Shown: positions 1 to 64,000 of the stretch, in pieces
Layout of the letters: every line of letters begins with the position of its first letter
How positions within the stretch are numbered: the first letter of the stretch is position 1
From: a bacterium
GTDB taxonomy: Bacteria > Fidelibacterota > Fidelibacteria > Fidelibacterales > Fidelibacteraceae
NCBI GenBank assembly: GCA_963676395.1
Contig: OY781066.1
Location: forward strand, 320,001 to 384,000
Length of the DNA: 64,000 nucleotides
Reading direction: 5' to 3'
Translations under genes and position numbers: made by a program
Notes under the pieces: model-generated
Database searches by the model: none
Seen by the model: only the letters and a program-made list of their open reading frames with translations
Told to the model about the DNA's origin: nothing

Positions 1-11
1 CGTTCTTCTTT

Positions 12-356
12 ATGCTGATACTTGGTTCTACCGTTATTCTTTTGCTTATCCTTACACTTCTAAATAATAATCAATTCAAACTCGAAAACATTCTACCTGC
101 TACTATTACGTTGATCAATGCCATTATAGCTTATTTGGTCACAAAAAAAGAACAAGGGAAACGTACATATCAAAAAATGATGAATGATATAAAAATTTGG
201 ACCATTGTTCGTTTTGTTGTTATGGCAGTAGCAATCGTTTTACCCATTGTTTTTAATCTGGTTGAAGCGTTACCTTTTGTATTCTCGTTTATTGGTTTTT
301 ATATCATGCATCAGATCATTATGATCATTGTGTTACAAAAAGAAGCAAATTCATGA
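12..356 (+). CDS. Small 4-TM membrane protein, loosely AtpI-like; possibly 5'-truncated by the window edge
   Basis: Four hydrophobic segments and an 'IVRFVVM...FVFSFIGFY' pattern. The frame is open back to base 3. ATGA overlap with the next gene. Confidence 0.6.
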   Translation: MLILGSTVILLLILTLLNNNQFKLENILPATITLINAIIAYLVTKKEQGKRTYQKMMNDIKIWTIVRFVVMAVAIVLPIVFNLVEALPFVFSFIGFYIMHQIIMIIVLQKEANS

Positions 357-2512
357 AAGCATACATTAAAAAACACCTGAAACTGTTTGCCATATTTTTT
401 CTTTTTCCCACAATGCTTCTTGCGTCAGATGGTGACAACACCATGATCCGTCAAATGATGATGCTGGTTTTTCAACTGGCACTTATTTTATTTGCCGCAA
501 AATATATGGGAAAGTTATTTGAATATATTCACCTCCCCTCTGTCATAGGTGAACTATTTGCCGGTATTATTATTGGTCCCTTCTTACTGGGTAAGATACC
601 TTTACCGGGAATGCCCCATGGCTTATTCGGTGATTTCATTTTTACAAATCCCGGTGCGGCGCTTCCGGTTTCAAACGAATTATATGCACTGTCTGTTATT
701 GCCTCAATTTTACTTCTGTTTATGGTCGGACTGGAAACAGATCTCAACCTTTTTCTACGTTATTCCTTTCCAAGTATAGTTATCGGAGGCAGCGGTGTTC
801 TATTTTCATTTGTTGCCGGTACGGGTATTGCCTCATACTTTTTAAATGAGCCTTTTATGCATCCTCAGGCACTGTTTTTGGGAGTAATCAGCACAGCAAC
901 ATCTGTTGGAATTACGGCAAGGATCCTATCCTCTCGAAAAAAGATCAACTCTCCCGAAGGTGTCACCATTCTTGGTTCAGCGGTCATCGACGATGTTCTG
1001 GGCATTATTCTACTTGCCATCGTTATCGGTATTTCTGCCAGTAAATTGGGCATGATGAATTGGGCACATATTGGACGTACTTCTATAAAAGCGTTGAGCG
1101 TTTGGTTGATCTTTACGGCACTCGGATTGATTTTTGCAAACCATATCAGTCGATTTTTAAAAACTTTTAAGAAATCCAGTTCTATCGGCATCATGTCATT
1201 TGGACTTGCTTTACTTTTTGCAGGTATCTTTGAGTCTGCCGGGCTTGCCATGATCATTGGTGCTTATGTAATGGGACTTTCTCTATCCAATACGGATCTA
1301 TCCTATGTGATCCAGGAAAGTTTGCATAATATTTACGAGTTTTTCATCCCCATTTTCTTTTGTATTTCGGGAATGTTCGTTGATTTCAGCGTTTTCTTGA
1401 ATTCCAAAATTCTCATTTTCGGATTGGTTTACACCCTTATTGCTTACTTAGCAAAAATTCTGGGTTGCGGTATTCCGGCTCGTATATTTAAATTTAATAA
1501 TATGGGTGGAGCCAGAATAGGTGTGGGAATGGTACCTCGAGGAGAAGTGGCCTTGATCATTGTTGGGATTGGCCTCTCACATGGTATTTTAAATGAAGAA
1601 CTTACCGGTGTTGCGATCCTAATGATCTTGATCACCTCGGTTATCGCGCCTGTACAACTTGATCAATTGCTCAAAAAGAAACGCTCAGGTGTTGAGAAAG
1701 GCATGCTGGTTGACGAACATATTCAAACGGATTATTCTTTCCCTTCTATTGCCATTACGGAACTGGTTTCCAACAAATTGATCTCCTATTTTCAAAACGA
1801 AGGCTTTTTTATCAACATTATCGAGGGTGAAAATCATATCTACCATGTTCGTCGGCATAATACATTTTTTACCTTTCAATTTTTAGATAAAAGTCTTTTA
1901 TTTTCAACACATGCAGATGATATACCTTATATAAAAAACATCATGTACGAAACATTATTAGGACTAAATCAAACTATCGAAAAACTCAAAGCCATCGTTC
2001 GTCCCGAAGAATTAAAAAAAGGCTTAAGAAGCGAGTCTTCTCAACAAAACAATGGAAAAAAGAATTTCCCCTTCGATAAAATTCTTGATATGGAATGTAT
2101 TATTACCACGCTAAAAGCCGATTCAAAAGAAGAAATCATTCGATCATTGGTAAGTGTCTTAAACGAAAATAACTATCTCCTTGACGAAAAAGAAGTAATC
2201 ACTGCCGTTATGGAAAGAGAAAATGCAATGAGCACAGGTTTACAAAACGGCATTGCACTTCCCCATGGTAAAACAGATGCAGTAAAAAAAATGACAATGG
2301 CTATTGGTTTAAAACCCCAAGGAATAAATTTCCAATCTTTGGATGGTAAACCTTCACAAGTTTTTATATTGGTCGTATCACGTAAAAATACAGCAGAGCC
2401 ACATATTCAACTTCTATCGGAGATAGGTAAAAAGCTTTATTCACAAGAAGCTGTAAATGAATTACTTGCATGTAATAACAAAAAAGAGATCTATGATTTC
2501 TTTATTAAATAA
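353..2512 (+). CDS. CPA2/NapA-like cation:proton antiporter fused to a C-terminal PTS EIIA (fructose/mannitol/Ntr-type) domain
   Basis: LPSVIGEL, ATSVGIT, AVIDDVLG and PRGEVA antiporter motifs; C-terminal ERE..MSTG..NGIALPHG EIIA motif with the phospho-His. Confidence 0.92.
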   Translation: MKAYIKKHLKLFAIFFLFPTMLLASDGDNTMIRQMMMLVFQLALILFAAKYMGKLFEYIHLPSVIGELFAGIIIGPFLLGKIPLPGMPHGLFGDFIFTNPGAALPVSNELYALSVIASILLLFMVGLETDLNLFLRYSFPSIVIGGSGVLFSFVAGTGIASYFLNEPFMHPQALFLGVISTATSVGITARILSSRKKINSPEGVTILGSAVIDDVLGIILLAIVIGISASKLGMMNWAHIGRTSIKALSVWLIFTALGLIFANHISRFLKTFKKSSSIGIMSFGLALLFAGIFESAGLAMIIGAYVMGLSLSNTDLSYVIQESLHNIYEFFIPIFFCISGMFVDFSVFLNSKILIFGLVYTLIAYLAKILGCGIPARIFKFNNMGGARIGVGMVPRGEVALIIVGIGLSHGILNEELTGVAILMILITSVIAPVQLDQLLKKKRSGVEKGMLVDEHIQTDYSFPSIAITELVSNKLISYFQNEGFFINIIEGENHIYHVRRHNTFFTFQFLDKSLLFSTHADDIPYIKNIMYETLLGLNQTIEKLKAIVRPEELKKGLRSESSQQNNGKKNFPFDKILDMECIITTLKADSKEEIIRSLVSVLNENNYLLDEKEVITAVMERENAMSTGLQNGIALPHGKTDAVKKMTMAIGLKPQGINFQSLDGKPSQVFILVVSRKNTAEPHIQLLSEIGKKLYSQEAVNELLACNNKKEIYDFFIK

Positions 2513-2524
2513 AGTGAGATAAAC

Positions 2525-3337
2525 ATGAAGATAGAAAATTTCTTCTTAAAAAACGCCGAGCATTTGCATACCAAAGCCGCTACAAAGGATGAGGTTCTTC
2601 AGGATATTGCAAAAATCGCCGTGCAATCTAATACCCTAAAAGAGATAGAACCCGCTTATATTTACGAAAAACTAAAAGAACGGGAAACCATCGGGTCAAC
2701 AGGCTTCAATCAAGGAATAGCTATCCCTCATTGCAGTCTCGATAAAATTAGCGAATTTGTTATCGGAGTTCTTATTGCTCCCGAAGGAATAGATTTCCAA
2801 TCAATTGACGGTCAAAAAACCAAATTATTTCTCTTCATTATCGGTCCTACCAATAAACGAAATCAACATATCAATATCTTATCTGAAATATCAAAAGTCT
2901 TAAAAGTTAAATCGAATGTTGATCTATTACTATCACAAAACAACACAGAAAATTTCTTTAATAAATTCTGTGAACTTGGGAATTGGGATATAGAACACAA
3001 AATCCCCCAAGAATACGCTCAGATCACGATCCATATTCAAGATCATAGCGTTTTTGATGATGTAATCGAAATATTCACCGAGATCCAAGGTTGCCACATA
3101 TCTGTCATAGAAGCAAATAATGTAGGGAAATATCTTTATGCTCTTCCTCTATTCTCACAATTTACCCACCAGGAATCCAAAGGATTCCACAGAGTAATTA
3201 TAGCTGTATTAAACACTGTTTTTGTTAACAACTGTATTCGAAATATTAATGAGACAGCAAAGAAATCAAATGCGATGTCAAAAATCTTGATTACATCACA
3301 AACATTAAGCTATTTCAATGGCTCAATTAGTATATAA
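2525..3337 (+). CDS. PTS EIIA-domain protein with a C-terminal ~110-aa probable PII-like domain (paralog 1)
   Basis: ERETIGSTG..GIAIPHC and GIDFQSIDG EIIA motifs. The C-terminal fold assignment is inferred from a beta-alpha-beta-loop-beta-alpha-beta pattern. Confidence 0.85.
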   Translation: MKIENFFLKNAEHLHTKAATKDEVLQDIAKIAVQSNTLKEIEPAYIYEKLKERETIGSTGFNQGIAIPHCSLDKISEFVIGVLIAPEGIDFQSIDGQKTKLFLFIIGPTNKRNQHINILSEISKVLKVKSNVDLLLSQNNTENFFNKFCELGNWDIEHKIPQEYAQITIHIQDHSVFDDVIEIFTEIQGCHISVIEANNVGKYLYALPLFSQFTHQESKGFHRVIIAVLNTVFVNNCIRNINETAKKSNAMSKILITSQTLSYFNGSISI

Positions 3338-3352
3338 AGGAATTAAAATTTT

Positions 3353-4633
3353 ATGAATGCTTTTATTGCTTCATTCCAAAATTTGTCTGACATTTTAATC
3401 ATTGGTATAATTATTATCTCATCTTATTTCTTGGGTAGGCTTGTAAAACAGATCAAACTCCCATCTCTTATCGGCTTTATGTTAATCGGCGTACTCCTTG
3501 GTCCATCGGTCCTTAACGTTTTAGGCTCAGTAAAACAGGAGCATTTAAGTTTCCTGACTGAAATTGCCCTTAGCTTTGTTGCGTTAAGTATTGGCTTGGA
3601 ATTGAATTTTTCCTCAATAAAGAAGCTAGGGAAAGGAATTTTTTGGATAATTATAGCGGAATCATTTGGCACATTTATAATTGTTTCTACGCTTATTTTT
3701 CTAATAACCAAAAATTTACCTCTTGCTCTGATCTTAGGTGGTATTGCCCCGGCAAGTGCTCCGGAAGGGACCGTTGCGGTTATACAAGAGTTTAAAGCTA
3801 AAGGGAAATTAACGAAAACACTGTATGCAGTCGTGGGATTTGACGACGGTTTGGGTATAATTATTTTTGGTTTCGCCGCCGCAGTAGCTAAAAACTTTTT
3901 AATGCAACAGACAGGTGCAACCGAAACGCATCTGTTATCAATGCTCCTTGAACCCTTGATTGAAATAACACTCAGTATTATTGTTGGTGGTATTTTGGCA
4001 TTTGTCTTTTCACTCATCACAAGAAAAATTAAAAATGCCGGAGATATTTCACTGATTCTTATTGGTATAATGTTTTTAGCTCTAGGTCTCAGCAATCAAT
4101 TCCATCTTTCACTCATCATGATCAATCTTGTAATTGGTCTGGTGATCGTAAACACTCAAAGACATGAGTTAATACAAAATATACATGACCGATTACCGGC
4201 CTATATGCCCCTTCTATTTATCCTGTTCTTCGCTTTAGCCGGCGCAAGTTTGGATTTCTTGGCATTACCTGCCTTGGGCATTGTCGGACTGATATACATT
4301 CTTTCACGTACATTCGGACTTGTTTTCGGAGCGCGTATCGGAGCAACCTTAGGCCATTACGACAAAAAGATCAAAAATTGGATAGGATTAGGAATTTTGT
4401 CACAGGGTGGTGTTGCGATCGGTTTATCTTTAATCGTAAAGCACGATTTTTCCGGGTTAGGTATAATGGTAAAAGATGGCATCACAGCCGGGGATGATTT
4501 AGGTATTACCGTCATCACCCTAGTTACAGCTACATCACTGGTTTTTAGTATGTTAGGGCCGATTTTAGCAAAATTTGCACTTAAAAAAGCCGGTGAAATT
4601 GAACTACCCGATAAAAATAACGAAATCGAATAA
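3353..4633 (+). CDS. Cation:proton antiporter (CPA superfamily), paralog 1
   Basis: About 12-13 hydrophobic segments; KLPSLIGF, APASAP, GFDDGLG and SQGGVAIGL motifs. Confidence 0.9.
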   Translation: MNAFIASFQNLSDILIIGIIIISSYFLGRLVKQIKLPSLIGFMLIGVLLGPSVLNVLGSVKQEHLSFLTEIALSFVALSIGLELNFSSIKKLGKGIFWIIIAESFGTFIIVSTLIFLITKNLPLALILGGIAPASAPEGTVAVIQEFKAKGKLTKTLYAVVGFDDGLGIIIFGFAAAVAKNFLMQQTGATETHLLSMLLEPLIEITLSIIVGGILAFVFSLITRKIKNAGDISLILIGIMFLALGLSNQFHLSLIMINLVIGLVIVNTQRHELIQNIHDRLPAYMPLLFILFFALAGASLDFLALPALGIVGLIYILSRTFGLVFGARIGATLGHYDKKIKNWIGLGILSQGGVAIGLSLIVKHDFSGLGIMVKDGITAGDDLGITVITLVTATSLVFSMLGPILAKFALKKAGEIELPDKNNEIE

Positions 4634-4860
4634 TTATAAATGATTAATACGATAATTAAATATCATTATAACGCCAAATTCCTTTAATATGATACTTGAT
4701 TTTAAAAAAATCATCATGTATCTTGTCGAGCGATTTTCAAAAAGCTTTTTGTATTGATACCTTGATTTGGAATAATAAATATTAAATACAAAAGAGTTTA
4801 CAATCACCTGTTTGTCAATATCTGAAATCAAAAAGTTCAGATTCAAAAAGAGAGGACTCT

Positions 4861-5673
4861 ATGAATATTGAAAAATATTTCAATCTCCAAACACAAGCTC
4901 TTAAAACCGATTCAACATCAAAAGATGAATTATTGAAAGCAATTGCCGAAGCCGCAGTAGAATCACCAAACCTGAAAGATATTGATTCCAAAGATTTGTA
5001 TAAACAGCTGAAAGCTCGTGAAGCAGTGGGATCTACGGGGTTTGGAGATGAAATTGCCATTCCGCACTGTACGATGAACAATATTGATGATTTTGTAATT
5101 GGTGTTTTGATATCCGAAAATGGTATAAATTTCAATGCATTGGACGGAAAACCCGTTAAACTATTTGTTTACATTATCGCCCCATCAACGAAAAGAAATG
5201 AACACATACGAATTCTGTCTGAACTCGCAAAGGTCCTTAAAAATCATTCAAATGTTAATACCTTGCTCAAGCAAGATAATGTAAAAAACTTTTTTAACCA
5301 GTTATCTGAATTTTCGAACCTGGAAAACACCGAAGCTTTACCACAAGAATTCTCTCAAGTTTCCATACATATTCAAGACTCCAAAGTTTTTGATTCGGTC
5401 CTTGAATTACTGGCAGAGGTCAAAGAAGCGCACATTACAGTCTTGGAAGGAAGCAATGTAGGAAAATATTTATACTCTTTACCATTGTTTTCGCATTTCA
5501 TGAATGATGAACACCGGGGATTTCATCGCATCATCATCGCTGTAATAAACACGGTCTATGTAAACGATTCTTTGAGAAAAATTAAAACCATTATTAAAGA
5601 TCAAAAATGTGAATTAAAGGTAATGATAACATCTCATCCTTTGAATTTCTTTTTTGGCGCATTGGACATATAG
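4861..5673 (+). CDS. PTS EIIA-domain protein with a C-terminal probable PII-like domain (paralog 2)
   Basis: REAVGSTG..EIAIPHC motif; same length (270 aa) and shared blocks (NVGKYLY.LPLFS, GFHR.IIAV) with 2525..3337. Confidence 0.85.
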   Translation: MNIEKYFNLQTQALKTDSTSKDELLKAIAEAAVESPNLKDIDSKDLYKQLKAREAVGSTGFGDEIAIPHCTMNNIDDFVIGVLISENGINFNALDGKPVKLFVYIIAPSTKRNEHIRILSELAKVLKNHSNVNTLLKQDNVKNFFNQLSEFSNLENTEALPQEFSQVSIHIQDSKVFDSVLELLAEVKEAHITVLEGSNVGKYLYSLPLFSHFMNDEHRGFHRIIIAVINTVYVNDSLRKIKTIIKDQKCELKVMITSHPLNFFFGALDI

Positions 5674-5679
5674 AAACCT

Positions 5680-6936
5680 ATGAAAGATCTTTTTCTTCAC
5701 CTTCAACATCTGCCGGAACTGCTGGTTGTGGGAGCGATCATTATTGCTGCATTCTATTTGGGACGAACCGTTAAATTGATCAAACTCCCCTCTTTAGTTG
5801 GTTTTATGCTTCTTGGCGTTTTATTGGGTCCGTCTCTTTTCAATATTTTGGGGGAAACTCAACAACAACATCTTGCATTTATTACCGAGATCGCTTTAGG
5901 GTTTGTTGCGCTTAGTATTGGACTTGAACTGAAATTCTCATCTTTAAAAAAACTTGGCAATGGAATAGTTGGTGTTATTTTTGCCGAATCTTTGGGTGCA
6001 TTTATTTTAGTTGCAGGACTTATTTACCTTATAACAAAAAATCTCCCACTGGCTTTAATTTTTGGTGGCATCGCACCTGCTTCTGCTCCAGCCGGGACGG
6101 TTGCTGTTATCCAGGAATACAAAGCAAAGGGACCACTTACAAAAGCACTCTATGCTGTTGTAGGTTTCGACGATGGCTTGGGTATTATCATTTTTGGCTT
6201 TGCTGCAGCCATTGCAAAAAATATTTTAATAACCGAATCCGGTATGACCGAAAGCAATTTCTGGTTCACAATGTGGGTTCCACTAAAAGAAGTCTTCTTA
6301 TCAATAGCGAGCGGTGCCATTTTAGCTATACTATTTTCATTGTTGGCTAAGAAACTTAAAAATTCAGGAGATGTTTCAATCCTCTTGATAGGCTTTGTCC
6401 TTCTGGGAATAGGTTTAAGCTCACTTCTTCACCTTTCGCTGATCCTGACCAATATGATCATCGGGATGGTCGTAGTTAACACCCAATCTTATGATCTTCT
6501 ACAACGTATTCACGATCGTCTTCCCTCATTCATGCCCTTACTTTTTATCCTATTCTTTACATTAGCCGGTGCTAACCTACATATTAATGCCCTCCCTTCT
6601 TTGGGATTAATAGGCCTTATATATATTTTTGCCCGCTCCAGTGGACTTATTTTCGGTTCCCGAATTGGTGCGCTCTTTGGACATGTAGATCCTAAAATTA
6701 AAAATTGGATCGGACTAGGTATCCTATCTCAAGCCGGTGTAGCCATTGGTTTATCACTTATTGTCAAACAAGAATTTGCCGGCCTCGGGAGAATGCTTGA
6801 TATCGGTATCACAACCGGTGATTTTATTGGAAATACCGTTATAACCACCGTCACTGCAACCTGTTTATTTTTTGAGATCATTGGACCTATCCTTACCCGG
6901 ATCGCTTTAAAAAAGGCCGGAGAAATAGAAACCTGA
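5680..6936 (+). CDS. Cation:proton antiporter (CPA superfamily), paralog 2
   Basis: Colinear with 3353..4633; APASAPAGT, GFDDGLG and SQAGVAIGL motifs. Confidence 0.9.
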   Translation: MKDLFLHLQHLPELLVVGAIIIAAFYLGRTVKLIKLPSLVGFMLLGVLLGPSLFNILGETQQQHLAFITEIALGFVALSIGLELKFSSLKKLGNGIVGVIFAESLGAFILVAGLIYLITKNLPLALIFGGIAPASAPAGTVAVIQEYKAKGPLTKALYAVVGFDDGLGIIIFGFAAAIAKNILITESGMTESNFWFTMWVPLKEVFLSIASGAILAILFSLLAKKLKNSGDVSILLIGFVLLGIGLSSLLHLSLILTNMIIGMVVVNTQSYDLLQRIHDRLPSFMPLLFILFFTLAGANLHINALPSLGLIGLIYIFARSSGLIFGSRIGALFGHVDPKIKNWIGLGILSQAGVAIGLSLIVKQEFAGLGRMLDIGITTGDFIGNTVITTVTATCLFFEIIGPILTRIALKKAGEIET

Positions 6937-7120
6937 CGAATTACAAATATTAAATATTCATTACTGATTTAGAATGCGAATTTAGAATTGTAAATACTAA
7001 TTTATTGACGATTTGTAATTCGCATTCTTGCTTCCAATTCAATAACATACCATCATTCTACTTCATACTTAAAATCATTATTCATCATTGTTAATATTTT
7101 AATCTTTTTACCTACAAAAT

Positions 7121-7147
7121 ACACAAAAGCCCATCGGGCGATGGACT
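7121..7147 (-). terminator. Intrinsic terminator on the minus strand with no credible upstream CDS
   Basis: Minus strand reads AGTCCATC-GCCC-GATGGGCT then TTTGTGT. The U-G pair forms only in this orientation. Confidence 0.7.
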
Positions 7148-7729
7148 AATGTGATGAGAGAGAGAGATTTTATTATAATGAATCTTTACAATTCATTGTG
7201 TTCTAAGTTGTTTTCAAATCACTAATTGGCACTATTCCAATTAAGTTCGGTTAATTATAAAGCAAATTTTTCTTAAAGACAAGAAAATAATTCTTTGTTG
7301 TGTTTTATAAAAAATACATGCCAATTTGGAGCTGAAATTAAAGTATTTAAGTGCCTCATTAATAAGTAACATAACATTCACATGTATGTGTCTTTTTATT
7401 AAGATCATAAGCATTGTTTATATAATATCTTTTTCGGTCAAAGCATAATGAATTCAATTAAGCGATCTAATCGTCAGGCTCGATTATAATACAGATTTCC
7501 ATTCTTACCTTAGCTCCCGATAAATTTTATTTTACCGCATCATCTTTAGACGAATTTAATACAAAACTGAATTGTATAAATTTAATATCTCTAATCAAAT
7601 CATGCGATTCGTCAATAATAAATGCGCCACCTAACTTCGGTGAATAATCTCACCAAAAAAACAAAATCCGATTTTGCACCGGATCTTACACTTATACCGC
7701 AACCATAATTCGTACTTATATTTTTGATA

Positions 7730-8040
7730 CATCTACAACTTTGTATAAGGGGCGGGGTTGTACAATTACAAAATAAGCCTCCGCCCCATCTACCATCTCT
7801 TGTGTTACCATATCGAATGGCAATACCACCGATAACAGTTCTCTCTCTCGTCAAGTCTGATGTCTCTCTACTTCCACCGGACCTCTCTCATCTCCTCTTG
7901 ATGGCTCTCTCTTTCCATCAAGGCTCTCTCTCTTTCCATCAAGGCTCTCTCTCTTTCACCAATAGGGGTCTCTCTCTCCCAGTTTGGCAACACAAAATTA
8001 CATGTAAGCTGTTCTTTTCTCTCTTTTAATCACCTATCTC
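7730..8040 (+). ncRNA. Candidate structured ncRNA with repeated CUCUCU tracts (boundaries approximate)
   Basis: GC-rich hairpin at 7749-7787, hairpin at 7802-7826, about 8 CT-dinucleotide tracts at 7841-8024, and a CTTGATGG/CCATCAAG stem with a CU loop. No credible ORF. Confidence 0.4.
7903..7957 (+). repeat. Tandem repeat GG(CT)4-5TTCCATCAA, about 2.7 copies
   Basis: Units at 7903-7921 (19 nt), 7922-7942 (21 nt) and 7943-7957 (partial). Confidence 0.9.
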
Positions 8041-8548
8041 AGCGCTAAGGATCTAAGATTGGCATTTAACTCTCTATTACTAAGTTTTATTCTGTCCCCA
8101 TAAAACCACCATAGAATTTCACACCCGACTAAATTACAAAACTGTGTTCCGCATATGAATTCGCCCAAAAACTACCGTTTAGATACTTATCCACATTCAG
8201 TGTCTTTGCACTCAGAATCGTGCTAATCATGCACAGTATCGTAGCGATGTTTAAGGTTCTTGTCTTCATATCATCCTCACATAACTGCCTGAAAATATGT
8301 AGATAATTACTAGGCTACAAGCTTTTTACGGAACTTGAATGTTAATTGAGAGAATGTTTACCATTCCTTAATTATCTTGATTAATTCTTTATCAATTTAT
8401 TCACGTTCCGAGATATTTTTATATGATCTTTCTCTTAGACGAAAAATAAATCTCTTATAAAAATCAAGAATAAGCTCGAATGTCTATGCTGCTCTATTGT
8501 AAAACATTCAATATTCATTTATATTCAATCTTATTGAAAGGCGGCATA

Positions 8549-9559
8549 ATGAAAAAATATCTAATACTATTTCTCACATTCATCTCAATGATAAATGCTA
8601 CTGAATTAAGCTTGGGTTTCAGTGGAAACAACAGAGGTGCAATGATGCCCTGCGATTGCACTATTCCTGCAGGAGGCTTAGCAAGAATATCTACAGTTGT
8701 CAACAATATTAAAAATGATCATATCCAAGTAGGTGCAGGGAATCATTTTTTTCATCATACGCCAATGAAGTACGACAATCAGATACACGAGCAAAAAAAA
8801 GCCTTTTTACAAGCTCAGTTGATGAGTGAGATGAACTATTCAGTCGTTAACGTCGGACAGTTTGATCTGTGTTACGGTTTAAAACCCCTCTACCAGATCC
8901 AGGATAATTTCGGTCTGGATCTCATATCGGCAAATATCGTAGATCTTAATGATTCTCACCCCTTCCCGGCTTTTAAAATAATTGAATACAATGATCTTAA
9001 AATTATGTTTATTGGAATATGCCAGTACACAAACGAAATGAACTTCAAGATCTTAGACCCATTAAAAACACTTATAGAACTGAGTAATGAAGGCGTATTC
9101 GATGAGGCTGATCTGGTTATTCTGCTTGCAGATGCAACAAGCAAAGTTATTTTGGATTTCATCACATATTATAAGGGAGTGGATATTGTTATTGCATCAA
9201 AAGAACATCGAAATACAATGTTGCCAATGAGATTCAAAAATACGGATTTGATACAACTGGGTTCTCAAGGTAAGTATTTTGCCAAATTGGATTTACGTTT
9301 TGAAAACTCTGATCATTCTTGGACAGACCTAAGCCAAGAACACGCACACATCTCCGAAATTCATCAAGAGCTTTCATTGTCAAATGAAAATCAAAAAACT
9401 CTTAGAAACAAAATGAAGAACCTTAAGAAAAAACTTCGAAGACAGATTAAACAACATCCCAATAATTACTATAATAACATGATTTTCCTTGATGACGGTA
9501 TAAATGATGATATTGCAATAAAAGATCGCATAGAAAGCCTAACAGAAGGGAAAAAATAG
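8549..9559 (+). CDS. Secreted UshA/5'-nucleotidase-like metallophosphoesterase-fold protein with a PCxC motif; metal motifs degenerate
   Basis: Signal peptide MKKYLILF (start 8549 after AAAGG preferred to 8480); G.MMPCDC...GGLAR; GAGN in place of DAGD; GSQGKY. Confidence 0.7.
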   Translation: MKKYLILFLTFISMINATELSLGFSGNNRGAMMPCDCTIPAGGLARISTVVNNIKNDHIQVGAGNHFFHHTPMKYDNQIHEQKKAFLQAQLMSEMNYSVVNVGQFDLCYGLKPLYQIQDNFGLDLISANIVDLNDSHPFPAFKIIEYNDLKIMFIGICQYTNEMNFKILDPLKTLIELSNEGVFDEADLVILLADATSKVILDFITYYKGVDIVIASKEHRNTMLPMRFKNTDLIQLGSQGKYFAKLDLRFENSDHSWTDLSQEHAHISEIHQELSLSNENQKTLRNKMKNLKKKLRRQIKQHPNNYYNNMIFLDDGINDDIAIKDRIESLTEGKK

Positions 9560-9687
9560 GTATTTATACACTACTGGCTTTAGAATTTCAAGCTTTGGCA
9601 CAAAATGCCCGATATTTGATCCCCAATTAAAAGAGCCTTCTCCATCTAAAGACAGACAAGGCTCATAATAGTAATTATAAATTTAAT

Positions 9688-12264
9688 TTACTTTGTAACC
9701 GTTACAACTCGACTACCGCGCCCTTCATGATTGAATGCGGCCACCTTAAAAACATCCCCTGCTTCTAAAGCCAGAGCTTTCTTGTAAGGTGTAGAATTAA
9801 TTGTCGGTTCACTACCATCCAAAGTATATCTAAGTTTTAATCCCGGGAAGCGAATATTAACCATCACTTCTCCATTCAATACGACTGCACCCGGAAGAGG
9901 AATGCGATAATTCACATTTAAACGATCAAGTTTTCTAAATTCATGTTTTCCTACTTTATTTACAAATGCACTCCAATCTTTTTCTCGAAGTAAATTAGAA
10001 TACGCTTTATCATCAATCGTAACCCAATAGGGTGTTTGTGACCATGCTCTTTCTGCGAGACCCAAGATCTTTGGGAATGCCATATACTCCATCCTATCCC
10101 AGGTTCTCATGGTTTCACTCCAAAGTGTACCTGAAAGGCCAAGAATATTATTTTTACCTTTTTTACTCAATTTTGTTTTGCCTATAAACATTTTAGGTTC
10201 GATCTTTTTTCCGTAAAGCGTTGTTTCGGCACATTTTGTAATATCAAAAGGTGTAAATTCCCAGGCAGATCTAGTATCGGTGTAACCGCCCCAATATAAG
10301 CCGGGTTCTTCGGGGTCACGATTATAGGCAAAATCAAAATAGAAGTTATTTGCACTCAGCAAGACAACCGGAAAACCTTCATTTGCTAATTTATAACCAA
10401 GATCTTCAGCTCCCCAACCCCAAACATTATTCCATATGTAGGCCTGGATCCCATCCTCAACAAGAGATGGATCCGGAATCTTTTTCTTACCTTCGTGCTT
10501 ACATGCCACTTCTTCCCAACCGGCTGTATGAATATCATACTTTTTCAACATTGCAGTCACGCGTTTTGTAAAATACTTGTGCAATTCCGAGGCATCATTA
10601 TAGTCATCTGACCCATCAAGAAATTCCTGACATATTGGTGAATATTTAAAAGAACCAGGTGGAACTTCATCTCCACCAATATGTAAGGTGGTAAGAGTTG
10701 CATTGGCTTCTTTGTACATCGCAACGAGTTCATCAATTACTACTTCGACAAAATCAAATGTCGATTCCATGCAAGGATTAGCTGTATTGTCGTGATACCT
10801 TTGTGCCGATGTATAATAAGTCGTATCATCAAAGTCAGTGAGTAAATATTGCTTTGCCATATCTTCTTGCCCTTTTGCCATGTAGCGATCATATCGCACT
10901 TCCATGGCTTTTACGGCAGAACGCATGTGACCCGGCATATCAATCTCGGGGATAACCTCAATATGACGTCGAGTGGCACACTTCAGCAATTCAATAAATT
11001 CTTCTCGGGTATAATAGCCGCTACCATTCCCTTTCGTAGGATCGGCAAAGGGACCGGATCCCAAAGTGGGTTGCAAGTGATCTTTTTCATCTTTTGTATG
11101 ACCACGAAAAGCACCGATCTCAGTTAATTCCGGTAACTGCTTAATCTCAACGCGCCAACCTTCATCATCGGTAATATGGAAATGAAGTTTATTCATTTTG
11201 TACATGGCTAAAATATCCATGAATTTTTCAATATTTTTTTTCTGGTGAAATGAACGACTTACATCTATGTGCATTCCACGATAATCAAATCTCGGATAAT
11301 CTTCAATATATAAAGCAGGTACTTTTAATTCAGTACCATCAGTCAAGTCATTATTCCCGATGATGGATAACAGACTTTGCGCCCCATAGAATGCTCCGGC
11401 TTTATCGGCACCCTTGATCAAGAAACCCTTGTTCGCATCGATCGTAAGCGCATATGCTTCCTTGGGCCCTGTCCCCAACATCATCACAATATAGCTGGTA
11501 TTAGGATCTGCTAACTTTTCAGGATAAAAAAGCTCCAAAACTGTTGATATACCATACATTGTTTTAAGTTTTTCTTTCAAAAATTCCGCTTCACTGCGCA
11601 AGTCATCCGGATAAAAGATAGTCATGCTTTCAGATAGTACAACTTCACCCTTCTCAACTTCAAATAATACGGGAGTCGGAATAACTGGAGATAGATCTTT
11701 CTCGGGAATTAATTCAATCCTATCATTTTGCGCATAGCGAATAACCGGGGTTTGTACCTTTAATTCATCATATGACCCACGACGAAGATTTTCGTTTGCA
11801 GGAAAAGGTAAAACCTTTGTTTCTCCACATGAAAGAATGATCTCTTTACCATGCTTATCTTTAATCACGAAATATGCTCCGGATATAGCATCTGATTTAT
11901 TAATGGCATAATGAGTTCCCAAAAGTGGGAAAGTAAAACTTTCACCCGGTTTGATTTCTTCAAATTTTCCTGTAGGTTTTATATATGAATAATCGCCATT
12001 CGTGGTTTTACCTTCTACCTTATCGCATTCCTGTTCATCTTTAATCGAACGGAACCAGGTAAAGTAGAATTCCCAATTGTCTTTAGTTAAAGTATATTTT
12101 GAATTATTCGTGAAAGTAATTTCAGATTTCAGCTGACTTTTACCCTGATATTGATTTTCGATCAGCTGCCAAGAAACCTCTATTTTACCCTTATTTTGAT
12201 CAGAGCATGAGAAGAGAAATAAAAGTCCCAACAGCATACTCATTAAATATAATTTCTTCTTCAT
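9688..12264 (-). CDS. Beta-N-acetylhexosaminidase/chitobiase (GH20), lipoprotein
   Basis: Lipobox LFSC; D.PRF.YRGMHIDVSR, HFHITDDEGWR, PEIDMPGH and the catalytic HIGGDE; C-terminal YTLDGSEP domain. Confidence 0.93.
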   Translation of the reverse strand: MKKKLYLMSMLLGLLFLFSCSDQNKGKIEVSWQLIENQYQGKSQLKSEITFTNNSKYTLTKDNWEFYFTWFRSIKDEQECDKVEGKTTNGDYSYIKPTGKFEEIKPGESFTFPLLGTHYAINKSDAISGAYFVIKDKHGKEIILSCGETKVLPFPANENLRRGSYDELKVQTPVIRYAQNDRIELIPEKDLSPVIPTPVLFEVEKGEVVLSESMTIFYPDDLRSEAEFLKEKLKTMYGISTVLELFYPEKLADPNTSYIVMMLGTGPKEAYALTIDANKGFLIKGADKAGAFYGAQSLLSIIGNNDLTDGTELKVPALYIEDYPRFDYRGMHIDVSRSFHQKKNIEKFMDILAMYKMNKLHFHITDDEGWRVEIKQLPELTEIGAFRGHTKDEKDHLQPTLGSGPFADPTKGNGSGYYTREEFIELLKCATRRHIEVIPEIDMPGHMRSAVKAMEVRYDRYMAKGQEDMAKQYLLTDFDDTTYYTSAQRYHDNTANPCMESTFDFVEVVIDELVAMYKEANATLTTLHIGGDEVPPGSFKYSPICQEFLDGSDDYNDASELHKYFTKRVTAMLKKYDIHTAGWEEVACKHEGKKKIPDPSLVEDGIQAYIWNNVWGWGAEDLGYKLANEGFPVVLLSANNFYFDFAYNRDPEEPGLYWGGYTDTRSAWEFTPFDITKCAETTLYGKKIEPKMFIGKTKLSKKGKNNILGLSGTLWSETMRTWDRMEYMAFPKILGLAERAWSQTPYWVTIDDKAYSNLLREKDWSAFVNKVGKHEFRKLDRLNVNYRIPLPGAVVLNGEVMVNIRFPGLKLRYTLDGSEPTINSTPYKKALALEAGDVFKVAAFNHEGRGSRVVTVTK

Positions 12265-12284
12265 TTAATATCCCTTTCTATATT

Positions 12285-13127
12285 TTATTTTTTCCACCAT
12301 GATGTAAAATTCTTTTTTATGCTTTGTTCATTCTTGATCACAGCCTGTCTACCTACGTCTATAAGATCACTTGCATGTTCGAAATCAAATTGGAAAGCAC
12401 CCTTATAAGCTTCAATATCTACCGTTGCTTTAACAGGTCTATGAGAGTTTTTCATTGATATTGACATCGCCCTCCATAATACATCCAAAGAATTTTTCAA
12501 ACCCGATTTTTCTACAGTCCTAAGAGGTGAGACATCTACCGATAGAATCTTTTTATATCCCATTTCCCTGGCAATGTTAACCGGCATATTATCGGCAAAA
12601 GCCCCGTCTACATATAAACCGTCTGCCAATTCATAGGGTTCAAAAAATGGTGGTATAGCCATAGAGCAACGAATGGCATCGGCAAGCTTACCTTCGATGA
12701 ACACTTTTTCTTTTCCACTTATCAAATCAACCGCATTCGTGGCAAAAGGAATAATCGTTTCATTGATATCAATATCATTCGTGACTTCTTTGATCTTTTC
12801 AAGGATTTTCTCTCCGGATTCAGCCCCTCGTTTACGCATAAAATTACTAATGGCATTCCCGGCTTGAAAAACTTTTACCAGTGGACCTTCACCCCATTTG
12901 AGAGTTGGCATAGTCGAGACCATTTCACGGATCTTAAGATCATTGGTCATAAATTCTTCTATCCATTCAATGGATTTACCGGATGCATACACGCCACCTA
13001 CCACAGATCCCATGGATGTTCCTACAATCAATGATGGTTTTAAATTTAGCCGTTCAAGCTCTTTGAGCACACCAACATGTGCAATCCCATTACCACCACC
13101 ACCAGAAAGAACGAGTGCCCATTTCAT
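12285..13127 (-). CDS. Patatin-like phospholipase
   Basis: LVLSGGG, GTSMG nucleophile elbow and DGA motif. Start taken at MKWALV. Confidence 0.9.
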   Translation of the reverse strand: MKWALVLSGGGGNGIAHVGVLKELERLNLKPSLIVGTSMGSVVGGVYASGKSIEWIEEFMTNDLKIREMVSTMPTLKWGEGPLVKVFQAGNAISNFMRKRGAESGEKILEKIKEVTNDIDINETIIPFATNAVDLISGKEKVFIEGKLADAIRCSMAIPPFFEPYELADGLYVDGAFADNMPVNIAREMGYKKILSVDVSPLRTVEKSGLKNSLDVLWRAMSISMKNSHRPVKATVDIEAYKGAFQFDFEHASDLIDVGRQAVIKNEQSIKKNFTSWWKK

Positions 13128-14307
13128 AAATATCACCCATTTTATTTAGTAGTTTGGAAAACTGATCCGTTTCAACTTCTTCTTTTACTTTTCGAGGATC
13201 GGCAATTATATAATAATGGACACGTCTGTCCATAAAATCTGTCGTTGTAAGAAATCGGCCATCAAGAGATATATCCATACCAGTGGGTTGGTTCCCTTGT
13301 GCCCAAGCTGTAAATTTCTTAAGTGAATCTGTTTCCAATACAACGATCTCTCCATCGCGTGGACTTGGCAGAGTATAGCCATCAGGATTGTTTGGACCTC
13401 GACAGGATACAAACAAATAATTTCCATCCGGTGTTAAACGAATTGTATTGGGATGAGAATCGACATCGCCCTTTGCTACGGTTTCACGCTTTATCCAATC
13501 ATATTTATATACTACTGCAAAGCGCATATCGTCATAATACAGCATTTTTTCATTCGGTTCATATCGGACATCTCTCATAGCTGATCGCCAAACAGGCATA
13601 TATTCAACTTTTTTACCGCTGCGAACATCGAAAACTTCAATTCCACAATCTGTACTTTTTGAACCACCATATAAAGTTACAGCCAGCGTATCGTTACCTA
13701 TCCATGCAAGACCACGTGGAATTTGAGATGTTTTTAAATTTCTGATGATGCGCTTCTTCTCTACATCAAAAATTGAAACACGTCGAGAGACCCAATGGGA
13801 CATCGCAATCTGTTCCTGATTGGGAGAAAATTCCAAAGATTTCGTCCAATCACCCCCGGTTTTTCTGGCATGGGATAAAGAATCAATTTCGGGATCATAA
13901 ATAAAATAATCTCCCGTAGTCATTCTGGTAAACCAAAATTTTCCATCCTTTTCACGAAAAACACCTTCGGCATAGCCATAATCTTGTTTAGGATCTTCAC
14001 ATTCCGGCGAAAGAGTTTTTACCAATTCAAAAGGATCTGTCGTATAGATTTGTACCGCCTTATGTCTTTGACCAAGAAGGGTAACATAAACATACTTCCC
14101 GTCAGGAGAAAAGGAACAGCTTTTAGGGGAAGCTCCCGTCCTGGCAGATTTTCTAAAATGTGGAAATTCAGGTGAATACTCCCAACCGGCTTCTATCAAT
14201 GAATCTTTTACCTGTTCGATGGTAATGAAATCACGATACATCAGATCCAGAGCAAACAAAGGTATAATTAAGGATAATAATATTATAAAAGTTAAAAATC
14301 GTTTCAT
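13090..14307 (-). CDS. Secreted YVTN/YncE-like beta-propeller protein
   Basis: Signal peptide; repeated blades FSPDGKYVYV, LTPDGNYLFV and ISLDGRFL. Confidence 0.8.
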   Translation of the reverse strand: MKRFLTFIILLSLIIPLFALDLMYRDFITIEQVKDSLIEAGWEYSPEFPHFRKSARTGASPKSCSFSPDGKYVYVTLLGQRHKAVQIYTTDPFELVKTLSPECEDPKQDYGYAEGVFREKDGKFWFTRMTTGDYFIYDPEIDSLSHARKTGGDWTKSLEFSPNQEQIAMSHWVSRRVSIFDVEKKRIIRNLKTSQIPRGLAWIGNDTLAVTLYGGSKSTDCGIEVFDVRSGKKVEYMPVWRSAMRDVRYEPNEKMLYYDDMRFAVVYKYDWIKRETVAKGDVDSHPNTIRLTPDGNYLFVSCRGPNNPDGYTLPSPRDGEIVVLETDSLKKFTAWAQGNQPTGMDISLDGRFLTTTDFMDRRVHYYIIADPRKVKEEVETDQFSKLLNKMGDIYEMGTRSFWWWW

Positions 14308-14801
14308 GCTATTCCTTAGAAAAAAAATGTACTAATTATTCTCAAAAATCGTCGCGATAAAATAACACATAAAACCTTAATTGACAATTGTATTATAAGA
14401 ATAAGGTCAGGGTAAAAGAATGAAATGAAAGATCAAAAAGAAAAATATACTTCAGTCAATGAACAATGAGCGAAACTGCAACACGTAGTGCATTCATAGA
14501 TTTAACACGAGGTAAACAATGGGTATCAATAGCCGTTCATCACTATCAAAACTGTCTTCTGTTTTTCATATCAATTAAATTATTTCAAAGAAAACACATA
14601 TAATCGAGGATCACAATCTCCAATTATAACACTTATCATCTTCCAATTAAAAATAGTTCGCAAAGCTCCTTTCCTCAACAGAAAAGTATAACGATCATAA
14701 ACTTCCAAGGTCTTACAACTTAGGTCTTACGATTCCGTTTTTCCTAACACTCCGAGCATTTTTTTATTATATTAAACCGCACAAATTGAGAGGATTACTT
14801 C

Positions 14802-16454
14802 ATGAAAAATTTATCACAATTACATAAGGCGAGAATCGGGTATAAACCCAAGCTGCCTTCTGTATTCCACAATGGTCCGGCGGTAAAAATCCATAAAGAA
14901 AATGCTACGGAATCTGTTGCGGATCAAGCAAAGATCAAAGAACTTTTTGCCACGACTTACGGTATGCCCGCCATCACGTTTAAAGATGATAACAATGCCG
15001 ATTATAAACCCATGAACATGGGACTTATTTTGTCCGGTGGTCAGGCACCCGGTGGTCACAATGTGATCGCAGGTCTTTTTGATGGTTTAAAAGCTTGTCA
15101 CCCGGACTCAAAACTCTATGGTTTTCTCGGTGGTCCTTCGGGTTTGACCGATAATGAATATTACGAACTTGATGAAGCATTTATCGCAGAATACCGTAAC
15201 ACCGGTGGTTTTGATATGATCGGTTCCGGTCGTACCAAACTTGAAAAAGAAGAACAGTACGAAGAAACCCTTAAAAACTGTAAAGCATTGGATATTAAAG
15301 CTCTTGTTATTATTGGTGGCGACGACTCTAACACCAACGCCGCTATTCTTGCGGAATACTTTGCCGCTAAAGATGCCGGCGTATCTGTTATCGGTGTCCC
15401 CAAAACAATTGATGGTGATCTCAAGAATGATATGATCGAAGCCTCTTTTGGTTTTGACACGGCAACCAAGGTTTATAATGAATTGATCGGTAATATTCAA
15501 CGCGATGCCAATTCAGCCAAAAAATACTGGCATTTCGTAAAATTAATGGGGCGTTCAGCCTCACATATCGCTCTTGAATGTGCACTTAGAACTCAAGCCA
15601 ACTATGCCTTAATCTCCGAAGAGGTCGAAGCTAAAAAACAAACCCTTGATGATATTGTTGAAATATTAGCCGATATCGTCGCTAAACGTTCAAATAACAA
15701 TGAAGATTTCGGTGTTTTTATTATCCCCGAAGGTTTAATTGAATTTATTCCTGAAATGAAAGAATTGATCACCGAATTGAACGAACTGATGGCCGACAAA
15801 GAAGATGAATTGAACACCATTGAAGATGCAGACGACAAACGCAACTACATCATCAAACATCTTGATGAAAACACATCGGAACTATATAGATCATTACCGG
15901 CACAAATCGCTGAACAGTTGATCATGGAACGCGACCCTCACGGTAACGTTCAGGTTTCATTGATTGAAACTGAAAAACTGTTATCACTGATGATCAAAGA
16001 AAGACTTGCCGAATTAAAAAAAGAAGGCAAATACAACGGATCCTTCAAAACACATTCACATTTCTTCGGTTACGAAGGCCGTTGCTCATTCCCCTCGAAC
16101 TTTGATGCGGATTATTGCTACGCTCTCGGTTACACCGCGGCCCTTCTTGCCGAAAACGGTTTAACCGGCTATATGTCTTCGGTACGTAACCTTAAAGATA
16201 CAGCGGAAAACTGGATCCCAGGTGGTACACCCATGACCAGCATGATGAATGTTGAAAGACGTCACGGTAAAGACAAACCCGTTATAAAAAAAGCGCTCGT
16301 CGAATTAGACGGAGCACCTTTTAAAGCCTATGTTGCAAACCGCGACAAATGGGCAGTAGAAACCTCATACACTTATCCCGGTCCTATCCAATATTACGGT
16401 CCTGCCGAAGTGTCTGAGATCAAAACAATCACACTTGAATTAGAACATCAATAA
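14802..16454 (+). CDS. pfp: Pyrophosphate-dependent phosphofructokinase (long clade)
   Basis: SGGQAPGG, GGDDS (PPi-specific Asp), PKTIDGD, KLMGR and GYEGR. Confidence 0.95.
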   Translation: MKNLSQLHKARIGYKPKLPSVFHNGPAVKIHKENATESVADQAKIKELFATTYGMPAITFKDDNNADYKPMNMGLILSGGQAPGGHNVIAGLFDGLKACHPDSKLYGFLGGPSGLTDNEYYELDEAFIAEYRNTGGFDMIGSGRTKLEKEEQYEETLKNCKALDIKALVIIGGDDSNTNAAILAEYFAAKDAGVSVIGVPKTIDGDLKNDMIEASFGFDTATKVYNELIGNIQRDANSAKKYWHFVKLMGRSASHIALECALRTQANYALISEEVEAKKQTLDDIVEILADIVAKRSNNNEDFGVFIIPEGLIEFIPEMKELITELNELMADKEDELNTIEDADDKRNYIIKHLDENTSELYRSLPAQIAEQLIMERDPHGNVQVSLIETEKLLSLMIKERLAELKKEGKYNGSFKTHSHFFGYEGRCSFPSNFDADYCYALGYTAALLAENGLTGYMSSVRNLKDTAENWIPGGTPMTSMMNVERRHGKDKPVIKKALVELDGAPFKAYVANRDKWAVETSYTYPGPIQYYGPAEVSEIKTITLELEHQ

Positions 16455-16465
16455 AGGAGCATAAA

Positions 16466-17554
16466 ATGGCTAACAAACCTAATTTGAAACCCGGTGTTGT
16501 TACTGGTAAGGCTCTTCTTGACATCTTTGAATATGCCAAAGAAGAAAAATTTGCCCTTCCGGCAGTCAACGTGATCGGCTCAAGTTCAATTAATGCAGCT
16601 CTTCAGGCTGCCAAAGAAGCCAAATCGGCTATCATGATCCAATTCTCAAACGGTGGTGGTGTTTTTAACGCCGGAAAATACCTTGATAACACAGATCAAA
16701 AAGCCGCTATTGCAGGCTCAATTGCCGGTGCTTTACATATTCGTGAAATGGCTAAACATTACGGTGTTCCTGTCATCCTTCACACTGACCACTGTGCAAA
16801 AAAACTTCTACCTTGGATCGACGGATTGCTTGACGCCAGTGAAGAATACTACAAAGTTCACGGCGAACCACTATTTTCATCACACATGATTGATCTTTCT
16901 GAAGAACCTCTTGAAGAAAACCTTGATATCTGCAAAAGTTACCTCGAACGTATGTCAAAAATCGATATGCTTCTTGAGATCGAACTCGGTGTAACCGGAG
17001 GTGAAGAAGATGGCGTTGACAATACCAATGTAGACAATTCACTTCTATACACACAGCCTGAAGAAGTGAATAAAGCTTACGAAATTCTATCTGCTGTAAG
17101 CCCTATGTTTACAATTGCCGCTTCATTCGGTAATGTACACGGTGTTTATAAACCCGGTAACGTTGTTTTAACTCCGAAAATTCTTTTAAACTCACAGAAG
17201 TTCATCTCTGAAAAACACGGTTTAGGTGAAAAACCCGTAAACTTCGTATTTCACGGTGGTTCAGGTTCTGCCCCCGAAGAAATTGAAGAAGCTATTTCAT
17301 ACGGTGTGATCAAAATGAATATCGATACAGATACTCAATGGGCATATACAAAACCCGTTAAAGATTATATGGATGAATTCGATGCTTATCTTCAAGCACA
17401 GATCGGTAACCCCGAAGGTGCCGATAAACCGAATAAGAAAAAATACGATCCCCGCGCTTGGGTTGTCGTTGGTGAAAAAGGTTTTACAAAACGTCTCGTA
17501 CAGGCTTTCGAGAACCTTAATTCAGTTGGTAAATTCGCTTATCTTAACGAATAA
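16466..17554 (+). CDS. fbaA: Class II fructose-bisphosphate aldolase
   Basis: HTDHCAKKLLPW, GGEEDG, GNVHGVY, FHGGSG and PNKKKYDPR. Confidence 0.96.
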   Translation: MANKPNLKPGVVTGKALLDIFEYAKEEKFALPAVNVIGSSSINAALQAAKEAKSAIMIQFSNGGGVFNAGKYLDNTDQKAAIAGSIAGALHIREMAKHYGVPVILHTDHCAKKLLPWIDGLLDASEEYYKVHGEPLFSSHMIDLSEEPLEENLDICKSYLERMSKIDMLLEIELGVTGGEEDGVDNTNVDNSLLYTQPEEVNKAYEILSAVSPMFTIAASFGNVHGVYKPGNVVLTPKILLNSQKFISEKHGLGEKPVNFVFHGGSGSAPEEIEEAISYGVIKMNIDTDTQWAYTKPVKDYMDEFDAYLQAQIGNPEGADKPNKKKYDPRAWVVVGEKGFTKRLVQAFENLNSVGKFAYLNE

Positions 17555-17562
17555 ATCACTAC

Positions 17563-17588
17563 AAGGCCGGACCTAATCGTCCGGCCTT
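17563..17588 (+). terminator. Hairpin after fbaA
   Basis: AAGGCCGGAC/GTCCGGCCTT 10-bp stem; weak U tail. Confidence 0.65.
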
Positions 17589-17612
17589 CAATTTAATTCC
17601 CATCTTAATATC

Positions 17613-17641
17613 TTGACTTATATCACGCTTTATCGTATAAT
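17613..17641 (+). promoter_or_regulatory. Sigma70-type promoter
   Basis: TTGACT-N17-TATAAT. Confidence 0.75.
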
Positions 17642-17645
17642 TGAT

Positions 17646-17664
17646 TTAGTAATACTATTACTAA
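17646..17664. promoter_or_regulatory. Perfect 9-1-9 palindrome at the predicted transcription start; candidate operator
   Basis: TTAGTAATA-C-TATTACTAA. Confidence 0.55.
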
Positions 17665-17690
17665 GCAAATAAAACACATAAAGGTTCGGA

Positions 17691-18050
17691 ATGAGAAATT
17701 ATTCTTTCTTTACAAAAATTGTCGTTAATCTAATCGCTTTTACCATCATCGGTACGATGTTTAAAGGTATACATATTGATGGTATTTTTACTTTGATCGC
17801 CATGTCGGTCCTCTTCGCAATTCTAAATGCCCTTGTCAAACCCTTTATAACGATCATTACCCTACCCATTACAGCAATGACTTTCGGAATATTTTATCTT
17901 GTAGTAAACGGCTTTATGGTTTGGTTGACATCAAGCCTTATCCATGGTTTTACCATTGTAGATTTTGCAACAGCCTTTTGGGCTTCCATTTTCTTATCGC
18001 TGGTCTCATGGTTAGCTGAAATGATATTTTTTAGAAGAGATGCAGATTAA
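17691..18050 (+). CDS. YvlD/DUF360 4-TM membrane protein ('phage holin family')
   Basis: LNALVKP...TLPIT..TFG.F.LVVNG signature. Confidence 0.88.
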   Translation: MRNYSFFTKIVVNLIAFTIIGTMFKGIHIDGIFTLIAMSVLFAILNALVKPFITIITLPITAMTFGIFYLVVNGFMVWLTSSLIHGFTIVDFATAFWASIFLSLVSWLAEMIFFRRDAD

Positions 18051-19038
18051 CTTACTAAATCATTCTGCCCAGTTTTGGGAAACAGATAACGGACATGTCC
18101 GTTGCACACTTTGTCCTCATCAATGCGAACTAAGCGAAGGACAAAGCGGCATTTGCATGGTACGAAAAGTTATTGACGGACAACTTTGTTCTATGGTTTA
18201 CGGACTCCCCTCCGCTGTGAGAGTTGACCCAATCGAAAAAAAACCACTCTACCATTATCTTCCGGCTTCCAAGACATATAGCATCGGAACTCAGGGATGT
18301 AATTTAAAATGCAATTTTTGTCAAAACTGGCACCTATCTACCCAATTTGGACACAGTAACGAAAAACACAGTCCTGCAGATATTATTGAACAAGCGCTTG
18401 AGCATTCTTGCAATAGCATAGCATTTACTTATAATGAACCCACAGTTTTTGCCGAATACATGATGGATATACGTGATCTTGCTAAAGATCATGATTTAGC
18501 CTGTATTCTTGTCACAAACGGTTACATAATGCCAGAAGCCCGTAAAGAGGTTTATAAAAATATAGATGCCGTAAACATAGATTTAAAAGCATTTACGGAT
18601 GCTACTTATAAAAAATATACGGGTGGCAGACTTAAACCGGTTTTAAACACCATCAAATGGTGTATGGAACAAAATATACATACGGAAATTACCACCTTAC
18701 TTATTCCCGGAGCAAATGATGATCCGGAATTATTTACAAAAGAATGTAAATGGTTAGTTAAAAATTGTGGTGAAAATATCGCTTTTCACATCAATGCCTT
18801 TCACCCAGAACATAAAATGATCGATTATCCCCGGACTTCCAAATCCACGCTCAAAAAATGTAAAGAAATTGCACTTAATGCTGGTTTAAAATATGTTTAT
18901 GTTGGAAATTATCCGGGATTTGATAATAATACATACTGTGCCGATTGTCATAAGGCCATCATTGAAAGAAAAGCTTATGACATCAAGGTAAATGAACATG
19001 AACAACATAAACTACCTGTAAAATGGAGTGTAACATGA
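18040..19038 (+). CDS. amrS: AmmeMemoRadiSam system radical SAM enzyme
   Basis: N-terminal CTLCPHQC...GIC, DPIEKKPLYH, CNLKCNFCQN and AFTYNEP. Confidence 0.92.
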   Translation: MQINLLNHSAQFWETDNGHVRCTLCPHQCELSEGQSGICMVRKVIDGQLCSMVYGLPSAVRVDPIEKKPLYHYLPASKTYSIGTQGCNLKCNFCQNWHLSTQFGHSNEKHSPADIIEQALEHSCNSIAFTYNEPTVFAEYMMDIRDLAKDHDLACILVTNGYIMPEARKEVYKNIDAVNIDLKAFTDATYKKYTGGRLKPVLNTIKWCMEQNIHTEITTLLIPGANDDPELFTKECKWLVKNCGENIAFHINAFHPEHKMIDYPRTSKSTLKKCKEIALNAGLKYVYVGNYPGFDNNTYCADCHKAIIERKAYDIKVNEHEQHKLPVKWSVT

Positions 19039-19385
19039 AGTACTCAGACTTCAAAAACGCCATACTTGCCCACTTCAACTCACTTCAAGATGAAGGCGGT
19101 GAGGAATTTCTTGAACTCATGGTTGATACAATTGATGTATTTGATACAGAGGGCAACAAAATCAATACATTGTTTGGGTGGGAATATAGCCTTTCACGCT
19201 CCAGACATTGGGACAAAGAGCAAGAGAACCATATTATGTTCGACGGCTTCACGGATGAACATCTGACGGATCTTTACGACACACTACTTGACTCGGAAGC
19301 GGAAGTTGAAAAAATTGTTATGAATGTTGATGGAATGAATGACCTGGATGAACCGATCCATAAAGAAATAGTCGTGGAGTTTTAA
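19035..19385 (+). CDS. Acidic hypothetical protein
   Basis: ATGA overlap with the amrS stop and GGAG upstream; no family recognised. Confidence 0.7.
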   Translation: MKYSDFKNAILAHFNSLQDEGGEEFLELMVDTIDVFDTEGNKINTLFGWEYSLSRSRHWDKEQENHIMFDGFTDEHLTDLYDTLLDSEAEVEKIVMNVDGMNDLDEPIHKEIVVEF

Positions 19386-19391
19386 AATTTA

Positions 19392-19796
19392 ATGTCTGAA
19401 TCTTTTCAGTTTGAGCAATACAAGGATTCAAACCCTTTCTCAACGAGTTACAGCTCGATAGAAATACCTATTACTCGACAAAACTTATTCATGATGCAAC
19501 GTCAATTTTCCGTAAAAGATCATGTGGATTTTTTCCCTTTTGATGTTCTTGGGGCAATGAATCCATCAAACAATATCGATAAAAACTACCGTGTTCGTAC
19601 CATTACCTTACACACTGATGCCGGTTTTGATATTGAAACGGATATTGTTGAAAAAACCTTTGTATTCAGAAATAGAAGCATGCAAAAAGGTTCCACTCGA
19701 TATATGAGTGATAAAAATGTTAAACCGGGTGATGTGATCCTTATTGAAAAGATCGATCCCTATGAATATAATATGAAAATCAAGCGAGGTAACTGA
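19392..19796 (+). CDS. Hypothetical protein, possible B3/EcoRII-N-like beta-barrel
   Basis: Operonic spacing; C-terminal VKPGDVILIEK..Y pattern. The fold is an inference. Confidence 0.65.
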   Translation: MSESFQFEQYKDSNPFSTSYSSIEIPITRQNLFMMQRQFSVKDHVDFFPFDVLGAMNPSNNIDKNYRVRTITLHTDAGFDIETDIVEKTFVFRNRSMQKGSTRYMSDKNVKPGDVILIEKIDPYEYNMKIKRGN

Positions 19797-19984
19797 TGAT
19801 CAATAAAATCAACTTTGAACTTGATGATGACGAATTAGCAGCGTTTAAGGAACTGGTCAAAAAATTAAGTAATGTTCGCGGTGAAGCAACTCTAAAAGTT
19901 GACGGTACATTACGCGGTGCATTACAGCAGATCCAAAAAGAGCTACATCATTATGATGATTTTAAAAAGCGTGATCTTTGGTAA
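19796..19984 (+). CDS. Small hypothetical protein (62 aa)
   Basis: TGATG overlap with the previous gene; plausible composition. Confidence 0.6.
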   Translation: MINKINFELDDDELAAFKELVKKLSNVRGEATLKVDGTLRGALQQIQKELHHYDDFKKRDLW

Positions 19985-20108
19985 CCAGAAGCCAGAATAA
20001 GCTAAAGATCTTTTTAAAACTATAAAATAACACATTCTAGCAAAATATGTTATCCTGACTAAAGAAAATTGCTCGGAATAACAAAAATACAATTGGGAAG
20101 AGACTAAA

Positions 20109-21206
20109 ATGATTAAACAGACTCCTTTTAAGGACCGACATGTGCTGCTCGGTGCCAAGATGGTCGAATTTGCAGGCTATTCCATGCCTATTTCATACAA
20201 GGGAATAAACCAAGAACACATGATCATTCGTAAAAAAGTCGGTGTATTCGATGTTTCGCATATGGGGGAATTTCTTGTAGAAGGATGTAATGCAGAAGAA
20301 TTTTTACAATCAATCACTGTAAATAATGTCAAATCACTGATTGATGGTCAAGCACAATACTCTGCCATGTGCTATCCTAGTGGCGGAATCGTTGATGATT
20401 TGATCGTGTATCGTTTTAATGGCAAGAAATACATGATGGTCGTTAATGCTTCCAACATGGATAAAGATTTTGCATGGGCCAAAGAACACCTCCTCGAAGG
20501 AGTTACTCTAACAAACCAAAGTGATAATATGGCATTATTGGCCATACAGGGACCTAAAGTACTTGAAGTACTTCAACAACTGACCGATGTTAAATTATCC
20601 AAAATCGGGTTCTATCATTTTGCCGAAGGTGTTTTGGCAGGCAAGAAAATGATCATTTCGCGAACAGGTTATACCGGTGAACCCGGCTTTGAATTATATC
20701 ACGACCCTAAAGATGCCCTGGAAGTATGGGATGCCATATTTAAGGCTGGGAAAGATTTGGGCATTGAAGCTGTGGGCTTAGGTGCAAGAGACACTTTACG
20801 CTTAGAAATGAAATACGCGCTTTACGGTAATGATATCGATAAAGATACAAATCCAATCGAAGCAGGTCTTGGCTGGATCACCAAGTTAGACAATGATGAT
20901 TTTGTTGGAAAAGATGTACTGCTTAAAGTTAAAACGGAAAAACCCGCTCGTCGATTGATCGCATTTAAAATGATTGATCGTGGTATCCCCCGCCATCATT
21001 ATGAATTATATGTAGGCGATGAAAAAGTCGGGCATGTTACAAGTGGTACCATGTCGCCCTCACTTCATATCGGTATAGGAACCGGCTATGTCAAACGTGA
21101 CTATTCTAAAATCGGAACAATAATTGAAATGGACGTACGCGGCAAACGACTGAAAGCAGAGATCGTACGACCACCCTTTGTTGATTCGAGTCCAATGGAA
21201 TTTTGA
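20109..21206 (+). CDS. gcvT: Glycine cleavage system aminomethyltransferase T
   Basis: FAGYSMP, FDVSHMGE, SRTGYTGE.GFE and GLGARDTLRLE. Confidence 0.96.
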   Translation: MIKQTPFKDRHVLLGAKMVEFAGYSMPISYKGINQEHMIIRKKVGVFDVSHMGEFLVEGCNAEEFLQSITVNNVKSLIDGQAQYSAMCYPSGGIVDDLIVYRFNGKKYMMVVNASNMDKDFAWAKEHLLEGVTLTNQSDNMALLAIQGPKVLEVLQQLTDVKLSKIGFYHFAEGVLAGKKMIISRTGYTGEPGFELYHDPKDALEVWDAIFKAGKDLGIEAVGLGARDTLRLEMKYALYGNDIDKDTNPIEAGLGWITKLDNDDFVGKDVLLKVKTEKPARRLIAFKMIDRGIPRHHYELYVGDEKVGHVTSGTMSPSLHIGIGTGYVKRDYSKIGTIIEMDVRGKRLKAEIVRPPFVDSSPMEF

Positions 21207-21254
21207 TCGTCCGATTTACCCTCGCAAAACAATTAATAATATAATTTACTACAA

Positions 21255-21282
21255 TAGAAGCCACGCAGTCGCGTGGCTCTAC
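21255..21282 (-). repeat. GTAG-type REP-like palindrome
   Basis: Minus strand: GTAG-AGCCACGC-GACT-GCGTGGCT-TCTA. Confidence 0.5.
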
Positions 21283-21391
21283 GTATCATACTCTTATTTT
21301 AAACAAACACCATGTTTTTTTTGCTTGTATAAAAAAGAGGCAAACACAAGTTCACCTCTATTTTTTACTTTCACCTTATTGCTAATGGAAC

Positions 21392-22087
21392 TTATCCCAT
21401 TCTTCCCATCTGAAAAGTGCTCCAAGCTGCTGAAACTATCATTCCAAGCAACATAGTAATAACAACCAACAAGGTAGCTTTCTTGCCTGTATATTTATAC
21501 AGCACTTTAAATGCTACAACCCAAACAATAATGCGCCAGATCTTAAAAAACTCAAATTGCGCAAGGAGATTAAAACCAAAACTTGTTGGATCAGGGTTCT
21601 GAATTAATGAGGCAAAGCCAAGATAAACACCAATAGTTTCTTTTTGAAGAACCAGAAATATCTTAATAATTGATTCGGGGATAGATATCAATAGAACATA
21701 AAGAGCTGTTGCTAACAATGTACCGTATTTTTGTTCACCACCACCAATAAAATTACCGACGATCATCATAAACAGTGCACCCAAAAGAGCGGTTACAATC
21801 GCTCCAAGCGCAGCTGTGATTGTACTGATTATTTTAGCTACAGGTGAACCACTCTGTTGTATGATCATCTCTTTCTGTTCCTGAGAATATTGTTCCATTT
21901 TCATAATAGCATCTTTTTGTACATCTGCCATAATATCACCTGTGATCATCATAAAAGCAATAACCGTTGCGATCAACAGTAATATTGGAATAACAAAATC
22001 AGTCCATTTTGTCCCCTCATCTCTAATAGAAGTAAAACATTTCTCCGGCGAAACAAATACATTACCAATTCTTCCCAATACACTCAT
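21392..22087 (-). CDS. Yip1-family membrane protein
   Basis: N-terminal VFVSP...F..I motif; five hydrophobic segments; F.IW.I motif. Confidence 0.8.
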   Translation of the reverse strand: MSVLGRIGNVFVSPEKCFTSIRDEGTKWTDFVIPILLLIATVIAFMMITGDIMADVQKDAIMKMEQYSQEQKEMIIQQSGSPVAKIISTITAALGAIVTALLGALFMMIVGNFIGGGEQKYGTLLATALYVLLISIPESIIKIFLVLQKETIGVYLGFASLIQNPDPTSFGFNLLAQFEFFKIWRIIVWVVAFKVLYKYTGKKATLLVVITMLLGMIVSAAWSTFQMGRMG

Positions 22088-22284
22088 ACCTATCTCCTTT
22101 ATGGTTTCCTGTTTATTTCATAGTTTAAGAATATATTGGTTTAAGATTAAAATGAGAAATGAAAAATTACAAATCGTGAGTAGAATAAGACCTAACAAAA
22201 AAAATGTAAAAAATCATTTGAGAAGTATAATAATATTATTTATTTTTAAGCCGTTGTCAGATGTATACTTAAAGGAGATTCATA

Positions 22285-22458
22285 ATGGCAGTAGTAGTAA
22301 ATGTAGGCGTATGTGACGGCATCGGTGAATGCGTAGAAGTATGTCCAGTAGAAGCTTTGGAATTGAAAGACGGTAAAGCCGTTGTCGATGAAGATCTTTG
22401 CATTGATTGCTTGGCTTGCGTAGCAGCTTGTCCTGTTGAAGCAATTTCTGAAGGTTAA
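22285..22458 (+). CDS. Dicluster ferredoxin, 57 aa (absent from the ORF track)
   Basis: Hand translation: MAVVVNVGVCDGIGECVEVCPVEALELKDGKAVVDEDLCIDCLACVAACPVEAISEG; AAGGAG RBS. Confidence 0.93.
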   Translation: MAVVVNVGVCDGIGECVEVCPVEALELKDGKAVVDEDLCIDCLACVAACPVEAISEG

Positions 22459-22480
22459 TCGCAAAGCGATAAAGAAAACT

Positions 22481-22505
22481 AAGGGCAGGTTATTCTGCCC
22501 TTTTT
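22481..22505 (+). terminator. Intrinsic terminator after the ferredoxin
   Basis: AAGGGCAG-GTTATT-CTGCCCTT followed by TTT. Confidence 0.8.
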
Positions 22506-22522
22506 ATATTTAGGAGAAAAGA

Positions 22523-23338
22523 ATGTCAAAAGAACAAGAAAATCAAAATCCTTTTGATCTACAAAAAAAAGCAAGATATGCTAAGCATGTTATCGCCATT
22601 GCTTCAGGCAAAGGTGGTGTTGGTAAATCGACCGTAGCAGCTAACTTGGCATTATCCCTTAAAGCACAGGGTTATTCGGTTGGTTTATTGGATATGGATC
22701 TCTATGGCCCCTCCGTACCCATGATGTTTGGTCAACATAAACCTACTGAATCCGTTTCTGAACAAGGCATATTACCTGCAGAGAAGTATGGTATCCAAAT
22801 AATGTCTCTCGGTTTTTTCTTAGATTCAACCCAGGCCATTATCTGGCGTGGTCCCTTGGTAATGAAAGCCGTTGATCAGCTATTAAATGATGTCTGGTGG
22901 AAAAAAATGGATTACCTGATCATTGATCTTCCTCCCGGTACCGGCGATATCCAGTTAAGTTTGGTTCAAAAGATAGAACTCAGTGGTGCAGTTATTGTTA
23001 CCACACCTCAAGATCTTGCTTTAGCCGATGTCAAACGCGGTATCAGCATGTTTGAGAAAGTCAATGTCCCTATCTTGGGCATAGTCGAAAACATGAGTTA
23101 CTTCCTCTGTCCCGAATGTGGACATAAATCACATATCTTTGGCCAAAATGGCGGACTTAAAGAAAGCGAGCGCTCAAAAGTGGAATTTTTAGGTGAAATT
23201 CCTTTAAATGAAGAGATCATGAGTGCTGCAGATACCGGTTGCCCTATTGTAGAAAGTAAACCCGGCTCAGCCGAAAGCAAATGCTACATGGATGTTGCCG
23301 AGAAAGTAGTGGCAAAACTTCCTTTGGAAGAAAAGTAA
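22523..23338 (+). CDS. apbC: Mrp/ApbC/NBP35 Fe-S cluster carrier ATPase
   Basis: SGKGGVGKST, WRGP, DLPPGTGD and ENMSYFLCPECG. Confidence 0.92.
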   Translation: MSKEQENQNPFDLQKKARYAKHVIAIASGKGGVGKSTVAANLALSLKAQGYSVGLLDMDLYGPSVPMMFGQHKPTESVSEQGILPAEKYGIQIMSLGFFLDSTQAIIWRGPLVMKAVDQLLNDVWWKKMDYLIIDLPPGTGDIQLSLVQKIELSGAVIVTTPQDLALADVKRGISMFEKVNVPILGIVENMSYFLCPECGHKSHIFGQNGGLKESERSKVEFLGEIPLNEEIMSAADTGCPIVESKPGSAESKCYMDVAEKVVAKLPLEEK

Positions 23339-23624
23339 ATCCTAGAGCACCCCTAATTTTATGGGGTCAGCTCTATTTTGTTGTAATAAAAATGATAGCC
23401 TTAGGGTAAAACCTAAGGCTATTGAAAATATTTGCTAAAATAATTAAACTAAAATTGAATTGAAATGGGCAAATTAAAATCATAAAAAATAAAACTAGTG
23501 TTAGCTCCACCGGTGAAAACAGCAAATAAGGAAGGATCAATACCAATCTTCCAAATATTTACATATCAATATTTTGCCGGCAGAACTTTACGCCCCTTTA
23601 TAAAACCACACTTTGATCGCCATC

Positions 23625-23677
23625 AAAAAAAAGAGCCTTGAATCCCCTCCTTTGCCAAAGCTCCGGTAGATCAAGGC
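23625..23677 (-). terminator. Probable terminator downstream of ligA (large loop)
   Basis: GCCTTGA/TCAAGGC stem with an A8 run on the plus strand (U tract on minus). Confidence 0.5.
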
Positions 23678-23734
23678 CTATGAATAATTTACTTTATGCT
23701 CTTCGTCGACGGAATGCTTCGACGGTTCAATCTT

Positions 23735-26133
<2,399 letters not shown>

Positions 26134-26150
<17 letters not shown>

Positions 26151-27606
26151 AATTTGCTAATGCCACCACGACCTTTTCATGGATCTTGGTGATATCTTTG
26201 GTTTTGCAGTGATAGTTATTTGCAATCAGCGAAAATGCGATCATGCGACCGTTTATATCTTGCACATAGCCGGTATGTGAACGAACTTTTCCAATATAAC
26301 CGGTTTTTACACGGGCATTTTTAGCGGCGGCTGTTCCGTCACCAAAATATAAGACATAGCCAAAATCTTTATCATCACCTGCTCTGGCAAAGGTCTTATA
26401 AAAATCTTTAAACGAATCACGTTGTGTCATAGCTGAAAGGTAGTCAGAAAATATCTTCGTGGTGATCATGTTTTCCTGAGATAGACCGCTGGCATCCGAA
26501 AGTCTTAAACCGGAATGCTCAACATGAAGTTTATCCAAAAATTTATTAAGGTATTTCAATCCGGCTCGCGTGGTACCTTTACCCATTTCTTTGTGAGCAA
26601 CGCTCAAAAGGAGCATTTCAGTATATGTATTATTCGACAATTTATTTGTAATTTCAGCAATGAGTTTTAGAGGAGGCGATTTAACTGTTTTCAACAGTTT
26701 ATGGCTGTCATATTTTTTCTTTTCGTTTAGCACCATAACACCCTGACTTACCTGAATATCTTTTTTTTCTAAAGAAGTCTCAAGTGCCTGCGCGATCGCA
26801 AGTGCCGGATTGGGTATCGCTCCTTTTATTGTAAAGCGTTCTTCGCCGGCAGGAACCGTTCCATAGAAAATCGCTTCATAAACATTGGGTGCGCATAAAA
26901 TATAGCCATTATCACCGGAATGCAAGGGACCGGTTTTCATAAGATTTGTGTAGCTTAATCCCGGGATCTCGGGACGCATGCCAATCACCTCGGCAACATC
27001 ACCTTCTTTCTCACCGGGTTTAAAATCAAGATAATATTTGTTATCCGAAAAGCACAAGGCACCAAAACCGGCACCATAGTAATTACCAAGATCTTCCCAA
27101 GTCCATGTTCCGGGTGCATGAAATGGAGCATATTTTGATTCGTCTCCGATAATAGAACCTTTAATCGAAGTGATACCCGCACCCTCAATGGCTTTAACCC
27201 ATGTAGACATCAATTTACGTTGCGACACGACACCTCCGACCTGATCACCACCCAGCGTAGGATCTCCATCGCCGACAATGTAGATATTTCCATCAAGCAC
27301 ACCGTTTTCATCGATGTTGCCATCGTAATATAATTTTGTTTTATATGTATGATTGGCACCCAATCTATCCAAAGCAATACCAATGGTTAAAACTTTTAAG
27401 GATGATGCGCAAGCCAAGGACATTTCAGCATTATGAGAAATGATCGCTTCTTCTTGTGGAGATTGATCAACATAACGTGCATATACAGACCATTGAGCAT
27501 GTTTTAACTCTTCCATATTAGCCAATTCTTCAACCAATTCTGCTGGAGATTGAGCGAAAAGAACAATGGCTGTCAGTGTCAATAATAAGATTCGTTTAAA
27601 TTTCAT
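26134..27606 (-). CDS. dacB: D-Ala-D-Ala carboxypeptidase/endopeptidase (PBP4)
   Basis: Signal peptide; SxxK (ASSLK), GDGDPTL, SxN (SNN), DASGLS and KTG. Confidence 0.92.
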
Positions 27607-27625
27607 GGTATCCTTTCAATCATTT

Positions 27626-28678
27626 TTATCTAAAAATAGAAGGAATGGGAATATCACCCCACAATTCTTCACACATTTCACTTAAGGTTTGAGTATTAAA
27701 TATACCCTTTTCTATCCAATCCACTAATCGTGGTGAAATTCGCGGGTAATTCATAGCTGTTATCGCAGGTAACTCTAACCACTCTTTGACCTCAGTTTCA
27801 TCCAGATTTTTCATCTCTTTACCAAATTTCAATACTTCAATGGCCATGGCATTGGCAATCTGTTCCGCCTGCCCTGCAATGGGTTTGGCAAGCGTTTTTA
27901 CCCCCACATCAAAAGCCTCGGTATTAGCCATATATCCGCCATGCAAAATAGCCCCTTGTGATGAATATACCGTATTTAGAAAATCTTGTCGACTACGAGG
28001 ATGATAAATAATATTATCTTCCTGTTTTAATTCTTTTACACTGGTAAACAGATGATAATCATAATCTTTAGGACAGCGTTTTAACATTGTTTTCACCGAC
28101 TGGGGATCCTCGTAAGGTAAATATACCGTTACCTGCTTTTGCCCCGGTTTCCCTTCGGGTTTCAATTCGGATTCCGGTAAAATGGGGGGTAAAATGGGAA
28201 ACCCGAAATGATGCCAATGTGTTGAAACTGTAAAATCACCCGGCACAAAATGTTCAATGATTGTCCTAATAAATACATGCAAAGGTGGGTATGGAATATC
28301 ATATAAAAATGCCGATGGATGCGACATAACCACAGAGGGAATCTTGTTTTTCTTAGCTATTTGAACGGATACCGGCTCAAAATCACTGATAACAAGGTCG
28401 ATCTTCTTAGCATCGTAGTAGATAATATCACGAAGATACGAGATAGCATCTAAACGAGGCGCTGTTTTAATATAATTGATTCGTCCTTTTTCGGTGACAT
28501 AGGTCAGTCCCTTGAATATTTTATATGGTTCAAAGGATTCCACATTACTTAAACGTTGCTGTGCACCCGAAAAAATCACTTCCACATTATGACCGCGACG
28601 TTTTAATTCCTTAATAATATCACGTGATGGACCAATATGTCCATTTCCTGTCGTTTGTACGCCATATAATATATTCAT
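27626..28678 (-). CDS. GT-B glycosyltransferase, MJ1255/VC2487 family
   Basis: ILYGVQTTGNGH, ISDFEP, VYLP and GQAEQ. Confidence 0.85.
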   Translation of the reverse strand: MNILYGVQTTGNGHIGPSRDIIKELKRRGHNVEVIFSGAQQRLSNVESFEPYKIFKGLTYVTEKGRINYIKTAPRLDAISYLRDIIYYDAKKIDLVISDFEPVSVQIAKKNKIPSVVMSHPSAFLYDIPYPPLHVFIRTIIEHFVPGDFTVSTHWHHFGFPILPPILPESELKPEGKPGQKQVTVYLPYEDPQSVKTMLKRCPKDYDYHLFTSVKELKQEDNIIYHPRSRQDFLNTVYSSQGAILHGGYMANTEAFDVGVKTLAKPIAGQAEQIANAMAIEVLKFGKEMKNLDETEVKEWLELPAITAMNYPRISPRLVDWIEKGIFNTQTLSEMCEELWGDIPIPSIFR

Positions 28679-28725
28679 GCTTGTCCTTGATCGTAAAATC
28701 CTATTTCAGGAAAATATAAGAATTC

Positions 28726-28763
28726 AATTGATAATTGACAAAGGACAATTGACAATTCGTAAT
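28726..28763. repeat. Degenerate 7-bp tandem repeat (AATTGAC)
   Basis: AATTGAT AATTGAC AAAGGAC AATTGAC AATTCGT AAT. Confidence 0.7.
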
Positions 28764-28901
28764 CGGGTGTCATCGCGATTTATAATTCCTCATCATTCCC
28801 AATGCTCCATACTCATGTGCCGACTTCCTTCCCGCTTCTGACTCCTGAAAAGACTTTTCATTTCTTGCGATAAAACTATATATTCCCCTCTTGGAGGAAA
28901 T

Positions 28902-29603
28902 ATGAACTCACACATCAAATACATCGCTTTCGATGCCGACGACACACTTTGGGATAATGAACCCTTCTATCGCGATCTGGAACATCTTTTTAATGACCTT
29001 ATGTTAAACTATATGAGTGCCGAAGAAAGCTCAGCGGAATTATTTAAGACCGAGGTTGCCAACCTTCCTCTTTACGGTTTTGGCGCTAAAGCTTACACCT
29101 TATCTATCCTGGAAACGGCATTAAGATTAAGCAAGGATAAAATCTCAAGTACAGATCTGAAAAAATTACTCGAAAAAGGGAAAAAACTCACAGATTCACC
29201 CTTGATCTTATTGGATCACGTTGAAAACACATTAAAAGAACTTACGCAAAATTACACACTGATATTGGCAACAAAGGGTGACCTTTTGGATCAAGAAAGA
29301 AAGTTGCGTAAATCCGGCCTTGAAAAATATTTTCACCATATTGAAGTGATGAGTGATAAACAAATCACCGATTACGAAAACTTATTCAAACGACTGAATA
29401 TTAAAGCATCAGAATTCCTAATGGTGGGAAACTCCATGCGCTCGGATATTATCCCTGTCGTTGAACTGGGTGCTTATGCCATTCACATCCCCTATCACAC
29501 CACGTGGGCTCACGAGGATATTGAACCCATAGAATTACCTCATGAACGATTTATAGAAATTGATTCGATCAATAAGATCATAAACGAATGTTCCTGGCTA
29601 TAA
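28902..29603 (+). CDS. HAD-superfamily hydrolase
   Basis: FDADDTLW, TKGD..DQERK and MVGNS..SDI. Confidence 0.92.
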   Translation: MNSHIKYIAFDADDTLWDNEPFYRDLEHLFNDLMLNYMSAEESSAELFKTEVANLPLYGFGAKAYTLSILETALRLSKDKISSTDLKKLLEKGKKLTDSPLILLDHVENTLKELTQNYTLILATKGDLLDQERKLRKSGLEKYFHHIEVMSDKQITDYENLFKRLNIKASEFLMVGNSMRSDIIPVVELGAYAIHIPYHTTWAHEDIEPIELPHERFIEIDSINKIINECSWL

Positions 29604-29606
29604 TGT

Positions 29607-29631
29607 AAAAAACCGCAGCAATGCTGCGGTT
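29607..29631 (-). terminator. Terminator between the convergent HAD and glgC genes
   Basis: AACCGCAGC-AAT-GCTGCGGTT with an A run on the left. Confidence 0.75.
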
Positions 29632-29663
29632 CTGCAATATCATTTATCATTTATTATTTAAAA

Positions 29664-30899
29664 TTATATAACGGTTCCATCCGGAATTGTTACATCCTTC
29701 TTGATAACAATAATACCTTCACGAATGTAATAATCTTCACCTACGAAATCCTGAATATTATCTTTATTTATGATCTGAACATTGTTACCCATACGTACAT
29801 TCTTGTCAACAATAGCATTCTTGATAACGCAATTTCTTCCGATCCCAAGCGGGATCTTTCCTTTTGAATCGGTTTCAAAGAAATCGTTACCCATAAGGTA
29901 TGAATCGCATATCTCACATCCTTCACGTACAACCGAACGAATTCCTAAAACAGAATTTTTAATCTTATCGGCATGTACAAGCGCACCATCATTGATCAAT
30001 GATCGTTTAATTTTCGCTTCAGAGATCCTTGATCCCGGAAGCATTCTAGCGTGAGTATAGATAGGAAAATTCACATCAACAAAGCGGAAATCTGGTTTCA
30101 TCGCCGTTAAATTGATATTAGCGTCATAAAATGATTTAATGGTACCAATATCTTCCCAATAACCATCAAAGAAATAAGCATGAACATTATAATCTTCGAT
30201 CGCACCGGGAATAATATCACCACCAAAATCATCCTTAGGAATTTCGGTTAGTGTTTTACGCAAGGTGTCACGATTAAAAACATAAATACCCATGGAACCC
30301 CAATAAGGTCTTTCGGGATCGCCGGTGGGACTTGTCATGGCCTTAAGTTTTTCATCGGTTTCCGGTTTTTCAGCAAAATCTATAATGCGACCTTCATCGT
30401 TCACTTTTAAGATACCAAAACCTTTTGCTTCTTCCTTGGTTACCGGTTTTACCGAAATGGTAATATCGGCCTCTTTCTTGCGATGATGTTGAACAAAATC
30501 CGCATAATTCATTCTATATAGATGATCGCCGGCAAGAATAAGATATTGATCAAATGAATAGGTATCAAAGTGACCTAAATTATGTCGAACCGCATCGGCA
30601 GTCCCCTGATACCAATCGGCATTCTCTATCGTCTGTGCTGCTGCCAGCACTTCCAGAAAGCCTTCCGTAAAATTATCGAATTTATAGGTCTGATTGATAT
30701 GACGGTGCAAAGATTCGGAATTGAATTGAGTCAATATATATATTTTACGGATATTTGAGTTCAAACAATTTGAAATAGGGATATCGATCAAGCGATATTT
30801 ACCACCAATAGGAACTGCAGGTTTAGAGCGGACGGTCGTTAATGGAGCCAGACGTGTTCCTCGCCCACCACCAAGGATCACGGATAAAACTTTGCGCAT
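29664..30899 (-). CDS. glgC: Glucose-1-phosphate adenylyltransferase
   Basis: GGGRGTRL.PLT..RSKPAVP, WYQGTADAV, GDHLY, FAEKP, DFG and YWEDIGT. Confidence 0.96.
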   Translation of the reverse strand: MRKVLSVILGGGRGTRLAPLTTVRSKPAVPIGGKYRLIDIPISNCLNSNIRKIYILTQFNSESLHRHINQTYKFDNFTEGFLEVLAAAQTIENADWYQGTADAVRHNLGHFDTYSFDQYLILAGDHLYRMNYADFVQHHRKKEADITISVKPVTKEEAKGFGILKVNDEGRIIDFAEKPETDEKLKAMTSPTGDPERPYWGSMGIYVFNRDTLRKTLTEIPKDDFGGDIIPGAIEDYNVHAYFFDGYWEDIGTIKSFYDANINLTAMKPDFRFVDVNFPIYTHARMLPGSRISEAKIKRSLINDGALVHADKIKNSVLGIRSVVREGCEICDSYLMGNDFFETDSKGKIPLGIGRNCVIKNAIVDKNVRMGNNVQIINKDNIQDFVGEDYYIREGIIVIKKDVTIPDGTVI

Positions 30900-30925
30900 A
30901 ATGCACCCCGTATTTTTTAGTAAAT

Positions 30926-31648
30926 TTATTTCAACGAATCAATGACAGCATTCAAAGAATCCAACAATGTTTCATCCATATACAAGGAATCTTCCTTAGC
31001 CTCTTCCTGAGCAATAACATTGATGCGATAATTTGTAAACGTAAGATCAATATATCCAAAAGATGAATTCATCGGTATGTTTCCGCGAGGATTGGGAACA
31101 ACCTTTTTCTTTGTTTCTTTCGTTTCGATCATAACTCTGATCTCTGAAGGAAGAAATAATCCCGGCTGAATTTCTTCTTGCGTAAAATTAATATCTGCTA
31201 CCATTTCCGGCTTATCAATCATTTTCATCTGCTCAAGGATCCAATTGACTGTATCTATCTGAGCAAGAAAAACCACATCTTTACCTTCCATCGGTTTGAT
31301 CACTTCAACAAAAGCAAGGTTATCTTTATTTTCTTCTAAAGTAATTGTACGCATAGATTTCGAATCCTTAACTAAGCGCTCAAGATCCATTAAAAATATC
31401 TCAGCAGGGATCATTAAAGGAATCTCATCTTCGGTATAAAGTGAATCAGGTCGTTGAAAATGTACAGTAGTTTCACGGTCAGGTAATGTTATTTCGGGCA
31501 TGCGAGTACGGATACGAAGATCAACAACCATATCATTTACCTGCTGAAAATTCATATTTGCGCGTCGAATATAATAATTTGGATCAACTGCAAACAACAA
31601 CAGAACCAAGCATAAACTTAAAACTAAAATTTTCTTTAACATGTACAT
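30926..31648 (-). CDS. Exported hypothetical protein, possibly LolA-like fold
   Basis: Signal peptide; beta-rich; F.RPD and 'LTFTNYRIN' patterns. Confidence 0.55.
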   Translation of the reverse strand: MYMLKKILVLSLCLVLLLFAVDPNYYIRRANMNFQQVNDMVVDLRIRTRMPEITLPDRETTVHFQRPDSLYTEDEIPLMIPAEIFLMDLERLVKDSKSMRTITLEENKDNLAFVEVIKPMEGKDVVFLAQIDTVNWILEQMKMIDKPEMVADINFTQEEIQPGLFLPSEIRVMIETKETKKKVVPNPRGNIPMNSSFGYIDLTFTNYRINVIAQEEAKEDSLYMDETLLDSLNAVIDSLK

Positions 31649-32127
31649 TTCTCCTCTTCACAATCAATAGGATGTACGGTCCAATCGTTTTCGGGTATCC
31701 ATTCTTTCACTTCGCCGTCTGGGGTTAACAATACGACGCGTTTTATATTGGCATTTGCGATCTGAGCTTTACATTGATAACAAACAAATTCATGCCCGCA
31801 AATATAAATTGTTGAATTATGTGTTGCATGCCCATTCCTGGCAGCTAAAGCAATAGCATTCGATTCAGCGTGTGAACCAACCGCACGACAACGCTCCAAT
31901 TGAGTCCCGGATTTAATATTATGCCTATCACGATAACAGAACCCGATCTCTATACAATTCTTCTGATATTGAGGAGAGCCGTTATAACCCGTTGATATAA
32001 TATCTTTATTGTTAACAATAACCGCACCTACTTGCCTTCTAAGACATGACGATCGGGTTGCCACAACTTTTGCAATATTCAAAAAATATTCGTCCCATTT
32101 GGGTCTTTTGATCATATACTCACTCAA
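31636..32127 (-). CDS. dCMP deaminase (ComEB-like)
   Basis: RPKWDEYF, RSSC.RR.VGAV, GYNG, HAE and CxxC. Confidence 0.9.
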   Translation of the reverse strand: MSEYMIKRPKWDEYFLNIAKVVATRSSCLRRQVGAVIVNNKDIISTGYNGSPQYQKNCIEIGFCYRDRHNIKSGTQLERCRAVGSHAESNAIALAARNGHATHNSTIYICGHEFVCYQCKAQIANANIKRVVLLTPDGEVKEWIPENDWTVHPIDCEEEKCTC

Positions 32128-33011
32128 AATTCGATTTCATCAAAGTCATATGAAATATGAGCATTTTTAAAATATTTATCAACTGCTTTCTCATATATAT
32201 TAAGGTCTTTATAGCGCTCAGAAAAATGGGTTAACACCAATTTCCCGACTTCATTATCCCGAGCGTATATTGCAGCGCGTTCTGCCGTCATATGATTAAA
32301 TTTATCGGCAAGATCACGTTCTGTATCCAAATACGTCGCTTCCATCAGCACGACATCGGCATTCCTGATCAAAGCAGGAATATTAGCGCAAATACCGGTA
32401 TCTAGCGCATAAGCAAATACCTTTTCCTTAGTTAGATAACTGATCTCTTCACGCTTGATCTTTTTACCTTTATGCTCAATTTCCCCTTCTTTTTCCAGTT
32501 TACCAAGAATGGGACCACTCAGACCTAACTGAATCAATTTTTCTTTATCAAAACGCCATTGGGGTAAAAGTGAAAATCGATATCCAAGTGTTGGAGTTGA
32601 ATGCAATAAATCAAATGCCTCAACCTTATATTCCGCAGTCTCTTCTACGATACCCACCTGCAAGGGATGAAAGTGAAAATCAATCCGTGAAGTAAATTTC
32701 GAGCTACTAACCAAGTTTTGTAAAAACAGTTCACCCTCTGCAGGATAATAAACATGTACGTCATGTTCAACTTGCATCAAATTTAAACGCTGTAATATAC
32801 CCGGCAATCCCAAACAATGGTCACCATGAAAATGAGAAATGAAAATTTTATGAATTTTTCCGGGTGATATACCTGCAAACGTAAATTGACGTTGAGCTCC
32901 CTCGCCGGGATCAAAAAGAATACCTCCAAACGGCCAATTCAAAAAGTAAGCGTTCTGAGAACGAGTTTTAGTGGGTAATTGCCCTGCGGTACCTAGGATT
33001 GTGAGCTTCAT
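32124..33011 (-). CDS. rnz: Ribonuclease Z
   Basis: LGT, DPGEG, SHFHGDH, exosite GP..GKL, EATY and THFS.RY. Confidence 0.93.
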   Translation of the reverse strand: MKLTILGTAGQLPTKTRSQNAYFLNWPFGGILFDPGEGAQRQFTFAGISPGKIHKIFISHFHGDHCLGLPGILQRLNLMQVEHDVHVYYPAEGELFLQNLVSSSKFTSRIDFHFHPLQVGIVEETAEYKVEAFDLLHSTPTLGYRFSLLPQWRFDKEKLIQLGLSGPILGKLEKEGEIEHKGKKIKREEISYLTKEKVFAYALDTGICANIPALIRNADVVLMEATYLDTERDLADKFNHMTAERAAIYARDNEVGKLVLTHFSERYKDLNIYEKAVDKYFKNAHISYDFDEIEF

Positions 33012-33080
33012 GGTCTAAAATAGGTTAAAATCATAAAAATGCCAAAATCAATCTAACCGATAATCAATGATCATTTTTAC

Positions 33081-33139
33081 CTACTTCCTACCACTCACCA
33101 CTCACTACTTACTACTTACTACTCACTACTCACTTCTCC
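33081..33139. repeat. 7-bp tandem repeat CYACTYA, about 8 units
   Basis: CCACTCA CCACTCA CTACTTA CTACTTA CTACTCA CTACTCA plus degenerate flanks. Confidence 0.85.
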
Positions 33140-34008
33140 TATATCAAACTCAACACAATAGAATTTAATTTTTCACTCGGTCTATCTGATCTGGATAATA
33201 GAATAAGCGGAACCTTTGCTCCCATAATAATTCCGCCAACAGGAGCATGTTGTAATTCTATCATAGATTTTAACAAAAAATTACATACCGTAATTTCAGG
33301 GAACACAATAACATCCACATCACCTGAGATCTTTGAATCAATATTCTTTTTGAGAGCTGCTTCTTTATTCAATATCACGTCAATTGCAATAGGACCTTCA
33401 GCCAAGTATCCCTTTTCAGAGAATTCCTCAGCAAGTGTTCGAGCTTCAATCGTTTCAGGCATTCTAGGATTTAATTTTTCAACGACCGCAGCAAAGGCGA
33501 CCTTAGGTTTTTCTTGTAAAACTTTTTCAGCCAATTCGATAACATTTTTCGTGATCGCTCTTTTCTTATCAAGATCGGGTTTTATATTTAAAGCCCCATC
33601 TGTCAGGAAAAGCAGTTTATGGTAACCCGGACTGTCACATACGGCAACATGCGATAAGGTTGCTCCTTTTCGTAATCCTTTCTCATGGTCCAATACCGGC
33701 GACAAATATTCCGCGGTAGAAATATCTCCCTTCATCAAAGCGTCTCCACAACCTTTTCTCACATCGGCGATCGCGCTCCATACCGCTTTCTCAGGATCTT
33801 TACATTCTATATATTCGGCACTTCTCAGGCCACTTTCATCGGCAAGTGCTTTCATAGTTTCCACATGACCATACAATCGTGCCTTAATAAATCCTTCTTT
33901 ATCGGCAGCCGCAAGAGCTTGAAATATTGAGGGAGAATTAGGAAATACCACATTCAATGTTTTTGATTGTTCAACATTGATCCGCTTGTAGATATCACTA
34001 TACTTCAT
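33139..34008 (-). CDS. ptb: Phosphate butyryl/acyltransferase
   Basis: DALMKG, LSHV, TDGALNI.P, GPIAID and VPLILLSRSD; adjacent to buk. Confidence 0.9.
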   Translation of the reverse strand: MKYSDIYKRINVEQSKTLNVVFPNSPSIFQALAAADKEGFIKARLYGHVETMKALADESGLRSAEYIECKDPEKAVWSAIADVRKGCGDALMKGDISTAEYLSPVLDHEKGLRKGATLSHVAVCDSPGYHKLLFLTDGALNIKPDLDKKRAITKNVIELAEKVLQEKPKVAFAAVVEKLNPRMPETIEARTLAEEFSEKGYLAEGPIAIDVILNKEAALKKNIDSKISGDVDVIVFPEITVCNFLLKSMIELQHAPVGGIIMGAKVPLILLSRSDRPSEKLNSIVLSLI

Positions 34009-34020
34009 TTCACCTCCATA

Positions 34021-35079
34021 TCAATATTCATATATCTTCATTTTCTTGTCTAAAATTCTAAATCCACCATCCCTCATAGCTTCCAGTTCATTTTCTCCCG
34101 GACTCACTTCTATTTGAAACTGACCACCTAAATGCTTTCTCAATTTGCTCATAGCATATTCACCGTGAGCAATACCACCGGTAAAGATGACAGCTTTGAC
34201 ATTAAAATCTAAAACTGCCGCCATAGCACCAACTTCTTTACTTACTTGATAGAACATTGCATCCAAAATGAGCTTAGCTTCTTTGTCACCATTTTTAATT
34301 CGTTTCACAACCTCACGAACATCATTGGTACCTAAATAACCTTTTAAACCACTTTCTCTGCAAAATAATCTTTTAATCTCTTCTTCTTTCATACCCTTCT
34401 TAAATACCAGATCAAGAACACTACCCAAAGGTAAGGCTCCGGCTCGCTCGGGAGAGAATGGTCCCATACCTAAAAGCGCATTATTTACATCAATAATTTG
34501 ATCATTACACATAGCGCAGACGGTAATTCCGCCCCCCATATGAGCAACAATGAAATTTTCATTCTCTATATCCCAACCCTTTTCTTCACAGATCCTGTGG
34601 GTCGTTGCTTTGATATTAAGTGTATGAAGCAAACTCTTTCGTTCAATACCGGGAACCCCCGATATTCTTGCAATTCGCCACATTTCATCTACAACCACCG
34701 GATCAATGATATACGCAGGTGCATTGAATTTTTCTCCAAAATATTTAGCTAAGGGTGCACCTAAATTTGATGCATGACTACCATACTTAGCAATTTTCAG
34801 ATCATCGATCATATTATCGCAAACAGGATAAGCTCCACTTTTCATAGGGCGCAATATCCCACCACGGCCAATAACAATATCAATATTATCGATGTAATGA
34901 TTTTTTAATTCATCAATAATTTGCTTCTTTCTAAAAGGGAACTCCTCATAAACATTTCCTTTAGAAATATGCTCTTCACTCATTGATACCGATAGTTCGA
35001 ATTCCATTTTTTCACGATTAAATACAGCCATCTTGGTACTCGTGGAACCTGGGTTAATCGCCAAAACGCGTTCTGACAT
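34021..35079 (-). CDS. buk: Butyrate kinase
   Basis: INPGSTSTK, GRGG, HASNLG, DPVVVDE, HMGGG and GPFSPER. Confidence 0.95.
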   Translation of the reverse strand: MSERVLAINPGSTSTKMAVFNREKMEFELSVSMSEEHISKGNVYEEFPFRKKQIIDELKNHYIDNIDIVIGRGGILRPMKSGAYPVCDNMIDDLKIAKYGSHASNLGAPLAKYFGEKFNAPAYIIDPVVVDEMWRIARISGVPGIERKSLLHTLNIKATTHRICEEKGWDIENENFIVAHMGGGITVCAMCNDQIIDVNNALLGMGPFSPERAGALPLGSVLDLVFKKGMKEEEIKRLFCRESGLKGYLGTNDVREVVKRIKNGDKEAKLILDAMFYQVSKEVGAMAAVLDFNVKAVIFTGGIAHGEYAMSKLRKHLGGQFQIEVSPGENELEAMRDGGFRILDKKMKIYEY

Positions 35080-35181
35080 TTTCTCTCCTACTAATGTTTA
35101 GTAATACCTTACCTGCAAGATACAAATTTTATGTTTGAATTTCAAAATTTTTTCTTATATTGGCAGGCAATTTGAAGAAAC

Positions 35182-35254
<73 letters not shown>

Positions 35255-35324
35255 CTAGCCCTTTCCCGGGGCTTCGCCTGGCAGATAACTGCTAAACGGA
35301 GACTTGGGTAAGAAATAAGAACCT

Positions 35325-35345
35325 ACCCGCCAATGGCGGGTTTTT
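35325..35345 (+). terminator. Intrinsic terminator of the tRNA transcript
   Basis: ACCCGCC-AAT-GGCGGGT followed by TTTT. Confidence 0.85.
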
Positions 35346-35368
35346 ATTTTATATTCGTTTTATCGCTT

Positions 35369-35399
35369 ATGTAGAGCTGTAAATCTTATGCCTCTACAT
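35369..35399. repeat. GTAG-type REP-like palindrome (degenerate)
   Basis: ATGTAGAG-N15-CTCTACAT. Confidence 0.45.
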
Positions 35400-35554
35400 T
35401 AAAGTAAGCATTACAATTTAATCTTACGCATTCTCCCTTGTCCTTTTAACTCACAATGTAAACATTACAGGATGATTCCTAATTGTTTATTTTGATTTAA
35501 AGCAATTAATATGTATTTTTGATTACAATATTAAAGATAAAGGGGATTTCGCAT

Positions 35555-36022
35555 ATGAACGACAATGCTATATTAAATTCCGAGAAACTTGAAACCCTAA
35601 CTCCCGAAACAGTACGAAAACTTTGGTCGAAAACCTACAACACTGATGGCAAACCGGATTGGTCACATATTTTTCCATATTATGCAGATAACATTATTTT
35701 TCAAGATTCAATTCAGCGTGTTGAAGGAAAAGAAGACTTTCTCGGTGTTTGCAATCGCCTAACTGAAAGATGCCAAGAATTACAAATGGAACTTTTAACC
35801 GTTGCCCAAAGTGAAAATGTCATCATTTTTGATTGGGTAATGACCATGGTATTTAAAAAATTTCCCAGTACACCAATGTATGGATCAAGCAAATTAACAC
35901 TTGATGAAAATGGAATGATCAAAGAACAAAGAGATTACTATGACCTATGGGGAGATATTTTTAATAATATTCCTCGTTTCAATAAGATGTACAGACGATT
36001 CATGAAACGTAAATTCGGGTAA
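35555..36022 (+). CDS. NTF2/SnoaL-like protein
   Basis: Y...I.FQDS...VEG, W.M and G.I..QRDYYD pattern. ATG at 35555 preferred. Confidence 0.85.
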   Translation: MNDNAILNSEKLETLTPETVRKLWSKTYNTDGKPDWSHIFPYYADNIIFQDSIQRVEGKEDFLGVCNRLTERCQELQMELLTVAQSENVIIFDWVMTMVFKKFPSTPMYGSSKLTLDENGMIKEQRDYYDLWGDIFNNIPRFNKMYRRFMKRKFG

Positions 36023-36027
36023 ACATC

Positions 36028-36939
36028 ATGGCATTAAAACTTCCAAAAGAACTAGCTTTTTTAGCAAATAACTCGCTTCCACCCAAGAAGTGTACAACAT
36101 CTATGATCGGTAAAACCTGCCTGATCGCCGGAGCAACATCCGGTGTGGGGTATGAAAGTGCACTCGCAATAGCGAAAGCCGGCGCAGATATCATCATTCT
36201 TGCAAGAAATTTACAAAAAGCCGAGAAACTGCTTAATGATATTAAAGAAATCAATTCCAATATCTCTAAAATTTATTTAGCCGATTTCACCAGCATGATC
36301 AGTGTTCGCGAAGCAGTGAGTAAAATAATTAAAGACATCCCAAAGATCGATGTTTTAATCAATTCTGTGGGTATTTTTAATACAAGAAAAGAACTCATAA
36401 ATGACTACGAAAAAAACTTTTACGTCAGCCACCTATCTACCCACCTAATGGTTAAAATGCTGATACCAAAGCTTATAGAATCTGCGCCATCACGTATTAT
36501 TCATGTCAATTCCGAAGGACATCGCTTTGGGGGTTTATGGCTAAATAATTTAAACTGGAAAAATCGACCCTATATCGGTTTAAGAGCTTATGGTGCTGCA
36601 AAAATCGCTCAGATCTATTGCATGAGAGAGATGGACAAAGAACTAAAAAATAGCGGTGTAACCATCAATTGCATGCATCCGGGGGCGGTAAAAACCAACA
36701 TTGGGAACAACAATGGTTTTTTATATAGGTTTTGGCTGCATAAAGTGATGTGGTTAACCATGAAAACCCCCGATATTTCCGGAGCGGCAATATATTATCT
36801 TGCTGCTGCTCCCGAAATGGAAGGGAAAAGCGGTAAATTCTATAATTTAACTACCGAAGAAGCTCTGGCTCCCTACGTTATAAACGATACAAAACAAAAA
36901 AAAACATATAGAATAAGCAACAAAATTATCGAGTTTTAA
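36028..36939 (+). CDS. Short-chain dehydrogenase/reductase (retinol dehydrogenase-like subgroup)
   Basis: AGATSGVG, YGAAK and HPGAV.T. Confidence 0.9.
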   Translation: MALKLPKELAFLANNSLPPKKCTTSMIGKTCLIAGATSGVGYESALAIAKAGADIIILARNLQKAEKLLNDIKEINSNISKIYLADFTSMISVREAVSKIIKDIPKIDVLINSVGIFNTRKELINDYEKNFYVSHLSTHLMVKMLIPKLIESAPSRIIHVNSEGHRFGGLWLNNLNWKNRPYIGLRAYGAAKIAQIYCMREMDKELKNSGVTINCMHPGAVKTNIGNNNGFLYRFWLHKVMWLTMKTPDISGAAIYYLAAAPEMEGKSGKFYNLTTEEALAPYVINDTKQKKTYRISNKIIEF

Positions 36940-36952
36940 TCTAGGATTATTG

Positions 36953-38593
36953 ATGAATAAAAAACAATTTATTGTCGTAGGTGCCGGCATGGCAGGATTA
37001 ACTGCGGCCGTTTATTTAGCTAAAGCCGGATACGATGTAACCATCTTTGAAAAATCCACCCGCACAGGTGGACTTGTTAATTCTTTCGAAAAAAATGGTT
37101 TTACTTATGATGGAGGTATCAGATCAATTGAAGATTCAGGTATCGTATTCCCATTTATAAAAGACCTTGGCTTAGATATTGAATTTGTCAAAAGCCAAGT
37201 ATCTTTGGGTATTGAAACAGATGTGATCAGATTAAAAGATCTTAGCAGTCTTGAAGAATATGAAGTTTATTTACGTCGTAATTTCCCATACGCTCACCCC
37301 GAAATAGACCGCGTAATGAAGGTCATAAAAAAAGTGATATCTTACATGGATATACTCTATGGTATTGAGAATCCAATCTTCCATGATATTGCTAGAGATC
37401 CGGAGTATGCAACTAAGGTTATTCTCCCCTGGATGCTAAAATATGTTCGAGTTATGCGTAAGATTTTAAAAATGCATGATCCTGTTGAAGAATACATTCT
37501 TAAATATTCCCAGAACCAGCAACTAAATGATAATATTTGTCAGCATTTCTTCAGAGAAACACCTGCCTTTTTTGCATTATCTTACTTTTCACTGTATTTG
37601 GATTATTATTATCCCAAAGGAGGTACAGGTATTATTCCGGCAAAAATTGAAGAGCATGCAAGATCATTAGGAGTAAACTTCAAACTAAATACGGGTATAA
37701 CTACACTGGATCCGGATAAAAAGATCGTGATCGATGAAAAAGGGAATGAATATTCTTATGAACAAATTATTTGGGCCGCAAATTTAAAAAGTATGTATGA
37801 TGGGATCTCAGCTAATAAGATCCAAAACAAAAAAACCCGTAAAAAGGTTCTTAAAATTAAAGAGAACATGGAAAATCTGCGTGGTGGAGAATCGGTTTTT
37901 ACTCTTTATATCGCAGTAGACCAAAGCCCACAATATTATAAAAATATTTGTTCAGAGCATTTTTTCTTTACTCCCGAGAAAACCGGATTATCAACTGTTG
38001 ACAGAACTGCTATAGACAGTATTCTTGCTTCAAATTCTCAAGAGAACAATGAACATTTTAAAGAAGAGATTAAAAATTATCTTAAAATTTTCTATGAAAG
38101 GAATACTTTTGAGATATCAGCACCGGCAATGAGAGATCCCAACTTAGCTCCCAAGGGTAAAACGGCATTTATTATTTCTTGTTTATTCGATTATAAACTC
38201 ACCAAATATATCAAAGATATGGGGTGGTATGACGAATTCAAGCAATACAGTGAAGAAATAATAACAAACAAACTTGATAGTACCATTTTCCCAGGACTTA
38301 AAAAGAAAATTATAGATCAATTTTCATCTACTCCGCTCACCATGGAACGATATACCTCAAACCTTCATGGGGCGCTGACCGGCTGGGCTTTTAACGAACA
38401 AGATATTCCCGTCCCTCATCAAGTAAATCAAATGTTCTCTGCTGTTGAAAATGATATTCCCGGAATTTATCAGGCCGGTCAATGGTCATACTCACCCGCC
38501 GGATTACCTATTTCGATATTTACAGGCAAACGTGCAGCCGATCAAATCATTAAAGATGAGAACAAAAAAAACAAACGTAAAAAAATCAAATAA
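36953..38593 (+). CDS. FAD-dependent oxidoreductase, phytoene desaturase/retinol saturase-like
   Basis: VVGAGMAG, FEK....GG, YPKGG, DP.LAP.GK, TPLT..RYT and GQW. Confidence 0.88.
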   Translation: MNKKQFIVVGAGMAGLTAAVYLAKAGYDVTIFEKSTRTGGLVNSFEKNGFTYDGGIRSIEDSGIVFPFIKDLGLDIEFVKSQVSLGIETDVIRLKDLSSLEEYEVYLRRNFPYAHPEIDRVMKVIKKVISYMDILYGIENPIFHDIARDPEYATKVILPWMLKYVRVMRKILKMHDPVEEYILKYSQNQQLNDNICQHFFRETPAFFALSYFSLYLDYYYPKGGTGIIPAKIEEHARSLGVNFKLNTGITTLDPDKKIVIDEKGNEYSYEQIIWAANLKSMYDGISANKIQNKKTRKKVLKIKENMENLRGGESVFTLYIAVDQSPQYYKNICSEHFFFTPEKTGLSTVDRTAIDSILASNSQENNEHFKEEIKNYLKIFYERNTFEISAPAMRDPNLAPKGKTAFIISCLFDYKLTKYIKDMGWYDEFKQYSEEIITNKLDSTIFPGLKKKIIDQFSSTPLTMERYTSNLHGALTGWAFNEQDIPVPHQVNQMFSAVENDIPGIYQAGQWSYSPAGLPISIFTGKRAADQIIKDENKKNKRKKIK

Positions 38594-38618
38594 TTATTTT
38601 TTATGTAGCTCTAAAAAC

Positions 38619-38651
38619 AAAAGGAGGTTCCCTTTCAGGATCCTCCTTTTT
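38619..38651. terminator. Bidirectional terminator
   Basis: AAAAGGAGG...CCTCCTTTTT between convergent operons. Confidence 0.8.
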
Positions 38652-38721
38652 ATTTTCCATTGATAATTATAAAATTGTCTTTTGCTTACCCCACGGAATT
38701 CACCAGGAGAGTATCGTGGAG

Positions 38722-39396
38722 TTAATCGTCAATTGATGACTCTTCATCAACTTGACGTTTCACTCTTGCAGGAATTACAAAGATCATCAGTATCAACGAT
38801 ACAACCAGAGGAATATAAAAATATAATGCTCCCGGACGATCACCTAAAATCACTGCGGCAATGATACAAAGCCCGGAGATAACCATAAGCTTGCCACTCT
38901 TGTTATGAACACGATTCCAAACTTCTTCATTATTTAAAGTTGCAGGTACACGTATACCAACCCATTTAGAATAAGGTAGTTTTCCCATTTGGTTACCCAG
39001 CAATACAAATACTATACCCAATCCCAAATGAATAAGTTGAAGATTAAATCCACTTTTACCAAGATTCAAAGCTGAACTCAAAGCAACCCAATTTATAAAC
39101 GTCATTAGAGCAGCTATAAGTATGATCACAAAGCGAGTAGTTTTAATTTCACGATCATTATACATCTTACGAGACATTCCAATCGTCGCTGTCATGATTA
39201 ACAAGATCACGGCCGGACCGATCAAGCAAGCGATCCAAGGTGGAGCGAAATTATCCGGTTCATTATTTATATTCCAGTGAATAGGAACCTCAACTATATC
39301 ACTTTGTTTGAACTCAGAAAAGAAGTAGATCGAAATAAACGTTGAAACAACCAACAAAATTGCCAACACAATCAATTCTCTTTTAAACTTATTCAT
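38722..39396 (-). CDS. SdpI-family immunity membrane protein (DUF1648 + SdpI)
   Basis: VPIHWN...EPD and LGN...K.....GIR.P.TL..EEVW...H. Confidence 0.88.
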   Translation of the reverse strand: MNKFKRELIVLAILLVVSTFISIYFFSEFKQSDIVEVPIHWNINNEPDNFAPPWIACLIGPAVILLIMTATIGMSRKMYNDREIKTTRFVIILIAALMTFINWVALSSALNLGKSGFNLQLIHLGLGIVFVLLGNQMGKLPYSKWVGIRVPATLNNEEVWNRVHNKSGKLMVISGLCIIAAVILGDRPGALYFYIPLVVSLILMIFVIPARVKRQVDEESSIDD

Positions 39397-39400
39397 TTTC

Positions 39401-40501
39401 TTACCTCGATACTTCAATGTAAGATTTAATATCGTAATTATTAGTCAAACGAGCACCTACAATAAACATAACAAACATAATGGCAATGCCTAATAGACCT
39501 AAGGGGGCTGCCATCGTTTCTTTCCCCATAAAGCCTGTCAATAAGATCACAGAAGGTACCAGACCGTTAAACCATCCATGACCCACACAGGTTAATATCA
39601 CAGAATTACCTCGAACGTACATATAGTTAAACAGCGTTCCCAAAAAGAACGTGACCAGGATAAACATAAACACACCAGCAACTGTAAAAGAACCATAATT
39701 ATATCCCATAATGATCACCGGTGCATGCCAAAATCCCCAAATGATATTGGTGATAATATTTGCTTTCCAAAATCCCAATGGTAAAAGTTTTTGAAACAGA
39801 TAAGGACGCCATCCATATTCTTCACCAAACATCATGATGATCGGGAAAGTTAAATTAGCTATCAAACCGATTACAATAAATTGGAAAGACCAAAAGAAAA
39901 GAGGATTTGTTGATTCTCCCATAAGGGTTAATCCATTTTGCCCCATATGTGTTAAATGCCAGTCCGGAGCCTTTCCATAAATGACAGCATTGAAAACAAT
40001 GCTCAATCCTACAAAAGCCACTATTACGATCAACATGGATTTGTAATTTTTAAAATTACCAAATCTGAATCCGCTATTTCTAAATCCCTCTGCTGTTACC
40101 AATCTTAAGAAAATGGCCACTAAAGCAGGAAAAATCATCATAATTCCAAAGGCTTGAATAGGAAGATGCTGTTGCGAAACATACACGGCAACTCGTTCTT
40201 CAAGTGTATTGAGATCAATAGGCTCTCCACCTTTACCTAAAACAAATGTAGGGAGCATATCTTCGCTTACTTCCGGATGTATTTCAAGATATCTGGCCAC
40301 AGCATCTTTATCTTGTTTCACTATATCCGAAAATTGTTTAATCGCAGGTAAGTCCGGATCAAGTTTTTTACCTTGCTTATATACAAATCCACAGAGCAAA
40401 AATGTTAAGAAATAAGTCAAAACAACAAACGAAATAACTCGTTTCCAATCTACTTGATTTGCAACAATCAACTTTAAGTTAGCATTACTTTTTTTCTTCA
40501 T
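39401..40501 (-). CDS. CPBP/Abi (CAAX-like) intramembrane metalloprotease
   Basis: GEEYGWR, WGFWH and H...N motifs. Confidence 0.9.
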   Translation of the reverse strand: MKKKSNANLKLIVANQVDWKRVISFVVLTYFLTFLLCGFVYKQGKKLDPDLPAIKQFSDIVKQDKDAVARYLEIHPEVSEDMLPTFVLGKGGEPIDLNTLEERVAVYVSQQHLPIQAFGIMMIFPALVAIFLRLVTAEGFRNSGFRFGNFKNYKSMLIVIVAFVGLSIVFNAVIYGKAPDWHLTHMGQNGLTLMGESTNPLFFWSFQFIVIGLIANLTFPIIMMFGEEYGWRPYLFQKLLPLGFWKANIITNIIWGFWHAPVIIMGYNYGSFTVAGVFMFILVTFFLGTLFNYMYVRGNSVILTCVGHGWFNGLVPSVILLTGFMGKETMAAPLGLLGIAIMFVMFIVGARLTNNYDIKSYIEVSR

Positions 40502-40793
40502 TTTCCTCTTCTCCTTTATCCTTATCGACTACTTTAAGCATATTCATAAACATCATCATTGCCTCTTCAAAAACACTGACACGAAGCGTATAGATCACAT
40601 ATTGACCTTTTTTCTTAGAATCTACGAGTTCTGCTTCTTTTAAGATCTTTAGGTGGAATGTGATCGAGGGTTTAGATATATCAAAATTCTCAGCAATCTC
40701 ACCTGCGCTCATACTCCCCTTCTTTAGTAGCACCAGCATCTTCCGACGGGTCTCATCAGACAGGGCTGCAAACACTTTATTCAAGTTTGACAT
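40485..40793 (-). CDS. SdpR-like ArsR-family autorepressor
   Basis: FAALSDETRR, SAGEIAE.F.ISKPSI..HL and KKGQ...Y; upstream of an SdpI-family gene. Confidence 0.9.
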   Translation of the reverse strand: MSNLNKVFAALSDETRRKMLVLLKKGSMSAGEIAENFDISKPSITFHLKILKEAELVDSKKKGQYVIYTLRVSVFEEAMMMFMNMLKVVDKDKGEEENEEKK

Positions 40794-40810
40794 TCGCTTC
40801 TCCTTTAGAC

Positions 40811-40830
40811 ATTTAGATATTACTCTAATT
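40811..40830. promoter_or_regulatory. Candidate operator of the SdpR-like repressor
   Basis: Imperfect inverted repeat ATTTAGA-N6-TCTAATT just upstream of the RBS. Confidence 0.55.
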
Positions 40831-40928
40831 ATCTTATTAACACAAGCGTTTTCAGATTAAAAAATAATATATACAAAACAGCCTTGGGCTTAATACCAAG
40901 GCTATTTATAATATTTTGTATTGATACT

Positions 40929-43226
40929 CTATTTCATTAATAACATTTTTACACTCTTACAGGTAGTACTCGCATTGAATTTTGCTATATAAATTCCACT
41001 GGGCAAATTTGCAGCATTAAAGTCAACAAAATGACTCCCCGCCGACAATTGTTGCTTGATCAACTCTTGAATTTTCTTACCTTGTAAATCATAAACGCTT
41101 AACTCAACAAAATCATCTTGAGGAATTTCTATTCTTATCCTCGTTGAAGGATTGAAAGGATTGGGATAATTTTGATCTAAACGATAAGTAGAAACAATTT
41201 CCTGGGGAGAAATTGCTGTCAATTCAACTTCAAAATCAAAATAATTCAACACAGATTTCATAATGACACCTTGCATTGAATCCGGATAAATACTTTCAAA
41301 TGGGAAACCAAAATATACAAGTTGCCCTTCTAACTCCGAGTCCCCAAATTTACCTGTATATTCAATTCCCGCACAACCATAAGTAAGTGTATCTAAACCT
41401 GAATAATACATAGATATTGCAGCACCTTCTTGAGGAGCAAAACCATCGGGTGCAAATACCTTATAAATATCATGCGTACCATCATCAAAACTAATTGGAG
41501 CCACACCATTTAACAAAGAACTACTAACATTTTCTGTAAGATATGCTTTTGCTTTACCGTTTTTAACTTTGGCCTTCAAATAGTTTTTATAAAATTCTTC
41601 ATCTTTATTAATCAATGATAAATTCTCCACGATTTGCGCACCGCTAACAAACAGCTTTCCACCGGCTTCAAGAAATGCTCTAGCAAATGTACGTTCTTCT
41701 TCGAGAAATACCCCATTATCTAAGCCACAAATCCAATCAATGCATTTGTAGTCATCTGCTGCAATATTTGATAACATCAAGGCCTCATCCGACATTGAAT
41801 CGTAACCAAGACCGGAGTTAGAAATCGCTTGTCCATGTTGAATGGGAAAATCATACGTATTTCCCGATAACGCCATATCAAAGGCCTGAACGATCAGAAT
41901 TTCATTCACTTCATCCGTCATATAAATACTTAACACATCCTTTGCACAGGGCCCAACACCATAATCATTTTTTCCTGCGATCTTAAAAGCATGACTTTGC
42001 TCTAAAGCCAAAGATTTAAGAGTATCGCAAACCGAATCAATATAAAGGGTATCCGTAAAATCATTTCCATTGTAAGCATGATAAAGTTTAAAACCATTCG
42101 CTCTGTACACACTATCAACACGTACTTCAATTTCACCATTCCCAATATGTCTTAAAGAAAACCATTTTGGCTGAGCAAAAGGACGAAATCCGGGTAATGC
42201 TTCAATGTTTGTATAAATACCTTGATCTGTACCAACTATTGTATCTGTTTCATTGCAAAAAAATGATCTAACCTGATTACTCCCTATAAACCAATTGCTT
42301 TTATCAAGTACTGACCAACTTCCATCATTTTGGTCAAGCTCCAACAAACCCGCTCCTTCAAAATTAACTCCATCCACATAGTGAAAAAGGCCGGCATATA
42401 TTTTAGAGCCATGTGACTGAATAAAGTGAATTCCATCAGCAGGAAGCCCTGTCGATTCTTCATACTTCGTCCAAGCTCCTTGAGAAAAATTAAACAACCC
42501 TCCCCTACAATAATTTGGTGCTTGTATTGAGGTATATTCATCTAAGCCCAACCAGAAACCATATTCATTTACCAAAAGACTTCGGCACATCACAAGATCC
42601 GAACTCGTAGGTATCCCGGCATTCTTGCTATAATAAGTCACTGAAGCAGGATCACTAATATTCAAGGATGCATCATAACGAAACACCCCATCATCCGTTC
42701 CTATCCATACGATAGTATCTGTAGCAAAAACAGAATTCGTATAAGAAGTTTGATAGTTATCCGGTTTCAAATTATCATGAACTTTATATGATTTTGTGCT
42801 GAATGGTTTGGTAAGTAATCCCGTAAATGACGCAACAAACAATGAATCACTATTGGCCGAAAAGCCTCTAACCCAATTGGAGTATACACCTCCGGGTAAA
42901 ATATCGTGATCCCAATCACTACCATCAAGTTTACATGAATGTATACCGTAATTTGTAGCAAACCATACTCGGTTATTTGCAATAAGCATATCATTTACGT
43001 CATCGCTTTGCGTCATATAACCGTTATCTTTTTTGTAATAATACCACTCTTTTTCTCGCTCATCATATCTTAAAGCGCCATGGGATGAAGTTGCCAACCA
43101 ATATCCATGCTCATATTCAAGAATATCAACAATACAATAATCGGATAAAATATTTTTCCAGGATTGTGCCGAGAGAGTAAATGTTGCAAGAAGCAACAAT
43201 AATATGACCAAACGTACTTTTTTCAT
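40929..43226 (-). CDS. Secreted multidomain protein: beta-propeller, FN3-like segment, alpha/beta domain and C-terminal sorting (T9SS type A/FlgD-like) domain
   Basis: Signal peptide; repeats WFATNYG, WIGTDDG and VGTDQG; C-terminal QNYPNPFNP...LPSGIY...KMLLMK. Confidence 0.82.
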   Translation of the reverse strand: MKKVRLVILLLLLATFTLSAQSWKNILSDYCIVDILEYEHGYWLATSSHGALRYDEREKEWYYYKKDNGYMTQSDDVNDMLIANNRVWFATNYGIHSCKLDGSDWDHDILPGGVYSNWVRGFSANSDSLFVASFTGLLTKPFSTKSYKVHDNLKPDNYQTSYTNSVFATDTIVWIGTDDGVFRYDASLNISDPASVTYYSKNAGIPTSSDLVMCRSLLVNEYGFWLGLDEYTSIQAPNYCRGGLFNFSQGAWTKYEESTGLPADGIHFIQSHGSKIYAGLFHYVDGVNFEGAGLLELDQNDGSWSVLDKSNWFIGSNQVRSFFCNETDTIVGTDQGIYTNIEALPGFRPFAQPKWFSLRHIGNGEIEVRVDSVYRANGFKLYHAYNGNDFTDTLYIDSVCDTLKSLALEQSHAFKIAGKNDYGVGPCAKDVLSIYMTDEVNEILIVQAFDMALSGNTYDFPIQHGQAISNSGLGYDSMSDEALMLSNIAADDYKCIDWICGLDNGVFLEEERTFARAFLEAGGKLFVSGAQIVENLSLINKDEEFYKNYLKAKVKNGKAKAYLTENVSSSLLNGVAPISFDDGTHDIYKVFAPDGFAPQEGAAISMYYSGLDTLTYGCAGIEYTGKFGDSELEGQLVYFGFPFESIYPDSMQGVIMKSVLNYFDFEVELTAISPQEIVSTYRLDQNYPNPFNPSTRIRIEIPQDDFVELSVYDLQGKKIQELIKQQLSAGSHFVDFNAANLPSGIYIAKFNASTTCKSVKMLLMK

Positions 43227-43393
43227 GTATCCACCTTTATTACTTAATTATCAAGGCAGTAATATATAAAGAAAGTATAAGAATTGTATATTAAATATTA
43301 AAATTTATAAAAATAGTATAAATTTATTTATCGTATAAGTGCATTAACCTTTTCTGCTCAACTTTTACAAATAATTACACTTATTACAACGAC

Positions 43394-44767
43394 TTACGAC
43401 TTACGCTTTTCCTTTTTCATTCTCTCAAAATAATCTTTGCTCAATTTTACAACAATTGGCGATAGTACAATGATCGCGACAAGGTTTGGCAAAGCCATGA
43501 GCGCATTCATAATATCCGAAAATCCGATAACGATATCAAATTGTACAACAGCACCCAATACAATGAATACAAGATAAACCCATCTATAGGGCTTAATCGC
43601 ATTCTTGCCAAAAAGATAATCGGAGGCCCTGTCTCCATAATAGGACCAGGATACCAAGGTAGAAAAGGCAAAAAAGACAATTCCCAAAGCAACGATCTTT
43701 CCACCGAATGCTGAGTTCAGTCCGAGCTCAAAAGCTTTGGCGGTCAATTCGCCATCTGTAAAACCCATTTCGTGTACGCCGGTAACAAGAATGATCAATG
43801 CCGTTAAACTACAGACCAAAATAGTGTCAATAAATGGCCCTAACATGGCTACAAGACCCTCACGAACCGGTTCATTGGTTCTAGCGGCACCATGTGCAAT
43901 AGCGGCCGAACCCATACCGGCCTCGTTAGAGAATAATCCACGCTTCACACCATTTCGGATAACCGTACCCAAAATACCGCCGGCTAAAGCGGCAGGTGTA
44001 TGAAAGGCGTAATAAAATATATCACGAAATACTCCCGGTATAGCGTTAAAATTCATAGCAAGAATAATGAGTCCCGCTCCCATATAAAATACAAACATAA
44101 AAGGAACGATCTTTGAAGCCACTTTACCAATGCTTTTAATACCACCAAGAATAACGGCACCCACAAGCGTAGCAATACCAATACCAACTAAGAGATTAAA
44201 TATAAAAGTCGGTTCATTGCCTTCATTGAACAAAAAATTAATACTGGTAGCCACATTATTGATTTGGAACATGTTTCCGATACCAAATGAAGCCAACATC
44301 GTAAAAGTAGCAAACAATACAGCCAACCATTTAAAATTCTTACCCATTCCCTGTTCTATATAATACATAGGACCGCCATGAGCTTCGCCATGTTCATCGA
44401 TCTTCCTAAAATGCACGGCTAAGGTACATGAGGTAAATTTTAAAGCCATACCAAATAGTGCCGTGATCCACATCCAAAATACCGCCCCGGGACCGCCCGC
44501 AAGAATAGCCGCAGCCACACCCACGATATTTCCGGTACCAATGGTTCCGGACAAGGCAGCCGTTAAAGCCTGAAAGTGAGTGATCTCACCGGGATCTTTT
44601 TCTTTATCATATTTACCGGATAAAATACCAAGACCATGCTTAAATCCACGAAGTTGAATAAACTTATAACGGATTGACATAAAAATACCGGTACCAACAA
44701 GAATCACCATTAATGGCGGACCCCATACAAAAGACTGAATAGCGGCAATAATTTCATGAATGTTCAT
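43394..44767 (-). CDS. Sodium:alanine/glycine symporter (AGCS family)
   Basis: GTIGTGNI, GGPGAVFWMW, GGPMYY, RGLFSNEAG and PFIDT. Confidence 0.95.
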   Translation of the reverse strand: MNIHEIIAAIQSFVWGPPLMVILVGTGIFMSIRYKFIQLRGFKHGLGILSGKYDKEKDPGEITHFQALTAALSGTIGTGNIVGVAAAILAGGPGAVFWMWITALFGMALKFTSCTLAVHFRKIDEHGEAHGGPMYYIEQGMGKNFKWLAVLFATFTMLASFGIGNMFQINNVATSINFLFNEGNEPTFIFNLLVGIGIATLVGAVILGGIKSIGKVASKIVPFMFVFYMGAGLIILAMNFNAIPGVFRDIFYYAFHTPAALAGGILGTVIRNGVKRGLFSNEAGMGSAAIAHGAARTNEPVREGLVAMLGPFIDTILVCSLTALIILVTGVHEMGFTDGELTAKAFELGLNSAFGGKIVALGIVFFAFSTLVSWSYYGDRASDYLFGKNAIKPYRWVYLVFIVLGAVVQFDIVIGFSDIMNALMALPNLVAIIVLSPIVVKLSKDYFERMKKEKRKS

Positions 44768-44842
44768 ATCGGCTCCTTTCCAAAACTATAACTCAGTACA
44801 ATATATTTACAATATTAAAGCGAATATAAGAGAATTATTTTG

Positions 44843-44870
44843 GATTATGAATCATAAATTATGAATTATG
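44843..44870. repeat. Degenerate 7-bp tandem repeat (AATTATG)
   Basis: GATTATG AATCATA AATTATG AATTATG. Confidence 0.6.
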
Positions 44871-45061
44871 GACTCTTTAAATAAGTGTATAAAGTCAATC
44901 TCTTAGATCACTGCGTAATTAGTCTTAAATATAGTGAAAGAATCTCATGACGATTTAACATAAAGCATCAGATTGCTTCTATGAAACCATAAAAAATAAT
45001 TATGTATAAATAAATATTCTAAACAGAAACAAACAGCATCCATAAAACTGATTTGATAATT

Positions 45062-45679
45062 TTAAACTATATTAAAATTGGGATCCAAATTATCCCCGGG
45101 TCGAAACTCCTGAAAAATATGATGTGCCTTCAAATCTTTCATCCATGCTCTGATCTCGGATAAGTGCTCTTCACGATGTATTGTTGGCACAACGGTCGTT
45201 CTGAATTCATGGGGAATCAGCGATTCGATGATCAAGTCAATACTTTGATGTATATGTTCTATATCAATATCTTGTCCACAGGCCATAGCATATCCGGATG
45301 GCGAAGATTTTATATCCATAGCAATAAAATCCAAAATATCTTCATGAATAACTTCTGAAAGAAATCCCGGAGAATATCCATTCGTATCCAATTTTAATAA
45401 ATATCCCATTGATCTTATTTCTTTCATAAATGGAATAATATCCTTTTGACAAGAAGGCTCACCGCCCGATATAACCACAGCGTCAATCATATCCTTACGT
45501 TTATTTAAATAAGATAGAACCTCTTCTTTACTGATCGTTTTTCCGAATCTTTCAGGAAGAACCAAAGCGGGATTGTGACAAAAAGGGCAGCGAAAATCAC
45601 AGCCTTGAGTAAAAACAACAGCTGCCACTTTCCCGGGATAATCGATCAACGAAAATTTTTGAAAACCACCAATTCGCAT
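45062..45679 (-). CDS. nrdG: Anaerobic ribonucleotide reductase activating enzyme
   Basis: SLIDYPG, GCDFRCPFCHN, SGGEP and LDTNG; coupled to nrdD. Confidence 0.92.
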   Translation of the reverse strand: MRIGGFQKFSLIDYPGKVAAVVFTQGCDFRCPFCHNPALVLPERFGKTISKEEVLSYLNKRKDMIDAVVISGGEPSCQKDIIPFMKEIRSMGYLLKLDTNGYSPGFLSEVIHEDILDFIAMDIKSSPSGYAMACGQDIDIEHIHQSIDLIIESLIPHEFRTTVVPTIHREEHLSEIRAWMKDLKAHHIFQEFRPGDNLDPNFNIV

Positions 45680-47787
45680 TATTCTACTTTTAGCATTTTT
45701 CTGTTCTTAAATTCATTTTTCTTACCATCATTCCATTGGTTTACAGGACGGATATAACCTACCACACGCGAATAAATCTCACAGTTTTCTCCGCATTGTG
45801 GACATTCTCTGTGTTCACCCGAAAGATATCCATGACTGGGACAAACCGAAAAGGTCGGTGTAAGTGTAAAATATGGTAAACGATAATTTTCGCAGACTTT
45901 TTTTACAAAGGATTTTACAGCATTCGTATTCGACATACGTTCACCCACAAAAACATGTACAACAGTTCCGCCCGTAAATTTAGTCTGTAATTCATCCTGA
46001 AGCTCTAATAACTCAAAAGGATCATCCGTGTAATTAACCGGTAACTGTACAGAATTTGTATAGTATGGTTCAGCGCCTTTTTTATAATCACTATCATTTG
46101 CACAAATAATATCAGGAAATTTGTTTTTATCAATTTTCGCAAAGCGATATGCCGTACCTTCAGCAGGAGTTGCTTCAAGGTTATAATAGTTGCCGGTATT
46201 TTCCTGTACTTCAATAATTTTATCTCTCAAAACATCCATCACTTCAACGGCAAAGTCTCTCCCCTCCTCTTCTGCAATATTTTTACCAAGAAGATTTTCG
46301 CAGGCTTCGTTCATTCCGATTACACCGATGGTACTGAAATGATTTCCCCAATAACAATTTAATCTTTGCTTTATGTCCTGTAAATAATGTTTTACATAAG
46401 GGAAAAAATTATTCTCCGTGTAAATTTCCAATACCTTTCTCTTGATCTCTAAACTTTGAACAGCCGTTTCTACCGTTAAGAACAACTTTTCATAAAACTC
46501 ATCTTTATTTTTAGCAAGAAAAGCGATACGCGGGAGGTTTATGGTTACTACCCCAATAGAACCGGTCAGTGGATTTGCTCCAAATAAACCACCGCCACGT
46601 TTACGTAATTCACGGTTATCCAACCGTAATCGACAACACATGGAACGAGCATCATCGGGATTCATATCAGAATTAACAAAATTCGAGAAATATGGGATAC
46701 CGTATTTGGCTGTCATCTCCCACAATCCCTCAAGTTCAGGATTTTCCCAATTAAAATCAGAGCTAATATTGTAAGTTGGAATTGGAAATGTAAACACCCT
46801 ACCTTTAGCATCCCCGGCTAACATAACTTCAAAAAACGCTCGATTGAGCATATTCATTTCTTTTTGAAAATCTTCATAGCACTCTTTTTTTACCTCACCG
46901 CCAATCATTACATTTTGATCAGCGTAAATACTAGAAGCCTGTAAATCCAAAGTAATGTTTGTAAAAGGAGTTTGGAAGCCTACTCTTGTAGGAACATTAA
47001 TATTAAAAACGAATTCCTGCATCGCCTGTTTTACGTCTTTGTAACTCAAACCATCATAACGAATATAAGGTGCCAATAATGTATCAAAGCTGGAAAAAGC
47101 CTGAGCGCCTGCCGCCTCTCCCTGTAGCGTATAAAAGAAATTTATGATCTGTCCCAAAGCGGTCCTTAAATGTTTGGCAGGCTTGCTCTCTATTTTTCCG
47201 CTAACACCGCCAAATCCTTTATGTAAAAGCTGATATAGATCCCAGCCTACACAATATACCGATAAAGAATTCAAATCATGTACATGTAGTTCACCATTAA
47301 GATGTGCATCTCTGATCTTCGGGGGATATACTTTATTTAACCAATAGACTTTCGAGATCTCTGATGAGATGTAATTATTCAAACCTTGTAAAGAATATGA
47401 CATATTGGAATTTTCCCGAACTTTCCAATCCTTTTTCCCAATATACTGATCAACAAGATCCAATTGGGCACGTGTAGCCATATCACGCAATTTTGCATGT
47501 TGATCCCTGTATAAAATATATTCTTTAGCGGTTTTTAAATAAGGAGATTGGATCAATACCTCTTCGACAATATCCTGAATATCTTCTACATTCGGTGTAT
47601 TTACATTGATAGTCTGAAATGCCAAACTAAGCACCCGCATGGTGATCTTTTTGGCAGTGTTTTCTCCAAATTCACCTGTGGCATGTCCCGCCGAATTAAT
47701 AGCGCGTGTAATTTTGTTTGCATCGAACGGTACTCTCGATCCGTCTCGTTTGATAATATTCTGAAAAATTGTGTCGGGATGTGACAT
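45679..47787 (-). CDS. nrdD: Class III ribonucleoside-triphosphate reductase with N-terminal ATP cone
   Basis: IKRDG...F ATP cone, SMCCRL finger loop, EATPAEG, Zn motif and the glycyl-radical YSRVVGY. Confidence 0.95.
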   Translation of the reverse strand: MSHPDTIFQNIIKRDGSRVPFDANKITRAINSAGHATGEFGENTAKKITMRVLSLAFQTINVNTPNVEDIQDIVEEVLIQSPYLKTAKEYILYRDQHAKLRDMATRAQLDLVDQYIGKKDWKVRENSNMSYSLQGLNNYISSEISKVYWLNKVYPPKIRDAHLNGELHVHDLNSLSVYCVGWDLYQLLHKGFGGVSGKIESKPAKHLRTALGQIINFFYTLQGEAAGAQAFSSFDTLLAPYIRYDGLSYKDVKQAMQEFVFNINVPTRVGFQTPFTNITLDLQASSIYADQNVMIGGEVKKECYEDFQKEMNMLNRAFFEVMLAGDAKGRVFTFPIPTYNISSDFNWENPELEGLWEMTAKYGIPYFSNFVNSDMNPDDARSMCCRLRLDNRELRKRGGGLFGANPLTGSIGVVTINLPRIAFLAKNKDEFYEKLFLTVETAVQSLEIKRKVLEIYTENNFFPYVKHYLQDIKQRLNCYWGNHFSTIGVIGMNEACENLLGKNIAEEEGRDFAVEVMDVLRDKIIEVQENTGNYYNLEATPAEGTAYRFAKIDKNKFPDIICANDSDYKKGAEPYYTNSVQLPVNYTDDPFELLELQDELQTKFTGGTVVHVFVGERMSNTNAVKSFVKKVCENYRLPYFTLTPTFSVCPSHGYLSGEHRECPQCGENCEIYSRVVGYIRPVNQWNDGKKNEFKNRKMLKVE

Positions 47788-47796
47788 GAGCTCTCC

Positions 47797-47911
47797 TTTT
47801 GTTTACGCGACAAAATTAAAGTAATGCTATCATGGTTTTCGGACTTAGAGCAAGCTCAATACCGTAGCGCGACTGTGCCTGATTCTAACAGGCTTCCCCA
47901 TCTACGATAGC
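47797..47911 (-). promoter_or_regulatory. Compact cobalamin riboswitch upstream of nrdD
   Basis: Minus strand: GCTATC/GATAGC closing stem, GGGGAA, GCCTG-TTAGAAT-CAGGC, ACAGT-CGCGCT-ACGGT, short GAGC/GCTC stem, AAGTCCGAAAACC B12-box-like segment, then TTTTGT-CGCGTAA-ACAAAA abutting the GGAG RBS. Confidence 0.88.
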
Positions 47912-48105
47912 TAAATAAAATGTAAATATCGTTTTCAAACGACAATTTATTGTACGAATTATTATCAAATTGACCAACGATTATTGAATATATTTTTAAA
48001 TATCAATACTCATTTTCATATTGATCATAGAGCCATCAACACTCTCACAGCTGAACCCCGGCATATTCATAACTTATCAAATCAATTACAATTATTTACC
48101 GGGAC

Positions 48106-48142
48106 AAAAAAATGCCTCGAAGAATTAGTCCGAGGCATTTTT
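48106..48142. terminator. Intrinsic terminator after the GltS-like gene
   Basis: AAAAATGCCTCG...CGAGGCATTTTT. Confidence 0.8.
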
Positions 48143-48167
48143 ATCAATAGATGTAAATTAAAAAATC

Positions 48168-49598
48168 TTAATCAGCTTTTTTCTTTAGCCAAACCTGACG
48201 TTTATTTTTGAAAGCGTTATTCTTGGATTTAACGATAAAGTAGATCGTACATCCAATAAAATAGACAAAAGTCAGTCCAAGGAACATCCAAAAATACATC
48301 CAATTTCCTTCCAAGAAAGCTTTTACCGGCCAACTCAGGAAAAGAATAAGCGGAATAACCAGCACAAACACAATACCCGAACCGTAGGTATAATCTTCAA
48401 CAACCGGTGAATCAAATTCAGGATCGACCACACGAATCAGAGCAAGTGCTGTAGAGAGGGTGCCTGTCGATACACCAAAAATCATCAGTGTTCTGAAAAA
48501 GCGGTGAGTTTTATACATTCGGGAACCGATATAAATAACCGCCCAGATGGAAATGGCTCCACCAACGATCGAAACAATTAGAATAGGCAGCCAATAATTA
48601 GCAATTACTGCAATTGAAATCGCTCCGATAGCCGCAGTAACCATAATATCGACCAATAGACCCGATACTCGATTCATTGTTAAATTATCAATAATATGAT
48701 CTCCTTTGAGTGCAACAATGATCTTTCGAACAATCATACCGGTAAGGGCGGCAAAAATAAAGTTTATTCCCCAAAGACTTTCACCCAATTGAACACCTGC
48801 ATTACCAATTAAAGCAAGTACATTGGTTAAACCAAGCAATAACAAATATGACAAAAAATATGTAAAAATAACCAACCCTGTCTGCAAGGTCATTGAATCA
48901 ATAGCTTCACTTTCGGAAGTCAAATAGGAACCAACAGGTTTAGGCTCTTTACGATCACGGGAAAAAATACCTTTTCGAGTACCTTCTTTGCTCATATATG
49001 ATAATTCTTCTTCGGAGATCCAATTGTTTCTTTTGGCAAAATTGATAAAATAAATACCACCAAAACAGCAAAGAATAAATCCAATGGCTGCAAAGGTTAA
49101 TCCTACCGAACCCAGTCCGGTCATACCCATCATATTATTCCAGGACATCCCAATGGACATAGCTTGTCCCGGTCCTAAAACAAAACCTAAAGGCATAAAT
49201 TCGCCAAAAGACCAGAAAAGCTCGGGACGAAATGTTTTTACCATAATAAAGGTCAATAGAAGTCCGACAATGATCTGAATGGAATATTGATAGAGAATAC
49301 CAATCGCCATCGGCATTGAGCCATCATTATCTTTTGATTTCGGTTTGGTATGTTTGAGTGTTAACACAACAAAGGACATACCAAGAAAGTGATAAGCCAG
49401 ATCTTTAAGTGTCCCTATTTCAAAACCCAGTGATGGAAAAACGTAGTTATACAAAGGCAGTAAAATAAAACCGGCAGTCAATGCGTTCGGGATAAGAAAT
49501 TTCTGAAAGAATTTTACTTTAGAACGAATAAAGGTGGCAATAAGTAAAGCACAGGAAATAATTCCCAAGTTGATAAATACATCCCAATTGAAATGCAT
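48168..49598 (-). CDS. Sodium:glutamate symporter (GltS/ESS family)-like transporter
   Basis: LIPNALTAG, GF..GPGQA, TFAAIG and FG..TGT...ALAL.RVVDP. Confidence 0.82.
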   Translation of the reverse strand: MHFNWDVFINLGIISCALLIATFIRSKVKFFQKFLIPNALTAGFILLPLYNYVFPSLGFEIGTLKDLAYHFLGMSFVVLTLKHTKPKSKDNDGSMPMAIGILYQYSIQIIVGLLLTFIMVKTFRPELFWSFGEFMPLGFVLGPGQAMSIGMSWNNMMGMTGLGSVGLTFAAIGFILCCFGGIYFINFAKRNNWISEEELSYMSKEGTRKGIFSRDRKEPKPVGSYLTSESEAIDSMTLQTGLVIFTYFLSYLLLLGLTNVLALIGNAGVQLGESLWGINFIFAALTGMIVRKIIVALKGDHIIDNLTMNRVSGLLVDIMVTAAIGAISIAVIANYWLPILIVSIVGGAISIWAVIYIGSRMYKTHRFFRTLMIFGVSTGTLSTALALIRVVDPEFDSPVVEDYTYGSGIVFVLVIPLILFLSWPVKAFLEGNWMYFWMFLGLTFVYFIGCTIYFIVKSKNNAFKNKRQVWLKKKAD

Positions 49599-49742
49599 GA
49601 TCCCTCCAAATGTTTTGCTTAGGCTTAGAGCTTAAGATTTAGTTAGATATGCTTAAAGGTCTGTTTCCCCAAACCACCCTAACTTATCTAAACATTTAAA
49701 CTTCCAAGCGTATTTCTATAACAATTATCTAATCTTATATAA

Positions 49743-50018
49743 TTATTTTGAGTCTTCCAGAGGCTTCTTATAAAAAAGATAAATTGAATCATCATCCAAT
49801 GCAAAACCCATTTGATAGCGCCATCCTTCCATTGTTAGCGCTTCAGATTCATATTGGAGATCATCCATCTTTACATGATCTACCGATTCATTTCCGGTAC
49901 CGGGCATGAACTGATTTACAAAATTATCATCATTAACAATACGAAGAACCTTGTGGCCCCAGTCAGATTTGTTTGTTTGTTTGTTTTTCTGTTTCAAATT
50001 CACCTCTACTTGCTCCAA
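49743..50018 (-). CDS. Small hypothetical protein (possibly DUF4177-like)
   Basis: W..KV...L..EGW...LFYKKP pattern; start uncertain (TTG). Confidence 0.5.
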   Translation of the reverse strand: MEQVEVNLKQKNKQTNKSDWGHKVLRIVNDDNFVNQFMPGTGNESVDHVKMDDLQYESEALTMEGWRYQMGFALDDDSIYLFYKKPLEDSK

Positions 50019-50092
50019 ATTTACGAAATTGAGAGAGCATTAGCAATTATTATTGTTCGATTGTAGAAAGCCGACCTGAATGTTAGCGGAAT

Positions 50093-50118
50093 AAAAAAGG
50101 TCGATTCTAAAGTCGACC
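50093..50118 (-). terminator. Terminator after rsmA
   Basis: Minus strand: GGTCGA-N8-TCGACC-TTTTTT. Confidence 0.7.
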
Positions 50119-50170
50119 ATACCTTTCCAAAACGATCAATATAAATTCATTTTTCATTCGTAATTGACAA

Positions 50171-50941
50171 TTAAGCTTCCCCTTGTTGATTGGCAATTAT
50201 CAATTGATTGAGTTCGCAAAAATCATTTGGACTTAATTGATCCACTCTCTTTCCCCAATCAAACTTATTTTCCAATTCGGGAGTAAAATAATGCTTCAGA
50301 CTATTTCGCAAAGTTTTACGTCGCTGATTAAATGCCGTTTGTACAATTTTAATGTAAAACTCATCGTTTATATCATCATCATGAAAAATTAATTTAACAC
50401 AAGCTGACATCACTTTAGGAGGTGGAAAAAACACTGAAGGAGGAATAGTAAACAATAGCTTAGTCTCTGCAAAAGTATGAGATAAAACGGCAAGAATACC
50501 ATAAGCATCATCACCCGGCTTAGCAACCAGCTTATCGGCAAATTCTTTTTGAACCATAAAAATCAGCTCACTAATTCCTGCACGATGCTTAAAAGCTTTA
50601 TATAGCAAGGCGCGGGAGACATTATATGGAATATTGCCCACCAATCTATCCACAGGTAAAAAGGGTTCCCAATCGATCTTGGTTGCATCGACTTCTTCGC
50701 AATTAAAATCACAACGATCTTGTGCGATTTTTTTCCAATTCTCTGCCAAAACCGTGTCCAGCTCTAAAGATGTAAGTTCACAATCCATATTCAGAAGCTC
50801 ATGAGTCAAAGCTCCCTCACCCGGTCCTATTTCCAATATCTTATAACCCGGCAACAACTCAAAAGAACGTATGATCTTTGCAATCATGTTCTTATCTGTT
50901 AAAAAGTGTTGGCCAAGGGATTTTTTGGGGATATGATGCAT
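50171..50941 (-). CDS. rsmA: 16S rRNA adenine dimethyltransferase
   Basis: KSLGQHFL, EIGPG.G.LT, GNIPY, F.PPPKV.S and FNQRRKTL. Confidence 0.95.
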   Translation of the reverse strand: MHHIPKKSLGQHFLTDKNMIAKIIRSFELLPGYKILEIGPGEGALTHELLNMDCELTSLELDTVLAENWKKIAQDRCDFNCEEVDATKIDWEPFLPVDRLVGNIPYNVSRALLYKAFKHRAGISELIFMVQKEFADKLVAKPGDDAYGILAVLSHTFAETKLLFTIPPSVFFPPPKVMSACVKLIFHDDDINDEFYIKIVQTAFNQRRKTLRNSLKHYFTPELENKFDWGKRVDQLSPNDFCELNQLIIANQQGEA

Positions 50942-51004
50942 AAATTAATTTGTTCTGAGTAAAGTACGGTCGCAACCATTCCCTACTTGATGTTTATAAA
51001 TCAT

Positions 51005-51757
51005 TTAAAATTTAAAAAACGTTTCTGCTGTCTTTGTAGTCATGCTCGCTACCTCACTTACGCTTTTCCCAAATATCTGCGCAAACGTTTTGGCAACTTC
51101 TATCACATAGGCCGGTTCATTTTGTTTACCACGATGCGGAATGGGTGCCATCCAGGGACAATCGGTTTCGATCATTAATTTTTCAAGCGGGAGTTTTGAG
51201 ACCAATTCTTTTACCTGCTTCGCGAACGTTACCACACCGGTAAATGAGATCAAGGCTCCTCTGTTCAGTACTTTCTTTGCAAAGGTTTCATCGGAACCAT
51301 AACAATGAAATTGGGCATGAAAACAATCTACAATATCCATGATTTCATAGGTATCGGCATCTGCCGTACGATTATGAATGATCATGGGATATTGTTTATC
51401 TTTGGCGAGTTCTAACTGTCCTTGAAATATTTTTTTCTGAATGTCAGTGGGAGCATAATCGCGGAAGTAATCGAGTCCTATCTCTCCCACCGCAACCACT
51501 TTGGGATGTTGGATCAATTCTTCAAGGATCTTTAGGTGATCCTTTTCAGCCTTTACGGAATCATGAGGGTGAATCCCTACCGCCGCATAAATACCTTCAA
51601 ACTTTTCGGTCAACTTTATTGCTTTTTCTGACGTCGCAATATCAATCGCTGGAACGATTATTTTACTCACACCTGCAAGCTCTGCCCGCTCAAGATAGGG
51701 AGCGGGATCTTTGTAAAAAGGATCCAAATTTAAGTGAGCATGAGTATCTATAAACAT
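51005..51757 (-). CDS. tatD: TatD-family nuclease
   Basis: DTHAH, GIHPH, GEIGLD, HNR and ETDCP. Confidence 0.93.
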   Translation of the reverse strand: MFIDTHAHLNLDPFYKDPAPYLERAELAGVSKIIVPAIDIATSEKAIKLTEKFEGIYAAVGIHPHDSVKAEKDHLKILEELIQHPKVVAVGEIGLDYFRDYAPTDIQKKIFQGQLELAKDKQYPMIIHNRTADADTYEIMDIVDCFHAQFHCYGSDETFAKKVLNRGALISFTGVVTFAKQVKELVSKLPLEKLMIETDCPWMAPIPHRGKQNEPAYVIEVAKTFAQIFGKSVSEVASMTTKTAETFFKF

Positions 51758-53286
51758 TACATGCTTTCAATTTTTTTCATATCAAAACGTGGAAACAAAG
51801 CTTTCATCTCACCGAGTTCGGTTCCGCTTTTAAGCTCTTCCCAAACCATTAAAGTTCCGGGGGTATCACCCATATTCAGCATGGAGAAAAACTCAGTCAT
51901 TTTTTCAGGAAGCAAAGGGTACAATAAGGAAGCTGAAAAACGCAGACTTGCCAAAGCTGTATAAAGCACTGTCGCAGTACTTTCCAGATCTGTCTTTGCC
52001 AATTTCCAAGGCTCTGTTTTTTCAAGATATTTATTGATAGATGTCACATAACCGATCACTTCGCTTGCGATCGCATTAATATTAAGATCTTCAAGCAGTT
52101 CCATGACCTTTTCTCTACATACTGTGGAATTATTTGCCATAGCTTTTTCATCTTCACCCAAGTCACCTGGAACGGGGATATTGCCATCATAATATTTTTT
52201 AATCAATTTAAAAATACGATTAACCAAGTTACCAAAATCATTTGCCAGATCAGTATTGTATGTTTGATAGAATCTTTCTTTAGAAAAATCCGAATCAGAA
52301 AACAAAGGACCTTCTTTGGCCATAAAATAACGATACACATCTTTACCGACATTGTCACAGTGCATTTGAATGGTTTCAAGATCAATAAAATTACCCAAAG
52401 ATTTACTCATCTTTTGACCTTCGGCTGTCCACCAACCGTGAGCAAAAACAGTCTTGGGTAGAGGAATACCAGCTGCCATCAACATCGTTGGCCAATACAC
52501 ACAATGTGTGGTTAAAATATCTTTTCCTATTAAATGAACAGCCGGCCACGTTTTATTAAATTTTTCATCATCCTGGAGGTAACCCGGTGCGGTTACATAG
52601 TTCAGCAATGCATCGAACCAAACATAGGTGACGTAATCTTTATCGAAAGGCAGTTCAATACCCCAGGATAAGCGTTCTTTGGGACGAGAAATACAAAGAT
52701 CCTTTAGTGGTTGTTTCAAGAAACCCAGTATTTCATTCTTGCGATTTTCCGGTTTAATGAAATTAGGATGTTCATTGATATACTTGATCAAATCATCCTG
52801 ATATTTGCTCATTTTAAAATAGTAATTTGTTTCAGAGATCTTACGGACATCGCGGTACTTGCCCTCTTGATAATCTTTTTCGGTAATAAATAGCTCATCG
52901 GCAACCGAATACCAACCTTCATATGTATCTTTGTAGATTTCTCCATCATCGTATAGTTTTTGTAAAACCTGTGTAACGACACTTTCATGGCGAGGTTCGG
53001 TCGTACGGATAAAATCATCAAAAGAAAGATTAAAATATGACCATAATTCGCGAAAGCGCGTTGCGTACAAATTGCAGTGTTCTTGCGGAGAAATACCGTT
53101 CTTTTCGGCGGCCTGTTGTACTTTTTGACCATGTTCATCGGTACCGGTTAAAAAGTACACATCATCCCCTTTCATGCGATGATACATGGCTACCATGTCG
53201 GCAATTAAAGTTGTGTAGGCCGAACCGATATGAGGACGGTCGTTAACATAGTATAATGGCGTTGTTACGTAAAATGAGTTAGACAT
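51757..53286 (-). CDS. metG: Methionine--tRNA ligase (short MetRS1-type)
   Basis: HIGS, TGTDEHG, YVWFDAL and KMSKS; no C-terminal appended domain. Confidence 0.96.
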   Translation of the reverse strand: MSNSFYVTTPLYYVNDRPHIGSAYTTLIADMVAMYHRMKGDDVYFLTGTDEHGQKVQQAAEKNGISPQEHCNLYATRFRELWSYFNLSFDDFIRTTEPRHESVVTQVLQKLYDDGEIYKDTYEGWYSVADELFITEKDYQEGKYRDVRKISETNYYFKMSKYQDDLIKYINEHPNFIKPENRKNEILGFLKQPLKDLCISRPKERLSWGIELPFDKDYVTYVWFDALLNYVTAPGYLQDDEKFNKTWPAVHLIGKDILTTHCVYWPTMLMAAGIPLPKTVFAHGWWTAEGQKMSKSLGNFIDLETIQMHCDNVGKDVYRYFMAKEGPLFSDSDFSKERFYQTYNTDLANDFGNLVNRIFKLIKKYYDGNIPVPGDLGEDEKAMANNSTVCREKVMELLEDLNINAIASEVIGYVTSINKYLEKTEPWKLAKTDLESTATVLYTALASLRFSASLLYPLLPEKMTEFFSMLNMGDTPGTLMVWEELKSGTELGEMKALFPRFDMKKIESM

Positions 53287-53388
53287 TAATTTTCTCTTTT
53301 AATTTCTAATTATGTTTTGGAGTCATCACCCGATATTGTAAAGATGTAAAATTTCGTGTCTTTACAAAACTGAAAACATGTTTAGGAT

Positions 53389-54045
53389 TTATTCAATATT
53401 GTTTGCTGCAAATAGATCAATAATTCGATCTGAGATCTCTTCAAGTTTACCGACACCATTAACTTTTTCAAGTAGTTCTTTCTCGCTGAAAAAATCAATC
53501 AGGGGTTCAGTATTTTTTTTGTAGACATTCATACGATTCAAAATGGTTTCGCGTTTATCATCATCACGTTGATATAGATCACCACCACAATTACGGCAAA
53601 CTGCACTTTCGGGTTTTCCATCCGGATAACCGACTGTTGTTGAGCATTCAATGCAGGTCCAACGAGAAGAAAGACGACGTACCAATTCTTCTTCCGGTAC
53701 ATCGATCAACAAAGCCATAGATAATTTAACACCCTGTTTGTTCAACATGGCAAGAAGTGCTTCAGCCTGAGGGACGGTACGAGGAAAACCATCAAGAATA
53801 TATCCTTGTTGCTGTGCTTCAAATTCAGCCGTGATCTTATCAAGAATATTGATCATCACGGAATCGGGAACCAATTCACCTTTATCCATATAGGATTTTG
53901 CTTCTTTGCCGAGATCGGTATCATTCTTGATCTCACCTCGTAGCAAATCACCTGTTGAAAGCTTTATAGCATTATATTTTTCTTTCAATACATCAGCCTG
54001 AGTTCCTTTGCCGGATCCTGGTCCACCCAATAGTACTAATCGCAT
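53389..54045 (-). CDS. adk: Adenylate kinase (Zn-binding LID)
   Basis: GGPGSGKGTQ, STGDLLR, LDGFPR and CxxC...CxxC. Confidence 0.96.
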   Translation of the reverse strand: MRLVLLGGPGSGKGTQADVLKEKYNAIKLSTGDLLRGEIKNDTDLGKEAKSYMDKGELVPDSVMINILDKITAEFEAQQQGYILDGFPRTVPQAEALLAMLNKQGVKLSMALLIDVPEEELVRRLSSRWTCIECSTTVGYPDGKPESAVCRNCGGDLYQRDDDKRETILNRMNVYKKNTEPLIDFFSEKELLEKVNGVGKLEEISDRIIDLFAANNIE

Positions 54046-54238
54046 TATATTTTCCTCGTATTATTCGTTTCAAAATCGTGATGTAATTTAATATTTCAAT
54101 AGCGTTTATGAAAGTGTAAACTAAGCTCAAGTAAAGAGGAATATGAATTTAATTCAAGTCAAATCAATTCTAAGTTTTTAATTCTTAATTATCATTTCTC
54201 TTCTTATATTTGGGTCAACATTTGGGAATAAATAATAT

Positions 54239-55285
54239 ATGAAATTAGCTCACAAGATTATTGTCCTGGCTTTTGCACTTAACACTGCAATCTTTGCGCT
54301 TTCACCTACAGCTGTTTGTATTGTGGGAGCCGGAGATATGATGCTAGGCACATCTTTCCCAGATTCATCCACATTATCACCCAAACCCGAAAAACTCCTG
54401 TCTCGCGTTGCTGACCATATTCGCGAGGCTGATGCGGCATTTGTAAATCTTGAAGGTTGTCTTATGGATTCCGGAGGCACTCCCAAAGATTGTTGGGGAA
54501 AAACATCACGTTGTTTTATTTTCAGGATGCCAGAGCATTATGTAGATTATATCATTGACGCCGGTTTCGATGCTATTTCTTTGGCAAACAATCATGCTAG
54601 AGACATGGGATACGAAGCCTACCGTCGTTCGCAAGCAGTTTGTGATGAAGCAGGACTTGCCCACGCAGGTATTTTTGATGCACCTTCAACCATCATTGAG
54701 CGCAACGGTCTATTATTCGGCTTTGCCGCCTTTTCTCCTCACTGGGGAACAGCTCGCATGTATGAATACGAAAAAGTAACAAACATCATCTCTCACTTGG
54801 AAGATACTTGCGATATCGTTGTTGTGATGTTCCATGGCGGTGGTGAGGGCGAAAACTATACGCATACGCCTAGAGAAAAAGAGATCTATAAAAGTTCAAA
54901 TCGTGGAGATGTATATAAATTTTCTCACACGGCTATTGATGCCGGTGCCGATGTCGTTTTTGGATCGGGACCGCATGTAACCCGTGCTGTCGAGTTATAT
55001 AAAGATCGACTGATCTGCTATTCTTTGGGTAATTTCTGTACCTACCGAAAATTTAATCTTAGCGGTCCTCGCGGTTATGCACCTCTTATGAAAGTTTACA
55101 CTTCACCTAGTGGTAAATTTCATTATGCACACGCCATCCCAATTACACAAAAGTGGCCGGGCGTACCGTTTATCGATGAAAACAAACAAGCAATCAAAGC
55201 ATTACAAATATTAACAAAAGAAGATTTCCCTGAAATGGATTCGGTGATCGTCATCGACGACAAGGGATTTATCAACAAACGCTAA
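54239..55285 (+). CDS. CapA/PGA_cap-family exported metallophosphoesterase
   Basis: GDMM, NLEG, LANNH..D, FHGG, G.GPHV and YSLGNF. Confidence 0.9.
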   Translation: MKLAHKIIVLAFALNTAIFALSPTAVCIVGAGDMMLGTSFPDSSTLSPKPEKLLSRVADHIREADAAFVNLEGCLMDSGGTPKDCWGKTSRCFIFRMPEHYVDYIIDAGFDAISLANNHARDMGYEAYRRSQAVCDEAGLAHAGIFDAPSTIIERNGLLFGFAAFSPHWGTARMYEYEKVTNIISHLEDTCDIVVVMFHGGGEGENYTHTPREKEIYKSSNRGDVYKFSHTAIDAGADVVFGSGPHVTRAVELYKDRLICYSLGNFCTYRKFNLSGPRGYAPLMKVYTSPSGKFHYAHAIPITQKWPGVPFIDENKQAIKALQILTKEDFPEMDSVIVIDDKGFINKR

Positions 55286-55294
55286 AGGAAAATT

Positions 55295-56476
55295 ATGGAC
55301 AGCGTACTTATTAAAGATCAATTTGGTTTACTCGCCATTCTTGTGGCTATCCCGGCGATCATTTTTGCCATCAACAATCATACGGCTTGGGGCAAAAAAT
55401 TCTTTGGCATTGTCCCTCCCTTGGTATTTGCTTACTTTATTCCCACCATTCTCACATCACTTGGTATTATTCCCGATTCTGCTCCTATTTACAAACAGAT
55501 CAAAACTTTCGTGCTTCCGGCTTCACTTTTGTTGCTTACATTGGCCATTGATGTAAAAGGCATTCTAAAACTGGGCTCAAAAGCATTAATCATGTTTCTG
55601 ACAGGTACCTTAGGTATCGTAATTGGTGGTCCGATTTCTCTTTTTATTTTCAAGAATGCTTTACCTCCCGAAATTTGGAAAGGTATGGCAGCATTAGCCG
55701 GTTCATGGATAGGAGGCGGTGCCAACTTTATTGCTATTGGGCAATCTGTAGGTACAACAGAATCTATGATGGGGGTAATGGTAATCGTAGATGTTTTAGC
55801 GGCAAATATACTTACCGGTATACTTTTCTTTCTTGCAGGACGCTCTGAAAAGATCGATGCACACCTGGGTGCCGATAATTCAGCTATTCACGAACTGCGC
55901 GATAAAGTCGTAAACTTCCAAAAGGAAACAAATCGCATCACAACCGCAACCGATTATTTTATTATGCTGGCTTTAGCCTTTGGTGGTGCTTACCTGGCTT
56001 ATATCCTTGGTAATGCACTTCCTGCCGTAGGTGATATCATCTCTCACTCTACTTGGAAAGTGATCATTATTACAACATTGGGTGTTGGACTATCTTTCAC
56101 ACCCATTAAAAAGTATGAAGGGGCCGGTGCGTCAAAACTCGGCACAGTTATGTTATATCTGCTTATTGGTGTGATCGGAGCTTCCGCAAACCTAAAAGCC
56201 GTGATGGAATATCCCGCACTCTTTGGTATGGGACTCACATGGTTAGCTATCCACTTACTCATCCTCTTTATTGTCATGAAACTTATCAAAGCACCACTCT
56301 TTTTCATGGCAGTCGGCTCACAGGCTAATGTTGGTGGTGCCGCATCCGCTCCCATCGTAGCATCGGCTTTCCATCCCGCCCTAGCTTCGGTAGGTGTTAT
56401 GTTGGGTATTGCCGGATACGTTTTAGGTACCTATGCTGCTCTTTTATGTGCTAAATTATTACTGCTGGTTTCATAG
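55295..56476 (+). CDS. DUF819-family membrane protein
   Basis: GSWIGGGAN and SQANVGG.ASAP.VA signatures. Confidence 0.88.
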   Translation: MDSVLIKDQFGLLAILVAIPAIIFAINNHTAWGKKFFGIVPPLVFAYFIPTILTSLGIIPDSAPIYKQIKTFVLPASLLLLTLAIDVKGILKLGSKALIMFLTGTLGIVIGGPISLFIFKNALPPEIWKGMAALAGSWIGGGANFIAIGQSVGTTESMMGVMVIVDVLAANILTGILFFLAGRSEKIDAHLGADNSAIHELRDKVVNFQKETNRITTATDYFIMLALAFGGAYLAYILGNALPAVGDIISHSTWKVIIITTLGVGLSFTPIKKYEGAGASKLGTVMLYLLIGVIGASANLKAVMEYPALFGMGLTWLAIHLLILFIVMKLIKAPLFFMAVGSQANVGGAASAPIVASAFHPALASVGVMLGIAGYVLGTYAALLCAKLLLLVS

Positions 56477-56484
56477 GTTAAATA

Positions 56485-57480
56485 ATGTCACTCAAGAAAT
56501 ACCTATTCATGTTTAAAAAATTCAAGGATGATCTTCGTCGTCCCAAGAAGGCTTTTGCTCTCAGCAAAGATCTGCATTCTCAGACATTAGGTGAGTATTA
56601 TTTTCTATTTAAAGAACAGCGCATCGCGAAAGGTGCCGATCAGGCACTGATCTCGAAATTTGATAAAAACGGAATCCCCATTAACAAAACCTATATTGAT
56701 GTTAAAGATAAAGATTATGTCTATTTTCCTATCTCTATAGGACAAATGGGGTTATCTGTATACCATACCTTTCTTGAAACAAAAAATAAAAAAGACAAAG
56801 ATCGTTTTTTAAAATTTGCCGATTGGTTCATGGAAAATGGTGAGCAAGATGATTATTTGGGATTTCGCTGGTTAACCGAAGTATCATTACCCGCATACAA
56901 AAATCCCGGTCCATGGCAATCCGCTTTTGCCCAAGCTCGTGGTATTTCGATCTTATTGAGGGCATATCAGTTAACAGAAAAAAAAGACTATGCCAACAAA
57001 GCTAAAGAAGCTTTAAGATCATTTCAAGTGCCGATCAGTGAGGGTGGTGTTACCTCCTTTACGAAATTTGGTCCTTTCTACGAAGAATACACCGCTAAAG
57101 TCCCGACATTGGTTCTAAATGGCATGATCTTTTCACTTTGTGGAGTTTACGATCTGCTACGCGTTTTCCCGGAAAATAAGGATGCACGCAAGGTTTTTGA
57201 TGATGGAATTGCATGTTTGGAAAACATCCTGCCGGAATTTGATATGAAATTCTGGAGTAAATATGACCTTTGTGCAGCTGATTGGTATCCTGAAATTAAT
57301 CCTGCAACTATTGGTTACCAACGATTACATGCCACTCAACTTGAATTATTGTTTGAGATCACTAACAAAGAAATCTTTAAAACGTTTGCAGAAAAATTTC
57401 GCAAACAGGATACCTTATTAAATGCAATAAGAATGTATCGAATTAAATTCTCGGCATTAAAACAAATAGGAAGACTATAA
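56485..57480 (+). CDS. D-glucuronyl C5-epimerase family protein
   Basis: W.SAFAQ...IS.L.RAY, GGV, FYEEY, VLNG.IF, WS.YDL and Y..LH..QL. Confidence 0.85.
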   Translation: MSLKKYLFMFKKFKDDLRRPKKAFALSKDLHSQTLGEYYFLFKEQRIAKGADQALISKFDKNGIPINKTYIDVKDKDYVYFPISIGQMGLSVYHTFLETKNKKDKDRFLKFADWFMENGEQDDYLGFRWLTEVSLPAYKNPGPWQSAFAQARGISILLRAYQLTEKKDYANKAKEALRSFQVPISEGGVTSFTKFGPFYEEYTAKVPTLVLNGMIFSLCGVYDLLRVFPENKDARKVFDDGIACLENILPEFDMKFWSKYDLCAADWYPEINPATIGYQRLHATQLELLFEITNKEIFKTFAEKFRKQDTLLNAIRMYRIKFSALKQIGRL

Positions 57481-57509
57481 AAAGCGTACTTTTTTAACAG
57501 GAGGGTACC

Positions 57510-57914
57510 ATGAAAAAAGGTTTAACAATTTTCCTAATCACAATCGGTGTATTGGTCTTGATTGTCCTGGCAGGTGTATTACACTTTAACAATCAATTTA
57601 AAGCGTTTCTAAAAGATTTAGATCAGGAATACGCCAAAATCGAAAAAGTGGATCTCACTCAACTACCTGATGGCGAATATCATGGGAGATACGGTAAAAT
57701 CCCGGTTATGTTCGATTTAGAGGTGATCGTTAGAAATCACCAAATCGATAAGATCATTGTTGTGGAAAAATCATCAGGGCCCGATCACGATGCTCCAGAA
57801 ACAATGGATCGCATCATTAAAGCTCAACAATGTAAGGTCGATGTCGTTACCGGAGCAACAACCAGCTCAAAAGCTATTATGGTGGCTGCTTATAAAGCTC
57901 TGACGAGCATTTAG
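57510..57914 (+). CDS. Membrane-anchored FMN-binding (flavinylated) domain protein
   Basis: N-terminal TM segment; DGEY.G; VDVVTGATTSS flavinylation motif. Confidence 0.88.
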   Translation: MKKGLTIFLITIGVLVLIVLAGVLHFNNQFKAFLKDLDQEYAKIEKVDLTQLPDGEYHGRYGKIPVMFDLEVIVRNHQIDKIIVVEKSSGPDHDAPETMDRIIKAQQCKVDVVTGATTSSKAIMVAAYKALTSI

Positions 57915-57981
57915 ATTAAGTAAAAGGAAAAAGATAAAAGTGAGGTTTTCAAATTTATAAGTTTACTTTTTAATTTCCTTT

Positions 57982-58776
57982 TTACTTATCCAGCAAAGCT
58001 GAAATATTCTCCGGTGAAAACACTCTCTCCAAAAGAGGTGTTACTCTGGCTGAAGTTTCCTTGCGAATATTTTTTTCTGAGTCCGCTATCTTAAGAAACA
58101 AACCATCTAATGCTTGTCCGGTTAAATAGCGACTTAAATCCGTTTCAACAGGTTGAAGTCCGGCAATCCTCCCTACGATAGATCCGGCAATTTCATTCCA
58201 TTTCCCTGTCAATTCATCCCAGCTGTTTTGTGGTGAAACATCTTCAATATACACCTTATCCAATGATGATTGAATCTGTGGTTGATATAGATCCATTAAC
58301 TCATTGTACTTATCCTGCTTTAAATATTTTGTAGCGGCATCGTCAGCTCCGGCTAAGACAGCCACAGCATCACTGAAAGTCATATCATTTATACTCTCAG
58401 TCAAAATTGGAGTTGCCTGCGCTGCGGCATCAGAGGCAGCATCATTTATCCCTGTCATTAATTTGTCTATCAAATACTGTCCACCCGGGATCTTTGCCAC
58501 ATTTTCCAAGATCATATCCGTTTCCGGTGGTAAAAGTATTTTAACCGATTCATCGGAAAAATAGCCATCGGATCCCGAAAGATCCGCTACGGACTGTTCA
58601 ACACCAAAAGTAAGTGCTTCCTTTAAGCCTGCGATGATATCAGTTTCAGATAAAAGAGTATTCTTCGTTTGTGAGCTTGATGCTGATTCTAAGAGAGTGT
58701 TCAATACTTGTGTCAATTCAGCACAACCGGTTAATAAAAACAATGATAGCAGTAAAAATAGAAAATTCTTTTTCAT
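57982..58776 (-). CDS. DUF4197-family lipoprotein
   Basis: Lipobox LTGC; GLKEAL..G, IN.AA..AA, AAT.YL and ALDGLF....E..IR. Confidence 0.88.
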   Translation of the reverse strand: MKKNFLFLLLSLFLLTGCAELTQVLNTLLESASSSQTKNTLLSETDIIAGLKEALTFGVEQSVADLSGSDGYFSDESVKILLPPETDMILENVAKIPGGQYLIDKLMTGINDAASDAAAQATPILTESINDMTFSDAVAVLAGADDAATKYLKQDKYNELMDLYQPQIQSSLDKVYIEDVSPQNSWDELTGKWNEIAGSIVGRIAGLQPVETDLSRYLTGQALDGLFLKIADSEKNIRKETSARVTPLLERVFSPENISALLDK

Positions 58777-58893
58777 GGTTACCTCGATGTAATTTCAGTA
58801 AATATCCAAACTTCAGTCATTCAACGACATTGAGTTTAGCCAAGGTGTACAAATTTATTATGTCCGACTTAATTTAAAACTCAAAACTGTTAT

Positions 58894-60285
58894 TTATGTA
58901 AGTTCCACTTCTTCTTCGTAAACCGGAATATGTGTATACCACCCCAATTGATCTTTGATTAATTCTTGAAGATTTTTTGATGATTCAGGTTCGCCATGTA
59001 CAATAAAAGTCTGCCTAGGCGCTTTTTTAAAATCCTTTAACCAAGCAAGAATCTCATTATAATCGGCATGAGCCGAAAAATCGGAAATCGTTTCAATAGA
59101 TGCAGCTGACTTAACCTGCTGTCCGTGGATCTTAATTTTATCATTCCCACGTTGCAAGGCACGACCGCGGGTTCCTTCGGCCTGGTAGCCGACAAACACA
59201 ACAGAATTTTTCTTCAAAGGCAAGCGACGCAATAAATGATGCAATATTCTTCCTCCGGTCAACATGCCCGAAGCGGAAATAATAATACAAGGTTGGTCCA
59301 TCGCATTTACCCTTTTCGATGCATCTACACTTTCCGTAAACTCGGTTCGTCGGGTTAACAAAACATCCGTACCTTCATTTTTAAGCTTATTGGCTTCTTC
59401 ATCGTAGATCTCTGTATGTTTAGAATAAAGTTTAGTAGCTTTAATGGCCATAGGACTATCAACATAAACAGGCAGAGTTGGGATTCTACCCTCACTCTCC
59501 AATTCTCGTAAGGTATATAGCAATTCCTGAGTACGTCCCACAGCAAAAGCCGGGATCACGACTGTCCCACCTCGCTTTACGGTTTCATTAATAATACGAG
59601 TCAATTCTTCCTGGGGGTCGCCTTCATCATGAAGTCGGGCTCCATATGTAGATTCTACAAGAAGATAATCAGCGTCTATCACAGTAGAAGGATCTTTGAG
59701 AATAGGGCGACCATAACGTCCCAAATCACCTGAAAATACGATCTTTCGCTCTTCGTTGCCCTCTTTCCATCTTCCTATCACAAAGGCCGAACCAAGAATA
59801 TGCCCGGCATCACGAAATGTCATCAAAACCTTATCTGAAGGTCTAAAAGCTTCTTCGTAAGGTATACCATGTAAAAGTGAAACAGTTTTTTTTGCATCTT
59901 CTATAGAATATAAAGGCAAAGCAGGTGTATGACGAGTATGCCCTTTCTTGTTTGCATACTTTGCATCTTCTTCCTGCAAATGTGCAGAATCCAATAACAT
60001 GATCTGTAAAAGATCGCGTGTTGGTTCCGTACAATATATTGGCTTATTGTACCCCTGTTTGATCAACCTTGGCAGATAACCTGTATGATCAATATGTGCA
60101 TGCGTTAAAACAATTGCATCCAGCTCATTTACATTCATTCTTAATGGTGTCCAGTTACGCAGACGCAATTCCTTCAACCCCTGAAACAGGCCACAATCAA
60201 TCATGATCTTGGAATTTTGGTAAGTAAAAACATACTTCGACCCGGTCACTGTCCCGGTCGCACCTAGAAATTGTAATTTAGCCAT
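58894..60285 (-). CDS. Beta-CASP metallo-beta-lactamase ribonuclease
   Basis: VTGS, DCGLFQG, THAHIDH, AGHILGS, SGDLG, ESTYG, FSAHAD and VHGE. Confidence 0.93.
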   Translation of the reverse strand: MAKLQFLGATGTVTGSKYVFTYQNSKIMIDCGLFQGLKELRLRNWTPLRMNVNELDAIVLTHAHIDHTGYLPRLIKQGYNKPIYCTEPTRDLLQIMLLDSAHLQEEDAKYANKKGHTRHTPALPLYSIEDAKKTVSLLHGIPYEEAFRPSDKVLMTFRDAGHILGSAFVIGRWKEGNEERKIVFSGDLGRYGRPILKDPSTVIDADYLLVESTYGARLHDEGDPQEELTRIINETVKRGGTVVIPAFAVGRTQELLYTLRELESEGRIPTLPVYVDSPMAIKATKLYSKHTEIYDEEANKLKNEGTDVLLTRRTEFTESVDASKRVNAMDQPCIIISASGMLTGGRILHHLLRRLPLKKNSVVFVGYQAEGTRGRALQRGNDKIKIHGQQVKSAASIETISDFSAHADYNEILAWLKDFKKAPRQTFIVHGEPESSKNLQELIKDQLGWYTHIPVYEEEVELT

Positions 60286-60287
60286 GT

Positions 60288-61520
60288 TTATTCCTTATTA
60301 ATTTCTTTCGAGAAATAGACGGTTAACTCTTCTTTAATCATTTTTATAAGGACTGATTTGGCATAAGCATTTAATTCGAGTCCGTTATTAAAATACCTAT
60401 CATTATCTAGTATTGATGAAGTTGCAGTTAATTCCGCTTCAAGATCAACAAGTCTATTGGGAGCCTTTTCAGCAGCTAAATAAAGCAAATCTTTAAAATC
60501 TTCGTCCATCCTGACCTTAAAGGCATCAAGCTTTATAGCTTTATTGAAATATTCTATTGCCAAGTCTAAATTATTATTTTTCTCTTCAAGCAGTGCCTTA
60601 CAATAATAGTATATGGCGGTTTCGGGTTCCCATGCATAAAGGTCTTCCAACCACTTTTCTATAGAATAATTATCGGCTACTCGTAAAATCTCATTGAACT
60701 CCCTGACAAATTCAATATCATTCAGTTCTTTGTCATCAAAATACGAACGGTATGGTTTTTCTTTTATATTTACAGGAAGATTAACAAAAAATATGGGCAC
60801 ATTAATTTTTTTATCCATTCTAGATAAATTCTTAGCAAAATATTGCAAGCTTTCTTTGTATTCTACAGAATCAGTTTCAATGGCCCAAAAATCAAGATTA
60901 TCCGGCGGAAAACTTGATTGAAACGGTTTTTTTAAATATAAAAATCTGTCTAGAACTTGAATTAAACGATGATTCTTCATCCGAACATATGCACTAAGAC
61001 CCCAATAATTATTTATATCGCGCATCCATGCGCTTTTTTTAGGCAGACCATAAAACTCATTCCTTCCTGTAAACACAATACACGCATCTGCTTTATTTTT
61101 GCGGGCAGAAGCGACCATTCGTTTAACCGCAAAAGAATTTGTAAATGGTACAGCTATCTGAATAACATCAACTTTCTTTCCATTTTTTAAAATAAAGTCA
61201 GGTAATAATGCTTCCGTTTGAGTTTCCGGTAAAGCTTGTATCAAACTATGATCCGAGATCAAAAAGACTCTATAAGTATCCTCGGTCTTCTCTTTATCAA
61301 AATCCTGAATTAAAAGATCCATTTCAGGGAACTGTTTATCACATAAATATTGTTTATAATGATTGGGATTAAGCTCCATTTTCAAACCATCTTCAGATTT
61401 TTGAAACATTAGATAGGAATTACCTACACCTAAAAATCTTAATGCAAGTTCTAAAAGGACAACGATCAGGATCGGAGATAATCTAAAAAAAACATTGTAC
61501 AAATTTCGTCTAAAGGACAT
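60288..61520 (-). CDS. Membrane-anchored degenerate SGNH-like protein with a TPR segment
   Basis: LLELALR..G anchor; RVF...; G.NEFYG block; TPR-like AIEYFNKAIKLD. Confidence 0.65.
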   Translation of the reverse strand: MSFRRNLYNVFFRLSPILIVVLLELALRFLGVGNSYLMFQKSEDGLKMELNPNHYKQYLCDKQFPEMDLLIQDFDKEKTEDTYRVFLISDHSLIQALPETQTEALLPDFILKNGKKVDVIQIAVPFTNSFAVKRMVASARKNKADACIVFTGRNEFYGLPKKSAWMRDINNYWGLSAYVRMKNHRLIQVLDRFLYLKKPFQSSFPPDNLDFWAIETDSVEYKESLQYFAKNLSRMDKKINVPIFFVNLPVNIKEKPYRSYFDDKELNDIEFVREFNEILRVADNYSIEKWLEDLYAWEPETAIYYYCKALLEEKNNNLDLAIEYFNKAIKLDAFKVRMDEDFKDLLYLAAEKAPNRLVDLEAELTATSSILDNDRYFNNGLELNAYAKSVLIKMIKEELTVYFSKEINKE

Positions 61521-61526
61521 AATGAC

Positions 61527-61694
61527 CTACGGCATGGGGTATGGCATTAAATTGGAATTCGTTCCAACAACTATAATCAAAATGATTATAAATATAACAA
61601 ATAATGACAACAGAATATAATGATGTCGATCAAAAACAAAACCAATCATGGTTTTCAACAATAAAGCAAAGTCATTTTCGTTTTTTTCTTTCAT
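61527..61694 (-). CDS. 55-aa single-TM protein, DUF5989-like (absent from the ORF track)
   Basis: Hand translation: MKEKNENDFALLLKTMIGFVFDRHHYILLSLFVIFIIILIIVVGTNSNLMPYPMP; fills the operon gap. Confidence 0.6.
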   Translation of the reverse strand: MKEKNENDFALLLKTMIGFVFDRHHYILLSLFVIFIIILIIVVGTNSNLMPYPMP

Positions 61695-61735
61695 GCTAAA
61701 ATATAATTATAAATGTTAGATTGAGCTAAACTATC

Positions 61736-62413
61736 TTAATTCTTTTTATAATAAATTAAGGGAATTAGGATCAAGTTATTCAAATTAATCATAATATGGA
61801 TCATGATCGCAAAGTACAAACTTTTTCCTGCAGCTACTGATACACACAACACAATTGAACTTAAAAATATCCAAAGCGTAGACCAAAACCCCTGTACACC
61901 GGCATGAAACAAAGCAAAAAAAGTTGACAAGATCAAAACGCTCCATAGCCAATGTGACCAAAGAGGCAATATGGCTAACAATATATATCCTCTAAAAAGG
62001 ATCTCCTCTTGGATAGACCCAACGATAGAGATTAATACGGCCCACTTCTTTTGTTTTCTATTCTGTGGCAATAAATGATCAGCTCGATGTATCCAAGTAG
62101 GAATATCTCGTTTCATTAACCAAGCAACAAGATTATCAAAGGCAAGCAACAGATGTGAAAGAAAGGTACCTACTATGATCCCAAAAATAATATCCCAATA
62201 CCATTTATCTGAAACAAATAAACCTTTAAAATTAATAAACCAGCTTTCTAAACCCGGGTAGGGTTTCGGCGATCTATGGAGAAGTAATACAATAACAGTG
62301 TATATAATCAACAAAAAAACAAAGATGATCGCTTGTTGGATCATTCCCCACTTATTCCACAACATGTCAGAGCTTATCTGCAATTCGTTGTGTTGTTGAT
62401 CATTATCGTTCAT
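61736..62413 (-). CDS. CPBP/Abi intramembrane metalloprotease
   Basis: EEILFRG, FALFH and H...N. Confidence 0.88.
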   Translation of the reverse strand: MNDNDQQHNELQISSDMLWNKWGMIQQAIIFVFLLIIYTVIVLLLHRSPKPYPGLESWFINFKGLFVSDKWYWDIIFGIIVGTFLSHLLLAFDNLVAWLMKRDIPTWIHRADHLLPQNRKQKKWAVLISIVGSIQEEILFRGYILLAILPLWSHWLWSVLILSTFFALFHAGVQGFWSTLWIFLSSIVLCVSVAAGKSLYFAIMIHIMINLNNLILIPLIYYKKN

Positions 62414-62436
62414 TAAACACTTCCTTTTGGAATATA

Positions 62437-63030
62437 TTAATATATCATATCATGTATGACATTGTATCGCCACTTCAATTCTTTTCCTTTACTGATACCG
62501 ATCCTCGTAGATTCGGCAATCCTAAAGTCACCAAAATTAATAGAATGCTGAATTTGCAAATTTGAAGTCAAAAGGTCAAGCCCATTATCGTTTTTTGTTA
62601 TTAAAAATGCCTGAGTAAGCTTTGCGGGACCATTACATAAATTTTTTATTGATCGCCGGTCAGAACGCAGTTCACCATAGCGATTTATTTGCATGATCTC
62701 CTTACCTTCATATGGTTCAACCGCTCTTATTAAAATGGCATCTCCTTGCCCCTCCGGCCCGGAAACAACATTACAGCAATAATGAATGCCATAAGTAAAA
62801 TATACATATAATTTTCCTGCCGGTCCGAACATGACCTCATTGCGTTTACTTTTTCCAGAATAAGAGTGCGACGCAGGATCATCAGCTTGAGCATAGGCTT
62901 CAACTTCAATAATGTGCCCTGAAATACGTTGCCCATCTTCAAGAATACGCACAAAAAGCTTACCCAACAAAGATTTTGCCAGACTATGAAGATCTTGACG
63001 ATAAAAGCAACTATTTAGTACATTTGGCAT
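62437..63030 (-). CDS. DNA-3-methyladenine glycosylase (AAG/MPG family)
   Basis: EVEAY, D.ASH, YVYFTYG.H.C.N, LIRAVEP, NGPAKL and RIGI. Confidence 0.93.
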   Translation of the reverse strand: MPNVLNSCFYRQDLHSLAKSLLGKLFVRILEDGQRISGHIIEVEAYAQADDPASHSYSGKSKRNEVMFGPAGKLYVYFTYGIHYCCNVVSGPEGQGDAILIRAVEPYEGKEIMQINRYGELRSDRRSIKNLCNGPAKLTQAFLITKNDNGLDLLTSNLQIQHSINFGDFRIAESTRIGISKGKELKWRYNVIHDMIY

Positions 63031-63031
63031 G

Positions 63032-63487
63032 TTAAGATTTTATTTTTTCAGCAAGAAATTCCACTGCTTCCAAATAACTGTTCTCTTTCTTCCCATAAAA
63101 TTGTTTAATACAAACATCTTTTGTCACCGATATTTTCCGAAAATCTTCCCGTTCATATATATTTGAAAGATGGACTTCAACGACAGGGATTTGCAATAGC
63201 TCTATGGCATCACGGATCGCATATGAATAATGAGTATATGCCGCCGGATTGATCAAAATAGCATCATAGTTTTTTCTTGCGCCGTGTATGGTATTAATGA
63301 TCTTCTCTTCGGAGTTAAATTGATAAATTGTTACAGCCACTCCCTCTTGTCCGGCTTTTTTTCTAATCGCATTATTCAATTTATCAAGTGTTAGATTACC
63401 ATATTGTTTTTTATCTCTATGGCCCAGCATATTTAAATTTGGACCATGAATCACACAAATTTTACTTGTTTTCTGCTGCTTTATCAT
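63032..63487 (-). CDS. aroQ: Type II 3-dehydroquinate dehydratase
   Basis: GPNLNMLG.R, NPAAYTH and EVHLSN...RE.FR. Confidence 0.95.
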   Translation of the reverse strand: MIKQQKTSKICVIHGPNLNMLGHRDKKQYGNLTLDKLNNAIRKKAGQEGVAVTIYQFNSEEKIINTIHGARKNYDAILINPAAYTHYSYAIRDAIELLQIPVVEVHLSNIYEREDFRKISVTKDVCIKQFYGKKENSYLEAVEFLAEKIKS

Positions 63488-63490
63488 TGC

Positions 63491-64000
63491 TTATCCCTTT
63501 ATAACTTCCAAACTATGCTTAACGGTTTCTTTTGAAATATTATTGGATATTTCGGCTGTACCAATGGCTGGGATCACAATAAACTTCAACTTACCATCTC
63601 TAATCTTTTTATCTCGTGATAATGCATACATCGCTCTGTCGACATCCAGCTTTTCAATATTACCACCAAGTGGAATTCTTTTTAAAGCTTGAATATATTG
63701 TTGAGCAGTTTCACCTGCTAGGCCATTTTCTTTTATAGAAATATCCAAGGCCGCGATCATTCCAAGAATAACTGCCTCACCATGTAAAAACTCACCATAA
63801 CCGCAAGAATTCTCTATCACATGTCCCACCGTATGCCCAAAATTCAATAACATACGTATGCCACTTTCTTTTTCATCTTTGGCTACAATCTTGGCTTTGA
63901 TCTCGACAGAGCGTTTTATAATATCAGAGATCAAGGTCATATCGCGCAATTTTAAAATATCATCCTGATGCTCAAGACAAAGATCCAATAAGTCCCTATC
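63491..64000 (-). CDS. aroB: 3-dehydroquinate synthase (3' part; continues beyond the window)
   Basis: DEKE.G.R..LNFGHT.GH, HGEAV and DKK; frame open to base 64000. Confidence 0.93.
   Translation of the reverse strand, partial: DRDLLDLCLEHQDDILKLRDMTLISDIIKRSVEIKAKIVAKDEKESGIRMLLNFGHTVGHVIENSCGYGEFLHGEAVILGMIAALDISIKENGLAGETAQQYIQALKRIPLGGNIEKLDVDRAMYALSRDKKIRDGKLKFIVIPAIGTAEISNNISKETVKHSLEVIKG

Follow-up and report, generated by a model that had tools for sequence, protein, structure and literature searches.

The dense cluster of CT tracts in the window (the whole stretch of 64,000 nucleotides analysed here) is best read as the antisense image of a neutral (GA)n minisatellite that grew inside a dead gene, an interpretation to which we assign a probability of about one half. 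The minus strand from 8269 to 7178 is a dead copy of a gene coding for a secreted right-handed beta-helix protein of ~341 aa, and the CT tracts are therefore (GA)n on the sense strand of that gene. The unit of the minisatellite is a GA run with its spacer, and old, diverged units stand in the array alongside very young ones. The conserved RNA element of the same gap, to judge from covariance and distribution, is the (UC)6-terminator tail at 7177..7114 (minus strand), which is probably functional. The original prediction, which had placed a candidate multi-seed ncRNA at 7730..8080, is as a whole partly supported and largely replaced.

The CT-tract cluster and its repeat architecture

The gap between 6937 and 8479, 1.5 kb long and poor in ORFs, is flanked by a Na+/H+ exchanger gene (5680-6936, plus strand) and by a 359-aa ORF with no Pfam match (8480-9559, plus strand); a GH20 hexosaminidase is also found among the flanking genes. 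Within the gap, CTCTCT starts at 7841, 7843, 7864, 7883, 7905, 7907, 7924, 7926, 7928, 7945, 7947, 7949, 7970, 7972, 8019, and 8070, so that 16 of the 19 CTCTCT starts of the 64-kb window fall in 7841-8070; the tract at 7891 reads TCTCCTCT, pure alternation being absent there. The whole genome, a single contig of 2,335,625 bp (~2.34 Mb), contains 272 CTCTCT on this strand, and its densest 400-nt window is this very cluster, with 16 of them versus 4 in the runner-up, which bears out the claim that such a density of tracts does not recur in the window. Not one 400-nt window of the genome holds at least four AGAGAG.

The single public run containing the stretch 6937-8479 (X1) is not recorded as RNA. 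Its Logan contigs carry 0 other letters when compared with the window and are interrupted solely within the 21-nt repeat, where the word depth is 21.5-43 versus 12.5-15.1 in the flanks, as expected for ~3 copies. Since the contigs match letter for letter, the cluster is not an assembly artefact, a risk that had been raised from the outset, with the reservation that X1 is possibly the source of the assembly itself and hence not independent DNA. By blastn, the segment 7700-8110 has 0 matches in 40 relatives and none elsewhere in the genome. Neither relatives anchored on the 359-aa neighbouring protein nor the exact 20-nt repeat-unit pattern were found in metagenome contigs, a collection that may omit records near this genome.

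Seven (GA)3-5 tracts, each followed by a spacer of 12-15 nt, form the array at 7841..7977, which is assigned to the minus strand according to the sense of the dead gene; from 7841 to 7969 the interval between tract starts is 19-24 nt. TRF reported a period of 21 at 7905-7957, with 2.5 copies, 100% matches, and a score of 106, and the same repeat, when extended to 7977, comprises 3.4 copies at 88%. This segment (7905..7977, no strand assigned) is the youngest part of the array, as indicated by TRF together with the ~3-fold word depth in X1. The copies at 7841, 7864, 7905, 7926, and 7949 belong to one repeat family with identities of 66-100%, those beyond the identical units showing 66-76% with the run included. 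The tandem amplification of the unit that had been proposed is confirmed by the period of 21, and the head-to-tail copies with a constant period make the array a tandem repeat, i.e., a minisatellite. A perfect alternating run of 7-11 bases is kept in all seven units, and among the older units the spacers bear next to no resemblance to each other. Two outlying tracts lie at 8018..8075 (minus strand), the first being an 87% copy of the unit core (8018-8032) and the second being embedded in gene-homologous sequence (8070-8075).

The hairpins described originally do exist. The inverted repeat CTTGATGG/CCATCAAG (7897..7943, no strand assigned), recovered both by repeat search and in the folds, holds one tract in a 10-nt loop closed by an exact 8-bp stem, in which 7897-7904 has two possible 3' partners, 7915-7922 and 7936-7943; it originates from one inverted spacer copy adjoining direct copies. 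The tract said to lie within GGG...CCC is real as well, being placed between GGGG and CCC. As for the GC-rich hairpin (7743..7793, no strand assigned), its arms at 7743-7755 and 7781-7793 are 85% complementary, but the plus-strand preference attributed to it did not hold, both strands folding it; the arms align with the Gly-Gly-Gly-Gly and Pro-Pro codons of the dead gene, of which they are relics. When the segment 7735-8085 is folded, the minus strand is better than shuffles (z -2.66, 1 of 100), whereas the plus strand is not (z -1.58, 9 of 100).

Other strand-asymmetric intergenic minisatellites with a period of 14, 21, or 28 occur in this genome, for example at genome positions 180990, 227814, 353078, 2115649, and 2219835. 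One of these lies inside the window (33078-33134). The recurrence every ~21 nt of the tracts in the array, together with the identity of the last 2.5 units, points to repeated slippage or unequal exchange. According to this scheme, a 21-nt unit with one GA run would have been multiplied in a gene that was already inactive or that was inactivated by the insertion; the dinucleotide runs would persist and re-expand by slippage and the spacers would drift, the hairpins might represent by-products of one inverted and several direct spacer copies, and the array would have no function of its own.

The dead beta-helix gene and its conserved tail

The assignment of 7178..8269 (minus strand) draws on synteny, tblastn, and the Pfam domains of the orthologs. 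In 10 of the 11 loci of relatives with an ortholog of 8480-9559, a divergently oriented ORF of the beta-helix family lies upstream of that ortholog; the eleventh locus has just 159 nt of flank. The beta-helix orthologs contain Beta_helix (PF13229) and DUF1565. Six orthologs (five plus one from the genome G008) matched the minus strand by tblastn in colinear pieces, with E values ranging from 1e-8 to 2.7e-11 (1.2e-8 for G011, 2.7e-11 for G008). Residues 1-88 of the ortholog correspond to 8269-8090, with a 28-aa deletion and an in-frame stop that ends a 46-codon ORF; residues 69-104 to 8150-8043, in another frame; residues 102-192 to 8052-7654, with a 43-residue insertion at ~7867-7995; and residues 212-248, through a weaker match, to 7643-7533. 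The 46-codon ORF (8129..8269, minus strand), visible both in the tblastn alignment and in the ORF list, is what is left of the gene's signal-peptide end. The insertion of ~43 codons relative to the intact orthologs (7867..7995, minus strand; ~130 nt), recognizable as a query gap of 43 residues, carries in-frame stops and contains 6 of the 10 tracts, the remaining ones being in gene-homologous sequence. A terminator-like hairpin followed by a T-run was also detected by the terminator scan inside the dead gene (7661..7689, minus strand). Colinear similarity, a conserved neighbourhood, and a frame disrupted by stops, frame changes, deletion, and insertion together identify the gene as a pseudogene, and the rest of the genome yielded no intact copy of the beta-helix gene. 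On the sense strand, GAGAG starts 19 times in the 1092 nt of the pseudogene versus 0-4 times in the six intact ortholog regions (~1.0-1.1 kb), where it is mostly found before the start codon. The motif ATAATTAAGGAA, located upstream of the dead gene, was considered as a shared promoter and discarded, few of its 18 genome copies preceding genes.

The conserved 3' module, as delimited by the covariance model R1 and the terminator scan, spans 64 nt (7114..7177, minus strand) and comprises an A-rich stretch, (UC)6 at 7167..7156, a hairpin at 7147..7128, and a U-run. The same arrangement recurs across many species of the genus, in the order stop codon, 10-35 A-rich bases, (TC)5-8, ATTGCAGGAGCCCG, loop, and CGGGCTTTTGT. 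The model R1 was obtained from the alignment of ten module copies found via a (TC)6 search in the genus, and compensatory changes are observed in 5 of the 14 stem pairs of these ten copies. Its score on 7177..7114 (71.9 bits, E 3e-13) is within the range of the others and represents the sole match in this genome. At E<=0.01, R1 recognizes 18 of the 22 genomes of the genus; at E<=1e-4, it recognizes 16 of these 22, 0 of 11 genomes from other genera of the family, and yields 2 weak matches in 118 other genomes of the phylum. Of the 30 matches examined, 22 follow, at a distance of 0-35 nt, an ORF whose last residues resemble LN(I/V)K(V/I)FLEG(A/G)(L/F) (hereafter LNxKxFLEG), three are at contig ends, and five are in other contexts. 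The carrier proteins possess different N-terminal domains (beta-helix, CBM64), and in G008 the beta-helix ortholog itself is followed by the module; therefore, the whole of 8269..7114 is one dead unit, made up of the gene and its tail. The module of this genome is orphaned from its gene: no ORF with an LNxKxFLEG-like C-terminus was found upstream of it, the nearest ORF being 434 nt away, or anywhere in the genome.

The consensus scan revealed a promoter-like site (TTGTCT-17-TATAAT, 10 of 12) at 7254..7282 on the minus strand, which could start an RNA of ~130 nt ending at the module and which is to be taken as weak evidence, the scan being overall no richer than shuffles (9 sites versus 8.6). 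In the predicted fold of 7248..7114, UAAAAUCUCUCUCUCUCAUCAC and (UC)6 remain unpaired alongside three small hairpins and the terminator (z -3.28, 0 of 200 shuffles); the 5' part of this segment alone has a z of -2.73.

GA arrays in the genus and the alternative readings

The pattern CTCTCT-N6-36-CTCTCT-N6-36-CTCTCT is present in 15 of 21 relatives of the genus. Part of the matches are plain 14-nt tandem repeats, and the rest occur in two contexts, in both of which GA is on the sense strand. One of them (type A; G006, G009, G013, G014, G015, and G018) is the 5' leader of a protein of ~410-450 aa with a T9SS sorting tail (Por_Secre_tail), located downstream of a tryptophanase-like gene; the other (type B; G004, G007, G010, and G017) is the spacer between perR and the peroxiredoxin gene (prx). 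The exact 13-mer TCTCTCTCATTGC has 31 copies in 15 of 21 relatives, versus 0 in 22 genomes for the reversed control. Eighteen of the 31 copies are modules; among 12 others that were examined, six (at five loci) are oriented antisense to type-A genes and precede the starts of these by 16-52 nt, two are in type-B spacers, one is at a contig end, and three are in other contexts. Because the 13-mer lies antisense in the leaders, these are complementary to the module over 13-20 nt, that is, beyond the dinucleotide run; in G004 the match between array and module is ~19 nt. It is possible that such complementarity reflects selection for pairing, and it could equally derive from partial inverted copies of one element.

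In this genome the exact 13-mer is absent, perR and prx are ~28 nt apart, and nothing matches the N-terminal portion of the type-A protein. The tryptophanase-like (tnaA-like) gene is followed by a stub consisting of TGGTATAAT, (GA)5, and a terminator (genome position 1924964); a deletion between flanking GA runs could explain it, which weakens the value of UC/GA stubs as a sign of selection. Since the two gene families tied to UC and GA in the relatives are both gone here, the local system looks decaying. Among 28 intergenic (GA)>=4 tracts in this genome, nine precede a signal-peptide or lipoprotein gene at a distance of 0-2 nt from its ATG, and six fall in the gap studied, namely five array tracts and the complement of (UC)6. 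We also looked for co-variation between array and module, which share, beyond the run, the sole 6-mer TCCATC; this was estimated to be within chance and is not counted as evidence. Duplexes between array and (UC)6 are predicted at nine sites with -15 kcal/mol or better, as follows from composition.

The arguments for a neutral relic, which leave us evenly balanced about it, are the confinement of the array to one genome, its young copies, its location in dead DNA, the similar arrays elsewhere in the genome, the lack of a predicted promoter (the consensus scan lists no sigma-70-like promoter to drive the array on either strand), and the loss of the partner families. Against it we count the fact that the runs outlast the spacers, though neutral decay should erode both, as well as the very regular phasing of ~21 nt, the position of GA on the sense strand as in the T9SS-tail leaders and the perR-prx spacers, the occurrence, ~700 nt further downstream and on the same strand, of a (UC)6 with perfect complementarity and an intact terminator, and the better fold of the minus strand. 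Preservation of the runs, strict phasing, and an orientation shared with the other GA arrays would fit a different and more tentative reading, the main rival, to which we would give clearly less than even odds, in which the minus-strand RNA of the dead gene pairs through its ~nine (GA)n sites with the (UC)6 of the module RNA (7177..7114), acting as a target or decoy. The module RNA would either derive from this transcript or start at the promoter-like site at 7282..7254, and the array would titrate the UC RNA or come under its control. If free, the UC RNA might otherwise pair with the GGAGAGAGA-AUG RBSs of lipoprotein and secreted-protein mRNAs. The conservation of the module within the genus (16 of 22 genomes at E<=1e-4), its position behind LNxKxFLEG-like ORFs in 22 of 30 cases, the compensatory changes in its stem, and the abundance of the 13-mer relative to its reversed control argue for such pairing. 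The same holds for the complementarity of T9SS-tail leaders and perR-prx spacers to the module over 13-20 nt, for the GA tracts found just before the ATG of envelope-type genes here (9 of 28), and for the unpaired state of (UC)6 in the predicted fold. However, no minus-strand promoter is predicted upstream of 8269, the array is limited to this genome among those searched, the exact 13-mer is missing from it, and the complementarity of GA and UC follows from composition alone, the extra match being just the 6-mer mentioned above; moreover, the complementary copies are equally explicable as partial inverted duplications of one DNA element. One might go further and imagine a genus-restricted RNA-RNA regulation, in which the (UC)n tails of secreted-protein mRNAs would pair with the (GA)n arrays and with the GGAGAGAGA-AUG starts of envelope-protein and peroxiredoxin mRNAs; both coding partners having been lost here, an orphan UC RNA (7248..7114, minus strand) and a nine-site GA array ~700 nt upstream would be left as an sRNA and a sponge made from pseudogene DNA. 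We consider this model, in its entirety, unlikely. The lineage setting of the proposal is a genome in which neither Hfq nor CsrA was found.

Much less probable, in our opinion, is what the original prediction had put forward, i.e., a plus-strand RNA of ~350 nt whose up to nine CUCUCU seeds, some of them displayed in hairpin loops, would repress mRNAs with a GAGAG RBS. The tract in the 10-nt loop of the exact 8-bp stem and the one between GGGG and CCC speak for it, but just two of the ~ten tracts lie in loops, and the plus strand folds no better than shuffles. The leader arrays of relatives do bear module-like units on their CT strand, with (TC)n followed by ATTGCAGG; here, though, the CT strand is antisense to the decayed gene, the tracts are unconserved, being absent from the intact orthologs and, by blastn, from the 40 relatives, and the covariance model of the UC module has no match on the plus-strand tracts, its single match in the genome being on the minus strand. 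On the plus strand, the consensus scan detected neither a promoter between 7426 and 8346 nor a terminator beyond the tracts. Rfam gave 0 matches at E<=10 in 7730-8080, nothing above gathering scores over 6800-8600, and tmRNA alone on eight relatives' array loci. Its best match, BsrC on 7101-7186 (minus strand), overlaps the terminator module and reaches 27 bits versus a gathering score of 38, so membership was not accepted. As regards the supposed targets, a gene class with GGAGAGAGA-ATG start regions exists in the genome, but of 1343 start regions 39 contain GAGAG and 212 contain AGGAG, and CUCUCU is mismatched to the usual Shine-Dalgarno sequence, AAGGAG. A CUCUCU-type anti-SD at the 3' end of 16S rRNA is ruled out, the end being the usual GATCACCTCCTTTCT; since AAGGAG is dominant and the 16S 3' end is standard, the case for a general anti-RBS role of CUCUCU is weak. 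A role at the DNA level, in which seven CT/GA boxes spaced by two helical turns would constitute an iteron- or centromere-like protein binding site or an H-DNA-prone recombination hot spot, appears very unlikely. The regular phasing of ~21 bp would suit it, and (TC)n-ATTGC occurs in relatives in both orientations, as expected of a DNA site; nevertheless, no replication, partition, or regulator gene adjoins the array, the flanks being the Na+/H+ exchanger, the ORF with no Pfam match, and the GH20 hexosaminidase, the locus is single in the genome, and an action as RNA is suggested by the conserved module, which has the form of a standard intrinsic terminator containing G-U pairs.

Significance and comparison with known systems

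The neutral minisatellite represents a cautionary case, in which the most conspicuous low-complexity cluster of a genome, complete with hairpins, would be explained by gene decay and repeat expansion, and in which the strand that seemed meaningful (CT) is the antisense one. Taken alone, the cluster is nothing unusual, being a repeat expansion in a pseudogene. The complementarity between the UC module and the GA arrays is a modestly interesting and testable lead, the tail being tied to one secreted-protein family and the leaders of relatives being exactly complementary to it. If these RNAs pair, they would give this uncultured lineage its first candidate for regulation by base pairing, as far as can be judged from a narrow search of the open-access literature that found no paper describing such UC/GA elements in the lineage; they would also provide an example of a regulator and a decoy made from dead genes.

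Among known systems, the array resembles the expansion of VNTRs and minisatellites in its 21-nt head-to-tail units, in the coexistence of young identical and old diverged copies, in its location in a gene remnant, in being genome-specific, and in the occurrence of similar arrays in the same genome. It differs from them in that its dinucleotide core is better kept than the spacer and is complementary to a nearby conserved RNA tail. The cuckoo RNAs of alphaproteobacteria (RSs0680/ar14 family), as described in PMC4615179, are known transcripts that consist of 2-4 adjacent hairpins, each with CCUCCUCCC in its loop, and RSs0680a binds Hfq. As in these RNAs, the array has a pyrimidine-rich repeated motif that could pair with a purine-rich RBS, and one or two tracts lie in loops; unlike in them, the motif is CUCUCU, most tracts are outside loops, no hfq was detected in the genome, and the pseudogene has its sense on the opposite strand. 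Having no CCTCCTCCC, one TCTCCTCT at 7891, loops with the 7905 tract and weakly with the 7969 tract, and no Rfam match, the array was not assigned to this family. The same applies to Hfq-dependent sRNAs in general, since no hfq came up above the Pfam cut-off in the genome: the strongest PF17209 match reaches 14.2 bits (E 0.078) against a cut-off of 27 and contains an internal TGA.

The minus strand of the array shares with the CsrB/RsmZ sponges the presence of many repeated purine-rich motifs on one RNA, but the defining GGA-in-loop motifs are not its repeated element. The idea that minus-strand GAGAG would be complementary to 7156-7167 and CsrB-like has accordingly survived in its first half, a conserved (UC)6 module being located there and the GA arrays of relatives being complementary to it, while the second half was abandoned, and with it the assignment to such sponges, as csrA was not found in a six-frame search of the single-contig genome (PF02599, best 11.5 bits, E 0.77, cut-off 27).

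By analogy, the module appears most like the anti-SD motif of the icaR 3'-UTR or a 3'-UTR-derived sRNA, and the array most like an sRNA sponge. In the icaR mRNA of Staphylococcus aureus, the Shine-Dalgarno region of the 5'-UTR reportedly base-pairs with a UCCCC motif in the 3'-UTR of the same molecule. With this mRNA (PMC3868564), which we took as the comparison system for the neighbouring (UC)6 module, the module would share a pyrimidine motif at the mRNA 3' end complementary to the GA-rich starts of its own gene family, GAGAGAGG being found before the orthologs and GA-rich stretches before family genes. It departs from icaR in that its repeat, a dinucleotide run immediately preceding the terminator, is common to a paralogous family and is orphaned here, and in that the pairing is predicted. 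Known sponges usually have one or a few sites, which are experimentally defined. The array, by comparison, has ~nine predicted sites and lies in a pseudogene; yet, like the sponge of Vibrio cholerae (PMC9732341) and the cis-encoded antagonist (PMC8687705), it might provide an RNA with sites complementary to the seed of a regulator and encoded adjacent to that regulator.

An orphan (UC)6 module and the opposite strand

On the minus strand of the window, positions 7114-7260 hold an orphan (UC)6-terminator module (7177..7114: an A-rich stretch, (UC)6, a terminator hairpin and a U-run). The stretch also has a promoter-like site, and its predicted fold shows three small hairpins and a CU run that stays unpaired. 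A search with a covariance model built from copies in the genus revealed that the module is kept in 16 of the 22 genus genomes, and the same search returned no match in the other genera of the family. The region is a candidate for a stand-alone sRNA that would stem from the 3' end of a gene now lost, the decayed secreted beta-helix gene at 8269..7178 on the same strand. On the plus strand, reading of the sequence at 7156-7225 shows GAGAGAGAGAGA followed, after a gap of 10 nt, by an ATG at 7178 opening a 15-codon ORF that ends at 7225. This arrangement may be due to chance, since the GA run and the (UC)6 of the module are the two strands of one tract.

Heptamer-based tandem arrays

Between two minus-strand genes, at 33078-33134 of the window (genome 353078-353134), lies a tandem repeat that lacks G, has a period of 28 and is based on heptamers (TACCTAC/CACTCAC-like). 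Arrays similar to it, likewise strand-asymmetric and with periods of 14, 21 or 28, were observed at genome positions 180990, 227814, 2115649 and 2219835; the intergenic DNA of relatives also contains related heptamer arrays.

GA runs elsewhere in the genome

Outside the window, in the same genome, GGAGAGAGA immediately abuts ATGAAR at the starts of a gene family encoding lipoproteins and signal-peptide proteins (1365567-1365647; starts at 232816, 234913, 1363467, 656419 and 660245). The leader of one of these genes, whose product has 627 aa, contains five GA tracts and is preceded by a TTGCAA-17-TAATAT promoter-like site. Also outside the window, at 1924930-1925010, the 3' side of a tryptophanase-like gene carries the extended -10-like TGGTATAAT, to which (GA)5 and a terminator hairpin are appended. 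The same position in relatives is occupied by a multi-tract (GA)n leader, the gene for a T9SS-tail protein and a (GA)n-terminator; the segment looks like either a stub that remained after a deletion between GA runs, or a very small GA RNA.

3' modules in relatives

Contigs of relatives show a (UC)n module every 3-4 kb, each placed behind one of a tandem series of paralogous genes (G015:C21; G021:C1:1500156-1508316; G005:C1:296120-303177; G020:C11). The only part that these genes have in common is the C-terminal LNxKxFLEG tail, which may be a signal, so far unrecognised, for sorting or anchoring the members of a secreted-protein family. T9SS-tail protein genes of relatives (loci L062, L055, L065 and L072; genomes G002, G003, G006 and G007) end in ...KMLLVK*, followed by CCCCTGT, (AG)6-9 and a terminator hairpin. 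With its GA run, such a 3' module mirrors the (UC)n one.
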